From assembly GCA_038087875.1 (NCBI GenBank), contig JAXLNO010005735.1, positions 1-64,000 of the forward strand: a stretch of 64,000 nucleotides of DNA, given 5' to 3'. The position numbers were made by a program, and so were the translations under genes. The notes beneath the pieces were generated by a model. That model did not search any database, was not told the origin of the DNA, and saw only the letters and a list, made by a program, of their open reading frames with translations. Each line of letters starts with the position of its first letter. The stretch's first letter is position 1. Source of the stretch: Malacoraja senta (taxonomy: Eukaryota). Shown one piece after another: positions 1 to 64,000 of the stretch.

Positions 1-149
1 GGACAGTACATGTACACTGTAATTACTAAGAACCATTTTTTTCACAAACATTTTAAATTGTACCCTTTTTTCCATATGTATTTTTTGAAAAATTTATTTA
101 TTCGTCGTCTCCTGGCCACCAATATTTTTAGACCCAGTCCGCCACTGCT

Positions 150-965
150 TGCGGCACTCCACTCGCCACTTCCTGCCATTCTGAAAAGGACCCGTTCACT
201 CCTACTCTTTGCTTCCGGTCTGCCAACCAATTTTCTATCCATGTCAACACCTTACCCCCAATACCATGTGCTCTAATTTTAGTCACCAGTGTCCCGTGCG
301 GGACCTTATCAAAGGCTTTCTGAAAGTCCAGGTACACTACATCCACTGGCACCCCTTCATCCATTTTACTTGTCACATCCTCAAAAAATTCCAGAAGATT
401 AGTCAAGCATGATTTCCCTTTCATAAATCCATGTTGACGGACTAATCCTTTTACTGCTATCCAAATGCCCCATTATTACCTCTTTAATAATTGACTCCAG
501 CATCTTTCCCACCACCGAAGTCAGGCTAACTGGTCTGTAATTCCCCGTTTTCTCTCTCGCTCCTTTCTTGAAAAGTGGGATAACATTAGCTATCCTCCAA
601 TCCACAGGAACTGATCCTGAATCTATTGAACATTGGAAAATGATCACCAATGCATCCACTATTTATAGAGCCACCCCCCTGAGGACCCTGGGATGCAGAC
701 CATCAGGTCCAGGGGATTTATGATCCTTCAGTCCCATTAGCCTACCCAATACTATTTCTCGCCTAATGAAAATGTATTTCAGTTCCTCTACCCCCTTAGA
801 TCCTCTGTCCTCCAGTACACCTGGGAGATTGTTTGTGTCTTCCTTAGTGAAGACAGATCCGAAGTACCTATTCAACTCTTCTGCCATTTCCTTGTTGCCC
901 ATAATAATTTCACCCGTGTCTGCCTTCAAGGGACCCACGTTTGACTTTGCTTCCGTTTTTCCCTT
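150..965 (-). mobile_element. CR1-clade LINE ORF2 (reverse transcriptase) fragment, frameshifted
   Basis: Minus ORFs 663-938, 399-659 and 128-424 give consecutive CR1 motifs ([59 protein letters not shown]) in shifting frames. Confidence 0.92.
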
Positions 966-1274
966 AACACCTTTAAGCTTCTTTACTCAATACTCTGACT
1001 GATGAAGGACAAAGTGCCAAAATATTTTTTGACCACCTGATATACCAGCGACTCAACCTTCAAGGAACCATGCAACCATCAGCCATTCCTCTGCCCACCT
1101 GGCTAATTGATCGAGATCCTGCTGCAATCTTTCACAACCATCTTCACTATTTGCAAATCCACTCACTTCTGTATCATCAGCAAACTTGCTAATCTTGCCC
1201 TGTTCTGTGACGTTTCACAGAGTGCTGGAGTAACTCAGCGGGCCAGGCTGAGTACAGAAGTTGGGAGGTCATGT

Positions 1275-1790
1275 TGCAGTTGTAGAAGTAGTTGATGAGG
1301 CCGCATTCAGAGTATTGTATTCAGTTCTGGGCACCATGTAATAGGAAAGATGTCATCAAACTGGAAAGGGTACAGTGAAGATTTACGAGGATGTTGCCAG
1401 GCCTAGAGGGCCAGAGCTGTAGGGAGAGGTTGAGTAGGCTGTGACTCTATTTCATGGAGCACATGAGGATGAGGGATGATCTAATAGAGGTGTATAAAAT
1501 CATGATTTGAATAGATATGGTTGAGTCTTTTGCACAGAGTAGGTGAATCGAGGAGCAGAGGACATAAGTTAAGGTGAAGGGGAAAAGATTTAATAGGAAT
1601 CTGACAGGTATATTGTTCACACAAAGGGTGGTAGGTGTATGGAACAAGCTGCCAGAGGAGGTAGTTGAGGCGGGGACTATCGCAACATTTAAGAAACACT
1701 TAGACAGGTACATGGATAGGACAGGTTCGGAGGGATATGGATCAAATGTGGACAGGAGGGACTAGTGTAGATGGGACATGCTGGGCCGAA
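1275..1790 (+). mobile_element. CR1 3' end fragment
   Basis: ORF 1574-1765 contains FTQRVVGVWNKLP..VVEA, the typical CR1 ORF2 C-terminus, followed by the CR1 3' UTR. Confidence 0.85.
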
Positions 1791-2769
1791 GGGCCTGTTT
1801 CCACACTGTATCTCTCTATGACTCTATCTATCTTTCCCTCTCAAACCCATTCTCCTGCCTTCTCCCCATTACCTCTGACACCTGTATCAATCAAGAATCT
1901 ATCAATCTCCTGAAAAATGTCCATTGACTTGACCTCCACAGTTGTCTGTGGCAATGAATTCCACAGTTCACCACCTTCTGACTTAAGAAATTCCTGCTCA
2001 TCTCCTTCCTAAAGGAATGTATTTTAATTCTGAGGCTGTGGCCACTGGTCCTAGACTCTCCCACTAGTGGAAACATCCTCTCCACATCCACTCCATCCAG
2101 GTTTTTACCAGACTGGGACAGACGGCAACAGCTTCACACCGTGTCCCAAAGCTTGTGTCCTGTCCTGCTTCACCCAGGCAGCAGATACATTATAGGAGAG
2201 GGCAAGCACCGTAACAAGTTAGTTCACGATGGTTTGGGTAACATTCAGGAATGTCTATGCATGTCACATCATGAATATAACTGAAGAAGGGTCTTGACCC
2301 GAAATATAATCTATACCGTTTCTCCAGAGATGCTGCCTGACTCACTGAGTTACTCCAGCACTTTGTCTATTTTCCCTTCACCCATCTGCCCAAGCCCACT
2401 CTCCCCTCTCCTTTCCTATGTTCCTTTCCACCCATAAACCTCTCTCTGCCTTTACATTTCACTCCTCTGTCAAATCTGCTCTACTTATCTACATGCATTT
2501 TTCTTCTTAACTTTTTAGTCATAGAATGATGCAGTGTGGAAACAGGCCCTTCAGCCCAACTTGCCCACACCAACCAACATGTCCCATCTACACTAGTCCC
2601 ACTCACATGCGTGTGGCCCATATCCACGTAAACCTGTCCTATTGATGTACGTGTCCAAATGTCTCTTAAACATTAGGATAGTCCCAGCCTTAACTACCTC
2701 CTCTGGCAGCTTGTTCCATACACCCACCACCATTTGTGTGAAAAAGCTAACTCTCAGATTCCTGTTAAT

Positions 2770-3007
2770 TTCTGAAATATTGGTCATGAATTTGATGCGA
2801 AAATGCTCCAAAATAAGGCTCAGAATGCATCAGAGAGCATCTAAAACCCCTGAGCTTCCAGGGCCCTTAAGCGGGCCCTGGACCGCGGCATCGAGGGACT
2901 TCACGCTTCACGCTTGTGATGTGCACAGCGCGCACATTATTTCACATTACAATCTTTTGTGATCCTGTCATGCCACCCCCCTTTTTGAAAAGCTTCGTAC
3001 GGGCCTG
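2770..3007. mobile_element. Single end of a probable hAT-like non-autonomous DNA transposon
   Basis: Ends in ...TTCGTACGGGCCTG (reverse complement CAGGCCCG..., hAT-like terminus) with an internal hairpin CAGGGCCC..GGGCCCTG. No partner end was seen. Confidence 0.35.
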
Positions 3008-3302
3008 AGTTAGGAAGGCATGTTGGTGCTTTACAGGTCATCAGCCACTGTGTAGCACTGGGAGATGGTACTGGTGAGTACAGTTTAGTCCTGGCACAGC
3101 AGTGTGTACTGATAGGGACAGATCTATCACTGCATAACAGAGAATGCTGGAGAAACTCAAGAGGTCAGGCAGCATCTGTGGAGTGAATGGACAGACAACA
3201 TTTTTAGTTGGGACTATTCTTCACACGGATTGTAGTATGGGGGGAGAAAGCTGGAAAAGAAAGCTGCCGTCCAAAAAAGAAAACTTGAATAAGCCCTTGA
3301 TA

Positions 3303-3817
3303 TAAGCCTGGCCGATTGTTTCACTGAACACCTTCACTCATTCCGCCTGGACCTACCTGATCTCCCGGTTCCCAAACACTTTACTTCCCCTTCCCATTCC
3401 CACACTGACCTTTCAGTCCTGGGCCTCCTCTTTTGTCAGAGTGAGGCCAAACGCAAATTAGAGGAACAGCATCTCATATTTCACTTGGGCAGATTACAAC
3501 CAGTGGTATGAATATTGAGTTCTCTGACTTCATAATCCCTGCATTCCCTCTCTCTCCATCCCTCCCCCACCCAAGTCGTACCAGCTTCAAAGTCCCTTCT
3601 CACCTAACAAACAGCTAACAATGGCCTGTTTTCTTTATCATCATTACTTTTGTGCATATCTTTCATTGATTTGATCTATAGCTCTCTACATCACCGTCTA
3701 TATCTCCCGTTTCCCTTTCCCCAGTCTGAAGAAGGGTCTCAACCCGAAATGTCACCTTTTCTCCAGAGATGCTATCTGACCCGGTGAGTTACTCCAGCTT
3801 TTTGTGTCTATCTTCAG
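3303..3817 (+). mobile_element. Penelope-like element 3' fragment (GIY-YIG C-terminus plus terminal repeat with hammerhead-like core at 3726)
   Basis: Translates to RLADCFTEHL..DLPDLPVPKHF.SPSH..DLSVLGLL. Colinear with the GIY-YIG copies at 45 kb and 55 kb. Confidence 0.85.
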
Positions 3818-4524
3818 TGTAAGCTATAGCTTGCAAAAGGGTGGTTAATAAATATTATGTGAATGCTGCAGTGGGATTAAACAATGTCGACAATTGATGC
3901 GTAACTGACAGGAAGCAAAACTTTTTGTAAAATATCTCCTTTGTTCTGGAGGTGCATAACAATGTTGTCACTGCCCCTGTAGCATCTGGTGCCCTCTTGT
4001 GGTCAAAGTGACAGTAATCTGGAGGTTGCTGTCCACAGATATTTTATTACAAATTTGGAACAAACAAAACTGATGCTGGGTCTCATCCCGGAATGTCAAT
4101 AATTTCCTCCCTCCCCACAGATGCTGCTCGACCGCTGAGTTCCCCTAGGCTCCAGCAGTTTGTTTGTTGCTCCACATTATGAGAGGCGTAGACAGTCAGA
4201 ACCATTTCACCAGTTTGGAAATGCTCAACTTTAGAGGCCAGAGCTAGAAAGTGAAAGGGGGAAGGTTTAATGGAGAAGTAGAGGGCATGTTTCTTTATAC
4301 AGTGGGCGGGCGGGGGGGGGGGGCTGGAACGCACTGTATGGGTGGTGGTAGTGCAGATATGATAGTAGGATTTAAGAGACTTTCAGATAGGCACATGGAA
4401 GTGCGGGGAATAGAGGGATATGGGTCATGTACAGGCAGATAAGATCAGTTTAAGTAGGCATCATGTTGGCACAAACATTGTGGGCCAAAGGGCCATATTG
4501 TTCTATTCTAAATTTAATTTCATT

Positions 4525-4836
4525 TTGTTTAGTTTTAGAGATACAGCGCTGAAATAGTCCCTACTTCCTACTGAGTCCGCGCCGACCAGCGATCCCCATA
4601 CACCAGCACCATCCGACACAGGTGAGACAATTTACCATTGTTTTTACCGAAGGACAATAACTTACAAACCTGTATGTCTTTGGAGTGTGGGAGGAAATCA
4701 GAGCTCCCGGAGAAATCCCATGTGATCACGGGGAGAACATACAAACTCCTTACTGACAGCACCCGTTGTCAGGATCGAACCCGGGTCTCTGGCGCTGTAA
4801 GGCAGCAGCTCCACCTCTGCGCCATTGTGCCACCCC
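4525..4836 (-). mobile_element. tRNA-derived SINE (HE1/V-SINE type)
   Basis: Reverse complement starts GGGTGGCACAATGGCGCAGAGG (A box) ... GGTTCGATCC (B box) and ends in a CR1-like tail. At least 15 further copies lie in the window (e.g. 19400-19690, 20870-21185, 21245-21530, 27840-28145, 44000-44300, 49450-49750). Confidence 0.85.
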
Positions 4837-4959
4837 TAAATATGTTCACTATTCTATTGCAGAATCTCCAATCTCTCCCTCAATGTCAGCAAAGTGAATT
4901 TGAAGGAGGTAGTTATCGACTGCTGGAAGGAAGATGGTGTTCTAGCCATAAGCTTCTGG

Positions 4960-5465
4960 GATGCACCGCAGCGGCAGAAGCAAATTACCACGGATCGACC
5001 AGGCGGCCGCCGAGAACAAAGATAGACTCGGCCGGTCGCCTGTAGCCATATGTGCCGGCAGGTTTGGTTCGCCGGTGTGAAGAGCAACCCGGTGGAAGCT
5101 GCTGAGCTTGGCCCCGAAACCCGGAGAGTCGTGGAGGAGGGAACCGCTGCCGCCGACGGACGCAAGGAGTGGGCCGCTAAGAGAGGGACTGAGGTATTAC
5201 CTCCAGGATAGGGGTTGCCTCCCGGGACACAGAGCCAGATGGGCGACGAGAGGGACGTCAGTTGGCGGGCCGAGCTGGTCGAGGGTGACGGAGGTGGCCC
5301 CCCTGGCAATGAGCTAACCTGGATCGGGGGTCTCCAGTAAATCCAACATACAGACCGGACATTGGACTTTTTCTTTTTCTTTTGTAAATACTGCCAAATT
5401 ATGGCGACGGGAGCAAGAATTTCACTGTGCAGTGCACAAGTGACAATAAAGAATCATTGACACAT
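4960..5465 (+). mobile_element. GC/CpG-rich non-coding retroposon with a LINE-like 3' tail
   Basis: CpG-rich body ending in GAATTTCACTGT..GTGACAATAAA plus a short repeat tail, similar to the Rex1 3' end at 54095-54141. Confidence 0.55.
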
Positions 5466-7796
5466 TGAAGTCAGAATCAATAGTGTAGAAGTGCGAGTGC
5501 TGAAGTGGGAATGGTGAAGAACTTCAAATTCCTCGGCATGAACAACCTGTTGCATTTTAGTCACTGGGGCAGAACTTTGAAAATAATGAACGTTTAACAA
5601 TCCATCTGCAGCACTGATTAGAAACATAGAAAGCAGGTGCAGGAGTAGGTCATTAGGCCCTTCAAGCCAGCACCGTCATTCAATATGATCATGGCTGAGC
5701 ATCCAGAATCAGTACCCTGTTCCTGCTTTCTCCCCATATCCCTTGATTCTGTAGCACTAAGATCTAACTCTCCCTTGAATACATCCAGTGAATTGCCTCC
5801 ACTGCCTTCTGTGGCAGAGAATTCCACAGATTCACAACTTTCTGGGAGAAAATGTTTTTCCTCATCTCAGTCCTAAATGGCCTACCCTTTATTCGTAAAC
5901 TGTGACCCCTGGTTCTGGACTCCCCCAATATCGGGAAATTTTTTCCTGCATCTAACTGTCCAATCCCTAAGGAATTTTATGTCCCTAAGGAATTAATAAG
6001 AGCCCATGTCATCCTAAATTCCAATGAATATAAGCCCAGTCAGTCCATTCTTTCATCACATGTTTGTCCTGCCATACCGGGACAATAAATATTTTACTTT
6101 TTTATGAACAATATCCTTGATTTTATTGCTTTAAAAAAAAAATTCTGTTCCAGTCCCACCACTAAGATTTTTGCTGTATAATTGTTTGGGTCCTTTCCGC
6201 CTTCAATCAATTGAAAGCCAGAGTGGTAAAGAAGCCACTATTCATAGCATTGAGTATAAGAGTCAGGAAGTCATATGCTGCTTTATGGAACTTCAAAGAT
6301 AGACACAAAATGCTGGAGTAACTCAGCGGGACAGGCAGCATCTCTGGATAGAAGGAATGGGTGACATTTCTGGTTGAGTCCCTTCAGGCTGAAGAGGAAA
6401 GGGAGACATGGAGATAAGGAAGTGTAAGGTATGAAAGAATGACATCAAAGGAGATGTAGTTCAAGGAAAATGTAGAATAGATCATTGTTAGCTAGGAGAG
6501 GGTGTGAACGAAGCAGACAGATAATTTTTAATCAGGGGGGCAGTCAGACTGGTCGGAGAATAGAACTTCAGATAGGCGACTTTTAGAATATTATCGGCAT
6601 TTCTAGTTGCCCCAATGCAGGATGAATTTGGAAGCATGGAATTAGTGCAGAGGTGGTTTGCCAGAATGATGCACAGATTAGATATTAGCTAGAAGGAGAG
6701 GTTGGACAGACTTAGATTGTAATCGCTAGAATGCTGGAGGTTGATAAAAGTATATAAAACTATGAGAGGCATAGATGGGATAGAGAGTCAGAAACTTTTC
6801 CACAGGGTGGAAAGTAATGGAGAGCATAGTTTTCAGGTGAGTGGGACATGGTGTAAAGGGCCATGTATTAATAGAAGGCTCAATGAGAGATTTCTGCACT
6901 GATGTTGAGACTGTGCTGCACGTTTACACCTAGACACAACTTTAAACTGAGCTCATGTCTCTCCTCCCAGCTGAAAAAAAAGACGCATGGTATTACCTCA
7001 AATAAGGGCTGGGAAATTATTACACATGCATTGTCCAATTTTTATTACTTAAGCAATAACAGTAAAGTGGACTAAAGACAGACACAAAAATGTTAGATGG
7101 AGCTCTAGGGGCTGGTGGAATCAAGGGATATGGGGAGAAGGCAGGCATTCATTGGGGACGATCAGCCATGATCACCATGAATGGCGGTGCTGGCTCCAAG
7201 GGCTGAATGGCCTCCTCCTGCACCTATTTTCTATGCTTCTAAAAAGATGGAGTAACTCAGCAGGTCAGGCAGCACTTCTGGGAAAAAGGAAAAGGTGACG
7301 ATTTGTGTCGAGACCCTTCCCGAAATGTCACCTACTCCTTTCCCCCAGAAATGCTGCCTGACCAGCTGAGTTACTCCAGCTTTTTGCATCTGCCTACAGT
7401 AAAACAAGCATCTGCAGTTCCTTCCTACACAGTAAAGTAGACTATCTGGTTTATCTAAAACTGCAGTTTGTGGAATTGACTGCATTCTGAATTGTAAAAT
7501 AGTTATACTTTGAGAAACATCTATTCGGTTGTAAGATGCTATGTGAAATATGATTTTGTAATTGTTGTCCTTAAAACACCAATATAATCCCTACCATAAA
7601 ACCTGATCCTTAAACTGTATTCACTGGTAATTAGTGACCAGAACAAGTGGTCTCATTCCCATTGTTATCAGGTTTGTGTACACATGGACCAATAATTAGC
7701 TTCACAGCAGAGTTCTGTTAAAAAAGTACAAGAGATTAAGTTACTGTTGCTGCATTTACTCTCCTGGTTAAATAGTGCTGTGGGCGGCTGTTAAAC

Positions 7797-7848
7797 ATGC
7801 TTCTTTTTACCTTACTCAACACTTACGGTGTGGCCACTGTCTCCTCTG
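7797..7848 (+). CDS. MHC class I exon 1: signal peptide MLLFTLLNTYGVATVSS
   Basis: ATG at 7797, 17 codons plus G, then donor GTAAGC. Phase 1 joins alpha1 as G+AT=Asp. CCAAT at about 7689 and GGGCGG at about 7782 lie upstream. Confidence 0.75.
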
Positions 7849-8149
7849 GTAAGCAATGCTCCTTCTACTTGTGAACTTTGAGGAAACAACAAAACTGATT
7901 CTATTTACTGTTGCACAGTCCCTGTGTTTGCCCTGGGTACATTGTCTTGGATGTATTAATTGAATGATTGAATTGAATGTATTAATAATTTTGGGTAACG
8001 GTCATTCCTGAGTTGTAAAAGCACCTGTGGGAAGTTATATACACTATGGTTACCTTGGCAATCCAATGAACAGAGGAACTGAATACAGGTAAATAATGAA
8101 CATAGAACATAGGACAATACAGCACAGGAGCAGTTCCTTCAGTCCTTCA

Positions 8150-8183
8150 GTCTGAAGAAGGGTCTCGACCTGAAACGTCACCC
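8150..8183 (+). ncRNA. Minimal type-I hammerhead-ribozyme-like motif in a Penelope-derived repeat
   Basis: CTGAAGA-A-GGGT(CTCG)ACCT-GAAAC-GTC: conserved core, stem II with a G-U closing pair, palindromic ACGT stem III and a GUC cleavage triplet. Confidence 0.6.
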
Positions 8184-8884
8184 ATTCCTTTTATCCAGAG
8201 ATGCTGCCTGACCTGCTGAGTTACTCCAGCATTTTGTCTACCTTCGCCCACAATGTCTGTGCCGAACAAAATAAACTAATCTCCTCTACCTGTATGTGAT
8301 CTGTATCCGGCCATTCCCTGCCTATCTATGTACCTATCTAAAAGCCTCTGAAATGTAACTGTTATATCTGCCACCACCATCACCACCACTGGCAGCGCAG
8401 TACAGGTGTCCACCACCCTCCACATAAAACAACTTGCTCCGCTCATCTCCTTTGAACATTGCTTCTCCAACCTTAAAGTGATGTTCTCTGGTCTTCAACA
8501 TTTCCACCCTGGGAAAAAGGTTCTGGCTGTCCACTCTGTCTGTGCCTCTCACCATGTTATGCACTTTCATCAGGTCTCCCTTCAACCTCCAGTATACAAG
8601 AGAAAACAATCCATGTTTGTCCAATCTGTTCTTGCACTAATACCTCAGACAGAATTCAGGTAAACCGGTGATGTGCACTTTCAATAAAGAAGTGACTTCT
8701 GCATTAGTAGGTGTTCCACCTCTCCAAGATTTCCTCAGCTGGTGTTAGACACCCACATGATGGTAAAATTCAGCCTGCATCAAATGACAAATCAATGTTG
8801 TGTTAATGTTGTTGCCATCTTGTTGTTTGTTGCATGCTTCCTGTACTGCAGACCCTATCCATTACATCACCACCACTTCCATAT

Positions 8885-11755
8885 AACGATATAATCATAT
8901 AACCATTACAGCACGGAAACAGGCCATCTCGGCCCTTCAAGTCCGTGCCGAACACTTTTTTTTTCCTTCCCCCTTCTTTCTTCTTACTTCCCCCTAGTCC
9001 CATCTACCTGCACCCAGACCATATCCTTCCATTCCTTTCCCGTCCATATACCCATCCAATCTATTTTTAAAGGATAAAATCGAACCTGCCTCCACCACTT
9101 CCACTGGAAGCTCATTCCACACAGCTACCACTCTCTGAGTAAAGAAGTTCCCCCTAATGTTCCCCCTAAACTTCTGTCCCTTAATTCTCAAGTCATGTCC
9201 CCTTGTTTGAATCTTCCCTACTCTCAATGGGAAAAGCTTATCCACGTCAACTCTGTCTAACCCGCTCATAATTTTAAAGACCTCTATCAAGTCCCCTCTT
9301 AACCTTCTGCACTCCAAAGAATAAAGCCCTAACTTGTTCAACCTTTCTCTGTAACTTAGTTGCTGAAACCCAGGCAACATTCTAGTAAATCTCCTCTGTA
9401 CTCTCTCTATTTTGTTGACATCCTTCCTATAATTAGGCGACCAAAATAGTACACCATACTCCAGAATTGGCCTCACCAATGCCTTGTACAATTTTAACAT
9501 TACATCCCAACTTCTATATTCAATGCTCTGATTTATAAAGGCCAGCACACCAAAAGCTTTCTTTACCACACTATCTACATGAGATTCCACCTTCAGGGAA
9601 CTATGCACAGTTATTCCTAGATCCCTCTGTTCAACTGCATTCCTCAATTCGCTACCATTTACCATGTACGTCCTATTTTGATTTGTCCTGCCGAGATGTA
9701 GCACCTCACATTTATCAGCATTAAACTCCATCTGCCATCTTTCAGCCCACTCTTCCAAATGGCCTAAATCTCTCTGTAGACTTTGAAAATCTACTTCATT
9801 ATCCACAACACCACCTATCTTAGTATCATCTGCATACTTACTAAATCCAATTTTCCACACCATCATCCAGATCATTGATGTACATGACAAACAACAGTGG
9901 ACCCAACACAGACCCCTGAGGCACCCCACTGGTCACCGGCCTCCAACCTGACAAACAGCCATCCACCATTACTCTCTGGCATCTCCCATTCAGCCACTGT
10001 TGAATCCATCTTGCTACTCCACCATTAATACCGAACAATTGAATCTTCTTAACCAACCTTCCATGAGGAACCTTGTCAAAGGCCTTACTGAAGTCCATAT
10101 AGACAACATCCACTGCTTTACCCTCATCAATTTCGCTAGTAACCTCTTCGCAAAATTCAAGAAGATTAGTCAAACATGACCTTCCAGGCACAAATCCATG
10201 TTGACTGTTCCTAATCAGACCCTGCTTATCCAGATGCTTATATATATTATCTCTAAGTATCCTTTCCATTAATTTGCCCACCACTGACGTCAAACTAACA
10301 GGTCTATAATTGCTTTGTTTACTCTCACAACCCTTTTTAAACAACGGAACAACATGCGCAGTACGCCAATCCTCCGGCACTATTCCTGTAACAATGACAT
10401 TTGAAATATTTTTGTCATAGCCCCTGCTATTTCTACACTAACTTCCCTCACTGTCCTAGAAAATATCCTGTCAGGACCTGGAGACTTATCCATTTTCATA
10501 TTTTTCAAAAGTGTCCGCACCTCCTCTTATTTGAATCTCATAGTTTCCATTGCTACTCTGCTTGTTTCCCTTACCTCACATAATTCCATATCCTTCTCCT
10601 TGGTGAATACCGAAGAAAAAAAATTGTTCAATATCTCCCCCATCTCTTTTGGCTCTGCAGATAGCTGTCCACTCTGACTCTCTAATGGACCAATTTTATT
10701 CCTTGTTATCCTTTTTCTATTAATATAGCTGTAGAAACCCTTTGGATTTACTTTCACCTTACTTGCAAAAGCAACCTCATATCTTCTTTTAGCTTTTCTA
10801 ATTTATTTCTTAATATTCTTTTTACATTCTTTATACTCCTCAAGCACCTCATTTACTCCATGCTGGCAATAATTATTGTAGATCTCTCTCTTTTTCCGAA
10901 CCAAGTGTCCAATTTCCCTTGAAAACCATGGCTCTTTCCAATTTTTACTATTTCCTTTCAACCGAACAGGGACATAAAGATTCTGTACTCTTAAAATGTC
11001 ACCTTTAAATGTCCTCCATTTCTCTACTACATCCTTCCCATAAAACAACATGTCCCAATTCACTCCTTTTAAATCCTTTCGCATCTCCTCAAAGTTAGAC
11101 TTTCTCCAATCAAAAATTTTAACCCTAGGTCCAGTTCTGATCCTCTCCATAATTATATTGAAACTAATGGTATTGTGATCACTGGACCCGAAGTGCTCCC
11201 CAACGCCCACCTCCGCCACCTGCCCTGTCTCATTTCCTAACAGGAGGTCCAGCACTGCCCCTTCTTTAGTAGGTACCTCTATGTATTGCTGCAAAAAACT
11301 ATCCTGCGCACATTTTACAAATTCCAAACCATCCAGCCCTTTTACAGTATGTGTTTCCCAGTCTAAGTGTGGAAAATTGAAATCTCCCACAATCACTACC
11401 TTGTGCTTACTACTAATATCTGCTATCTCCTTACATATTTGCTCTTCCAATTCTTGCTCCCCATTAGGCAGTCTATAATACACCCCTATATGTGTTGCTA
11501 CACCTTTCCCATTTCTCAGTTCCACCCAAATAGCCTCCCTAGACGAGCCCTCTACTCTATCCTGCCAAAGCACTGCTGTAATATCTTCCTTGACAAGCAA
11601 TGCAACACCCCCACCTCTTGACCCTCCAATTCTATCACACCAGAAGCAACGAAATCCTGGAATATTTAGTTTCCAATCACAGCCCTCCTGCAACCATGTG
11701 TCACTGATCGCCACAACAACATACTTCCAGGTGTCAATCCAGGCTCTATCCACGA
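8885..11755 (-). mobile_element. Near-complete CR1 ORF2 (AP endonuclease plus RT) with 3' UTR, few frameshifts
   Basis: ORFs 10803-11753 (APE: ISDTWL, VGDFNFP, LDLLL, SDHN), 10527-10757, 9841-10380 and 8994-9929 ([20 protein letters not shown]). Antisense in class I intron 1. Confidence 0.97.
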
Positions 11756-12877
11756 CTTCCCCAGAAGACGATAATGAGATTTAAGAAGCTTGAGGATAGG
11801 CACGTGGATATGTAGGGACTTGAGGGATATGAATCATGTACAAGCAGTTTAGTTTAACTTGACATCATGTTCGGCACAGACATTGTGGCTGAGCTCTAAC
11901 CCATTACACCCTTAATGAACAAAAATATATCAATCTAAATCTGGAAATTTTCAAGTGGGCGACATATTCAACAGATTACAGAATCGAGCACCAGAAGACA
12001 TAGGTTTAAATTGAGGGGGGGGGGAGATTTAATGGGAATCTGATGAGCAATTTCTTCCCACACAATGCTTCCTTTCTAACTATTCTGACAATCGTGAAGG
12101 CTTGGAGATTACAAACCTACTCATCCTGAAAGTTTAATCCCATTGTTATCAGATGAAAGTAAATATAAAATGGTGATTCCCCTGTTGAAATAATAACATA
12201 TAAAACAAAAATCCTTGGTTGTGGAGTGTTTTGGGAAGTCACGTGGATTTTATCATTACTGTATTCCACTAGCCTTCTTATGTTTCTCCTGGTAACACTG
12301 AAACAGACACTTCTAACTCTCCCTTTGGGGCCCCTTCTCACCTCACTTTGACACTGAACTTTGACACTGTCTGGTGTGCTGCATGGAAACTTTATCACAG
12401 AACAAATACTGCTTATTCATGTAGAAACAAGAAAATGCAGATGCTGGTTAATACACATAAAATGCTGGAGTAATTCAGCAGGTCAGGCAGTATGTCTGGA
12501 GAACATGGATAGGTGATGTTTCAGTTTAGACATCAGTTTAGATGTGTAAGAAGGAACTGCAGATGCTGATTTAAACCGAAGATAGACACAAAAAGCTGGA
12601 GTAACTCAGCGGGACAGGCAGCATCTCTGGAGAGACGAAATGGGTGATGTTTCGCGTCTAGACCCTTCTTCAGACTGGTGATGCAGATGCTGGTTTACAC
12701 CGAAGATAGACACAAAAAGCTGGAGTAAATCAGGAAGTCAGGCAGCATCGCTGGAGAAAAGGAATAGATGGCGTTTCAGGTCAAGGCACTTCTTCAGACA
12801 GAGTCGGGGGTATATCTTTTATTAATTTGTTCTATGTACCTTTTCATATCGCTTGGTTCCCTGTCTCCTGATTCTCA

Positions 12878-12910
12878 GTCTGAAGAAGGGTCTCGACCCG
12901 AAACGTCACC
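12878..12910 (+). ncRNA. Minimal type-I hammerhead-ribozyme-like motif (best-conserved copy)
   Basis: GT-CTGAAGA-A-GGGT(CTCG)ACCC-GAAAC-GTC-ACC: intact core, 4-bp stem II, ACGT palindrome. Stem I is only 2 bp. Confidence 0.65.
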
Positions 12911-13346
12911 TTTTCCTTTTCTCCGGAGATGCTGCCTGACCCACTAAGTTACTCCAGTATGTGTCGAGTTTCAGTTTAGACCCTGTTTATTATAGTCTGC
13001 TCCGACCCCACCCCCACCCCCCACCCCACCCAAGCCTTGATAGTCGGGACTTATCAGTAAGGTCTTCTTTACACTTACTGTTACAGAATCCCAATGTCCT
13101 CATAAGTCAGAAGTGCCCCATTCCATGCAGAGATTTCCCACCAGATGGGCATTTCAGGGTTGCAGCTCATAGAGATGGTGCCTATGAGGACCTGGACTCA
13201 ATCCCGATCTCTACTACAACCTGTGTGGCACTTTTATTCTTTCCCTGAAACCATGTGTGCTTCCTCTGGTTATTCCAGTTTCTCCCAATATTCCAAAGAT
13301 GCCTGGGCTGAGAGGTAAATTGGCCAGTGTGAATTGATCGTACATA

Positions 13347-14878
13347 CTGTGACCTCCATAATGTTTCGGACAAAGACCCATCATATATTTATTTGCCTCT
13401 GTACTCCATAATTTGAGATTTGTAATAGAAAAAAATCACATGTGGTTAAAGTGCACATTGTCAGATTAAAAAAAAGGCAATTTTTTAAACATTTTGGTTT
13501 CACCATGTAGAAATTACAGCAGTCAATTTACATAGTCACAAAATACATAGTCTGCCCCATTTTAGGGCACCATAATGTTTGGGACACAGCAATGTCATGT
13601 AAATGAAAGTAGCCATGTTTAGTATTTTGTTGCATATCCTATGCATGCAATGACTGCTTGAAGTCTGTGATTCATGGACATCGCCAGTTGCTGGGTGACT
13701 TCTCTGGCGATGCTCTGCCAGGCCTGTATTGCAGCCTGTGCTTGTTTTGGGGGCTAGTCCCCATTCAGTTTTCTCTTTGGCATATCAAAGGCATGCTCAG
13801 TTGCGTTCAGATCGGGTGATTGTCTTGGCCACTCAAGAATTAACAATTTTTTAGCTTTGAAAAACTCCTTTGTTGCTTTAGGATCATTGTCTTGCTGTAG
13901 TATGAACCGCTGGGCAATGTGTTTTGAGGCCAATGTGTTTGAACTTGAGCATATAGGATGTGTCTATACACTTCAGAATTCATTATGCTGCTACCATCAG
14001 TAGCTGAATGGTCAACAAAGCTAAGTTAGCCAGTACCTTCAGCAGCCATACATGCCCAGCCCACAACACCCCCACCACCGTGTTTCACAGATGAGGTGGT
14101 ATGCTTTGGATCTAGGGCAGTTCCTTCTCTCCTCCATACTTTGCTCTTGGCATCACTCCGATATAAGTTAATCTTTGTATCATCTGTCCAGAAGACCTTT
14201 TTCCAGAACTATGGTTGCTCTTTTAAGTACTTCTTGGCAAACTGTAACCCGGCCATCCTGTTTTTGCGGCTAAACAGTGGTTTGCATCTTGCAGTGCAGT
14301 CTCTGTATTTCTGTTCATGAAGTCTTCTGCGGACAGTGGTCATTGGCAAATCCACACCTGACTCCTGATGAGTGTTTCTGACCTGTCAGTCCCTTTGCGA
14401 TTAGTAAAGGATTGGGGTTTTGTCTTTATTATAGAGATAAGTCTTCTGTCATCAGCTGTGGAGGTGTTCCTTGGCCAGCCAGTCCCTTTGCGATTAGTAA
14501 GCTCACAGTGCTCTCTTTCTTCTTAATGATGTTCCAAACAGTTTGATTTTGGTAAGCCTAAGGTTTGGCTGATGTCTCGAACAGTTTTATTCTTGTTTCT
14601 CAGTCTCATAATGGTCTCTTTTACTTTCATTGGCACAACTCTGGTCCTCCTGTTGATGAACAGCAATAAAAGTTTCCAAAGGTGATGGAAAGACTGGAGG
14701 AAAGACTAGATGCTGAGTTCTCTTATACCTGCATTAAGGAGGCATTTAAATACCCCTGAGCAATTACATACATCTGCGAAGCCATGTCCCAAACATTATG
14801 GTGCCCTGAAATGGGGGGACTATGTATAAACACAGGTGTAATTTCTACATGGTGAAACCAAAATGAGCAAAAAATGAA
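13347..14878 (-). mobile_element. Tc1/mariner transposon remnant, IR/DR type
   Basis: Left end TA|CTGTGACCTCCATAATGTTT; direct repeats CCATAATGTTT(C/G)GGACA at about 13356 and 13570; inverted copy at 14785-14801. Minus strand encodes a degenerate HTH (IMRLRNKNKTVRDISQTLGLPKS) and C-terminus (AAIQAWQSI..MSMNHRLQAVIAC). Right end truncated by a CR1 fragment. Confidence 0.88.
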
Positions 14879-15462
14879 TACATAAGTTTAAAATGAGGGG
14901 GGAAAGATTTAATAATAACCAGAGGCATAGCTTTGGTGGGAGTACTGAATGAACTGCCGGAGAAGGGAGTTCAGGCAGGTACTATCGCAACATTTAAGAA
15001 ACATTTAATCTGGTACATGGATAGATAGGTTTAGAAGGATATGGGCCTCCTCAGACAGCCGTGGAGCCCACGTCAATGGATATTTCTCAGGTGGATATTG
15101 ACAGATTCTTGATCAGTATGGGTGTCAAGGGTTATGGGGCGAAAGCAGGGAATGTGGTTGAGAGGGCGAGATAGAGCAGCCATGATTGAATTAGGCCATT
15201 CAGCCGTAGGCCCTGATTCCCTGCTGTATGACTCTTTGACTTTACCTCTCTATGATTTTATAAAATCTCCTTGACGTTGTCCATTTTCTTAATATAATAA
15301 AATATTCTTTGAATTTTGGAATATTGTAACTAGTAGGCTGTATCGACATGATAGATAATAATAGATCTTTGAAGATGGGAAGCAATCCAATAGGATCATT
15401 CAATACCTCGACCACAATTGGTGGAATAGGTATCAGAGCCCATCTAGCCAACTCTTGTAGAA

Positions 15463-15780
15463 GGCTCAGTGGTGCAGCATTAGAGATGCTGCCTTATCGC
15501 CCTTACAGCACCAATGCCCAGGTTGGATCCTGACTACGGGTCCTGTCTGTATGGAGTTTGTACATTCTCCACCTGACCGGGTGGGTTTTTCCTGAGATCT
15601 TCAGATTCTTCCCACATTCCATGACGTACAGGTTTGTAGTTTAATTGGCTTGGTGTAGAATGTAAATTGTCCCTTGTGTGTGTAGGATAGTGTTAGCGTG
15701 TGGGGGTTGCTGGTCAGTGTGGACTCAGTGGCCCGAAGGGCCTGTTTCCATGCTGTATCTCTAAGCTAAAAACTAAACTA
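15463..15780 (+). mobile_element. HE1-type tRNA SINE
   Basis: A box AGTGGTGCAGC, B box GGTTGGATCC, conserved central domain and CR1-like tail. Confidence 0.8.
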
Positions 15781-15967
15781 AAGGCTCCTGACACAAATTG
15801 TCACCTGATCATTGATGCTGCCTGCCCCACTGAGTTCATCCAGCACTTGCATCTGCAGGTCCTTGTGACTCCCTTATTCAAAGTCATTGTATTGTTATCA
15901 GTTTAATAACTTTTAGTTATTTTCAGTGAATGATACAATCATATTTATTATTGTTTATGAATTGCAG

Positions 15968-16228
15968 ATTTACACCATCTTGCATTTTACTACCTGTTGA
16001 ACCATGGATTGAATGAGCTGCCTGAGTACAGTATGGTAGCAATGCTGGATGACGTCCAGATAGCATATTTTGACAGCACACTAGAGCGGGCTGTTCCCAG
16101 ACAGCGATGGATGGCCCAGTCTTTCCCGCAGGATCACTGGGATTCAATGGCCATAACAGTTGCAGGTTTTCATGGGATTGTCAGAGGAAATGCTGAGATA
16201 GTCTACCAACAGCAACATGGTATCTCGA
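15968..16228 (+). CDS. MHC class I exon 2: alpha1 domain
   Basis: TTGCAG|...|GTAAGT, 261 nt. DLHHLAFYYLLNHGLNELPEYSMVAMLDDVQIAYFDSTLERAVPRQRWMAQSFPQDHWDSMAITVAGFHGIVRGNAEIVYQQQHGIS, with class I PE..., DD...YFDS and PRQRW motifs. Confidence 0.95.
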
Positions 16229-16916
16229 GTAAGTGTCATGACCGGACCTGGGGTAGACACCCAGTGATGGAACAAATGGATTTTGTTTTAGTTTTGTTGC
16301 TGTCACATGATTCTCTGATACACTTTTTTTGCATGTTAGTCAATCACATCAAAGAAAACTATTCATAAATGCAATCAAACCAAACTCGTACAATAGGTAG
16401 AGCAAAGAGTGCAGAATGTAGTTCTCAGCATTGTAAGGCACCAGTGCCAGAGACAAAGTCCAGTGTCTACAATGGGGTTGAGGAGAACCCTAGCATAAGG
16501 GAGGACTGTTCATAAACCAGACAACATAGGGGAGGAAACAGTTACTGAGTCTGGTGGTGCACGCTTTAATGCTTACGTACCTTCTGCAGGAAGAAGAAGG
16601 AATGACCAGAGCGGGATGAATCTTTGATTATGTTGTCTGCTTTCCTGAACCAGTTGAAATACAGGTGGATTCACTGGTGGGGAATCATGTTTGTGTGATC
16701 GACTGTGCTACATCTCCACCTCCCTGCAATTTCCAGCGGTCTTGGGCAGAACTCTTTCCAAACTAAGTTGTGATACAACCTGTCAGTATGCTTTCTATGG
16801 CACATTTGTAGACGTTTGTAAGAGTCATTGGAGATGCCGCATTTCCTTAGTCTCCTGAGGCAGTAGGGGAACCAGAAACTCTCAACCTTTTTCACTTCAG
16901 CACCATTGATGTAGCA

Positions 16917-17946
16917 ATGTTACAAAATTTTGAGATTTTAAAAATAAAGTCTGCAATTTATCCCATCAGATAAAGCATAAAAGGAAGTTTAATTTGACAC
17001 CTAATTCACTTTCATATCTTCAGTATTAAAGAAGTTATGGCCATCTTGTTCCCTATTGCTTTTCCATTGACTTAACACAAAAGCTGTGATCGAGGACAGT
17101 CAAAAGCCCATAACTTTCTTAAAAATTAAGATAACTGAAAGACATTTTCAGTTATTATAGATTGAAGCATTCTGAAACAAATATGAAACAATCTTACTTA
17201 GAAGACATGAAAGTATGGATGACTTGAAATTAAAGCATATAATTAGTTAGTTACCTAATTGTAGCTAATTACAAAATTCAATTACTAGATCTAAACATCT
17301 ATCAATTTCTTAAGAATAGATTAACATTTTTAAATAGCCTAAGTGTCCAAATAACATTCACACAATAATTCACAATATAACATAACTTTTAAATCTCATT
17401 TTCATGAATTTACAGGCCAAATGGAAGGAATTGAATGTTTAATACCTGTAAATTAATGGGCATTTAATTCATTTTGCGAGTGAGGATTTCTGGAACGCGA
17501 TCATTTGGAACGTTCATTTGCGGTGAATTTAACCCCGTATTGGCATGAAAAATACTGCCGTTAGTTCGGGGAATAAAATCACCGTGTCGCATGAAAAAAT
17601 GTGAATTAAAGGCTTCTTAAGAAGCACTTTTATACATTTAAAGAAACCACTTTCGTTTACCTGTCCCGTGTGTGAAATCCGTCCCCGTTATCGGCGTTGA
17701 CGCTTCAGGAGCTGCTTTTAAAATTACTCTAGCGCTGACATTGACGATTTAATAAAAATAAAAAATTCACAAAACGCCGGTAGGAACGATTCATCAGCCA
17801 GCGCTTGGACTCCAACAAAATATTAACTAGGACAAGGAAGGAGAAACCCGCGTTTTAACCCCGCCCCCCCTTAAAGGCGCCAAAATCGCGCATACGGCCA
17901 GTGGCAGAATTACAGCGCGACAGAAGGTAGGTTTTGTAACATACCT
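16917..17946. mobile_element. About 1-kb non-autonomous DNA transposon of unknown superfamily
   Basis: Terminal inverted match ATGTTACAAAA (16917) / TTTTGTAACAT (17932-17942), with the right end continuing ACCT. AT-rich body, CpG-rich right subterminus, no ORF. Confidence 0.6.
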
Positions 17947-19013
17947 AATTGATGCTGTTTCAGACATTTACTCCATCACATTTTGATAGAGACACGGCCC
18001 ATCGTCTATATTTAATGTGTCCTAACTGCTGAACACCCATTGATAACAGTTGGCTGGTGATAGTCTCTTTATGGGTTAAGCATTTGATATTTAACACCAG
18101 TAAAAAGTGGATGGATTGGATCATCTGTTTTATTGGGCTGGAATGAGGGAGAAACCATTAGTTTATTTATAGCCTGATCATCTAGAGATGGGACCTTGAT
18201 TTAAGCTGGTTGATGGTGACTATGATGTATTCCCTCAACAATAATATTCTGTTAATCCAGCATTCCCTCAATATTGGCAGCAATCCACAGAGAGTGTAGC
18301 AATCCCACACTGTGCAACAGCCTTGATGTACTACCCATCTGCATTGCCTTAACCTTGAGACTGACCTGTTCACTGTATAACATTGCCCATTTGACAATGC
18401 ACTCCTTCCTCTGTTCTTTATGTACGAAAGTGCAGAATCTGAGTTCTACCCTTCTGACACAGCAAAACTCCTTTAGTGTTACATCCACAACAGTAAAGCT
18501 TCCCCCCTCAACACTTGAGGTTAGTCCATGCCCTCAGTATATAGACCATGGGTCATTGAGTCACACATCATGGAAACCGGCCCTTCTGCTCACTGAATCC
18601 ACACTGATCATCCATTGTGCTAAGATGGAGTCACAGCAAACTGCAGATGCTGCCAATCTGAATTTAAAACAAACAGGAGGAACTCAACGTGTCAGGCAGC
18701 ATGCTGTGGACAAATGGACAGAAAACATATGAGACCAGGACCATTTAGAGTGATGGAGTAGGGTGGAGAAAGCTGGAAAGAAAAGTAGTCTGTGTAGGAT
18801 AGTGTTAATATGCGGGGACCACTGGTCAGTGCGGACTCGGTGGGCCGAAGGACCTGTTTCGGCGCTGTATCTCTGAACTAAACCTGCTCCTGTGCTGTAC
18901 AGCTCTATGTTGTGTTCTGTTATGCCTGTTTGTACCATGCTGAGAACTGATTTGTAAATTGCCTCTCCCTTCCATCCACTCACCCCAACCCAAATCCTCC
19001 ACCCCTACCTCAG

Positions 19014-19295
19014 CCCAAGCTGTTTTCTTTGTGCAGGGTTTCTGCGGCTGTGAAGTGGACAGTGACAATTCCACTGATGGGTTTGTCAGACTGGGTTATG
19101 ATGGGGAGGATGCCTGTGCTTTTGACAAGGACAGAATGTTCTGGATTGCACTACGTCCAGATTTCCAGATGCTAGCAGATCGGTGGAACGTCAACACCTT
19201 CATGAACAAGTATTTTAAAGATCTCCTGGAGAAGGACTGTGTGAAGTGGCTGCGGATATATCTGGAGTGTGGACAAGAAGCACTACAGAGGAGAG
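19014..19295 (+). CDS. MHC class I exon 3: alpha2 domain
   Basis: CTCAG|...|GTACAC, 282 nt. TQAVFFVQGFCGCEVDSDNSTDGFVRLGYDGEDACAFDKDRMFWIALRPDFQMLADRWNVNTFMNKYFKDLLEKDCVKWLRIYLECGQEALQRR, with the conserved C101/C164 pair, YDG.D, W147 and WL..YL. Confidence 0.95.
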
Positions 19296-20501
19296 GTACA
19301 CGACGTAGGCACTCTGACTGATGGGCCAGAGGATATCCTCTGGATAGATCAGGTGGGAAATATCATGCACGTCAGGCTGTCACTTGAGTAATTATTTAGT
19401 TTAGTTTAGAGATACAGCTCGGAAGCCCACCGACACCGCACCGAGCAGCCATGCCCGCACACTAACACTATCCTACACACACTAGGGACAATTTGCATTT
19501 ATACCAATCCAATTAACCTACAAATTTGTACGTCTTTCGAGCGTGAGGGGAAACCGAAGATCTCGGATAAAACCCACGCAGGTCAGAGGGAGAACGTACA
19601 AACTGTGTAAAAACAAGCACCCGTTAGTTAGTAACAAACCCAGGTCTCTGGCGCTGTAAGGCAGTAGCTCGATCGCTTCGCCACCCTGTTCTTGGGCGAG
19701 GGTATCAGTAAATTGTCTGGCAACATGCCTCTTAGATGGAGCCAGTGGGTAGGAAGTGCAAGTGAAAGATAAATATTGTACCAGTGTCCTTTATCCACAG
19801 TCATATAGATATTCAGGAAATGGAGGAATATGTATCTTGGTCTTATGTTTAGCACCGACCTTGTGGCCTGAAGGGTCTGTTGCTGTGCTGATCAGAAACC
19901 CAATCAGATTCTCTATTTGCCTATATTACTCCTTGGGATGGTGACATTCAATTTCCAACAGTTCTCTGGTTGAAGAACTTCTTCCTCCCATTCCCTCTTG
20001 GAATATTTAGTGTTATTATTCAGCTGAGATTCATGAACAAATAGAAGCAATCATGTCTACAGTATCAATCCCAATGGTGAGTTATACTCCTCCATTGGGC
20101 CCTGCATTCCCCTTTCATCTGTGCTGTCAGTTCAAGTCTGGAGCTAAGATAAGGAGCATGTCAGTTGTATTAAAACTAAATGTTTTGTTGTTTTGCCAGA
20201 AATGCAAAATGAAAAGAGAAAAGGCTGTAAACCTTGTGCAAGATAGAACTGCAGATGCTGGTTTACACTGAAGATAGAAGATGTTGGCGTAACTCAGTGG
20301 GTCAGAAGCATCTCTGGGCATTCCTTCTCTCCAGAGATGCTGCCTGACCTGCTGAGTTATTCCAGCATTTTGGGTCTAGGCTGGAAACTTAGTTCAGCCA
20401 GAGAAAAAACTCTGATTGGGAAAGTGGTGAGTTGCAGTGATCTTACAATTGAAGGCTTTTGTTCATGTCTTCACTGATTCTGACGCTTCTTACACTTGCA
20501 G

Positions 20502-20777
20502 AAACCTCTGAGGTGTTTATTGGGATTAAAAGTGATGGGTCGCAATCACTGAGACTCTCCTGCCTTGTCACAGGCTTCTAGCCACGGGCCATCGATGTAA
20601 CGTGGCTGAGAGATGGTGAGGGGGTCCACAAGTCTGAATCCAGTGATGATCTGTTGCCCAATTGGGATGGGACTTACCAGCTGAAGAATACAATTCAACT
20701 GAGTAGAGAAGATGTGGCAAAATTCTCCTGTTACATCGAACATGCAACTCTGCTGCAGGGAGTCAATGTTCCACAGG
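20502..20777 (+). CDS. MHC class I exon 4: alpha3 C1-set Ig domain with an in-frame TAG at 20579-20581
   Basis: TTGCAG|...|GTAAGT, 276 nt. ETSEVFIGIKSDGSQSLRLSCLVTGF*PRAIDVTWLRDG..LLPNWDGTYQLKNTIQL..KFSCYIEHATL. Confidence 0.95.
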
Positions 20778-22516
20778 GTAAGTGGCAAGTCAATGCGGCT
20801 GATCACTTGAGACAATAAACCTCCTGGACTGAGATAACAGCCTCAACTCACACTCTTAACTAAGCTGTGCATTTAGACTTTAAACTTTAGAGATATGGTG
20901 CAGATACAGACCCCTCAGCTCACTGAGTCCTCGCTGAACAGTGATCATCCCGTACATTTACACTAACCAACACACTGGGGACAAATTACAATTTTACCTA
21001 AGCCAAGTAACCTTCAAGCCCATATTTCTTTGGAGTGTGGGAGGAAACCGGAGCACCCGGAGAAAACCCACGCAGTCACAGGGAGAACATACAATGTCCT
21101 TGCAGACAGCACCTGTAGTCAGGATCGAACCCAGGTCTCTGGTGCAGTAAGGAAGCAGCTCTACTGCTACGCCACTGTGCCACCCATTATTAATTTGTGG
21201 TTATCTAATTGCCCAGAATTATTGATAGTCAATGGAATGTGGTTTTAGTTTAAGAGATACAGCCCAGAAACCAGCCCTTCAGCCCACCGAGTCTGCGTCA
21301 ACCAGCGATCCCTGCACACTTACATTATCTTACTTATTAGGGGACAATTTACAATTATACCAAGCCAATTAACCTACAAACCTGTCTGTCTTTGGACTGA
21401 GGGAGGAAACCGGAGATCCAGGCAAAACCCACGCAAGTCCCGGGGAGAAGGTACAAAACTCTGTACAGACGGGACCCGTAGTCAGAATTGAACCGGGTCT
21501 CTGGCGCTGTAAGGCAGCAGTTCCACCGAGTGGGCAAAGCAGAGCCAAATGGAATACAGTGTAGCAAGTGTCTGGTTTTACATTTTGGCAGTCGGAATAA
21601 AGACATAGACTATTTTCTAAATGGGGAGAGAATTCAGAAATCTGGGCTACAAAGTGGGAATACTAGTGCAGGATTCCCAAATAGTTCATTTGCAGATTGA
21701 GTCAGTGGTAAGTAAGGCAAATGCAATGCCAGCATTCATTTCGGGGGGACTAGAATATAAAAACAATGATATAATGCTGAGGATTTATCGGGCACTGGTG
21801 AAGACACATTTGGAATATTGTGAGCAGTTTTGGGCTCCATATTAGAAAGGATGTGCTGGCTTTGGAGAGAGTCCAGAGGAAGTATGTCCTGGGGATGATT
21901 GATTTAACGTATGAGGAATGTTTGAAGTCTCTGGGCTTCTACTCGTGGGAATTTAGAAGGATGAGGGGGAAATCTCTGAAACCTACCAGTTAATGAAAGT
22001 CCCAGTTGGTGGATGTGGATAGGATGTTTTCAGTAATGGGAGAGTCTAGCACAGCCTCACAATAAAAATACGTACTTTCAAAATGGAGATGAGGAGGAAT
22101 TTCTTTAGTCACAGGGTGGTGAATCTGTGGAATTCATTGATACAGACAGCTGTGTGGGTCAAGTCATTGCATATTTTAAAGCAGGGAATGATAGGTTCTT
22201 GATTAGTATGAGTGCCAAAAGTTACAGGGAGAAGGCTGGAGAATGGGATTCAGAGGTAAAAATAGATCTGCCATGACTGAATGGTGGAGTAGACTCAATG
22301 GACTGAAAGGCCTACTTCTGCTCCAATGGTAAAAATTATTCTTGTCACCCTTAACTCACACATCCAAATGTAGGAAGCAAGATAGGCTGATCCTGGCCAA
22401 GGTCTCTTATCTTATTTCTTGGGCATCTAGCTAATTTTTTTGATAGTAGTTAGTTGCACAAAAGGCCAATAGTGGTGCCACATCCAACCTCATTATCAGT
22501 CTGAAGTAGCAGCACC

Positions 22517-22517
<1 letters not shown>

Positions 22518-22548
<31 letters not shown>

Positions 22549-22570
22549 CGTGCGTGCGTGTGTGTGTGTG
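22518..22570. repeat. (TG)n/(CG)n/(TGCG)n compound microsatellite
   Basis: Alternating purine-pyrimidine run, directly visible. Confidence 0.95.
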
Positions 22571-22734
22571 AAAATATCAAACTCTCAGATATTTAAATAT
22601 CAGCAAAGTTTAAAACCTTTGAAGTTTTATCAACTATAAATGGGTTCACTTTTATTTGCTAAAATAACAATGGTCAACATAAGAAAATAGCCTTGTTGAC
22701 CTCTACACTGCAAATAGACCACCGGGGGCGCTGA

Positions 22735-23547
22735 CCTGTCTGTCCTTTCACCTTTCTTTTTTATTTTAGTCAGTAAAGTGTTTTGTTTTGGAGGTCTAGA
22801 CTTTTTTGTGTGGGGGGGGAAGGGGGAAACTACCTTTCAGGGTCCCTACCTGGCCGGAGAGGCAGCTTTTCTCCGGGCTGCAGCTTCGACCCGTCCTCGC
22901 GGCCTACCAGCAGGCCTGGAGCGGCGTTTCCTGTCGGGGACCGCCCAGAGCCTCGGCTTCGGCGGCGGCACAGCGCTGGAGCGCTATCGCGGAGCGGGCG
23001 ATGCCTTGCCCGGGTCGCCGCGCTGGAGCTCCGGTGAGCTGAGGATCACTGGAGAAAACATCGCGGGGCTGCGGGACTGTGGAGCGACCAGCTGCGGGCA
23101 GCGGCGCTGAACTTTACACCGGGAGCCTGGGATCTCTATATGAGAGCGCCAGTTGTGGAGCTCCAACCGGCGCGGCCTTGTTGGCTTCGGAAGCCGCGGC
23201 CCCCAGTGCGGAAGCGGCCGTTCCAGGGTTCCCAGGCCGCTGGGAGGACTCTCCCGTCGCCGGAGCAACATCACCCGCCGAGAACGGCCTGGAACATCGG
23301 GCCTCCGTAGAGGCAACTGTGGAGGCCTCAATGGGCCCGACTATGGGTGAACTGGGGTGGGGGACTGGACTTTGTGCCTTCCCTCATGGTGGGAGCCATT
23401 GTGGGGGGATGTTCAGTGTTAAGACTATCTTGGTGTGATGTCTGTATTCTTCTCTTTTTTGTGCTGCATAATGGCAAAAAGCATTTCACTTCACTACACC
23501 CGGGTGTATGTGAATGTGACAAATAAAATATCTTGAATCTTGAATCT
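22735..23547 (+). mobile_element. GC/CpG-rich non-coding retroposon with GTGACAAATAAA and (TCTTGAA)n tail
   Basis: CpG-island-like body, LINE-type 3' tail, no recognisable protein. Lies in class I intron 4. Confidence 0.6.
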
Positions 23548-23798
23548 TTATTTCTGACATATGCTTGATTCTTTAAATTCATAATTAAATGCTGCAGATA
23601 AAATCTCAACGCTAATATGAACTTCAAAGATTTTTCATTGATCTATTTAAACATCCATCGTCTGGACAATTACATAAATCTAAGACTTTGTTACTTTGTA
23701 ATTAGATATGAACAGTGCTAGTTTAATGTAGATAATAAAATCATTACAAAGTCGTTATTGATCAATACATGTTTAAAATGCACTATATATGCCAACAG

Positions 23799-24028
23799 AG
23801 ATGGCAGCGAAAGAAGATATAAAGATTAGGATCGTGACTGGAGCTGTAATTGTTCCTCTTATTCTCCTGGGGATCATCCTTGGAATTGGTTGCTGGAAGA
23901 AGAGGAAAAAGATGAAACCTTTCAATGAACAGGGACCAGCTGACAACAGCAGAGACCAGCAGCGGACTGCAGTGACCATGAAGCACAATCAGCTTCCGTT
24001 GGGATACAGAGGAGGTCTACCGGAATGA
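23799..24028 (+). CDS. MHC class I exon 5: connecting peptide, transmembrane helix and cytoplasmic tail
   Basis: CAACAG| phase 1. EMAAKEDIKIR-IVTGAVIVPLILLGIILGIGCW-KKRKK (stop-transfer)...LGYRGGLPE*. No strong internal donor seen. Confidence 0.85.
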
Positions 24029-24485
24029 TGCCTGGATTAGTGGGGTATTAGCCACAGGGAGAAGTTGGACAGACTGGGCAGTTGGATTGTTTTCTCTGGA
24101 ATGTCGGGGATTGAGGGGAGACCTGACAGTAATATATCAAACTGGGAGGAGTAGCGATAGGGTAGACCATCTGACTTTTTACCCAGGAAGGAAATATCAA
24201 ATAAGAGCAGGTATAGCTTTGCAATGAGTGGCAAAGTTTAAAAAAGATGTGCAGGACAAGTGTTTTACGCCAAGGGTGGCGAGTGACTGGAATGTGCTGC
24301 CGGGGGTGGTGGTGGAAGCAGATATGATAGTGGCATTTAAGAGACTTTTAGATAGGCACATGTATATGCAGGGTATGGATGGATATGGATTATGTGCAAG
24401 CAGATAACAATTGGTCTTGGCATCATGTTCGGCACAAACATTGTGGGTCAAAGGGCCTGTTATTGTGCTGTACTGTTCTATGTTC
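23998..24485 (+). mobile_element. CR1 3' fragment overlapping the class I stop codon
   Basis: GATACAGAGGAGGTCTACCGGAATGATGCCTGGA corresponds to CR1 'QRRFTRMMPG', followed by ERLDRLG-type sequence and the CR1 3' UTR. Confidence 0.8.
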
Positions 24486-24752
24486 TATGCTCTTTATTGT
24501 ATCAATGCTGACTGATGGCTTTACATTCAGCCATTAATTTTTCAAGTGCTGTCTTCACCAGTTACCCTGTGATTCCAAAGTCATACATTGCGCCACATTT
24601 TGGAATAAAAGGTCGCCCATTTTATTGATTGATACTTTATTACCATATGAGTCATGTCACAGTGAAATTCTTTGTTTTGCATGACATACAAAGAGTCACC
24701 ATGTATAGGGTGTCGACACAGTTACAAAGTAATCATTACAGTCCCCAATGGT

Positions 24753-24909
24753 CCCTCTTTGTTCTCGGCAGTCCCTCCATGTTGGGTTCACCTGTGTTAT
24801 CAACGGCCCCCCAACCCTGGGACCATCTTTGTTCTCGGCAGCCGCTCCATGTTGGGTTCACCTGTATTATCAGCCCCCCCAACCCCGAGACCCTCTTTGT
24901 TCTCGGCAA
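24753..24909. repeat. Minisatellite, 68-70 bp unit, about 2.3 copies
   Basis: CC(C/A)TCTTTGTTCTCGGCA recurs at 24753, 24823 and 24891. Confidence 0.9.
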
Positions 24910-27900
24910 TCCTCCCTTGCCAGGTTCTTCTTTAAAATAGCTATGAAGAAGATTTATTTTCCAGGAGGTGTATGATTTGCCTGAACATTCTATTCCAGCT
25001 GTGAAGATAAGGTGAATGAATATTTTCCAGGTTGAGATATAGAGAATTTTAGATCAGAAATGAATCAAAGGTAGCAGGAATAATGCAGTAAACTGATCGA
25101 AATCAGATTGGACATAATGTTATTGAATGATGCAGTCTGTTCAAGGGGGCTTACAGCTGATTACTAATCTTATTTTATATAAAACATAAAAATGTTCATC
25201 TCAGGAAGAGGCCCTTTGGCCCACAATGTCTGTGGTGAACATGATGAGATGCTAAACTGATCCCATCCAACTGCAACTTGATCCATATCCCTCTATTTCC
25301 TGCAGATCAGTTTGTCGATCTAAAAGCCTCTCAAACATCATATACATATCTTGCCAGAGATAGACACAAAAAGTTGGAGAAACTCACCGGATCAGACAGC
25401 ATCTCTGGATACAAGACATAGGTGACATTTCGGGATGAGACCCTTGTTCAGACTCCAGAAATGCTGTTTGACCCGCTGAGTTACTCCAGCTTTTTGAGCC
25501 TATCTTCGGGTTAAACCTGCATCTGCAGTTCGTTCCTAGTTATTTTGCCACTTGTCTTTGTCACATACTGTAAGCTGCATTCCTTGTTCACATACCTGAT
25601 GGTGTAGTGGAGAAGTAATTGCCTTTGCATTTAATGCTTCACTCAGTGCTTCAAGTATTTAAAGGGCCAGTCAACAAGGATCTTTGTTTTCAATACGAAC
25701 CACGCTCTACACCACAGCTTCGATAAGATTGCTTAGTTTAGTTGAGTTATAGAGCATGGATGCAGAGCCTTCAGCTCATCGAGTTGATACCAACCATCCT
25801 GCACACCAGTTCTGTTATCCCTCTTTCACATCCGCTTTCAATACACTAGGGCAATTTTACAAAGGCCAACTCACCCACAAACCTGTACATCATTGAGATG
25901 TGCGAGGAAACCGGAGCACCGGGAGAAATCCCACATGGTCACAGGGAGCACATGCAAACTCCACATAGACAACATCCCAGTCCCATGTCATGTGAATATT
26001 TATGGAACATGGTAACGTATGGGGGCTGTGTTTTGTTGACCCGACAGATCACAGGTAACAATAATCATTATCAAAGCTGTGGTGTAATAGCTCTGGAAGT
26101 GTTTTATGTGCAACAGACCGAGAATTTCATTGTATATCCACCAGTGTCATTTCTGAATTATGAGCATTTAATAAAATACTTTTGAATGAGTTTTACCAAG
26201 ACGTTAGCATGCTACACTGACCTATATACTTGTTTTGTCATTGTTAATACTACAGACAGCTATTTACTCAATCATAAGATCATCAGTGATAGGAACAGAA
26301 TTAGGCCATTCGTCCCATCTATCATGGCTGATCTATCCTATCCTCCAAACCTCATTTTCCTGCCTTCTCCCCATAACCCCTGACACCCGTACTATTCAAG
26401 AATCTATCTATCTCTGCCTTAAAAAATATCCATTGACAGCCTCCACAGCCTTCCGTGGCAGAATTCCACAGATTTACCACCCTCTGAATAAAGAAATTCC
26501 TCCTCATCTCCTTCCTAAAGGAGTGTACTTTGATTGTGAGGCTATGCCCTCTGGTGATATGCTGACACTAGTGGAAACATCCTCTCAACATCCACTCTAT
26601 CCAGGCCTTTCACTATTCGGTAAGTTTCAATGAGGTCCCCCCTCATCCTTCTAAACTCCAGCGAGTAGAGGCCTAGTGCCGTCAAACGCTCATCAGAACG
26701 GAATAACAACAACTTTACTCTTCATATAACCAATTGTGAAAATTCACACCTCCACATTCAGGGACAGTCTCTTCCCAATTGTTATCAGGCAACTGAAACC
26801 ATCCTACCTACAACCAGGGTGCAGTCCTGAACTACTGTCTCCTGCATTGGAGATCCTCGGGCAATCTTTGATCGGACTTTACTGCCTTTATCTTGCACCA
26901 AACGTTATTCATGTTATTCCCTTGATCATATATCTGTACACTATGGATGGCTCGATTGTAATGTATTGTCTTTCCACTGACTGGTTAGCACATTTAGTTT
27001 ATTTAGTTTAGAGATACAGGGCAGAAACAGGGTCCGCACCAATTCCCGCACACTAACACTATCCTACACACACTTGGAACAGGTTTACATTTATACCAAC
27101 CCAATTAACCTACATACCCATAGTCAAGATCAAACCCGGCTGTGTGGCACTTAAGGCAGCAACTCCAGTGCTGCATCACCATGCTGTCCTTATTGTTGTA
27201 GGATGTGCAGGGAATGGAGGTATATTATGTGCAGGCAGATAGGAGTTGGTCTTGGCATCATGTTCAACACAGACATTGTGGGCCAAAGGGCCTGTTCCTG
27301 TGCTGTACTGATCTATTGTGGTGATTGTGAAAACACATAATAATTACTTGATTGCTGATATCTTAAGTGTATTGACTTGGTACATTAAATATTCAGACAA
27401 AACTAAATTCCATTCCCAAGTCATCTAATTCCCACACCCTAGTCAGCATGAAACATCAACTTTATTGAGGTACTGATATATTTATTTTCTGTTAATATGT
27501 AACTGTGAGTTTAATGTTACACCAAATGGTAATTGGCTTGTTTCCATCAGTGTTTGCAATCTGGGTGACCCTGAATTTATTGCCCAGTTGTGAGATTCCT
27601 CGCAAGGACTGAGATGAAGCAGAAACCTGACTGCTACAGACTTTTTGGAGGGGTTTGCAAGATTTTGACCCAACACCTCTGAAGGCAAGACAATATATTT
27701 ACCTGCAGCATCAAACGCACCTCAGACAGTGTCATCCAGGCACTCGTCACTGTCTGTGAAAAAACATGCCCTGCACATTTCCTTTAGACTCTCATCTTAA
27801 AGCTATGCCCTCTTGTATTCAATGTTTCCATCCATGTTAAGTTTAGTTTATTTTAGTTTAGAGATACAGGCCCTTCGGCCCACCGGGTCCGCACCGACTA

Positions 27901-28762
27901 GTGATCCCTGGGCATTAGCACTACCCTACACACACTAGGGACGATTTACACATACACCAAGCCAATTAATCTACATACCTGTACATCTTTGGAGTGTGGG
28001 AGGAAACCGAAGATCTCGGAGAAAACCCATGCTGTCATGGAGAGAACGTACAAACTCCATACATACAGCACCCGTGGTCGGGATCGAACCTGGGTCTCCC
28101 ACGCTGCAAGCGCTGTAAAGCATCAACTCTACCGCTACGCCACAGTGACTGCCCCTGTTCTGACTATCTATCCTATCTATACCTCTCATGGTTGTATGTA
28201 CTTCTATCAGGTGTCCCATCAAACTCCGGCATTCTAGCGGAAGCAATCCATATCTGTCCATATGTTTGATGTAGCCAACACACCCTAGTTGAGGCATCAT
28301 TCTTGTAAACCTCTGCACCCTTTCCAATGCCTCTACATCCTTAATGTAATGGGTCAACAAAAACTGCACATAGTACTCCAAATGTGGACTACCCAGCCCT
28401 ATAAAACTGTATTATGACTTCCTGTCTCTAGAAACACAAGATTCAACCCCAAGATCTCTCTGTAGATTAATGCTGTTAAGGGTCTTGCCAATAACTGTAT
28501 ACTTTTCCTTTACATTCGACCACTCAAAGTGTGACATACTTGCTCAAAATGACCTCCATTTGCATTTTTTCTGCCCATTTCTGTATCTGATGCATTTCCC
28601 ATTGTACACTACAGCCTTCTTCACTCTTCGCAACTCCATCAATGTTGGTGGCGCCTGCAAACTAACTAACCAACCCAACCACTTGGTGGCGCCAGCAATA
28701 GCTGCCTCTCCAACAGTCTGTCTGTCCCTTCATTCTTTGTGTTTTAACAGTTTGTGTTAAAT

Positions 28763-28826
28763 CAGGGGTTGGCAACCTACGGCCCAGATCCGGACTGTAA
28801 CTCGAAATCATCTGGCCCGCAGGCGT
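28763..28826 (+). mobile_element. hAT-like terminal fragment
   Basis: CAGGGGTTGGCAACCTACGGCCC..GGCCCGC resembles hAT non-autonomous termini. One end only. Confidence 0.5.
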
Positions 28827-28918
28827 AACACAAAACACACACAACACTTATCCGAGAGTAGTTCTCACACACACACACACACACAGAGCCAATTCCATAT
28901 CACAATACCCGTCGACTC

Positions 28919-29237
28919 AAGGGCCTGTCCCACTGTACGAGCTAATTCAAGTGTTCTCCCGAGTTTCCCCTGATTCGAACTCGGAGAATTATAGTAATAG
29001 CCGCTCGTAGGTACTCGGGGCTCTCGTGGACATTTTTCAACATGTTTACAAATCTTCACGAGTCTTCACGAGCTTACTGCGTTTCCCGAGTACCTGCCGT
29101 TAGCGTTACGAGCCGCTAAGAGACGTCCCGAGCTCTGACGTACCCGCTACGTACATTCTACGTACTTACCACGAGTATGATTTTTTTTTAAACTCGGGAG
29201 AGCTTTTGAATTACCTCTTACAGTGGGACAGGCCCTT
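28919..29237 (+). mobile_element. 319-bp MITE (Harbinger- or Kolobok-like), copy 1
   Basis: 19-bp TIRs AAGGGCCTGTCCCACTGTA / TACAGTGGGACAGGCCCTT, T(C/T)AA-type junctions, many ACGAG/CTCGT motifs. Confidence 0.9.
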
Positions 29238-29249
29238 AAATCTCTCTCT

Positions 29250-29450
29250 CTTTCCGCCCCTACCCTCCCACCCCCTCTTCCATCCTCCCGACCACGCAAA
29301 GTGAAAGCGTCCCCCACCTCGGTGCTGCGGCTTGTGTGAAACTGCAGCGGGATGAGAGCGACTTCGACAAGGCGGTACTGGAGCGGTTTCTTCGGGAGCC
29401 CAGCGGTGGACGGGCTGGAGGAAAACAAAGCATCAGCGGGGTCGGTGAGC
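29250..29450 (+). promoter_or_regulatory. CpG-rich promoter-like segment with an IRF element, GC box and candidate first exon
   Basis: TCCGCCCC at about 29253; GCAAAGTGAAAGC at 29296-29308; ATG at 29352; donor G|GTGAGC at 29445. Confidence 0.35.
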
Positions 29451-29880
29451 AATTCCGCTCCGACCACAGTGTTGCACTTTAGTCGTATTTGTCGCGGGGG
29501 TAATTGTCTTTTTGTTACATTTTTGTCGCGATTTTTTTTAAACTATAATTAATTAATTATTAACTATGGTGATAGATGTGGCCCGCCATCCACTCACAGA
29601 CATGGGTCCTGGCTCCTATTCAGAACAAGGATGCTGACCCATGTGTTAAATGTATGTTTTTAGTGTTCTTTAGCTTGTTTTACGGTGGGGGTGGTTGGGG
29701 GAGTTGCGGGAAACCTTTTCTAATATCTTACCTCGATGGAGATGCGATTTTTTTCTGTATCGTATCTCGGTCCGCACTGCAGCCTAACATCCAGGAGTTG
29801 GCGGCCTTTGGTGGAGACCGACTATTGAGAGCTCCATCACGGGAGCGTGCGGAGTTACCATCACGGAGTTACCATCACGG

Positions 29881-30960
29881 GTTCCTGAAAAGACTGGTGA
29901 CAGGAGCCGTCTTTGTTGATCTGTCTGCCGCGTATGACACTGTGAACCACCACCTCCTCCAAAAAAAGATGAGCTACACCTCTACTACGAGCGCAACCAC
30001 CTACACGCAAACCCTGCGAAGACCCAAGCCTGCTCGTTCCATCTCAGGAACCGGGAAGCAAACAGACCCCTTAACATCACATGGTCTGGAACACCTCTTG
30101 AGCACTGCACCAACCCTGTCTACCTCGGTGTAACACTGGATCGCACTCTCTCCTATAAGGAACACGTCAAAAACACCAAACAAAGTAAATTCCCGGAATA
30201 ACATCCTCCGGAAGCTGACCAACTCCAAATGGGGAGCCACAGCTCACACATTAAGATCTACTGCTCTGGCCCTGTGCTACTCCTCTGCGGAGTATGCGTG
30301 TCCTGTCTGGGAGAGATCATCCCATGCCAAGAAACTAGACCCAGCGTTGAATAACACCTGCCGCTCAATCACTGGCTGCTTGAAGCCCACCAACATAAAA
30401 AACCTGCACCTCCTCGCTGGCATTGCCCCTGCTGATGTGAGACGGAAAGTCGCCAGCCGAGTAGAGATGACCAAGGCCACCAGTGATGAACGCCACCTCC
30501 ACTACGGACGTGTACCCCCGGCCCAACAGCTGAAGTCCAGGAGAAGCTTTCTCAGCCATGTCCAGCCCCTAATAGCATCACGGGAAGAAACCAGACTCCA
30601 ACAATGGACAAAGAGGCTCGAGGACGACCCCCCTCCTACTGACATGGGTATCCCTCCTTCTGAAGCCCTCCCTCCGGGCTCAGAAGCACCATGGGTCCAG
30701 TGGAAGACGCTCAACCGCCTGAGAACAGGAACAGGGCGATCAAAGGAAGCCATGGCCAGATGGGGCTATGAAACTGGCCAAACCACCTGTGAAGGTGGAG
30801 AAGAGGACCACACAATGCAGCACTGCCTTGTCTTCCCCCTACTACCCAACCAGTGCAGCTCAAAGTATCTTGCAGTGTTCAATAAAAATGCAAAGGACTG
30901 TGTAAAGGAATGGGAAACTGTCCTATAGCCAACCAGCTTCAAAGACACGAAAAGAAGAAG
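29881..30960 (+). mobile_element. 5'-truncated, internally deleted LINE of the I group (Ingi/Vingi-like) with a 7-bp TSD
   Basis: AVFVDLSAAYDTVNH, YLGVTLDRTL, CRSITGCLKPT..LAGIAP, LNRLRTG and a degenerate CCHC. (GAA)n tail. ATCACGG duplicated at 29874-29880 and 30961-30967. Confidence 0.8.
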
Positions 30961-33939
30961 ATCACGGAGCTCATGATCCCTTTGCCAGGGATCGACCTCG
31001 GAGCTCCAACTGTGGGTGCTTGCGGAGTTACCATCACGGAGCTCGCGGTCTCTGGTCAGAGACCGACCTTGGGAGTTCCAAGCTGCAGGTGCTTCGACCA
31101 CCCCGACACAGGAGCTTCAATCGCCCCTACGCAGGTGCTTCAACCGCCCGCTGCGGGAGCTTCGATCACCCCGACAATGGCTCTACTGCCCCGACCGCGG
31201 GAGAATAAAAAGAAAGAAGATTGGACTTTTTTGCCTTCCATCACAGTGAGGAATGTGGGAATCTGCCGTGGTGGATGTTTATGTTAACTTTTATGTCATT
31301 GTGTCTTGTTGCTTGTCTTGGGCCAGGGGTGGGATCCAGTACAGGCAACGCCAACAACTTTAATGACAATCAAAATAAGAATGCAAGGAAACAACAAGAG
31401 ATCCAATCAGAACATAGACACAACATGCTGGAGTAACTCGTCGGGACAGGCAGCATCTCTGAAGAGAAGGAATGGGTGACATTTTGGGTCGAGACCCTTC
31501 TTCAGGCTGATGTCAGGGGAATGGGAGGTCGATAGATAAGGAAGTGTATAGATAAGGACGTGTAAGATGTGAAAACAGGACAAAGGGAATGGAGATCAAG
31601 GAAAATGTAGCAGCAAAGGAAAGAGATAAAGAAGGGAAACTCTCGGAAAAGATTGACAAGGGGGGAGATCTGCTACATAGTGAGAAGCTGTGGTAAATAT
31701 ATCACCTTTATTTAACAGCAAGCTGCTTCGGTAAACAAATAAGTAACAAGCCAACAGATGGTTACACTGATAAAGTTATACCAACAAGGGTGTTTGCAGG
31801 TTCAAGTGCAACATAAACTCTGGCCTTGAAGTATGATACTGTTTGGTTGGTTTCTGTGTGCGTACGCAATGAGATTCTTTACAATGTAAATCAGAATATG
31901 AAAAACGGAGAAAAAAGTAAAATATATAGATTCATTCTTGCAAAACCTTTCACAACATTTTGAAAACATTTAGAACCACTGAGTATTTCTTGAAAAGTAA
32001 ACACTATTGAATGAATAAACAAAGAACATTGAGCAGGATGACACAGGGATAAGCCCTAGCATCACAATGTCTGTGCTGGCTATGTTGCCTTTACAAACTT
32101 TGCCCCCATCTTCCTGCACATGGTCTATCCAGACTGAAGAAGGGTCTCGACCCAAAATATCACCCAATCCTTCTCTCCTGAGATGCTGCCTTTCCCACTG
32201 AGTTACTCAAGATTTTTGTGTCTACCTTTGGTTTAAACCAGCATCTGCTGTTCCTTTCCACACACCCCTTTATTTCCTCTCTGTTCACATGTCAGGACCC
32301 AAGAGAGACAAGAGATTTAAGCTTCTTTAATGAAATGTCTAATTAAATGTTCCAACAACAGAACAATTACATTATTACATGCAGCAGCCTAACAGGCCCA
32401 TAAACAGAGTATAAATAGATAAACAAGATAATAATAAAAATAAAAAATAAAAGAGCCACTGTGTGGCGCGACAGTCAAAATCAATTTATTAGTTAACATA
32501 AAACATAGGGCAGTACCACATACATGCCTGTTTAAATGCCTTTAAACATTGCTATCATATCTGTTTCCACTACTTCCTCTGACAGCATGCTCCAAGCACC
32601 CACCACTCTCTGTGTAAAAAATCATTTAAGATTTACTCCTCTCTACTCTGTGTCTCTCATAATTATATATACTTCCATCAGGTGTCCTTTATCCCCCTCA
32701 TATTCCAACTCCACAAGAGCAAATGATCTAAGTTTGTCCAACCTGTCCTCACAGCTGACACTCTCAAACACTGCTTTCAATTTTCATTCAAAGGGAAATG
32801 TGATGAGCGACAGATGATCTGTGTTCTTCGGTGGTATCAACTGCAAGAAAAATATCAATGAGGATTCTGGGATTAACCTGTATTCCTTAAATAACGTTTT
32901 GGGATTATTTTTTAGAGGGCTGAAATATATATCAGGCCATTCAGCCCACCGAATCCACACCAGTCATTGACCATCCGTTCACACCAGTTCAGTGTTATCA
33001 CATTTATGCATCATATTTTGACTTCACGGAGGCCGATTAAACAACAAGCCAGCATGTGGTGTACAAGGAAGCTGGAGCACCTGGAGGTAGCCAGCGCAGT
33101 CACAGGGGGAAGGTGCAAACTCCACATGGACAGTACTTGAGGGCAGAAACAAGGCCAGGTCATAAGGAATGGGTGTAGAATTAGGCCATTTGGCCCATCT
33201 AGTCCACTCCACCATTCATTCATTACTGATCTATCTCTCCCTCCTCACCCCATTCTCCTGCCTTCTCCCCATAACCTTGGACACTTGTACCAATCAAGAA
33301 TCTATCTATCTTCGACTTAAAAATATCCACTGACGGCCTCCACAGCCTTCTGTGGCAACAAATTCCATGGATTTGCCACCCTCTGCCTTAAGAAATTTCT
33401 CCTCATCTTCCTAAAAGAACTTCCTTTAAATCTGAGGCTATGGCCTCCAGTCTTAGACTCTCCCACTAGTGGAAACATCCTCTCCACATCCACTCTATCC
33501 AAGCCATTCACTATTCTGTAGATTTTAATGAGGCCCCCCCCCCATTCTTCTAAACTCCAGAGAGTACAGGCCCAGTGCTAACAAATGTTCATGATAGGTT
33601 AACCTACTCATTTCTGGGATCATTGTTGTAAACCTCCTCTGGACCCTCTCCAGAGCCAGCACATCCTTTCTCAGATATAGTGCCCAAAATTGCTCACAAT
33701 ATTCTCTAGCACTGAGGGAGCAGCTCTGCCAGTTGTGCCTGGTAGTATTTTGGTTTAACATGTGGTTATAAAATTGCAACAATCTCTGCAGAACGCCCTG
33801 TATAGCACTAGAATCCACTGGTGTTTCTTTGGTGGGATATTGACCCGTGGCTCTCTGACTGAGAATGGAGATATGCTGTGGCTGACACCGCATGAAAAAA
33901 ATGTTTTGCACACAACTCACAGTTACTTCTTGCCTGGGT

Positions 33940-34246
33940 GGATGGAGCCCGCAGCGGGGGCTTGGGTTGGTGCCACGAAGGTGTCCGGAGAGGACCAGGC
34001 AGCGTTAGTGAAGAGGCCGGTGTGGCGGTCGATGATGGCGCCTACCGATGGACGAGGATGGAGACGTGGAATTGAGGGCGCCGCTGCCGAGGGAAGGAAC
34101 AAAGGAGGACCTGGCGTGGGGGGATGGAAATTTGTCACTTTGTAAGCGCCCTTTATGGGCAACTATTTCCATGCCTTGTGTGTGCAAGCAAAGAATGTCA
34201 CTGAGCCTTGTCACATGTGACAATAAAGTATTCAATTCAATTCAAT
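33940..34246 (+). mobile_element. GC-rich non-coding retroposon with GTGACAATAAA and (TTCAA)n tail
   Basis: Same tail architecture as the elements at 4960 and 22735. Confidence 0.5.
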
Positions 34247-35145
34247 CAACAGCCACCTCTCATAATCTATTGATAACAGGCCTTTTGTTACAAGATGGCA
34301 TTCTCTGGAAAGGCGTAGGTTATTTAAACATGTTTTAATCAATTTCTCTGATACAAGTGCACTGACCTCTTGTTCTGCTTTAGCTGTAAGTAGACACACT
34401 CTCTACAGTAACTTTCTCACATGACTGAACTTTGAAGATCAGTTCTCATATGGTATGTTTGAGAGCTATTTCCATTTACTGGGAGACATCACAGCCTAGC
34501 CTGAACTAGACTGCATGTTACCCCATAGTTAATGGCGAGATCAAGGCTTTTTGTCTGTCAGTCTGATATTGATTACAGTTGAATTCAGGAAACCCAATAC
34601 CAAGCACAGCCTTTCACGAGGAAAAGCAAACAAATTGGGGCATTTATTAAAGAAATACTCACTCTCCCTATTGGACAATGTTAATGAATTCTGTTTCAAA
34701 CAATGAGTTCAAACCATGCTAAACAAGTTCAAAACATTCTTAATGTACACGAAGGAACGGCAGATGCTGGTTTAAGCCGAAGATAGACACAAAATGTTGT
34801 AGTAACTCACAGGCACAGGCAGCATCTCTGGATAGAAGGAATGGGTGATGTTTTGGGTTGAGATCCATTGGGGGGGAAAATCCTCCTGGCCTATGTGTAA
34901 ATCGCATGTCAATGAGAATGAAGCTGTTGACTGTGAAATGGGAGTCAGTGGGATTTGGATGGAAATGTGAACTTATAAAATTTAATAGTAGTCTATTGGA
35001 TCTGAACACATCTTGGTCTGAAGTAGGGTCTCGACCCACAATGTCACCCATTCCTTCTCTCTAGAGATACTGCCTGTGAGTTACTCCAGCATTTTGTGTC
35101 TGTCTTCCGTGTAAACTGGCATCTGCAGTTCCTTCCTGCACATTT

Positions 35146-35343
35146 GGTATGTGAATCAGTATTGTGTGAATGGATAATTTTTTGAATGGGGTATGTGATT
35201 CACCATGGTGCTGGTGGATACATTTTTGAATGGGGATGTTCTTCAGAATGGTGCTGGTGGATACATTTTTGAATGGGGTATGTGATTCAGAATGGTGTGA
35301 ATGGAGGAATTTTTGAACGGGCATGTGATTCAAAATGGTGTGA
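35146..35343. repeat. Minisatellite, about 43-bp unit, 4-5 copies
   Basis: TTTTGAA(T/C)GGG..ATGT..TTCA..ATGGTG recurs at about 43-bp spacing. Confidence 0.85.
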
Positions 35344-36219
35344 ACAGATCAAGCTTATCAATGACAGCTACATTTATGCAATTAATCTATATTTATCATA
35401 TCTAATTTTATAACATAAATATGAACTTCAAATTGAATTAATTACGTTCCACCCTGTTACTTGATCTTTTAGATAGTTGAGAAGATATTGAAAGAGTGCC
35501 TTGTTCACTCAAGAACCCAGGCAATAGTGGACAGTTTATCAGCAAACACTTGGCCCAGTGCCCGAGGTGCTCCAGTCACTAAGTGATGGAAATGTATTTG
35601 TCATTCCACAAATCTCACATTGTGTAAGAGGTTGGGGCTGGAGTCTCAGCCCAACAGATCAGTCAGAAGAGGTACAGGAACAGAGGCAGGGTGAATGTGT
35701 GCTTTGTAGACTATCAGATACAGAATATTACAGGTCAGGAACTCACCCTTTGGCCCACAATGTATATGCCAAATGTAATGCCAAGATAAACTGACCTAGT
35801 CGAATGCAAACAGAAATTTTACATTCGATGAACACTTTCACATCATACAACCCATCTCCAATGAAAATTATCTCCTTCCTTCCATGACTTTTAAACATAG
35901 AAACATAGAAACATAGAAAATAGGTGCAGGAGGAGGCCATTCGGCCCTTCGAGCCAGCACCGCCATTCATTATGATCATGGCTGATCGTCCCCTATCAAT
36001 AACCCATGCCTGCCTTCTCCCCATATCCCTTGACTCCACTAGCCCCTAGAGCTCTATCTAACTCTCTGTTAAATCCATCCAGTGATTTGGCCTCCACTGC
36101 CCTCTGTGGCAGGGAATTCCATAAATTCACAACTCTCTGGGTGAAAACGATTTTTCTCACCCGAGTCTTAAATGACCTCCCCTTTATTCTAAGACTATGG
36201 CCCCTGGTTTAGTTATGGA

Positions 36220-37400
36220 GTCATAGAGTGATATAGTTTGGGAACAGGCCCTTCGGCCCAACTTGTCCACACCGGCCAACATGTCCCAGCTACACTAGTC
36301 CCACCTGCTTGCCTTTGGTCCATATCCCTCCAAACCTGTCATATTAATGTACCTGCCTAACTGTTTCTTAAACGAGGGGATAGTCCCAGCCTCAATTACC
36401 TCCTCTGGGAGCTTGTTCCATACACCCACCACACATTGTGTGAAAAAGTTACCCTTCGGATTCCTATTAAATCTTTTCCCATTGACCTTGAAACTATGTC
36501 ATCTGGTCCTCGATTCCCCTACTCTGAGCAAAAGACTGTGCATCTACCCGAACTATTCCTCTCATGGTTTTGTATACCTCTTACAAGATCACCCCTCATC
36601 CTCCTGCGCTCCAAGGAATAGAGACCCAGCCTACTCAACCTCTCCCTATAACTCACACCCTCTAGTCCTGGCAACATCCTTGTAAATATTTTCTGACCAG
36701 TTTCAAGCTTGACAACATATTTCCTATAACATGGTGCCCAGAACTGAATACAATATTCTAAATGCGGTCTCACCAATGTCTTATACGACTGCAACATGAC
36801 CTCCCAACTTCTGTACTCATTATTCTGACTGATGAAGGACAATGTGCCAAAAGCCTTTTTGACCACCTTATCTACCTGTGACTCGACATTTAAGGAACCT
36901 TGCACTTGTACTCCTAGATCCCTCTCCTCTCAACACTCCCCAGAGACAGACCATTTACTGTGTTAGACGTCCCAAAAAGCAACACCTGACACTTCTCTGT
37001 ATTAAATTCCATCAACCATTCCTCAGCCCACTGGCCAATCGGTCCAGATCCTGCTGCAATCGTTCACAACCATTGTCTACCTGCAATCGTTCACAACCAT
37101 CTTCACCATCTGCAAAACCACTCACTTGTGTATCATCAGCAAACTCGCTAATCTTGGATAAATATATCATCCAAATCAATTATGTAGATGACAAACAGTA
37201 ACGGACCCAGCACCGAACCCTGAGTCACACCACTAGTCACACGCCTCCAATCGGTGAAGCAACCTTCCACCATCATCCTCTGCTTCCTTCCATGGAGCCA
37301 TTTGCTATCCATTCAGCTATCTCTCCTTGGATCTCATGTGATCAAATCTTCCTGACCAGCCTACCATGCTACCTTTTCGAATACCTTTCTGAAATCCATG
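36220..37400 (-). mobile_element. CR1 RT 3' fragment
   Basis: ORF 36519-36905 (YKTLVRPHLEYCIQFWAP, RERLSRLGLYSLERRRMRGDL) plus the CR1 3' UTR. Confidence 0.9.
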
Positions 37401-40400
37401 TACACAACATCTACAGCTCTGTAGAGCTTCCACAGCTCCAGTTGTGCAAAGTCATGGAGAACACATCTCCGGTCAGTCAGCTAATTTCCATTGTGTTCAG
37501 TGTGTTGGACTGAGGGGAAAAAATGGGATTAAAGGATGAGATTCGTTCACCAGTTGCTGTGATACATTGTAAATGGATCGATTGTAATGTGTACGAAGGA
37601 ACTGCAGATACTGGTTTAAACTGAAGATAGACACACAAAAAGCTGGAGTAACTCAGCGGGGCAGCCAGCATCTCTGGAGAGAAGAATTGAAGAAGGGTCT
37701 CAACCCGAAACGTCACCCATTCCTTCTCTCCAGAGATGCTGCCTGTCCTGCTGAGTTACTCCAGCTTTTTGTGTCTATCTTCAGATCGATTACAATCATG
37801 TATTGACTTTCTGCTGACTGGTTAGCACACAACAAAAGCTTTTCACTGTAAACAGCTGTCACTGTTTCACAATAAACGAAACTGAACTGAGACTATTAAT
37901 ACTTCATACCTGTGCATAAACCTGGGCAAATGAATTTTAAAATAATTCTTGACTATAACCTGCTTATGTATTCAAGTGACAATGGGTGCATTGATCCAAT
38001 GGTTCAATGGTACTTTATTGTCACATATACCTGGGTTCAGTGAAATTCCTTTTTGCCTACAGTTCTGTCAAACATTTACAATACACAAGGACAATCATAC
38101 TTTAGTACAAGACTACAGGAAATATAGATTACATTGAGACAATACACAAGAGTTACCACATTTCCACTAACATTTTGCATAAATCAAAACTCCAAAGTTG
38201 TAAACAATGTAGAGATTTAACATGACCTTATAACCTATTGCTTTGGTGGCAGCACTGGTTTGGAGCTGCAGGGTTTAGCCCACATTATTTGGTATTAGTG
38301 TAAAGTTCACAATATCAGGATTAATCTTGCATGGAACAGACACTGGTCCACGGCCCCAACTTGAATCTGACTTTATGAAATAATTGAGCATTGTACACTT
38401 GGCCAGACATTCCTTATCAAGATTACTAGAAGCGACAACCTGCCCAGTCAATGTTACCTCAAAGTGACTATGAGTGTGATGAACATGGATTGACTTGGAA
38501 CGTTTCCTGAAAGATCAGCACACATTGAAATGATAACGCAATCAACTGTTATTCAATGCATAGATTACTTTGCCCAGAGTAGGGGAATCGAGGACCAGAG
38601 GACATAGGTTCAAGGTGAAGGCGAAAAGATTTAATAGGTATCCGAGGGGTAACTTTTTCACACAAAGGGTGGTGGGTTTATGGAACAAGCTGCCAGAGGA
38701 GGGAGTTGAGGCTGGGACTATGCTATTGTTTAAGAAACAGTTGGACATGTACATGGATAGGACAGGTTTGGGGGGATATGGACCAATCACAGGCAAGTGG
38801 GACCAGTGTAGCTGGGACATTGTTGGCCGGTGTGGGCGAGTTGGGCCGAAGGACCTGTTTCCAAACTGTATCACTCTATGACTCTATGATATTATTAATA
38901 AAATTAATTAACGACAATCAAGTAGATTGTTTGAAGCTGTTCCCATTCCTTATGCAGATACCAAGTAACCCAATCAAGGTAAATCAATGTTAGGTGCCTG
39001 GAAAATGTAGAGTACTCACTAATCAAGATCTGGGACTTTAGTGACCATCCTTCCATTATAAAGTCAAAAGTGATTGTCTGCTGTTGATTGCACAATGCTC
39101 AATTTCATTTTCTCGTTTATTCACTGCACCACAAGCTTTAACCAGCGACAAAACACACTGCAGATACATGTCGTCTAGCCCATGAGAACATTCCAAACTC
39201 AACATCTCAAGCACAAGAACAACAAGGTCAGCAGATGTATGAGAACCTGACCTGGGATCCATCCTGACTTAGAATTGATTCACCATTTGCTCATAATTGA
39301 GTTTGGTTTAGAGATATGTCATGCTGGCAGTTCGAAATAAACAGGTTGGGAGAGGGTAGAAGGCTGGCACAGGGGGGTCAAAGAGGAGGGGGAATGTTGG
39401 ATACTGAGGACGGTGTTTTCACCGGGAGGTGAGGACTCCTTCCCGTAGAAAAAGGCTCGGAAGCGGAGGCAACAGAAGAAGAGCTCTACATCATGGTGAG
39501 CCCTGAACTCGTTGAGGTGGGGATGTAGGGATACAAAGGTAAGGCCTCTGTTGAAGACTGACTGTTATGTATCAGAAGGAAGTCGCGGGGGGGGGGAAGG
39601 ATCCCAGACAACTCTACCATACATTGTAGGGGCCAACAGTCAATGGCCGAAAACTGGGACTGCAAACCATGTGAGTTGATGTATTTGGCCGGCTGGTGGC
39701 CGGTGACGAAGCGAGGATCGGCGGAGTCAATGGGCCCACGAGGGGCTAGAGTACAGGTGAAGGTTGGAGGCAAACATGGCCTGGAAGCTTTGTGGGCCGA
39801 TGGTGGCATCGGCAACAGTGTCTGTAGGTCAGGCCTGGAAGCTCCATTAACCATTCTTCAGCCCACTTGTCTCACTGATCAAGATCCAGCTGTAATTTTT
39901 GATAACTATGTTCACTGTTTATGATACCAACTAGGTCAATGTCATCTGCAAAGTTTCTAATCATGCTGCACATTTTCATCTAAGTTGCTCATATAAACCA
40001 CAATCAGCAATTGTGTCCCTCAGGGATCAGCACTGATCCCTGAGGGACACCTCTAGTCACAGGCCTCCTGTGTGAAAAGCACTTCCACTATCACCCTATG
40101 CTTCCTTCCATGAACCTAATTCATTGGTTAGGCAGCTAGTTCTCCCTGAATGATCTCTAATCATCAAGGGCAGCCTACCATGCAGAAACTTATCAAAGGC
40201 CTTGCTGAAGACCATATGTACAATGTCTATGACCTTATCATCATCAACCTTCTTGGTTACTTTTTCCAAAAACTACCAGATTGGTGATGCATGATCTCCC
40301 ACGTCCAAAACCACGCTGACCAGCCCCTGTCTCTTCAAATGCATATTTATCTTCTCTCTCTGAATCCTCTCCAGTAACTTACCTACCGCAGATTGTAGGC

Positions 40401-43081
40401 TCACTGATTTATAGTTTCTAGGCTACGCCCTGTAGTCCTTCTTAAATAGATGCACCACATTTGCCACCCTCCAGTTATCCGGCACCTCACCCATGTCTAA
40501 CAATGATTCATATCTCTCAGTCAGGGCGCTTGCAATTTCTTCTCTAGCTCCCCACAGTATCCTCTGATATATGTGATCAGGTCTGGGTGAATTATCTACT
40601 TTCATATGTCTTAGGATTTCCAGCACATCATCGGCCATAACATGGACTGTCCTCCAGACATCTCCATTTCCTGTTGCAAGCTCCCTCATCTTCAAATCTT
40701 TCTCCACAGTAAAAACAGGGGAGAAATACTCATTGAAGATCTTGCTCATCTCATGCAGCTCCCCACAGAGATGACAGCTTTTATTTTCTGAGTGGATTTA
40801 TTCTTTATCAAGTTACCCTCATTCATTTAATATAGGAGTGAAGAAGACTGTAAAAACTTGTGAACACTGCCCAGTCCATCACGGGTTCTAACCTCCCCAC
40901 CATCGAAGGAAGCTCAAAAAGGCAGCAAGGATCATCAGAGACCCACACCACCCTGGCCACACACTTATTTCATCCCTGCCATAGGGTAGAAGGTACAGGA
41001 GCCTTAAAACTGTAATGTCAGGTTCAGGAATAACTTCTACCCTACAGCCTTTACGCTATTAAACACTACAGCCTTAAACAAGCTCTTAACTACATAGACT
41101 ATTATTGTTATTGTTGCACCATTATGGTTTGTTTTTTGTGTGTACATATGAGTGTGTGTGTGTGTGTATATATATATACGAATATGATCTGTATATATGT
41201 GTATTTGTGAGTAGGGGTATATATACACACCCAGATATTATTTTTTTCTTGTTTCTTATATTGTTTACAGTGTACTATGTTTACATATTCTGTTGTGCTG
41301 CTGCAAGTAAGAATGTCATTGTTCTATCTAGGACATCTCTATATAACTAAAAGTCTTTGGCTTGTTTGTGCCCACGATGTGTCTCTGTGTGTGTCAATCT
41401 GGTTAATTGCTATCTTCTTCCTAATGCTAGGCCACAGCTTTCTCATTTTCACACCATTTTTCCCGTGGTGGCGATAAACATCTTCCCGTCACATTTCCAC
41501 CTATATTTCCGAAGTTATTAATCGTAACATTTTTTTAAACAGTCTGATTTCTTCAAACTCTTCCATTTTGGAAACAAAATCCGAGTGACTTCACAATGCA
41601 CTCGCAAGGCAGGACAGGGCCACTCCAGGAGGGATGGGCACTCCAGTGCTCCAACCATCCCTCCCCACCCCCCTCCAGTGCACCAATCACGATGGGCTCT
41701 CAAGCTGCCGAGTGCCACCCCCCCCCCCGTCCCCTCCCCCCACCGGGTTATTCATGATTAAAGTTGTTTTTTAAGCCAAACGGGTTGCGTTGGGGGAACG
41801 GGTGAGTGCTGGAATATTTCGTTGGGGGAGCAGACCCGATCTGCACTTGGTCTAGTATGACAATAAAACAATATTGACTCTTGAATGTACATAAAGTATC
41901 TTTGGATTCTTCTTTGCCAGAGTTGACAACAAAATTGATAAGTATATTAGGTAATGATAATTGTTGTCTAAGATTACAAAATAATGTTGATCAACCGGAA
42001 AGGTATGGAGGTGAGGGGGGGGGAAGGAATGCCAGTTAAAATCTAACTCAAACAAGTGTGATTTGATGCCTTTTGGGAAGTCAAATCAGGGCTGTCCAAA
42101 TCTATTGCAGGATTGTAAATGGAGCTGTACCTTGGTGTACAATTACATAGTTCCCTGAAAATGGCATCATAGTTTGATAGGGTAGTGAAGGGAATATATG
42201 TCTGAAGAATCGCCTCAATCCAAAAGGTCACCCATTCCTTCTCTCCAGAAATATTGCCGCTGAGTCTCTCTAGCTTTTTGTGTCTATCTTCGGTTTAAAT
42301 TAGCATCTGCTGTTCATCCCTACGCAGAGTATATGTTATGCCTTGTTTCCTCAGCCATTGTACTGAGGACTAGGGTTGGGGTGTCATGTTACAGTTGTAC
42401 AGAATGTTGAACAGGCAACCATTAATCTGTCCAGGGGCTCAGCTGATTTGTTGCACAATAGACTCTAATCCAAGGTCTGAACTCTGAAAAGAAAATCAAG
42501 AAATTCAAGTTGCCACTCATCCATGGACTGAATAACAAAACACATCTTAGTTTTGCTTATCTGGCTTGAGAACTCTTAACATTGATCTATTTTCCTTCAT
42601 AGTGTAGTCCATTTATAAACTGGCCATACCCAGACATCCTGTGTCCACACTGTTTCCCAAGGTCACCTCACCTATTTTCAGCTCTGCTCTCAACAAGTAT
42701 CAATCACATTATCCCTCTCTCTATCTCCCTATCTCCCTCCATCTCTCTACATCTCTCTCTCTATCTCCCTATCTCTCTCCATCTATTTATCTCTCCATCT
42801 CTCATCCCTCAGCTCTATCTCTCTTTCCTTCATCTCTTTCATTTCTGCAAATTGAAACCATTAATCAGTCTGAGAGCACTGTGTGTGACTGAATGACATC
42901 AGAGCATCAGTCCCTGAGGCATACCACTGGTCACAGGCTTCCTATGTAAAAAACAACAACCCTGCACTACCATTCTCTGACTCCTACCACCAAGCCAACT
43001 TTGTGTCCAATTGACTAGCTCACCCTGGATCCCATGTTTTCCAACCTAATGGACCAGCCACCCATGTGGGACCTTGCTGAA

Positions 43082-43395
43082 GGATGGCATGGTGGCATAG
43101 TCGTAAGGCTACTGCTTTACAGTGCCAGAGACCTGGGTTCAATCCTGACTACAAGTGCTTTTCTATATGGAGTTTGTACGTTCTCCCCGTGACCTGCGTA
43201 GGTTTTCTCCAAGATCTTCGGTTTCCTCCCACACTTCAAAGACGTACAGGTTTGTACGTTAATTGGCTTGGTATAAAAGGTAAAATTACCCCTAGTGTGT
43301 GTAGGGTAGCGTTAAAATGCAGGGATCGCTGGTCTGTGTAGGCCCAGTGGGCTGTAGGGTCTGTTTCCTCACTGTATCTCTAAACTAAACTAAAC
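43082..43395 (+). mobile_element. HE1-type tRNA SINE
   Basis: A box TGGCATAGTCG, B box GGTTCAATCC, (CTAAA)n tail. Confidence 0.8.
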
Positions 43396-43637
43396 ATAGA
43401 CAACATCTGTCATCCAATCACACACTGGGCAATTTACAAAATGCAATTAAGCAACCAACTCGCATGTCTTTGAGATATAGGAGGAACGGAGCATTTGGTG
43501 GAGATCCACGTGTTATAGGGAGAACAAGAAAATGATACACGTTGCACCCGAGATCAGGATTGAATCCAAGTTGCTGTAGCAGAGGGGCACCAATTCTGCC
43601 AGTTGCCTCAATGTACTGCCTTTTAAAAAGAAAATTG

Positions 43638-43956
43638 AAAGCCTATCCCACTGTACGAGGTAATTCAAGAGCTCTCCCCAGTTTAAAAAAAAATTAAACT
43701 CGTGGTAAGCACGTAGAATGTACGTAGCGGGTACGTCGGAGCTCGGGAAGTCTCCTAGCGGCTCGTAACGCTAACGGCAGGTACTTGGGAAACGCGGTAA
43801 GCTCGTGAAGACTCGTGAAGATTTTTCAACATGTTGAAAAAAGTCCACGAGAGCCCCAAGTACCTACGAGCGGCAATTACCGTAATTCTCCGAGTTCGAA
43901 TCAGGGGAAACTCGGGAGAACTCTTGAATGAGCTCGTACAGTGGGACAGGGCCTTT
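43638..43956 (-). mobile_element. 319-bp MITE, copy 2, inverted relative to copy 1
   Basis: Reverse complement of 28919-29237. TIRs AAAGCCTATCCCACTGTAC / GTACAGTGGGACAGGGCCTTT; central palindrome TTTTTCAACATGTTGAAAAA at 43822-43841. Confidence 0.9.
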
Positions 43957-44711
43957 AAGCTGTGTCTGCGTTGTCCATGCACACACTCTCAGGGCAGAAT
44001 TAGTTTAGTTTAGTTTAGAGATACAGCGTTGAAATAAGGCCTTTCGGCCTAACAAGTTTGCGAAGACCAATGATCCCTTTACATTGGCACTATCCTACAC
44101 ACACTAGGTACAAATTACAATTTACAAACCAATTAACCTACAAACCTGTACGTCTTTGGAGTGTGGGAGGAAACTGGAGGACCCGGAGAAAACCCATGCG
44201 TTCACCCAACATACAAACTCCGTGTGGACCGCACCCATAGTCAGGATCGAACCCTGGTGTCTGGTGCTATAAGGCAGCAACTCTACCGCTGCGCCACCCT
44301 GCCGCCCCTAAGTATAGATATAGGGAAAGATACAGCAGCCTGAAAACCGTGACAACCACATTCAAGAACAGCCTCTTCTCAGCAATCATCAGGCTCTTCA
44401 ACACCACACTAAACTAATTTCAGCATCTATGATCATCTACGGACTGTCTTTGAATGTAATATGAATTTTGTTTTTTGCACTATTATGATAGTCCAGTATT
44501 ACAGTTATTAATTTATTGTTATATTGATTGTTTTATATTATCTCTGTGTTATTGCAGTTACATGCAGGTGAAGCTGCAGCAAGTCAGAATTTTGTTGTTC
44601 TGTTGTTGATACATATGACAATTAACCGACTCTTACCTCACATTTGATTTTGGGTAAAGCTCACTCCATATTACCCCCACCATACACTCAGGAAAAGTAC
44701 AAGGAACAAGT

Positions 44712-45752
44712 ACATGTTTAAGAAAGAACTGCAGATGCTGGAAAAATCCAAGGTGGACAAAAATGCTGGAGAAACTCAGCGGTGAGGCAGCATCTATGGA
44801 GCAAAGGAATAGGTGACGTTTTGGGTCGAGACCCTTCTTCAGACTGATATGGGGGTGGGGGGCGGGAAGAAGAAAGGAAGAGGTGGAGATAGTAGGCTGT
44901 GGGAGAGCTTCGAAGGGAAGGGGAAGGAGGGAGAAAGCAAAGACTACCTGAAAATGGAGGTCAATGTTCATACCGCTGGGGTGTAAACTACCCAAGCGAA
45001 AAATGATATTCTGCCCCTCCAATTTGCGGAGGGTCTTACTCTGGCGTGGAGGAGACCCAGGACAGAAAGGTCCGATTCTGAATGGGAGGGGGAGTTGAAG
45101 TGTTGAGCCACTGGGAGATCAGGTTGGTTAATGTGGACTGAGCGGAGGTGTTGGGTGAAGCGATCGCCAAGCCTGCGCTTGGTCTCACCGATGTAAAGCA
45201 GTTGACACCTAGAGCAGCGGATGCAATAGATGAGGTTGGAGGAGGGGCAGGTGAACCTCTGCCTCACTTGGAAAGACTGCTTAGGCCCTTGGATGGAGTC
45301 ATGGGGGGAGATAAAGCGACAAGTGTAGCATTTCCTGCGGTTGCAAGGGAAAGTGCCAGGGGAGGGGAAGGTTAGGGAACGGGGCTTCTTCTCTTCGACT
45401 ATAGATGAGGCTCTCACCAAGGTCTCTTCTATATCTCGTTGCTCCGCTCTCACTCCCCATTCCCCCCACTCGTGACAAGTCCCCCTTGTCCTCACCTTCC
45501 ACCCTACCAGCCGTCACATACAACAGATAATCCTCCGACATATTCGCCACCTCCAACGGGATCCCATCACTGGCCACATCTTCTCATCTTCTCCCCTTTC
45601 AGCTTTCTGCAGAGACTGCACCCTCTGTAACTCCCTGGTCAATGTGTCCCTTCCCACCCAAACCACTCCCTCCCCTGGTACTTTCCCTTGCCACCGCAGG
45701 AAATGCTACACTTGTCGCTTTACCTCCCCCCTTGACTCCATCCAAGGACCTA
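44712..45752. mobile_element. Penelope-like element: GIY-YIG endonuclease and terminal repeat on the minus strand (44712-45385) with an inverted ORF fragment on the plus strand (45430-45752)
   Basis: ORF 44968-45495: FPCNRRKCYTC..NLIYCIRC..LLYIGETKRRLGDRFTQH. The plus segment repeats PSPGTFPCHRRKCYTC..DSIQGP. Confidence 0.93.
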
Positions 45753-46559
45753 GGCATGCCATGCTATCCAAACAGATTGGATATACCATACACAGATATA
45801 ATCAATTAAAAGGGGAATAATATCATGCAGAATAACGATCTCAGCATTGTAGCGTATCAGTTCCAGTGAGAAAGACAAATGATCTCGGTGGATAGAGGTA
45901 AATCATACTTACCATAACCTACAGAAAAACTGTTCAGAAGCCAGATAACAGAGGGGAAGAAGCTGTCGCTGAGGCTGGTGGTACGTGCCTTCAATCTTCT
46001 GCACCTTCTGCCAGACAGGAGCCAAACCTATCCATGCCTTTCATAATTTTACATACTTCTATCAGGGCTCCCCTCAACTAATTGGAGCAGGGAACCAATG
46101 CAAGGACTCAGTTTTGGCAATGATACAAAAATAGATGAAATGGCACGGTTTAATGAGGAAAGTATGATTCTACAACAGGATATAGATAGCTTGAGTGATT
46201 AGTCAAAACCTGGCTAATGTGTTTAATGTGGGAAACTGTGAGGTCATGCTGAAGATAGACACAAAATGCTGGAGTAACTCAGCGGGACAGGCAGCATCTC
46301 TAGATAGAATGAATGGGTGACGTTTCAGGTCGAGACCCATTTTCAGACTGCAGAACTCGTTGGAGAGAGGAGGAGAACTTCTTCAAAGTAGGCATACCTT
46401 GAGGAGATTTCTCAGTGGAGAAGCCAAATTGTGTAGGAAGGAACTGCAAATGCTGCTTCACACTGAAGATAGACACAAAATGCAGGAGTAACTTAGCAGG
46501 ACAAGCAGCATCTCTAGGTATAATTGGTGATGTTTTGAGTCATGCTCTTTGGCATGAGG

Positions 46560-47290
46560 AATCAAGTCAGCTTGCCCCAATCAGTATCAATGGTGCCAAA
46601 GTAGAAATGGTTGAGAGCTTCAAATTCTTTGGTGTAAATATTACCAACGAACCTTGATGGACCAACCACATTGAAGGGACAGCCAAGAAGGCACACCAAG
46701 GCCTCCATTTCCTCAGTCGACTGAGGAAATTTGGTATGTGTCCAATGACTCTTACCAACTTCCATAGATGCACCATAGAAAGCATACTATCAGGTTACAT
46801 CACAGCTTGTTTTCAGAATAGCTTTGCCCAAGACCACAAGATATTGCAGAGAGGTGTGGATGTAGCACAGTCCATCACACAGACCAGACTGCCCATCATT
46901 GTCTCCATTTACACTTCCTGCCTCTTCAGGAAGACAGCCAACATAGTCAAAGACCTTTCTCACACTAGTGATTCCTTTTTTCTCCACTTCCATCAGGCAG
47001 AAGATGCAGAGCTTAAAGGTGTAGAGCACCAGACACAGGAACAGCTTCCTCTACTCTGTTATCAGGCTTTTGAATGTTCCATGTGCTAGGACCCATTCCC
47101 AATTCTCCTTTACCTCAATATGGCCATTGGATTTTGTCTCTGGAACTGTTGTACAATAATGTTGAGAGCTAAATTCTTCACTCTGTATCTTATCCTTCAG
47201 TCTGCCTATTGTACTTGCGTTTGGCTTGATAGTATTTATGTATACAACAGCAAACACAATGCTTTTCACCGTACCTTGGTACACATCACA
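46560..47290 (+). mobile_element. Rex1/Babar LINE 3' fragment
   Basis: ESFKFFGVNIT, LTNFHRCTIESILSGYITA, LQRGVDVAQSIT, and the 3' tail. Confidence 0.85.
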
Positions 47291-50200
47291 ATACCAAACC
47301 TAAAGCTAAACCTTAAATGGTGGATTATTGTCTAAATGGAGAGAGACTGTAACTGAGTGAAGTTCAGATGGGATCTTGGTATTCAAGTGCATGCATCAAA
47401 TTAAGTTAGTAGCAGGCCCAGTAACCAATGGAAAAAATGCAGTCTTTACTGCAACGGGGATGGAATTTAAGAACAGGGAAGTTATATTGAAATTATGCAG
47501 GATGATAGTGAGTCAATAACTGGAAAACCGCACACAGTTTAACATTAAAAAGGGTATAGGAGCATTGGATGCAGACCAGGTGAAATTCACCAAACTAAGT
47601 CAAGAGATGAAAAGGTTGTCCCATCAAGAGCGGTAAACACTTTAGGTCTGCATTCCTTGGAGTGTAGAAAGTGATGAGTGACCTTATTCACACATGCAAT
47701 ATATTAAGGGGCTTTTCATGATAGATGTTGATATGTTTCACTGGTGGGAAAGTCTAAAAACAATGGGAAACAACTACAGAATAAGGGACCAGTTGTTTAA
47801 AACTGAGGTACATAAAAATTACTTCTTTCAGAAGGGTGTGAATCGCTGGAATTCTGTGCCCAGAGGTGGTGGTGGCTAAGGCATTAGATATGCTTATGAA
47901 CAGATAGAGAAAGCTTTGAAAGATTCAGGCAATTGAGGGTTTGGGGGTAATGGAACAGAGGAGGAGTAGTCCACTCCTGCTATTTTTACTTGTGTTGTTG
48001 ACGATTACCCTCATGAATAAAGTTAGAACTTGCAACCAATATTTCAATCAGAGGGGCCTCAGAGTGGCACAGCAGTGGAGTTACTTCCTTGCAGTACCTG
48101 TGACTCAGGTTTGATCCTGACTAAGGGTGCTGTCTGTACCAACTTTGTATGTTCTCTCTGTGACTGCATGGGTTTCCCCTGGTGCTTCGGTTTCCTCCCA
48201 GTTCCAAAGACCTGCAGGTTTATAGGTTAATTGGCATCTGTAAATTGTCCCATGTGTATAGGATAGAACTGTGTAGGCAGCACGGTGACGCAAAGGGGTG
48301 GCACGGAGTAGCAGCGGTAGGGTTGCTACAGTGCCAGAGACCCAGGTTTGATCTTGACCATGGGTGCTGTATGTATAGATTTTTTAACGTTCTCCTCGTG
48401 ACCTGTGTGGGTTTTCTCTGGGGGTTCCAGCTTCCTCCCACTCTCCAAAGACATGCAGGTTTGCAGGTTAATTGGCCCCAAGTGTGTGTAGGATAGTGTT
48501 AGTGTGGGGGGGGGTCACTGGTCAGCACAGACTCAGTAGGCCTAAGGGCCTGTTTCAAGGCTGTACCTCTAAACCAAACTAATCTAAGGAGCTGAGGCCA
48601 ACTGAACAGTAATCATTTTATTGAATGGTGGGACAAGTTTGGTGACTATTCTCAGGGGCTGATAGCCTACTACTGTTCTATTTCCGACTGTTCTTGATAG
48701 TTCCCCTCATGGAGGAAACTAGACCTTGGAGGCAAAACTGAGGAGAAAATTGTTTTATTTTTCTCCCAGATGATAACGAATGGTGGGAATTTTCAACTGC
48801 CGAGTGTAGATTCATTACGTTACTGAGAAGGATGGATTTGTTTCTTTGGGAAGTTGTTGGTTACTGGCTACAGACTCTTCTGGTCATGAGTAGATCAGTC
48901 ATGACCTAATTGAGCTGCAGAACAGACTTTACTCATGGCCAACAACTACTTCATTTTTCTTGTGATCTCTACAATTACCCACTACAATCATTGCACTCTT
49001 ACTTGTTTATGATTGCACTCACGTATGGTGTATTATGACTGGATAGCATGCAAAACATGGTATTTCACCGTATTTTTGTACACATTACAATAATAAACTC
49101 AACTTTAGGGAGAAGGGAGCAGAATAATGTGGCCTCTATCAATGGTTGAGTAATATGGACTAAAACATTGGTTTGGACTAATTCTGCCAGTGGCTTGTGG
49201 GCCTATTCCTGCTTCTCCTTTCTTGTGTTCATGTATTTGATGTCTCTTGCTTACTGTGGTCACTGCTGTGAGTTATAACTCCAGTAACATAAGCAAATTA
49301 GTTCAGCACTATCCGAGCAAAATTAAAAGCATTTTTTAAAATGCAGACTTAAATCTGATGTAGTGAGGGAGTAACACAGACATCTTTGGGTTGATTGAAA
49401 TGATTTTGGTTAAGAGCTGAAATTTAAATGAATAGAAATTAACATTTTGACTTTAGACTTCAGAGGTACATCATGGAAGCAGGCCCTTCGGCCCACCGAG
49501 TCCTCGCTAACTCCCCGTACAATAGTACTATACCACGACAGGTGACAATTTACAATTTTACCAAAGCAAGTTAACCTAAAAACCTGTACTTCTTTGAGAT
49601 GTGGGAGGAAACTGGAGCACCCAGAGAAAAACAATGCAGTCACGCATGGAGATGCAGGGAGAATGTACAAACACCGTACAGACAGCACCGTTAGTCAGAA
49701 TCGACCTGAGTCTCTGCTGCTATAGGCAGCAACTCTACCGTTGCAACACTGAGGATATCTTGAATTACAAAAGCAACATTTTGGGCTCATCACCAACCAT
49801 ACAAGCACCTGCATTCTTTATATGGTACATTAATATGGAGTTTATTGCATTGAAACAGGCCCACAAGCATGCCCTGCCGTTCAATACAATCCCTCAGTCA
49901 TTCCTGATCTGGTTTGATTAGGATGCAAATAAAAGCTTTTCACTATATCACAATACAAGTGACAATAATAAACCAATACCAATGCTATTGTGTAAGTTCT
50001 CCCCATATCTGATAGATAGATCCTTGATAAATTTGTAGACACCATCGCCGTCTATATCCACCACCATTTGCTGCACAGTTTCAATGTCCAAACTAGCTTC
50101 CAATATAACTGTTTTACAGAATTCCATTTTGAGTTGAAAGATACAACATGGAAACAGGCCCTTCAGCCCACCATGCTGACCACCGGTCACCCCTTCACAC

Positions 50201-50860
50201 TAGTTCAATGTTATCCCACTTTTTTGTCCAATCCCCACACACGCTAGGGGAAATTTACAGATGTCAATTAACTGACAAACCCACATACCTGTGGAATGTG
50301 GGAGAAAACCAGAGCACCCGGGAAGAACCCAGGTGGTCACAGGAAGAAGGAACAAAATCTATACAGTAGCTAGACAAAAATGCTGGAGAAACTCAGGGGG
50401 TGAGGCAGCATCTATGGAGCGAAGGAATAGTTTTGGGTCAAGACCCTTCTTGGAGGGTTTCGACCGGAAACGTCGCCTATTCCTTTGCTCCATAGATGCT
50501 GCCTCACCCGCTGAGTTTCTCCAGAATTTTTGTCTACCTTCGATTTTTACAGCATCTGCAGTTCTTTCTTAAAGAAAATCTACACAGACAATACCAGAGG
50601 TCAGGATCTAACGCTGGTCTCTGGTGCTGTGAGGCAGCAGCTCTACCAGTGTTTGGTTTCCTCCTTTTTGTTCTGCATTGTAATGATTCAAGTCAGGATA
50701 GGCATTGGATTTATGGGTCTCCTGAATCATAACATAAGAAGCAGTTAGCAGCATAAGAATGGAGCGTTATCTGAAACGTAATTACAGTTCCAGGCAACTA
50801 CGCCCTGCCTTTCCATTCCATTTGCTATAGAGTGCGATAAAACCAAAGTGCTGGAGTAAC

Positions 50861-53800
50861 CAAGATGGCGCCTGCCTGCGGCGACTTTTGCGGAGCACCA
50901 GAACAGAAAAGGTTCACCTACAACTTCTATCAACTTACCTGCATCAGGGAAACGGCAGTAATCGGTGCCGTTTCAGACAAGCTGCTTGGGCAGCTGAATG
51001 TGCTGGCAATTTCGCGATCTCCCACAGCTGCGGGAGCCCCGGACTTTAAATTTTCCCACGCTGGCTGTGGAACTCCCGACCCGACTGAGGATCCCAGGTA
51101 CTGTACCTGGGAACCCCGGGATCACCTCCAGAGCCCACAGGCCGGATCTCCCAGGAACAATGAAGCTGGAGCTGCCGACTTTGAATGTACCCCCATTCGT
51201 TACGGAGCTGGAGCTGCCGTCTGTGAAGGAATCCCCGTCCCAGCGCAGGTCCGCAGAATCAGCAGGTACAGTGGACTCAGCACCTGGAAACAAAGGGGAA
51301 GCCTCCATTGTGTCCGGAAACGTGGCCGACGGGCAGGACTTCAGGTCAGACTGAAGCGCAGGGGACTTCGGCCCCCTCTCCCTACTATCCTACTGGCCAA
51401 CGTATAAAGTGGAGGACTTAAGGCAAGACTGCTTTATCAAAGTGAGCTGAGGGAATGACTGTGTTCTGTTTCACAGAGACATGGCTCACCCCCAGCTCCC
51501 CAGATTCAGCGGTCCAGCCTGAAGGGTTCTCCATCCATCGTATGGACCGTACACTGGCATCTGGGAAAGGGAGAGGAGGGGGCGTCTGCCTCATGGTCAA
51601 CTCTGCGTGGTGCTCAGACGTGGCAGTCCTGTCCAACTCCTGCTCTCCACACCTCGAACATCTGGCAGTGAAGTGTCGTCCCTTCTACCTTCCGAGGGAA
51701 TTCACCTCCATCATCATGACCGCGGTCTACATCCCACCCCAGGCAGACCTCCGTCTGGCACTGGGGGAGCTGCACGCCGTGGTAAACAAACACCAGACGT
51801 CTTACCCCGAGGCGTTTACCACCATAGCCGGGGACTTCAATAAGGCAAACCTAAAGAAATCACTCCCTAACTTCCACCAACATTTCTCCTGCTGCACCAG
51901 AGGATCAAACACCCTCGACCACTGCTACACAACCATCAAGAATGCCTATCGTTCTATCCCTCGCCCTCACTTCGGTAAATCTGACCATACCGCGGTGCTG
52001 CTGCTTCCTGCCTACAGGCAGCAATTAAAGAGCGCACCACTAGAGGTGTTACACTGTACAGAGCTGGTCGAGGGGGGCAGAGGAACAACTCCAGGACAGT
52101 TTGGAGTCTGTAGACTGGGCAATGTTCAAGGACTCGGCAACGGACCTGAACGAATACGCCACAGTCGTTACAGACTTCATTAAGAAGTGTGTGGACTGCA
52201 TCCCCACCAAAACCTTCCGAGCGTTTCCCAATCAGAAACCTTGGATGAACTTTGAGATCCGCACTCTTCTGAAGTCCAGACACCGGGCATTCATGTCTGA
52301 TGATACAGTGGCCTACAAGGAGTCCAGATACGACCTTGGTAAGGCCATCAAAAAGGCCAAAAGGGACTTCTGCTCCAAACTGGAGGAAGAGACTGATGTT
52401 CGCCGGCTGTGGCAGGGCCTGAATGCAATCACCTCTTACAAGGCGAAATCAGGAGGCAGCTCGAATGTCGGCGAAACATCACTCCCTGATGAGCTCAATG
52501 CGTTTTACGCACGCTTTGATAGGGAGAACACCGATGTGCCTTGCCGAGCCCCCATTCGCTGTGATGGTATTTCAGTCTCAGTCACAGAGGCCGACGTCAG
52601 GAAATCCTTCAGAGGGGTGAACCCTCGAAAAGCGCCTGGACCTGATGGTATACCTGGTCGCGTTCTAAAAACCTGTGCGGACCAACTGGCTGGAGTTTTT
52701 ACAGACATTTTCAACCTCTCACTTCTGAGGTCTGAGGTCCCCACCTGCTTCAAAAGGGCATCAATTATACCAGTGCCCAAGAAGAGTAAGGTAACGTGCC
52801 TCAATGACTATCGACCTGTGGCACTAACGCCTGTGGTGATGAAGTGCTTTGAGAGGTTGATCATGACGCAGATCAACTCCTACCTCGACAAAAACCTGGA
52901 CCCACTGCAGCTCGCTTACCGCCACAACAGATCAACGGTGGATGTGATCTCGCTGGCCCTCCACTCCGCTCTGGACCACTTGGACAACAAAAACTCATAT
53001 GTCAGGCTGTTATTCATCGATTACAGCTCGGCATTTAACACAATCATCCCCTCCAAGCTGGTTACCAAACTCGCAGAACTGGGTCTCTGCGCATCCCTCT
53101 GCAATTGGATCCTTGACTTCCTCACTCTCAGACCACAGTCTGTTCGTATTGGTGGAAATGTGTCAGACTCGATAACAATTAGCACGGGAGCACCTCAAGG
53201 CTGCGTGCTCAGTCCCCTGCTGTACTCACTCTATACTCATGACTGCGTAGCCGGACATAGTGCGAACTCCATCATCAAGTTCGCTGATGACACCACTGTT
53301 GTGGGACGTAGCACTGATGGGGATGAGTCAGAGTATAGAAGAGAGATCGAGCAACTGTCCATATGGTGCCAGCACAATAACCTGGCCCTCAACACCAGCA
53401 AAACCAAGGAACTGATTGTGGACTTTGGAAGGAGTAGGATGGGGACCCACAGTCCCGTTTATATCAACGGGTCGATGGTTGAAAGGGTCAAGAGCTTCAA
53501 ATTCCTGGGCGTGCACATCTCTGAAGATCTTTCCTGGTCCGAGAACAATGATGCCATTATTAAGAAAGCACATCAGCGCCTCTACTTCCTGAGAAGATTA
53601 CGGAGAGTCGGTTTGTCAAGGAGGACTCTCTCTAACTTCTACAGGTGCACAGTAGAGAGCATGCTGACCGGTTGCATCGTGGCTTGGTTCGGCAACTTGA
53701 GTGCCCTGGAGAGGAAAAGACTACAAAAAGTAGTAAACACTGCCCAGTCCATCATCGGCTCTGACCTCCCTTCCATCGAGGGGATCTACCACAGTCGCTG

Positions 53801-54141
53801 CCTCAAAAAGGCTGGCACCATCATCAAGGACCCACACCATCCTGGCCACACACTCATCTCCCTACTACCTTCAGGTAGAAGGTACAGGAGCCTGAAGACT
53901 GCAACGACCAGGTTCAGGAACAGCTACTTCCCCACAGCCATCAGGCTATTAAACCTGGCTCGGACATAACACTGAACTTTACTAGCCAATATGTTATTTG
54001 CACTTTATCAGTATATTGACCATTGTGTATATATTTATAGAATGCCTTGTAGTAAATGCCTACTATGTTCTGTTGTGCTCAAGCAAAGCAAGAATTTCAT
54101 TGTCCTACCAGGGACACATGACAATAAACTCACTTGACTTG
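50861..54141 (+). mobile_element. Near-full-length Rex1/Babar non-LTR retrotransposon (APE plus RT), about 2 frameshifts
   Basis: Starts CAAGATGGCG. ORFs 50865-51407, 51455-52183 (FTETWL, AGDFN, TLDHCY, SDH) and 52101-53969 (LLFIDYSSAFNTI, KFADDTT). Tail GACAATAAA..(CTTGA)n. AAC on both sides. Confidence 0.96.
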
Positions 54142-54434
54142 AACTCAGCAGGTCAGGCAACATCTCTGGAGGACATTGACAGGCGCTGTTTCAGATTGGG
54201 ACCCTACTTCAGACTGACAATAGTCACCTATCCTTTTTCTCCAAAGATGCTGCTCGACCTGTTGAGTTACTCCAGCGCTTTGTGTCCATCGTCACCTATC
54301 TATGCCCTCCAGAGTTGCGGCCTGACCTGCTGAGTTACACCAGCACTTTGGGTCTATTGTTGTTGTAAATCGGCATCAGCACCTCCTCATGTCTCCATTA
54401 CAGTCAATTGTTTCCTGCTGGTTCAATGACATCG

Positions 54435-54477
54435 CTCGACAACTGGTGACGACCCGTGGTATTTTTATTCTGATTGC
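54435..54477 (+). promoter_or_regulatory. SXY-like MHC promoter module (X1/X2 and Y-box-like)
   Basis: CGACAACTG-GTGACG (54446-54451), then 18 nt, then CTGATTGC (54470-54477, one mismatch to the Y box CTGATTGG), about 75 nt upstream of the ATG. Confidence 0.4.
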
Positions 54478-54551
54478 ATGATGAGATCCTGCTTTGATGT
54501 TGGTGAAGTTTGGCTCAGTTGCTGCTGTTGATGCGAGACGTTGTGCGTGAA

Positions 54552-54603
54552 ATGATTCTGTTCATCTTGTTGAGTTTCTTCCGCGTACAAGGGGCTCAAG
54601 CAG
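54552..54603 (+). CDS. Signal-peptide exon of a second, probably MHC-family gene: MILFILLSFFRVQGAQA
   Basis: ATG, 17 codons plus G, perfect donor CAG|GTAAGT. Same length, phase and M-x-LF-x-LL start as the leader at 7797. Confidence 0.65.
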
Positions 54604-54700
54604 GTAAGTTAATGACTCTCATTTTATTCGCTACTGGCTAAAAGCGTCTTGGCTTTATCTCAATCTTGACCGGAGGCGACTGAGTTTAAAAAAGCGCGCA

Positions 54701-54738
54701 ATACACATTCAGCGAGGAAACCCTCGCTGAATGTGTAT
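54701..54738. repeat. Perfect 17-bp-stem hairpin
   Basis: ATACACATTCAGCGAGG-AAAC-CCTCGCTGAATGTGTAT. Confidence 0.95.
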
Positions 54739-54745
54739 CAAATTC

Positions 54746-54904
54746 TGCAAATCAAAGCAGAAATTCCAGTCTGGATTGTACTGAAACAGTGGAGATTAAA
54801 CCCTTTTAAGGTCCGCATGATAGTCTGGTTCATGCGGACGTTAAAAGGGTTTAATCTCCACTGTTTCAGTACAATCCAGACTGGAATTTCTGCTTTGATT
54901 TGCA
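54746..54904. repeat. Long inverted repeat: 75-bp arms, 9-nt loop, 1 mismatch
   Basis: 54746-54820 is the reverse complement of 54830-54904 except G54810/G54840. Mirrored peptides appear in ORFs 54733+ and 54738-. Confidence 0.97.
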
Positions 54905-54999
54905 CAATGCCCCGTTTCCTTTGTGGAAGAAGGAACTGCAGATATTGGTTTAAACTGATTTTAACTCGTGTAAAACAAACAGGAGCGAGGCACTCACTA

Positions 55000-55906
55000 G
55001 GGTTTCCTCGCTGCTCCGCTCTTGCTCTCCCTTCCCCCCACATTCGTACCAAGGACAGAGTCCCCCTTGTCCTCACCTTCCACCCCATCAGCCATCGCAC
55101 AGCATATGATCCTCCCTCATTTTTGCCACCTCCAAAAGGATCCCAATACTGGCCACATCTTCCCATCTCCACCTCGTTCTGCTTTCCGTGGAGACCGTTC
55201 CCTCCGAAATTCCCTGGTTAACTCGTCCTTTTCCACCCAAACAACCCCCTCCCCAGGTACTTTCCCCTGCAACAGCAGGAGATGCAACACGTGTCCCTTT
55301 CCCTCCCCTCTCGACTCCATCCAAGGACCCAAACAGTCTTTCCAGGTGAGGCAGAGGTTCACTTGCACCTCCTCCAACCTCATCTACTGTATCCGCAGTT
55401 GCAGGTGTCAACTTCTCTACATCAGTGATGCCAAGCACAGGCTCGGCAATCATTTCACTGAACTACTCCGCTCTGTCCATCTTAACCTACCTGATCTCCT
55501 GGTTGCTCAGCACTTCAACTTCCCCTCCCATTTCCAATCTGACCTTTCTGTCCTGGGCCTCCTCCATGGTCAGAGTGAGGCCCAGTGCAAATTGGAGGAA
55601 CAGCACCTCATATTTTGCTTGGGTAGTTTACATCCCAGCGGTATGAACATTGACTTCTCTAACTTTAAATATCCCTTGCGTTCCCTCTCTATCCCCTCCC
55701 CTTCCCAGTTCTCCCACTAGTCTTAGTGTCTTCAACTACATTCTATCTTTGTCCCGTCAACTCCCCTGAAATCAGTCTGAAGAAGGGTCTCGACCCGATA
55801 GGTCACCCATTCCTTCTCTCCAGAGATGCTGCCTGCCTGCTGAGTTACTCCAGCATTTTGTGTCTACCTTTGAGTTAAACCAGCATCTGCAGTTCTTTCT
55901 TACACA
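55000..55906 (+). mobile_element. Penelope-like element 3' part (GIY-YIG plus terminal repeat with degenerate hammerhead core at about 55777)
   Basis: ORF 55022-55720: FPCNSRRCNTC, NLIYCIRS, LLYISDAKHRLG, LPDLLVAQHFN. Confidence 0.92.
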
Positions 55907-56039
55907 AAGTGCATTGTTTGACAGGTTCATGTTTATGGTCAAATGTGGGAAGAGAGTGAGGCACTAGTACAATGCGAAATCAATAAACGATTAGCACACA
56001 CTGTGGTTTTGTTATTGAGTGACAACTCTTAGCTCCAAA

Positions 56040-57250
56040 CGTGCGGTCGTCATGTTTACATGGTTTATTAATGATTTGGATAAGGGGATTGAATGTTTTG
56101 TGTCCAACTTTGCAGATGATGCTAAAATAGGTGGAGGGGCAGGCAGTGCAGAGGAAGCAAGGACTTTGCAGAAGGACTTGTTCGGGTTAGGAGAGTGGGC
56201 AGAGAAGTGGCAGATGAAATTCAGTATAGCAAAGTGTGGGAGACATGCATTTGGTAATAAGAATAAAGGCGTAGATTATTTTACAAATGGAGGGAGAATC
56301 CAGAAATCGGAGGCACACAGTGACATGGGAGTGTTGGTGCAGGACTCCCAAAAAGGTTAATTTGCAAATTGAATCGGTAGTCAGGAAGGTGATTTATATC
56401 AAGAGGACTGGAATACAAAAACAGAAATGTCATTCTGAGGCTTCAAAAGCGCTGGTCAGGCCACGTTTGCAGTGTGCAAATTTGGGCCCCCTATCTGAGG
56501 AAGGATGTGCTGGCTCTGGTTCAGAGGTTGTTTACAAGAATAATTCCATGAATGAGTGGGTTAGCATATGATGATAGTTTGACAGCACTGGGCCTCTACT
56601 CGTTGGAGTTGAGAAGGTTGAAGGGGGAACCTCATTGAAACTTACAGAATAATGAAAGGCAAAGATAGAGTGGATGTGGAAAGGATGTTTCCACTGGTGG
56701 GTGAGTCTAGGACCAGAGGTCATAACCTCAGAATTAAAGGGTGCTCTTTTAGAAAAGAGGTGAGGAGGAATTTCTTTAGTCAGAGGGTAGTTAATCTGTG
56801 GAACTCATTGCCACAGAGGGCTGTGGAGGCCAAGTTGGTGGATATTTTTAAGGCAGAGATCGACAAATTCTTGATTAGAACGGGTTATCATGGGGAGAAG
56901 GCAGGAAAATGGGATTAGGAGGCACAGATCAGCCATAATGGAATGGTGGTGTAGACTCGATGGGCCGAATGGCCTAATTCTACTCCTGTAATGTGAACGT
57001 GTACAGGTTAGGAGAGTGGGCAGAGAAGTGGCAGATGAAATCCAGTATAGCAAAGTGTGGAGACGTGCATTTTGTTAATAAGAATAAAGGCGTAGATTAT
57101 TTTACAAATGGAGAGAGAATCCAGAAATCGGAGGCACACAGTGACATGGGAGTGTTGGTGCAGGACTCCCAAAAGGTTAATTTGCAAATTGAATCGGTAG
57201 TCAGGAAGGTGATTTATATCAAGAGGACTGGAATACAAAAACAGAAAATG
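56040..57250 (+). mobile_element. CR1 RT 3' fragment followed by a local duplicate of one internal segment
   Basis: FVSNFADDAKIGG, LGEWAEKWQMKF. 56185-56429 is repeated at 57006-57250. Confidence 0.88.
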
Positions 57251-60200
57251 CCGCCCGATTTGTAAGAGTGTCAAAGGTCACAGGGAGATGACAGGAGAAC
57301 GGCATTGAAAGGGAACGATAGGTCAGCCATGATTAAATTGTGGAGTAAGCTCGATGGGCTGAACAACCAAATTCTGCACCTTTGACTTATGAAGTGAGTC
57401 AAAGTTCAGAACATGAGGGATGATCTTTTTATTTCTCCCCAGACTGGTGTGTCTGGAACCAACATTCACAGTTTAAAAATAAGGGTTCAGACATTCTTAT
57501 GGCACCAAAACAATGGTGACACTTGTGTATTGCCTAGGTTAGGTCTGCTATATGATTTTACCGTTGTATGCGAAACGAAGCATTTCACTGTACCTAGGTG
57601 CATGTGACAATAAAATATCATTGAATTCAGTGCAGTAATGAGATGAAATGTTTTCACCCAGAGGGTAATTAGTCTTTCAAATTCTCTGTCCAAGAAGGCT
57701 GTGGGCATTCAGTCAATCAAATGCTTGAGGCAGGGATAGGAAGATGCTTGGATACAAAAGGAATCCAGAATTCGGAAAAATGGTGGTCTGCTAGAGGATC
57801 GGTTATGATCTTATAGAATATCAGAGATTGGGAACAAAGGATGAATGGCACCATTTTGCTGATGTTAGGTTTGATCCCACTCCACAAGAGAGTCCAGAAG
57901 GAAAGAGAGTATAGAATGTTCAATTGTCATATGTGCTGACTACAAAACAATGACATTCATGTAGCAGACCTGTAAGACAATACAAATAGATAACACTAAA
58001 AATTCAGTTAATTGATAATCCCAATACATGTGCAAATACACCGCAAATGCTTAGTTTAACCAAAGACAGTCCTCCATAGGTCTACAGGGTCCGACTCGAC
58101 ACTTTACCTATCCATGCTGCCTGATCTGCTGAGTTACTCCAACACTTTATTTTGTTCATTAATCATAGCTGAGTTTAGTGTAGTTCAGGGTTCAATATAC
58201 GGGAAGATTTTAATGATCACATTCCAACACGCATCTCCAGAGCCAAACAAAACAATGACATTCTCCTTTGATGGTAATAATCTAATTTGGTGAAAGGGGA
58301 AACAGGCATAGATATAAAGAATAACATTTATAGCAGTTCCAATGTAGGAAAATGCTTCAATGAGATTCGTAAGAATATTATTCTGTAACATTTTACTTCG
58401 AGCAGTATAATGGCATGACATGACAATTAGCAAAATAAACATTTAAGGTGCATCTTAAAGGAAGGGATATTTAGAGAGCAATTCTATGACTTAGGCCTGC
58501 TCTTTAGATGAAATACTTAAATTTGTGAATAATCAGGAAGTTATACTGCCCGGTTCATCGTGGGTTCTGACCTCACCACCATCGAAGGGATCCACACGAG
58601 ACGCTGCCTCAAAAAGGAAGGCAACATCATCCCCCTGGCCACGCTTTCATTACCTCCCACCATGGGGAAGAAAGTATAGGTGTTTGAAAACCATGACCTC
58701 CAGGTTCAAAAATAGCTTCTTCCCAACAACTATCGTGCACTTGAACGCTACACAACGCTAACCTCAACTGTGAAATTGTATGGACTGTATGCATGCCGAG
58801 GGAGGAGCTGCGTCGGAAGGAACTGCAGATGCTGGTTTAAACCGAAGATAGACACAAAAAGCTGGAGTAACTCAGCGGGTCCGACAGCGACTCTGGAGAA
58901 AAGGAATAGGTAGCGTTTCAGGTCGAGACCATTCTTCAGACTGATAGTCAGGGGAAAGGGAAACGAGAGATACAGGGGGTGATATAGAGAGATATAAGAA
59001 CAAATGATTGAAAGATTTGCTTTGAATGAAAGAGCTGTTGGTCTTACATATTTAAATACAATGATCAGAGTTTAAAATCTGAATATTATTCAATCAGAAA
59101 GATGATGGGTGAATGGGATGGAGCAAGTTAGCACAATGATGACAAAGTCTGAAGAAGGGCCTCAATCTGAAACATCACCCATTCCTTCTCTCTAGAGATG
59201 CTGCCTGTCCCACTGAGTTATTCCAGCATTTTGTGTATATGGCTAAGTGCTGGAGTAACTCAGCTGGTCAGGCAGCATCTCCGGAGAACGTGGCTAGATG
59301 ACATTTAGGGTAAACACCCTTCCCCAAAGTGAAGAAGGGGTCTTGACCCGAAACATCTATCCATCATCACATATCCGTGATCTCCAGGGATGCTGCCGGA
59401 CCCACTAAGGTGCTCCAGCACTTTGCGTCTCTTTGTGAACCAACATTTGTAGTTCCTTGTTTCTTCAATGTAAATTGACTGTCATTTGTAGGTAAGTGAT
59501 AGAATCTGGAGAGAGATGATGGGAACTTGCAGAGAATAAGAATGAGTTGATCAAGAGCAAGAGTTTAATTGTCATCTGTACTGGCAATGGAACAATGAAA
59601 TTCTTATACACATATTAAATATACAACAATCAATGGTAAAATAAATTACTATTAGTTATACTAGGTAACCAGACCATAACAGTGGACAAACAAACGTCCT
59701 TACTGCAACCAAAATAAAGTCCATCACAGATCAGAGTTGTTGAGGTAAGGTTGTGGTTAGTGTTGTGCAGTGTTTAAATGCCTGCTGCTCATGAGAAAAA
59801 AGCTGCTCTTAAACCTGGAGCTAACAGTTCTCAGGCTCTCTAACCTCAGAGACAGTTGATTGTTCAAAGGTATTTTATTTGTGGCAAGTACCGAGGTACA
59901 GTGAAATTCATTATTGTATACAGTTTAGTACAAGTATCACTATATATAAGTCCTTAGATACATCTTAGATAAGCATCTCGGATACAGTATAAGTGTATAG
60001 CAGTAGTACGCTGAGACAGTATACAGTGTCGCCAGTTTATGGTGCCATTTTCACGTCCCAGTTGTTGTAAGTGAGGGTTCTTGGGTTGACCATGAGGCCC
60101 ATTGTCCTGGTGTTGTTGCAGGGTTGACCTGTCCAATCGAAGCTGTGGTGTCCTCTACTGCTGCAGGGCGCAACTGGTCCATGTGCCCGGCCTCTTGGAG

Positions 60201-62212
60201 CAGCACCTGGAACAGCCGAGCCCCAGGCTGCTGCAGGGCCTCCAGCACCCACACCACTGTTGAGGCAGTCCATTCCCTCCCGCAGCCTGTCTGCCTATAA
60301 GCCATCCATCTGACTCCTTCCACTCTGGGCGGGCAAGCTGGGCCTTCCAGGTGGGTCCTCCATCCACGGTCCACAGCGAGCAAGAACTCAGTCCGTGATG
60401 GATGGGCCAGATCTTCCGGGCGAATTCCTGGTCCAGGGTGGCCGGCCCTGAGAGTATGGCCAGGGTGGTGTGGGTCTCTGATGATATTAGCTGTCTTTCT
60501 GAGGCAGCACCTCCTGTAGATCTATTCAATGGTGGGATGGAATGGTATGGAATGAGTGCTTCATGGTCAGAGTGGACTGTCGGCTGAAGGTTCTATTTGT
60601 GTGTCTCTGTGACTATATGTGTGGAGAAGGCTTCAAAAGAGTAGGCGAAGGGGCATTCTAAATGATGGGATGCACATATCATTGTAAACGGGGCCCTCAA
60701 AGTATTGATCTGTAAAATGCTAAATCTGCATTTCATTGCAGGGGACTAGTGTTTAATGGTAGCCAATCCACATAAACACTTGTCTCGTCTATGGAGAGTT
60801 TTGCAGACTGCTCCAATTACAATAAATTAATATATAACGAGTGGGGTACAAGAAGATACATTCCTTTTATCCATAGATGCTGCCTGTTCCACTGCGTTAC
60901 TCCAGTATTTTGTCTCTATCTTTGGTGTAAGCCAGCATCTGCAGTGCCTTCCTACACAGACACAAGAAGGATCCCAACAATGAGTTCTGTTTGTATGGAG
61001 TTGATACGTTCTCCCTGTGACCGCTCGGCTTTCCTCTGGGTGCTCAGAGGGCAGTGGAGGCCGGTTCTCTGGATACTTTCAAGAGAGAGCTAGATAGGGC
61101 TCTTAAAGATAGCGGTGTCAGGGGATATGACAAGAAGGCAGGAACGGGGTACTGATTGGGGATGATCAGCCATGATCACATTGAATGGCGGTGCTGGCTC
61201 GAAGGGCCAAATGGCCTACTCCTGAACCTATTGTCTATTCTCTATTGTCTATTGTTTCGTCCCACGTTCCAAAGACGTGTGGGTTTGTAGGTTTATTGGC
61301 CGCTGTAAATTGCCCCTAGTGTGTAGGATGTGAAACAGGGAAAACATAGAACTAGTGTATGGGTGATTGATGGTCAGTGAAGACTCAGTGGGCAGAAAGG
61401 CCAGTTTCCATGCTGCATCTGTTAAAAAAGATTGGTGAGCATGATACCCGAATTCAAACGTCACAGAGAAACCAACACATTTTAGTTTGTACAGACAAGA
61501 ACACCCAAGAATGTTTGTATTCAAACAGACCAACAAAGTAATAAAGGTTTGCAGGTACAAAGACCAACAGTGAGCATTGCTTAATCTAATCTTATACTCA
61601 GAACATTGTAGACGTAGGGCATTCAGCACAGGGAGGCTGTCCCATTGAGGGGGACGAGAACAAATGAGGTACTGTGGGGATGGGGGCGCCACCAAGAATG
61701 AAGGGGGAACTGGTGGGGATGGTGTCTGCTGCCATGTGCGGCAACAGGCAGTGGATAGGACTGTTCGGTACTTTGTAACTTTGTCTGCGCCAACACATGA
61801 CGACATATTTGTACTGCCTAGGTTCAGTTTAATTTATTGTCACGTGTACCGAGATACAGTGAAAAGCTTTTTGTTGCTTACTAACCAGTCAGTAGAAAGA
61901 CAATACATGATTACAATCAATGCATTTACAGGGTAGAGACACATGATAAAGGAATAATGTTTAATGCAAGGTGAAGCCAGCAAAGTCCGGTCAAGGATAG
62001 ACTGAGGTTGTGTGGAAAACAAAGCATTTCACTATACACAGATACCTTGGGTACATGTGACAATAGAGTATCATTCAATCATTCTTTCATTCATCAGTCC
62101 TATTCCTCCCAATTTATTTTCCATATAACACTGGCACCCATGGCCGCCAATGCTCCTTTGATTTTCTTTGCCATTTACGTGTGTTGATCTGGCTAATGGG
62201 TTTTGTGAAGTA

Positions 62213-62525
62213 CAGCACAGTGGTGCAATGGTAGAGAGTTGCTGCCTCATAGCGCCAGAGACCCAGGTTCAATCCTGACTTCAGGTCTGTCTATGTGGAG
62301 TTTGCACATTTTCACTGTGACCTAGTGGGTTTCCTCCAGGTGTTCCGGTTCCCTCCCACAACCCAAAGGCATGCAGCTTTGTAGGTTAATTGGCCTATGT
62401 AAATTGCCCCTAGTGTATAAAGAGTGGACAAGAAAGTGGAATAACTAGAGTGAATGGGAGATCAATGGTCAGCATGGACTCAGTGGGCCGAAAGGCCTGT
62501 TTCCGCTATAACTCTAAACTAACCT
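62213..62525 (+). mobile_element. HE1-type tRNA SINE
   Basis: A box TGGTGCAATGG, B box GGTTCAATCC, CR1-like tail. Confidence 0.8.
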
Positions 62526-63574
62526 TAAAACCCACTAAAATTACTGATTTATTGCAAGTAGCTAGATTCAAAACTATTTAAACTACTGAAGACGGGTCCT
62601 GACTCAAAACATTACCTGTCCATTCCAGCCACAGATGCTGCCTGACTCACTGAGTTCCTCCAGTATTTCATTGCTCAAGATTCCAACATGTCTCGATATA
62701 TAACTACTTGTTTGAATAACACTGTTGTTTCGTATTTTTATGATCTTTTTACGGTAGAATTGCATGCTGAAATGTTCATACCTTGAACATAGTTGAAAAG
62801 GACAGTAATTCATTAATGCATGCAGGAATAGTATTATTAAAATTGACTTTAGTAAAATACCGAATACACTGGCAATATGCAGTAGGTCAGGCCGCATCTG
62901 TGGGCAGGAAAGCAGAGCTAATGTTTCAGGCCAGAGACCCTTCAGGACTGGGAAGGAGGAGAAAGAAGAAAGGGGGAACTGAAGATGCTGGTTAACATAA
63001 AAAGATACAGTGTTGGAATAACTCAGTGGGACAGGCAGCATTACTGGAGAGCGTGGGATGCTAAGGTTTTGGGTCAGGACCATTCTTCAAACTGATTGTG
63101 GGGGTAAATAAAGCTAGAAGAGAGGAAGGGCAGAACAAAGTATGGCAGATGATAGGTGATAGATACCAAAATGAGAGAGCAGTCCTGAACTACTATCTGC
63201 ATCATTGGTGACCCTCGTACTTTCTTTGATCGGACTTTACTGGCTTTACATTGCACTAAATGTTATTCCCTCATCATGTATCTCTACACTGTAAATTGTT
63301 AGTTTGTAATCATGTATTGTCTTTACGCTGACTGGTTAGCAGGCAACAAAAGCTTTTCACTGTACCTCTGTACACGTAACAATAAACTAAACTAAAATGT
63401 TGCAGAGAGGATTTTCCGACAGGCAAATGATTGGACAAAGGCCAGAGATGAAAAGACAAAAGGAATTAAAGAATGGTGAATTGTGAAAATAGAGGAATGG
63501 ATGAAGGGGACGGGGGAGGGCAGAAATAGATGCAAGTCCAGATGGGGCACAGGGGAGGGCAAGAAATGGGGGGG

Positions 63575-64000
63575 TAGGTTACCTAAAATTCTCATCACTT
63601 CCCACCCGAACCATCGCATCCCAGGTAATCTCCCTTGCAACTGCGGATGTAACATCTATTCCTGTACCTCCTCTGTGGTCTGCCTCGAGGGACCACAGCA
63701 GCCCTTCTAGGTGAGACGAGGTTCATGTACACCTTCTCTAAACTGATCTATTGCATCCGGTGTTCCCAATGTGGCCTTCTGTATATCGACGAGACCAAGC
63801 ATTGACTCCACGACCATTTCGCCGAAAATATGCACTTGATCTGCCATGGACTTCTGCACTGGATCTCCTGGTTGCTAACCATTTGAACTTCCTTTCCCAT
63901 TGCCATATTGACCTTTCTGTTTTGGGTCTCCTCCATTGCCAGTGTGAGGTCACATGCAAACAGCCCCTAACATTCTTCTTGGGTAGCTTTCAACCTGATG
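63575..64000 (+). mobile_element. Degenerate Penelope GIY-YIG fragment running off the window end
   Basis: CTGATCTATTGCATCCGGTGTTCC..CTGTATATCGACGAGACCAAG (LIYCIRC..LYI.ETK), colinear with the 55 kb copy. Confidence 0.8.

Follow-up and report, generated by a model that had tools for sequence, protein, structure and literature searches.

Among living vertebrates that have an MHC, sharks and rays are the oldest group. MR1 is, to our knowledge, known from mammals only. For elasmobranchs, a review (PMC12562908) and a primary paper describe UFA and UGA, both in the MHC-Ib cluster, as CD1-like lipid binders; the lipid claim for UGA in that review rests on a personal communication. Another lineage, UDA (published by Almeida et al. 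2020), is described as single-copy. Here we describe a class I gene in a stretch of 64,000 nucleotides from the skate Malacoraja senta (contig JAXLNO010005735.1; hereafter the window, meaning the whole stretch of DNA analyzed). It is a member of an MHC-Ib lineage that is conserved among elasmobranchs; RefSeq names this lineage "MR1-like", and we label it W. Taken together, we consider it likely that this is a class I gene of the W lineage, the sister of UGA, whose intact members would hold a lipid-like ligand in an apolar groove, and that the M. senta copy has been killed by a premature stop codon.

On its + strand, the window carries a genuine nonclassical MHC class I gene of five exons, with GT-AG splice sites, phase-1 exons and a single lesion. 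Exon 1 (7,797–7,848) supplies the start codon, at position 7,797, and the signal peptide, MLLFTLLNTYGVATVSS; it runs from the ATG to a phase-1 donor (G/gtaagc) and has its counterpart in little skate at L001:100-151. Exon 2 (15,968–16,228, 261 nt; acceptor ttgcag, donor gtaagt, with a second, weaker donor possible at 16,219) encodes the alpha1 domain, which matches Pfam MHC_I and PDB entry 9ch4 (E 3e-22) and is 94% identical to P0001. Exon 3 (19,014–19,295, 282 nt; acceptor cctcag) encodes alpha2 and ends with position 19,295 (GAGAG/gtacac); use of another acceptor at 19,019 would give the standard 276 nt. Its product matches Pfam MHC_I (E 2e-16) and gives an ungapped alignment with human MR1 alpha2 (E 1e-16). 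The alpha3 immunoglobulin domain is encoded by exon 4 (20,502–20,777, 276 nt; C1-set E 2e-8, 9ch4 E 9e-13), which in M. senta has an insertion of one codon (SSDD). Exon 5 (23,799–24,028) is an open frame for the connecting piece, transmembrane helix and cytoplasmic tail and closes with TGA at 24,026–24,028. The predicted chain thus has the parts of a class I heavy chain: an alpha1/alpha2 superdomain (PF00129), a C1-set alpha3 and a transmembrane segment, with one domain per phase-1 exon. Both standard disulfide pairs are in place (Cys101-Cys164 and Cys203-Cys259). We found no further class I exons within the window.

The little-skate ortholog is collinear with the M. senta gene at 86–93% nucleotide identity, and the M. 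senta copy is 92% identical to the little-skate model. Intron 1 holds a LINE insertion on the - strand (8,878–11,753) whose endonuclease and reverse-transcriptase reading frames (Pfam Exo_endo_phos and RVT_1) are split in three. The element is missing from the orthologous little-skate intron, where collinearity with L001 is interrupted between window positions 8,878 and 11,750. Of the other long open reading frames in the window, some are fragments of LINE or Penelope-like elements and the rest matched nothing in Pfam.

The gene is not the unassigned one-off that the original prediction had allowed for. RefSeq annotates W orthologs in 12 other elasmobranchs, mostly as one gene per species, and the sawfish gene, whose protein is XP_051899694, appears in the supplement of Verissimo 2023, where genes are labeled solely 'MHC-Ib'. 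In trees from which MR1, HLA, EPCR and the majority of CD1 sequences were absent (for MR1, HMMER alignments with PDB chains served as the comparison), the M. senta protein grouped with those of little skate, sawfish, manta and stingray and with eight shark proteins in a W clade with support of 100/100, divided into batoid and shark subclades. W and UGA were reciprocally monophyletic (100/100 and 100/99) and sisters to each other, with support of 99/94 in the careful tree and of 97 and 82 in separate alpha1 and alpha2 phylogenies. When we searched 1.84 billion representatives exhaustively with alpha1, the W representative was followed by UGA-type proteins as the next-closest single-domain matches. 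The exhaustive search, the phylogenies and the fold comparison all make shark UGA the nearest relative of W. In sawfish, the W gene is flanked by brd2 and rxrb, inside the MHC. In little skate, the flanks are collinear with those of M. senta, and the W and UGA genes adjoin in one scaffold.

Membership of UGA or UFA was considered and rejected: some species, little skate and sawshark among them, have a gene of each kind, W and UGA, and the two are separated in the trees, so that the M. senta gene falls outside the clade of 9ch4 relatives (P0006, P0007 and P0011/P0162). Database cluster look-ups and a control search returned only generic names for W, and a search of the ESM Atlas returned only generic class I clusters; the RefSeq label 'MR1-like' is shared by many unrelated shark class I genes. 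W may be identical with UDA, because that single-copy lineage is described as lying in the same MHC-Ib cluster. The lineage is already in databases, and the novelty of the M. senta gene is modest.

That stop codon is an in-frame TAG at 20,579–20,581 (+ strand), codon 225 of 366, at the tyrosine of the conserved GFYP motif of alpha3. Little skate has TAC where the M. senta copy has TAG, and the tyrosine is kept in 11 of the 11 other aligned orthologs. The region originally described (7,797–19,295) ends before alpha3, so the TAG fell outside it. The change from TAC to TAG would truncate the protein before most of the immunoglobulin domain and the membrane anchor, and the transcript would be expected to undergo nonsense-mediated decay. 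Since the TAG sits 196 nt upstream of the last exon junction, what M. senta carries here is probably a pseudogene or null allele of recent origin. Its sequence also carries derived changes at sites conserved in other species: F2L and L169R (HLA-A2 numbering), a proline to serine change at the alpha2/alpha3 junction and an arginine to methionine change in the connecting piece. The M. senta copy and little skate have equal numbers of derived amino-acid changes (11:11), so any relaxation of constraint would be recent and is weakly supported.

A functional M. senta copy seems unlikely to us. The TAG would then have arisen in assembly or mark a rare null allele at an otherwise working locus, or alpha3 would be skipped; skipping would keep the frame (phase-1 exons, 276 nt) and give an alpha1-alpha2-transmembrane protein. 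Such a copy would fit a lone lesion, the other four exons being open with good splice sites, as well as the even split of derived changes and a dN/dS of 0.39 across alpha1 and alpha2. Alpha3, however, combines its one-codon insertion with a dN/dS of 1.37, and the tyrosine lost there is otherwise invariant. Against an assembly error, we queried 61 bases centered on base 20,581 with every 31-mer containing the G of the TAG and found such 31-mers in contigs of two runs, X1 and X2, from two samples, which possibly derive from the same individual as the assembly. We therefore retain loss of function as the preferred reading: most likely, the M. senta copy is either a null allele that arose recently or a duplicate that has died, and, because of the premature TAG in alpha3, it is probably not a working presenter.

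What intact W molecules might present is suggested by the groove. We aligned 116 class I ectodomains with MAFFT; in the 20 classical-like sequences the anchors YYRTKWYY fell in the expected columns. The M. senta protein has F7, H59, Q84, L143, R146, W147, L159 and Y171 in these columns, and also A123, so that two of the eight peptide-terminus anchors of classical class I (Y7, Y59, Y/R84, T143, K146, W147, Y159, Y171) are kept, W147 and Y171. Its groove-facing residues include M63, V67, F70, I73, V74, I80, V81, V95, V114, L116, M152, F156 and L159; HLA-A2 numbering shifts in three loop regions with the placement of one- or two-residue gaps, whereas the alignment leaves no such freedom for the anchor columns. 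Every residue named in the original prediction, both the lost anchors and the hydrophobic positions, was recovered in this alignment. At 35 standard pocket positions the M. senta protein has 28 hydrophobic and 3 charged residues. The Kyte-Doolittle mean over these positions is 1.43 for M. senta and 1.47 for the W lineage, compared with -0.18 for classical-like, 0.63 for UGA-like and 0.92 for 8gm8-like sequences. The W groove is the most hydrophobic among the 116 sequences: W sequences occupy 12 of the 14 highest ranks, far more than chance would give.

The groove is also strongly conserved. Its residue string is nearly invariant between sharks and rays, and batoid-shark identity within W is 0.67 for alpha1 and 0.73 for alpha2 but 0.58 for alpha3, so the two groove domains are conserved more strongly than alpha3. 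The floor is lined by small residues: Gly97, Cys99, Ala123, Ala34 and Ala45, the last at the position of Met45 or MR1 Lys43. With its anchors lost and its groove exceptionally hydrophobic and strongly conserved, the gene deserves the description of divergent nonclassical class I that it was first given.

An AlphaFold2 model of a W ortholog (pLDDT 89) showed class I topology with normal, unkinked helices (pLDDT above 90). Its best fold match was 9ch4 (TM 0.86/0.93, Z 28.2), titled 'shark nonclassical MHC class I, UGA'. Foldseek ranked MR1 chains just after UGA, and CD1 chains ranked below peptide-binding class I in fold searches; Z values to class I structures were 26–28, for peptide-binding molecules and UGA alike, and the fold of the backbone cannot tell the two apart. 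A YxxPhi motif is absent from the cytoplasmic tails of all 7 W proteins checked and from that of M. senta.

A hydrophobic, non-peptide ligand for W is a reasonable proposal, because the sister lineage UGA is reported to be CD1-like and lipid-binding. Intact W proteins would pair with beta2-microglobulin at the cell surface, hold a conserved, lipid-like ligand in the groove and show it to a conserved receptor. Because the tail is without a tyrosine sorting motif, loading would be expected in the secretory pathway or at the cell surface, and not in endosomes.

A more far-reaching version of this proposal is possible, though we hold it only tentatively. W would then be a third CD1/MR1-like presenter lineage, nameless in the literature searched, older than the split of sharks and rays and mechanistically distinct from its sister UGA, with the most apolar groove compared, an invariant unpaired Cys99 on its floor and no endosomal motif. 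A single, conserved hydrophobic ligand would be taken up outside endosomes and displayed to an invariant receptor, and the locus would have been duplicated in this skate, with some copies, including this one, recently dead.

The groove might instead be closed or empty, with the apolar residues packing against one another and W acting as a ligand-free receptor ligand or carrier in the manner of HFE, FcRn, MIC or ZAG. Hydrophobic groove residues are seen in closed-groove class I-like proteins too, and strong conservation of the helices would fit a fixed protein-protein interface equally well. We nevertheless regard a closed groove as improbable, given that the small floor residues create space rather than fill it, that the modeled helices are neither kinked nor of low confidence and that UGA is reported to hold lipids.

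Least probable is that W is an MR1-type presenter of small polar metabolites, which its RefSeq name would suggest, or an unusual peptide binder: human MR1 is the best PDB sequence match of alpha2, one whole shark ortholog scores about 170 bits against MR1 and 142 bits against shark classical class I, and MR1 follows UGA in the fold ranking, but the MR1 ligand residues are changed (Lys43 to Ala/Cys, Arg94 to Gly, Tyr62 to Met, Trp69 to Phe/Leu, Ile96 to Cys), six of the eight peptide anchors are gone, charged residues are scarce in the pocket and RefSeq gives the name 'MR1-like' to many unrelated genes as well.

If elasmobranchs hold several ancient non-peptide class I lineages (UFA, UGA and W), presentation of lipids or small molecules would be about as old as presentation of peptides. 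Such antiquity would bear on the long-debated time of origin of CD1- and MR1-like functions. The M. senta copy itself adds little to that question, being a broken member of a lineage already predicted in many genomes. Its value is that it gives a dated case of gene death within a duplicated MHC-Ib region and draws attention to intact orthologs.

How does W compare with other class I molecules of this kind? Like CD1 of mammals, birds and reptiles, it has a class I-like heavy chain whose groove is apolar and free of anchors, with ligand domains more conserved than its immunoglobulin domain, and the function we propose for it would be analogous to that of CD1. The earlier suggestion of a CD1-analogous lineage stands to the extent that sister UGA is described as CD1-like, but specific kinship is lacking: a single CD1 match to W reached 27% identity (E 5e-12), and the CD1 profile PF16497 scored 23 bits against the M. 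senta protein, below the cut-off of 35. Unlike CD1b, CD1c and CD1d, W has no YxxPhi motif in its tail, and the W gene lies inside the MHC. With MR1, W shares the ungapped alpha2 alignment, a similar length of the alpha1 40s loop, high conservation and low copy number. It is without the Schiff-base Lys43 and the cradle of Arg9, Arg94, Tyr62 and Trp69, the M. senta protein having a tyrosine at position 9; identity with MR1 was rejected on the replacement of Lys43, Arg94, Tyr62 and Trp69.

Two further lineages resemble W in the character of their grooves. The 8gm8-like shark lineage, which we take to be possibly UFA, is a third elasmobranch lineage with an apolar groove and groups with W and UGA at 93/73, but it is only about 30% identical to W, has a very different alpha2 helix and has lost W147 and Y171. 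Chicken YF1*7.1, which according to the titles of PDB entries 9eb2-9eb6 presents N-acylated ligands, is likewise nonclassical, with a classical-like backbone (Z 27 against the model) and a hydrophobic groove; at 29% identity, the resemblance would be one of analogy only.

The closest comparison is with UGA. The alpha1 motif AGFHG and the alpha2 motif MN(K/R)YFKxLLExDC are common to both lineages, as are the groove residues L5, Y9, T66, F70, Q84, G97, L116, A123, W147, M152, Y155, F156, L159, D163 and Y171. Across the ectodomain, however, identity is only 37–40%. UGA keeps Y7 and Y59, has F99 where W has Cys99 and retains an N-glycan site near position 86. The tails of skate UGA contain YQNI, an endosomal motif absent from W, and the UGA groove is the less apolar of the two.

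The only MHC class I gene that tblastn and six-frame reading located in the window, on the + strand of repeat-rich vertebrate sequence with ~44% G+C, belongs to a conserved elasmobranch MHC-Ib lineage that is labelled 'MR1-like' in RefSeq and is here called W. Our best model has five exons, with every junction in phase 1 and GT-AG introns: a leader (7797-7848), alpha1 (15968-16228) and alpha2 (19014-19295), both matching Pfam MHC_I, alpha3 (20502-20777; Pfam C1-set), and a last exon for the connecting piece, transmembrane segment and tail (23799-24028; TGA at 24026). Shorter alpha1 and alpha2 boundaries (16219 and 19020) are likewise in frame; we chose the longer ones because of their better splice signals and their fit to the five-residue linker of the sawfish orthologue. 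A degenerate LINE (8878-11753, - strand) sits in the 8-kb intron 1 and is missing from the orthologous intron of the little skate. Another LINE, at 51455-53969 (+ strand), has, after an endonuclease-like ORF, a long open reverse-transcriptase ORF of 622 aa that matches RVT_1 (E 4e-32) and ends in an ALKBH8_N-like stretch, and it looks much younger than the broken intron-1 element. An ORF at 44968-45495 (- strand) resembles GIY-YIG nucleases weakly, narrowly missing the Pfam cut-off (E 2e-4), and probably represents a piece of a Penelope-like retroelement.

With alpha1 as query, exhaustive HMMER searching returned a single close representative, the little-skate (Leucoraja erinacea) protein P0001 (XP_055486430.1; 95% identity), followed among single-domain matches by UGA-type proteins at 44-47%. 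The little-skate locus (L001) and the window are collinear, with nucleotide identity of 86-93%, and share the five exons, so the window represents either a related but distinct skate or a paralogous region that has diverged. Its RefSeq model carries on past alpha2 for 12 codons of intron sequence (residues 182-193, GTRPRHSDWWNG) and is without the leader exon, which is nevertheless present at L001:100-151. Searching with P0001 recovered W orthologues from Pristis, Mobula, Hypanus, Pristiophorus, Heptranchias, Scyliorhinus, Stegostoma, Hemiscyllium, Mustelus, Cetorhinus and Chiloscyllium at 54-72% identity, beyond which there is an abrupt fall to 36% or less. Most species have one gene. Eleven W proteins more than 90% identical (the P0168 cluster) occur on at least seven contigs of the sevengill shark Heptranchias perlo; unless these models are assembly duplicates, W is not single-copy in every species. 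Skates, too, seem to carry extra, decaying copies, given a second, fragmentary little-skate model on another scaffold (P0177, XP_055486496.1) whose alpha2 is cut short and whose alpha3 is altered. The gene of the sawfish W protein, taken to be the one sawfish gene so named in the supplementary data of Verissimo et al. 2023, is marked MHC-Ib there. Its place is chromosome 34 at 13.96 Mb, with brd2 (13.0 Mb) on one side and rxrb (15.5 Mb) on the other, and three more MHC-Ib genes come after it. Synteny, one of the checks proposed for this gene, thus shows the lineage to be MHC-linked.

We placed W using a quick tree of 116 rows and a careful tree of 63 rows (LG+C20). The window protein joined the little skate (100/100), then batoids (100/98), then the W clade (100/100), whose batoid and shark subclades agree with taxonomy. 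W was sister to the relatives of PDB 9ch4 (99/94), and the 8gm8-like lineage was next to join (93/73). Separate domain trees, also proposed at the outset, upheld the grouping with UGA in alpha1 (97) and alpha2 (82); in the alpha3 tree the position of W was not resolved, and W was drawn weakly (61) to three class I genes of Callorhinchus milii instead of UGA. This pairing, which is not significant, may point to a holocephalan relative or to exon exchange. Modelled with AlphaFold2 (pLDDT 89.1), the little-skate ectodomain also had its best fold match in 9ch4 (Foldseek TM 0.86/0.93, VIA-align Z 28.2), an entry titled 'Crystal structure of shark nonclassical MHC CLASS I, UGA'. Because Z is 26-27.5 for all class I structures, function cannot be told from the backbone. 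The suggestion that the gene might represent an unassigned lineage is not borne out, as W is already in public annotation beside a crystallised relative (UGA, 9ch4). Our database and literature search found no published name for W; UDA is single-copy and lies in the same MHC-Ib cluster, and W may be UDA or a lineage without a name.

The original prediction had read the groove as stripped of peptide anchors and hydrophobic, and an alignment of 116 class I ectodomains bore this out. The column mapping is valid, since 20 classical-like sequences read Y-Y-R-T-K-W-Y-Y in the eight anchor columns. There the window protein has F7, H59, Q84, L143, R146, W147, L159 and Y171, together with A123, so that W147 and Y171 are retained as predicted, and all 13 groove residues listed as hydrophobic were confirmed. 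Hydrophobic residues fill 28 of the 35 standard pocket positions and charged ones three, and the Kyte-Doolittle mean over the 35 is 1.43 for the window protein and 1.47 for W, compared with 0.92 for 8gm8-like, 0.63 for UGA-like and -0.18 for classical-like sequences. W sequences hold 12 of the top 14 hydrophobicity ranks among the 116, so the pattern is genuine and chance does not explain it. Across 13 W sequences 79 of 176 alpha1/alpha2 positions are invariant, and batoid-shark identity in the ligand-binding domains (alpha1 0.67, alpha2 0.73) is above that in alpha3 (0.58). Strongly conserved ligand-binding domains are a feature associated with MR1 and CD1d. HLA position 99, Phe in UGA and Tyr in classical molecules, is Cys in 13/13 W-lineage sequences (window codon 19044-19046, in GFCGCEV). 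This cysteine is unpaired, the standard partners being Cys101 and Cys164 only, and a free thiol toward the groove could have a role in ligand capture, or the residue may merely make room.

The window copy itself is most likely dead. An in-frame TAG in alpha3 (20579-20581, + strand), outside the range first read (7797-19295), takes the place of Tyr in the conserved motif GFYP; the same site is TAC in little skate and Tyr in 11 other aligned orthologues. It is the sole disabling lesion, exon 5 being open, and falls at codon 225 of 366, with the last exon junction 196 nt downstream. Under the 50-55 nt rule the transcript is therefore expected to be degraded by nonsense-mediated decay. A random consensus error is unlikely, because a 61-base query centred on base 20581, every 31-mer of which includes that base, was found in contigs from two runs, on two samples of a single species, though the assembly and these samples may not be independent. 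Against little skate, dS is 0.078 and dN/dS, from small counts, is 0.62 overall, 0.39 in alpha1+alpha2 and 1.37 in alpha3. Polarised with eleven other species, the window and little-skate genes have 11 derived amino-acid changes each, and those of the window more often strike sites conserved in other species: F2L and L169R in the numbering of HLA-A2, the stop in place of Tyr, one inserted codon, a Pro-to-Ser change where alpha2 meets alpha3 and an Arg-to-Met change in the connecting piece. This pattern, in numbers too small for a test, is consistent with a recent loss of constraint.

The proposed role as a candidate presenter of lipids or small molecules is reasonable for the lineage and probably fails for this copy, given its alpha3 stop. 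W would be a beta2-microglobulin-bound surface molecule whose groove holds a conserved apolar ligand, probably loaded outside endosomes, and the loaded molecule would be read by a conserved receptor. Pointing this way are groove residues like those of UGA, the conserved alpha1/alpha2, tails without a sorting motif (no YxxPhi or dileucine in seven W tails checked or in the window's own) and reports on UFA and UGA. Both are described as MHC-linked, low-copy and CD1-like, with crystal structures and mass spectrometry indicating lipid binding (PMC12562908, a 2025 review citing a personal communication); for UFA the same is stated in Verissimo 2023 (PMC10751288).

In the Pfam and sequence searches W showed no specific kinship to CD1. 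Human MR1 is the best PDB sequence match of the window alpha2, which aligns to it gap-free, and a shark W orthologue reaches a better score with MR1 than with shark classical class I. However, Lys43, Arg94, Tyr62, Trp69 and Ile96 of MR1 are all replaced in W, with Ala at the position equivalent to Lys43. By these sequence comparisons, made outside the trees, W appears to be neither MR1 nor CD1. Nor is it UGA itself, the ectodomains being 37-40% identical and both genes being present in little skate and in sawshark. W and UGA have in common M152, Y155, F156, L159, L160 and D163 of the alpha2 helix and, on the floor, the small residues G97 and A123. Skate UGA tails carry YQNI, whereas the W tails checked are without YxxPhi, and with Y7 and Y59 replaced, Cys at 99 and Ala at the MR1 Lys43 equivalent, W departs further than UGA does.

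Follow-up and report, generated by a model that had tools for sequence, protein, structure and literature searches.

The window, i.e. the whole stretch of 64,000 nucleotides analysed, carries on its + strand a five-exon nonclassical MHC class I gene in which every intron is in phase 1 and each domain has one exon. The leader exon (7797-7848), which encodes MLLFTLLNTYGVATVSS plus one further base and ends at the donor gtaagc, is followed by the alpha1 exon (15968-16228, phase 1-1, donor gtaagt), the alpha2 exon (19014-19295, phase 1-1), the alpha3 (C1-set) exon (20502-20777, 276 nt, phase 1-1), which is open apart from one TAG, and the last exon (23799-24028), which comprises the connecting peptide, the transmembrane (TM) segment and the cytoplasmic tail and closes with a TGA at 24026-24028. 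As alpha1 donor and alpha2 acceptor we chose the sites used in the NCBI model of the little-skate protein P0001. The joined coding sequence measures 1101 nt and contains a single internal stop. The earlier note had described the leader, alpha1, alpha2 and TM/tail exons as open and had placed an in-frame TAG at the Tyr of the GFYP motif (20579-20581) in an alpha3 exon of 276 nt and phase 1-1, all of which was confirmed; the acceptor of this exon is ...cttgcag| and its donor AGG|gtaagt. Pfam PF00129 matches alpha2 with 60.9 bits (cut-off 28.3) and alpha1 by itself with 25.2 bits (E 1.4e-5), and the PDB matches of the alpha1/alpha2 platform range from MR1 to classical class I. The part of alpha3 that follows the stop is recognized as C1-set by Pfam (E 2.2e-8) and also matches class I-like chains in the PDB.

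The proximal promoter (7433-7796, + strand), as defined by comparison with sawfish, is conserved and contains a CCAAT box at 7689-7693. A region of 478 nt upstream, including the leader exon, is 78% identical to sawfish, with an exon dS of about 0.5 between skate and sawfish, and this conservation suggests that the gene is probably still transcribed. At 7664/7665, 7 bp are absent as compared to sawfish, which removes an inverted CCAAT (ATTGG) from the otherwise conserved promoter. The leader peptide is the same in the little-skate locus L001, and 16 of its 17 residues recur in the sawfish leader, which we located at 4581-4632 of L003; in the sawfish model P0151, residues 1-72 are taken from an upstream exon of doubtful status.

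When alpha2 was used in an exhaustive HMMER search, one close protein emerged, P0001 from Leucoraja erinacea (little skate), which is 95% identical in alpha2. A search with P0001 led to a second skate model, P0021, and to eleven other species (sawfish, manta, stingray and eight sharks), with two proteins in Pristiophorus and one in each of the others, and NCBI annotates this lineage as 'MHC class I-related gene protein-like' (MR1-like). The set used here consists of P0151 (Pristis), P0152 (Mobula), P0154 (Hypanus), the shark proteins P0153 and P0155-P0161, and P0001. P0001 shares 53-72% identity with the 12 proteins of the lineage and 28-39% with other class I proteins, and the window copy is 77% (alpha1) and 85% (alpha2) identical to sawfish. 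The gene thus belongs to a conserved nonclassical class I lineage of sharks and rays, clearly separate from other class I proteins. It shares with the other members the five exons, a near-identical leader, the batoid VPQ end of alpha3 and the gene order, i.e. the position upstream of a 9ch4-like gene, but differs from them by a stop at an invariant Tyr, by a P>S exchange and by an extra Asp codon.

The neighbouring 9ch4-like gene is a second class I-like gene, which follows in the same orientation some 30 kb further downstream. Its leader exon (54531-54635, +) is MREAVREMILFILLSFFHVQGALAG-like (71% identity), and its alpha1 exon lies past the end of the window. The same order, MR1-like gene followed by 9ch4-like gene, is found on L. 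erinacea contig 384, and the window is collinear from 44 to 63 kb with the thorny-skate and little-skate DNA around the 9ch4-like gene at 87-92% identity. PDB entry 9ch4 chain A ('Ig-like domain-containing protein') is also the closest solved structure to the gene under study (E 2.9e-60 with the intact little-skate relative). Both have the class I fold over alpha1-alpha3, and the 9ch4-like gene adjoins that of the window lineage, but 9ch4 represents a separate lineage of about 35-45% identity, with P0042, P0230 and P0232 as skate members. A review from 2025 mentions, as personal communication, that sharks and rays have CD1-like UFA and UGA genes which bind lipid (PMC12562908); the 9ch4 lineage would correspond to these CD1-like UFA/UGA genes, the identity of 9ch4 with UGA being putative. 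In the literature searched, neither papers citing PDB entry 9ch4 nor work on skate class I were found.

In little skate the MR1-like lineage occupies at least two loci. L001 has all five exons, intact splice sites and an open frame of 365 aa, its leader lying 9.9 kb upstream and being missing from the partial NCBI model. That model, P0001 (L001:100-22150; 'partial', 359 aa), lacks the leader and contains 12 residues of intron read-through after alpha2. L002 (11717-14243) consists of alpha2 and alpha3 only, with no alpha1 or TM exon within reach; its alpha2 exon has a TGA at a conserved Cys and a GC donor, and the donor of its alpha3 exon is deleted. P0021 (263 aa) is the NCBI protein modelled on this decayed locus. 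The database models may thus be corrected, as the locus of P0001 is intact and that of P0021 a wreck, and the coexistence of an intact L001 and a decayed L002 shows birth-and-death turnover in the family. In our searches every other species had one locus, except for Pristiophorus with its two proteins, and the window copy is the third skate copy of the lineage. A lineage that was found as one locus in almost every other shark or ray searched has thus been multiplied in skates, where some of the copies decayed.

We considered whether the window might represent an allele or haplotig of L001 or L002, and rejected this. In noncoding DNA, the divergence between the window and L001 is 8.6% (11,963 nt compared, 91 indel events), and that between the window and L002 is about 10%. 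Beside these genes, the syntenic DNA of little skate and thorny skate shows 95-96.5% identity. This argues against the window copy being an allele of L001, as the overall noncoding divergence of 8-11.5% is about twice the Leucoraja-Amblyraja distance. By this measure the split between the window copy and L001 is about twice as old as that between the genera Leucoraja and Amblyraja. If the window came from a more distant skate, L001 would be its orthologue rather than a back-up copy.

The lesion itself is small. The alpha3 exon, read in phase 1, translates as TSEVFIGIKSDGSQSLRLSCLVTGF*PRAIDVTWLRDG...FSCYIEHATLLQGVNVPQ, i.e. 91 of the 92 codons are sense codons, and the domain retains its Cys pair (LSC...FSC) and the Trp (VTW) and is intact in its remaining parts as well, while being interrupted by one TAG (20579-20581). 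The affected Tyr of GFYP is invariant in the 13 relatives aligned. L001, L002 and sawfish all encode it by TAC, which a single C>G exchange turns into TAG. Two further peculiarities of the exon have no counterpart in the relatives. At its start, TCT (Ser, 20507-20509) replaces the Pro of the xPEV motif, which is invariant in the 12 relatives covering the position, and at 20645-20650 an in-frame duplication of 3 nt (GAT GAT) adds an Asp codon that no relative has. In addition, a window-specific Q>R exchange (CGG, 20585-20587) adjoins the stop. Altogether, the window copy has a single stop and a single additional codon, which keeps the frame, and it lacks frameshifts. The earlier note had also seen erosion at both ends of the domain. 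As to the start ('PP>TS'), the second change, P>S, is indeed unique to the window copy, but the first residue is variable in the lineage (T/I/A/S/N) and a PP was never ancestral. As to the end ('W>Q'), the idea has to be dropped: the intact skate relative, sawfish, manta and stingray all have VPQ or IPQ, VPW being confined to sharks, and the final Q is an old batoid trait rather than decay.

As one base decides, the TAG might have been introduced by assembly or consensus calling, which several similar family copies in the region can confuse, or it might be a rare allele with the gene being intact in the species. Yet the site lies outside any homopolymer, and the G is found in neither close relative, so that it was not borrowed from L001 or L002. 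Moreover, the change is a transversion beside a second window-specific change, and the two jointly create a perfect inverted repeat, which looks like a true mutational event. We thus regard an error or rare allele as improbable and take the TAG for a genuine nonsense mutation that struck, by a single hit, one member of a nonclassical class I family with several copies.

The inverted repeat just mentioned comprises AGCCACG (20580-20586) and CGTGGCT (20601-20607). Two window-specific changes lie five bases apart in its left arm: C>G at 20581 gives rise to the TAG, and A>G at 20586 to Q>R. Before these changes 5 of the 7 bases would have paired with the conserved T-W-L codons, which start 14 nt further downstream, and with both changes the 7-bp inverted repeat is perfect; it is absent from L001. 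In 20,000 simulations that put an equal number of random substitutions on the reconstructed ancestor, 2.9% produced a new perfect repeat for which two of the substitutions were required. This suggests, but does not prove, that Y>stop and Q>R stem from one templated (quasi-palindrome) mutation and, if so, they constitute a single event instead of two steps of decay. The window may thus provide an example of a templated double substitution that creates a nonsense codon.

What a transcript of this gene would yield depends on the fate of alpha3. The acceptor (...ttcttacacttgcag|AA) is good, with CTGAC-type branch-point candidates about 20 nt upstream, the donor AGG|gtaagt is strong, and both sites conform to the consensus and are the same as in the intact relative L001, in agreement with the earlier note, which had called them intact; the exon should therefore be included. 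The two products calculated in that note, 274 aa with alpha3 skipped and a truncated 224 aa with alpha3 included, are correct. Its expectation that the latter would probably be a target of nonsense-mediated decay (NMD) agrees with the usual rule, by which a premature stop is predicted to trigger NMD when over 50-55 nt separate it from the final exon junction; here the distance is 196 nt (20581 to 20777), and in the NCBI models P0001 and P0151 no coding exon follows that of the TM/tail. Two cryptic splice routes around the stop were rejected, since use of the YAG made by the TAG itself shifts the frame, and the conserved in-frame CAG|GC at 20571-20573 sits upstream of the TAG and thus retains it. 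In Chiloscyllium plagiosum, the protein P0161 ('isoform X2') has the end of alpha2 joined straight to GFYP at the protein level. For this, splicing would have to use an acceptor inside alpha3 (CAG|GC TTC TAC) that keeps the frame, and the initial 22-24 residues of the domain would be lost.

The 224-aa product, composed of leader, alpha1, alpha2 and 25 residues of alpha3, might in principle escape decay and be secreted as an anchor-less platform, its reading frame being open. Besides the distance of 196 nt, which predicts NMD, this is opposed by the stub, whose Cys would lack its partner and whose final Ig strand would be cut in half, and by our searches of the protein collection, where no such protein is on record; we deem it extremely unlikely. 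Alternatively, translational readthrough of the stop or A-to-I editing of UAG to UGG might restore a full-length protein. The UAG is situated in the 5' arm of a small hairpin, and U-A-G is a triplet preferred by ADAR. However, the stem is short (7-8 bp), shuffled sequence folds equally well (z = -1.31), the context TAG CCA CGG is not a known readthrough motif, and the result would be a Trp in place of an invariant Tyr. With its short stem, ordinary fold and lack of a readthrough context, this route was rejected, and the probability left for it is close to negligible.

The substitution pattern bears on the question of how long the stop has been present. Omega values were estimated per exon according to Nei-Gojobori. 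Between skate and sawfish omega is 0.25 for alpha1, 0.10 for alpha2, 0.16 for alpha1+alpha2, 0.40 for alpha3 and 0.6-0.7 for the TM exon, so that in the long term alpha3 and the tail are the least constrained parts of the lineage. Between the window and L001 the values are 0.38 for alpha1, 0.44 for alpha2, 0.41 for alpha1+alpha2, 1.38 for alpha3 and 0.65 for the TM exon. The alpha3 value results from 13 replacement and 3 silent differences in the pairwise comparison and departs from the long-term 0.40 with P = 0.03. Possibly, relaxation or diversification of alpha3 set in once the family had expanded. When the changes are polarised by sawfish and L002, the nonsynonymous:synonymous counts are 19:9 on the window branch and 16:7 on the L001 branch, a similarity that shows no apparent extra relaxation of the window copy as compared to the intact L001. 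The replacement excess in alpha3 is present on both branches, and as the intact L001 has it as well it is therefore not a consequence of the stop. In the per-exon dN/dS comparison suggested in the earlier note, alpha3 (1.38) does stand apart from alpha1+alpha2 (0.41), but the intact relative exhibits the same pattern.

Indels are more informative. In the noncoding DNA, 7.6 gap events per kb separate the window from L001, and 77% of them are not a multiple of three; had the whole branch been neutral, 3.2 frameshifts would be expected in the 1.1-kb coding sequence, where none is seen (P = 0.04). For stops, one was observed against 1.5-2 expected under neutrality. The lack of frameshifts argues that the copy was under selection for most of its history and that the stop is young relative to the duplication, and the substitution pattern, being the same as in the intact L001, likewise argues for a young stop.

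A different reading, raised in the earlier note, is that of an alpha1-alpha2-only class I protein. If 19295 were joined to 23799, alpha3 would be skipped and a functional 274-aa protein composed of leader, alpha1, alpha2 and TM would result, resembling EPCR or ULBP and possibly holding a lipid. EPCR and ULBP/RAET1 are encoded by genes without an alpha3 exon, and the proteins fold without beta2-microglobulin. The hypothetical skipped product would share with them the domain order, i.e. platform, short stalk and TM segment; the window gene, however, keeps a complete alpha3 exon, and no alpha3-less product of it is on record. The loss of the alpha3 exon, the hallmark of EPCR and ULBP/RAET1, was thus not observed here, the 276-nt exon being present with consensus splice sites.

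Several observations are in line with such an alpha1-alpha2-only protein. Skipping of alpha3 keeps the frame, omega against L001 is far lower in alpha1+alpha2 than in alpha3, and the only invariant positions struck by window-specific changes are in alpha3 (P>S and Y>stop), where two of three changes hit them as opposed to none in alpha1/alpha2, although these numbers are tiny. Furthermore, human HLA-G4 is an alpha1-alpha2 isoform that arises by skipping of alpha3 and whose receptor is unknown (PMC12583952). It demonstrates that skipping of a symmetric class I alpha3 exon preserves the frame and does occur (PMC12583952), but the gene behind this minor isoform is intact, and HLA-G4 offers no evidence for a nonsense allele turning into a working receptor. 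Symmetry of the exon is general among class I genes and thus lends no support to this reading. The difference between alpha1+alpha2 and alpha3 in the substitution counts is not significant (Fisher P = 0.28), although such rate tests have little power here, the alpha3 excess, shared with the intact L001, is not tied to the stop, and the splice sites of alpha3 are unchanged. Among 79 matches, in a range of lengths that would cover such a product, there was no alpha3-less protein from any species of the lineage, and the structure of 9ch4, the nearest relative for which one is available, includes alpha3. Taken together, the alpha1-alpha2-only interpretation finds no support in the retained exon, in the proteins on record or in the dN/dS pattern, and we judge it decidedly improbable. 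A related version, in which the stop is old, common to several skate copies and kept by means of alpha3 skipping, which would yield a membrane-bound alpha1-alpha2 platform with a conserved greasy groove, is about equally improbable. If it were true, an EPCR/ULBP-like architecture would have been caught arising from a beta2-microglobulin-type class I gene in cartilaginous fish; only RNA showing dominant skipping of alpha3 would give the locus a bearing on the origin of two-domain class I-like receptors.

The open alpha1, alpha2 and TM exons, together with the conserved promoter, are equally expected if an alpha3-less product is still in use, and the same is true of the alpha1/alpha2 changes that spare the invariant positions. 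Expression does not separate the readings either: a collection of 5.8 billion proteins, searched with the alpha1-alpha2 part, with the open frame of alpha3 and with the relative in full length, yielded for this lineage neither a product of 224 or 274 aa nor any other protein derived from transcripts. For the neighbouring 9ch4-like lineage the collection does contain members from run assemblies (Logan), and their lack for the gene's own lineage points to low expression.

We thus consider it most likely that the window copy is an ordinary young pseudogene or null allele, recently disabled by the single change of TAC to TAG. The earlier note, for all its interest in a two-domain protein, had itself leaned towards a simple recent null, and this is reinforced by the C>G at an invariant Tyr as the lone lesion, by the unchanged splice sites and by the little-skate relatives, one of which is intact and close and the other decayed. 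In such a scenario one base change at the invariant Tyr of GFYP, which perhaps arose jointly with the neighbouring Q>R by templated (quasi-palindrome) mutation, would recently have disabled the gene. Alpha3 would be spliced in as usual owing to the retained consensus signals, the mRNA with its premature stop would be subject to NMD, and at best a 224-aa fragment without an anchor would be translated, so that function would be lost. The find would then add another copy in decay to an MHC class Ib family that evolves by birth and death, as is known of such families.

Apart from the class I gene, the window consists mostly of transposable elements; in the rest of it no other host gene was found, only LINE and Penelope-type elements and the one leader exon of the 9ch4-like gene. 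A LINE lies antisense in intron 1 (8878-11750, - strand), with an endonuclease frame at 10803-11753 and a reverse-transcriptase remnant at 8994-9929. It is not present at the matching point of L001 and is 91-95% identical to copies in L004 and L005. A weak GIY-YIG match on the - strand (44968-45495; 22.0 bits, E 2e-4), which falls just below the Pfam cut-off of 22.6, possibly marks a Penelope-type element, and a reverse-transcriptase frame of 622 aa extends from 52101 to 53969 on the + strand.
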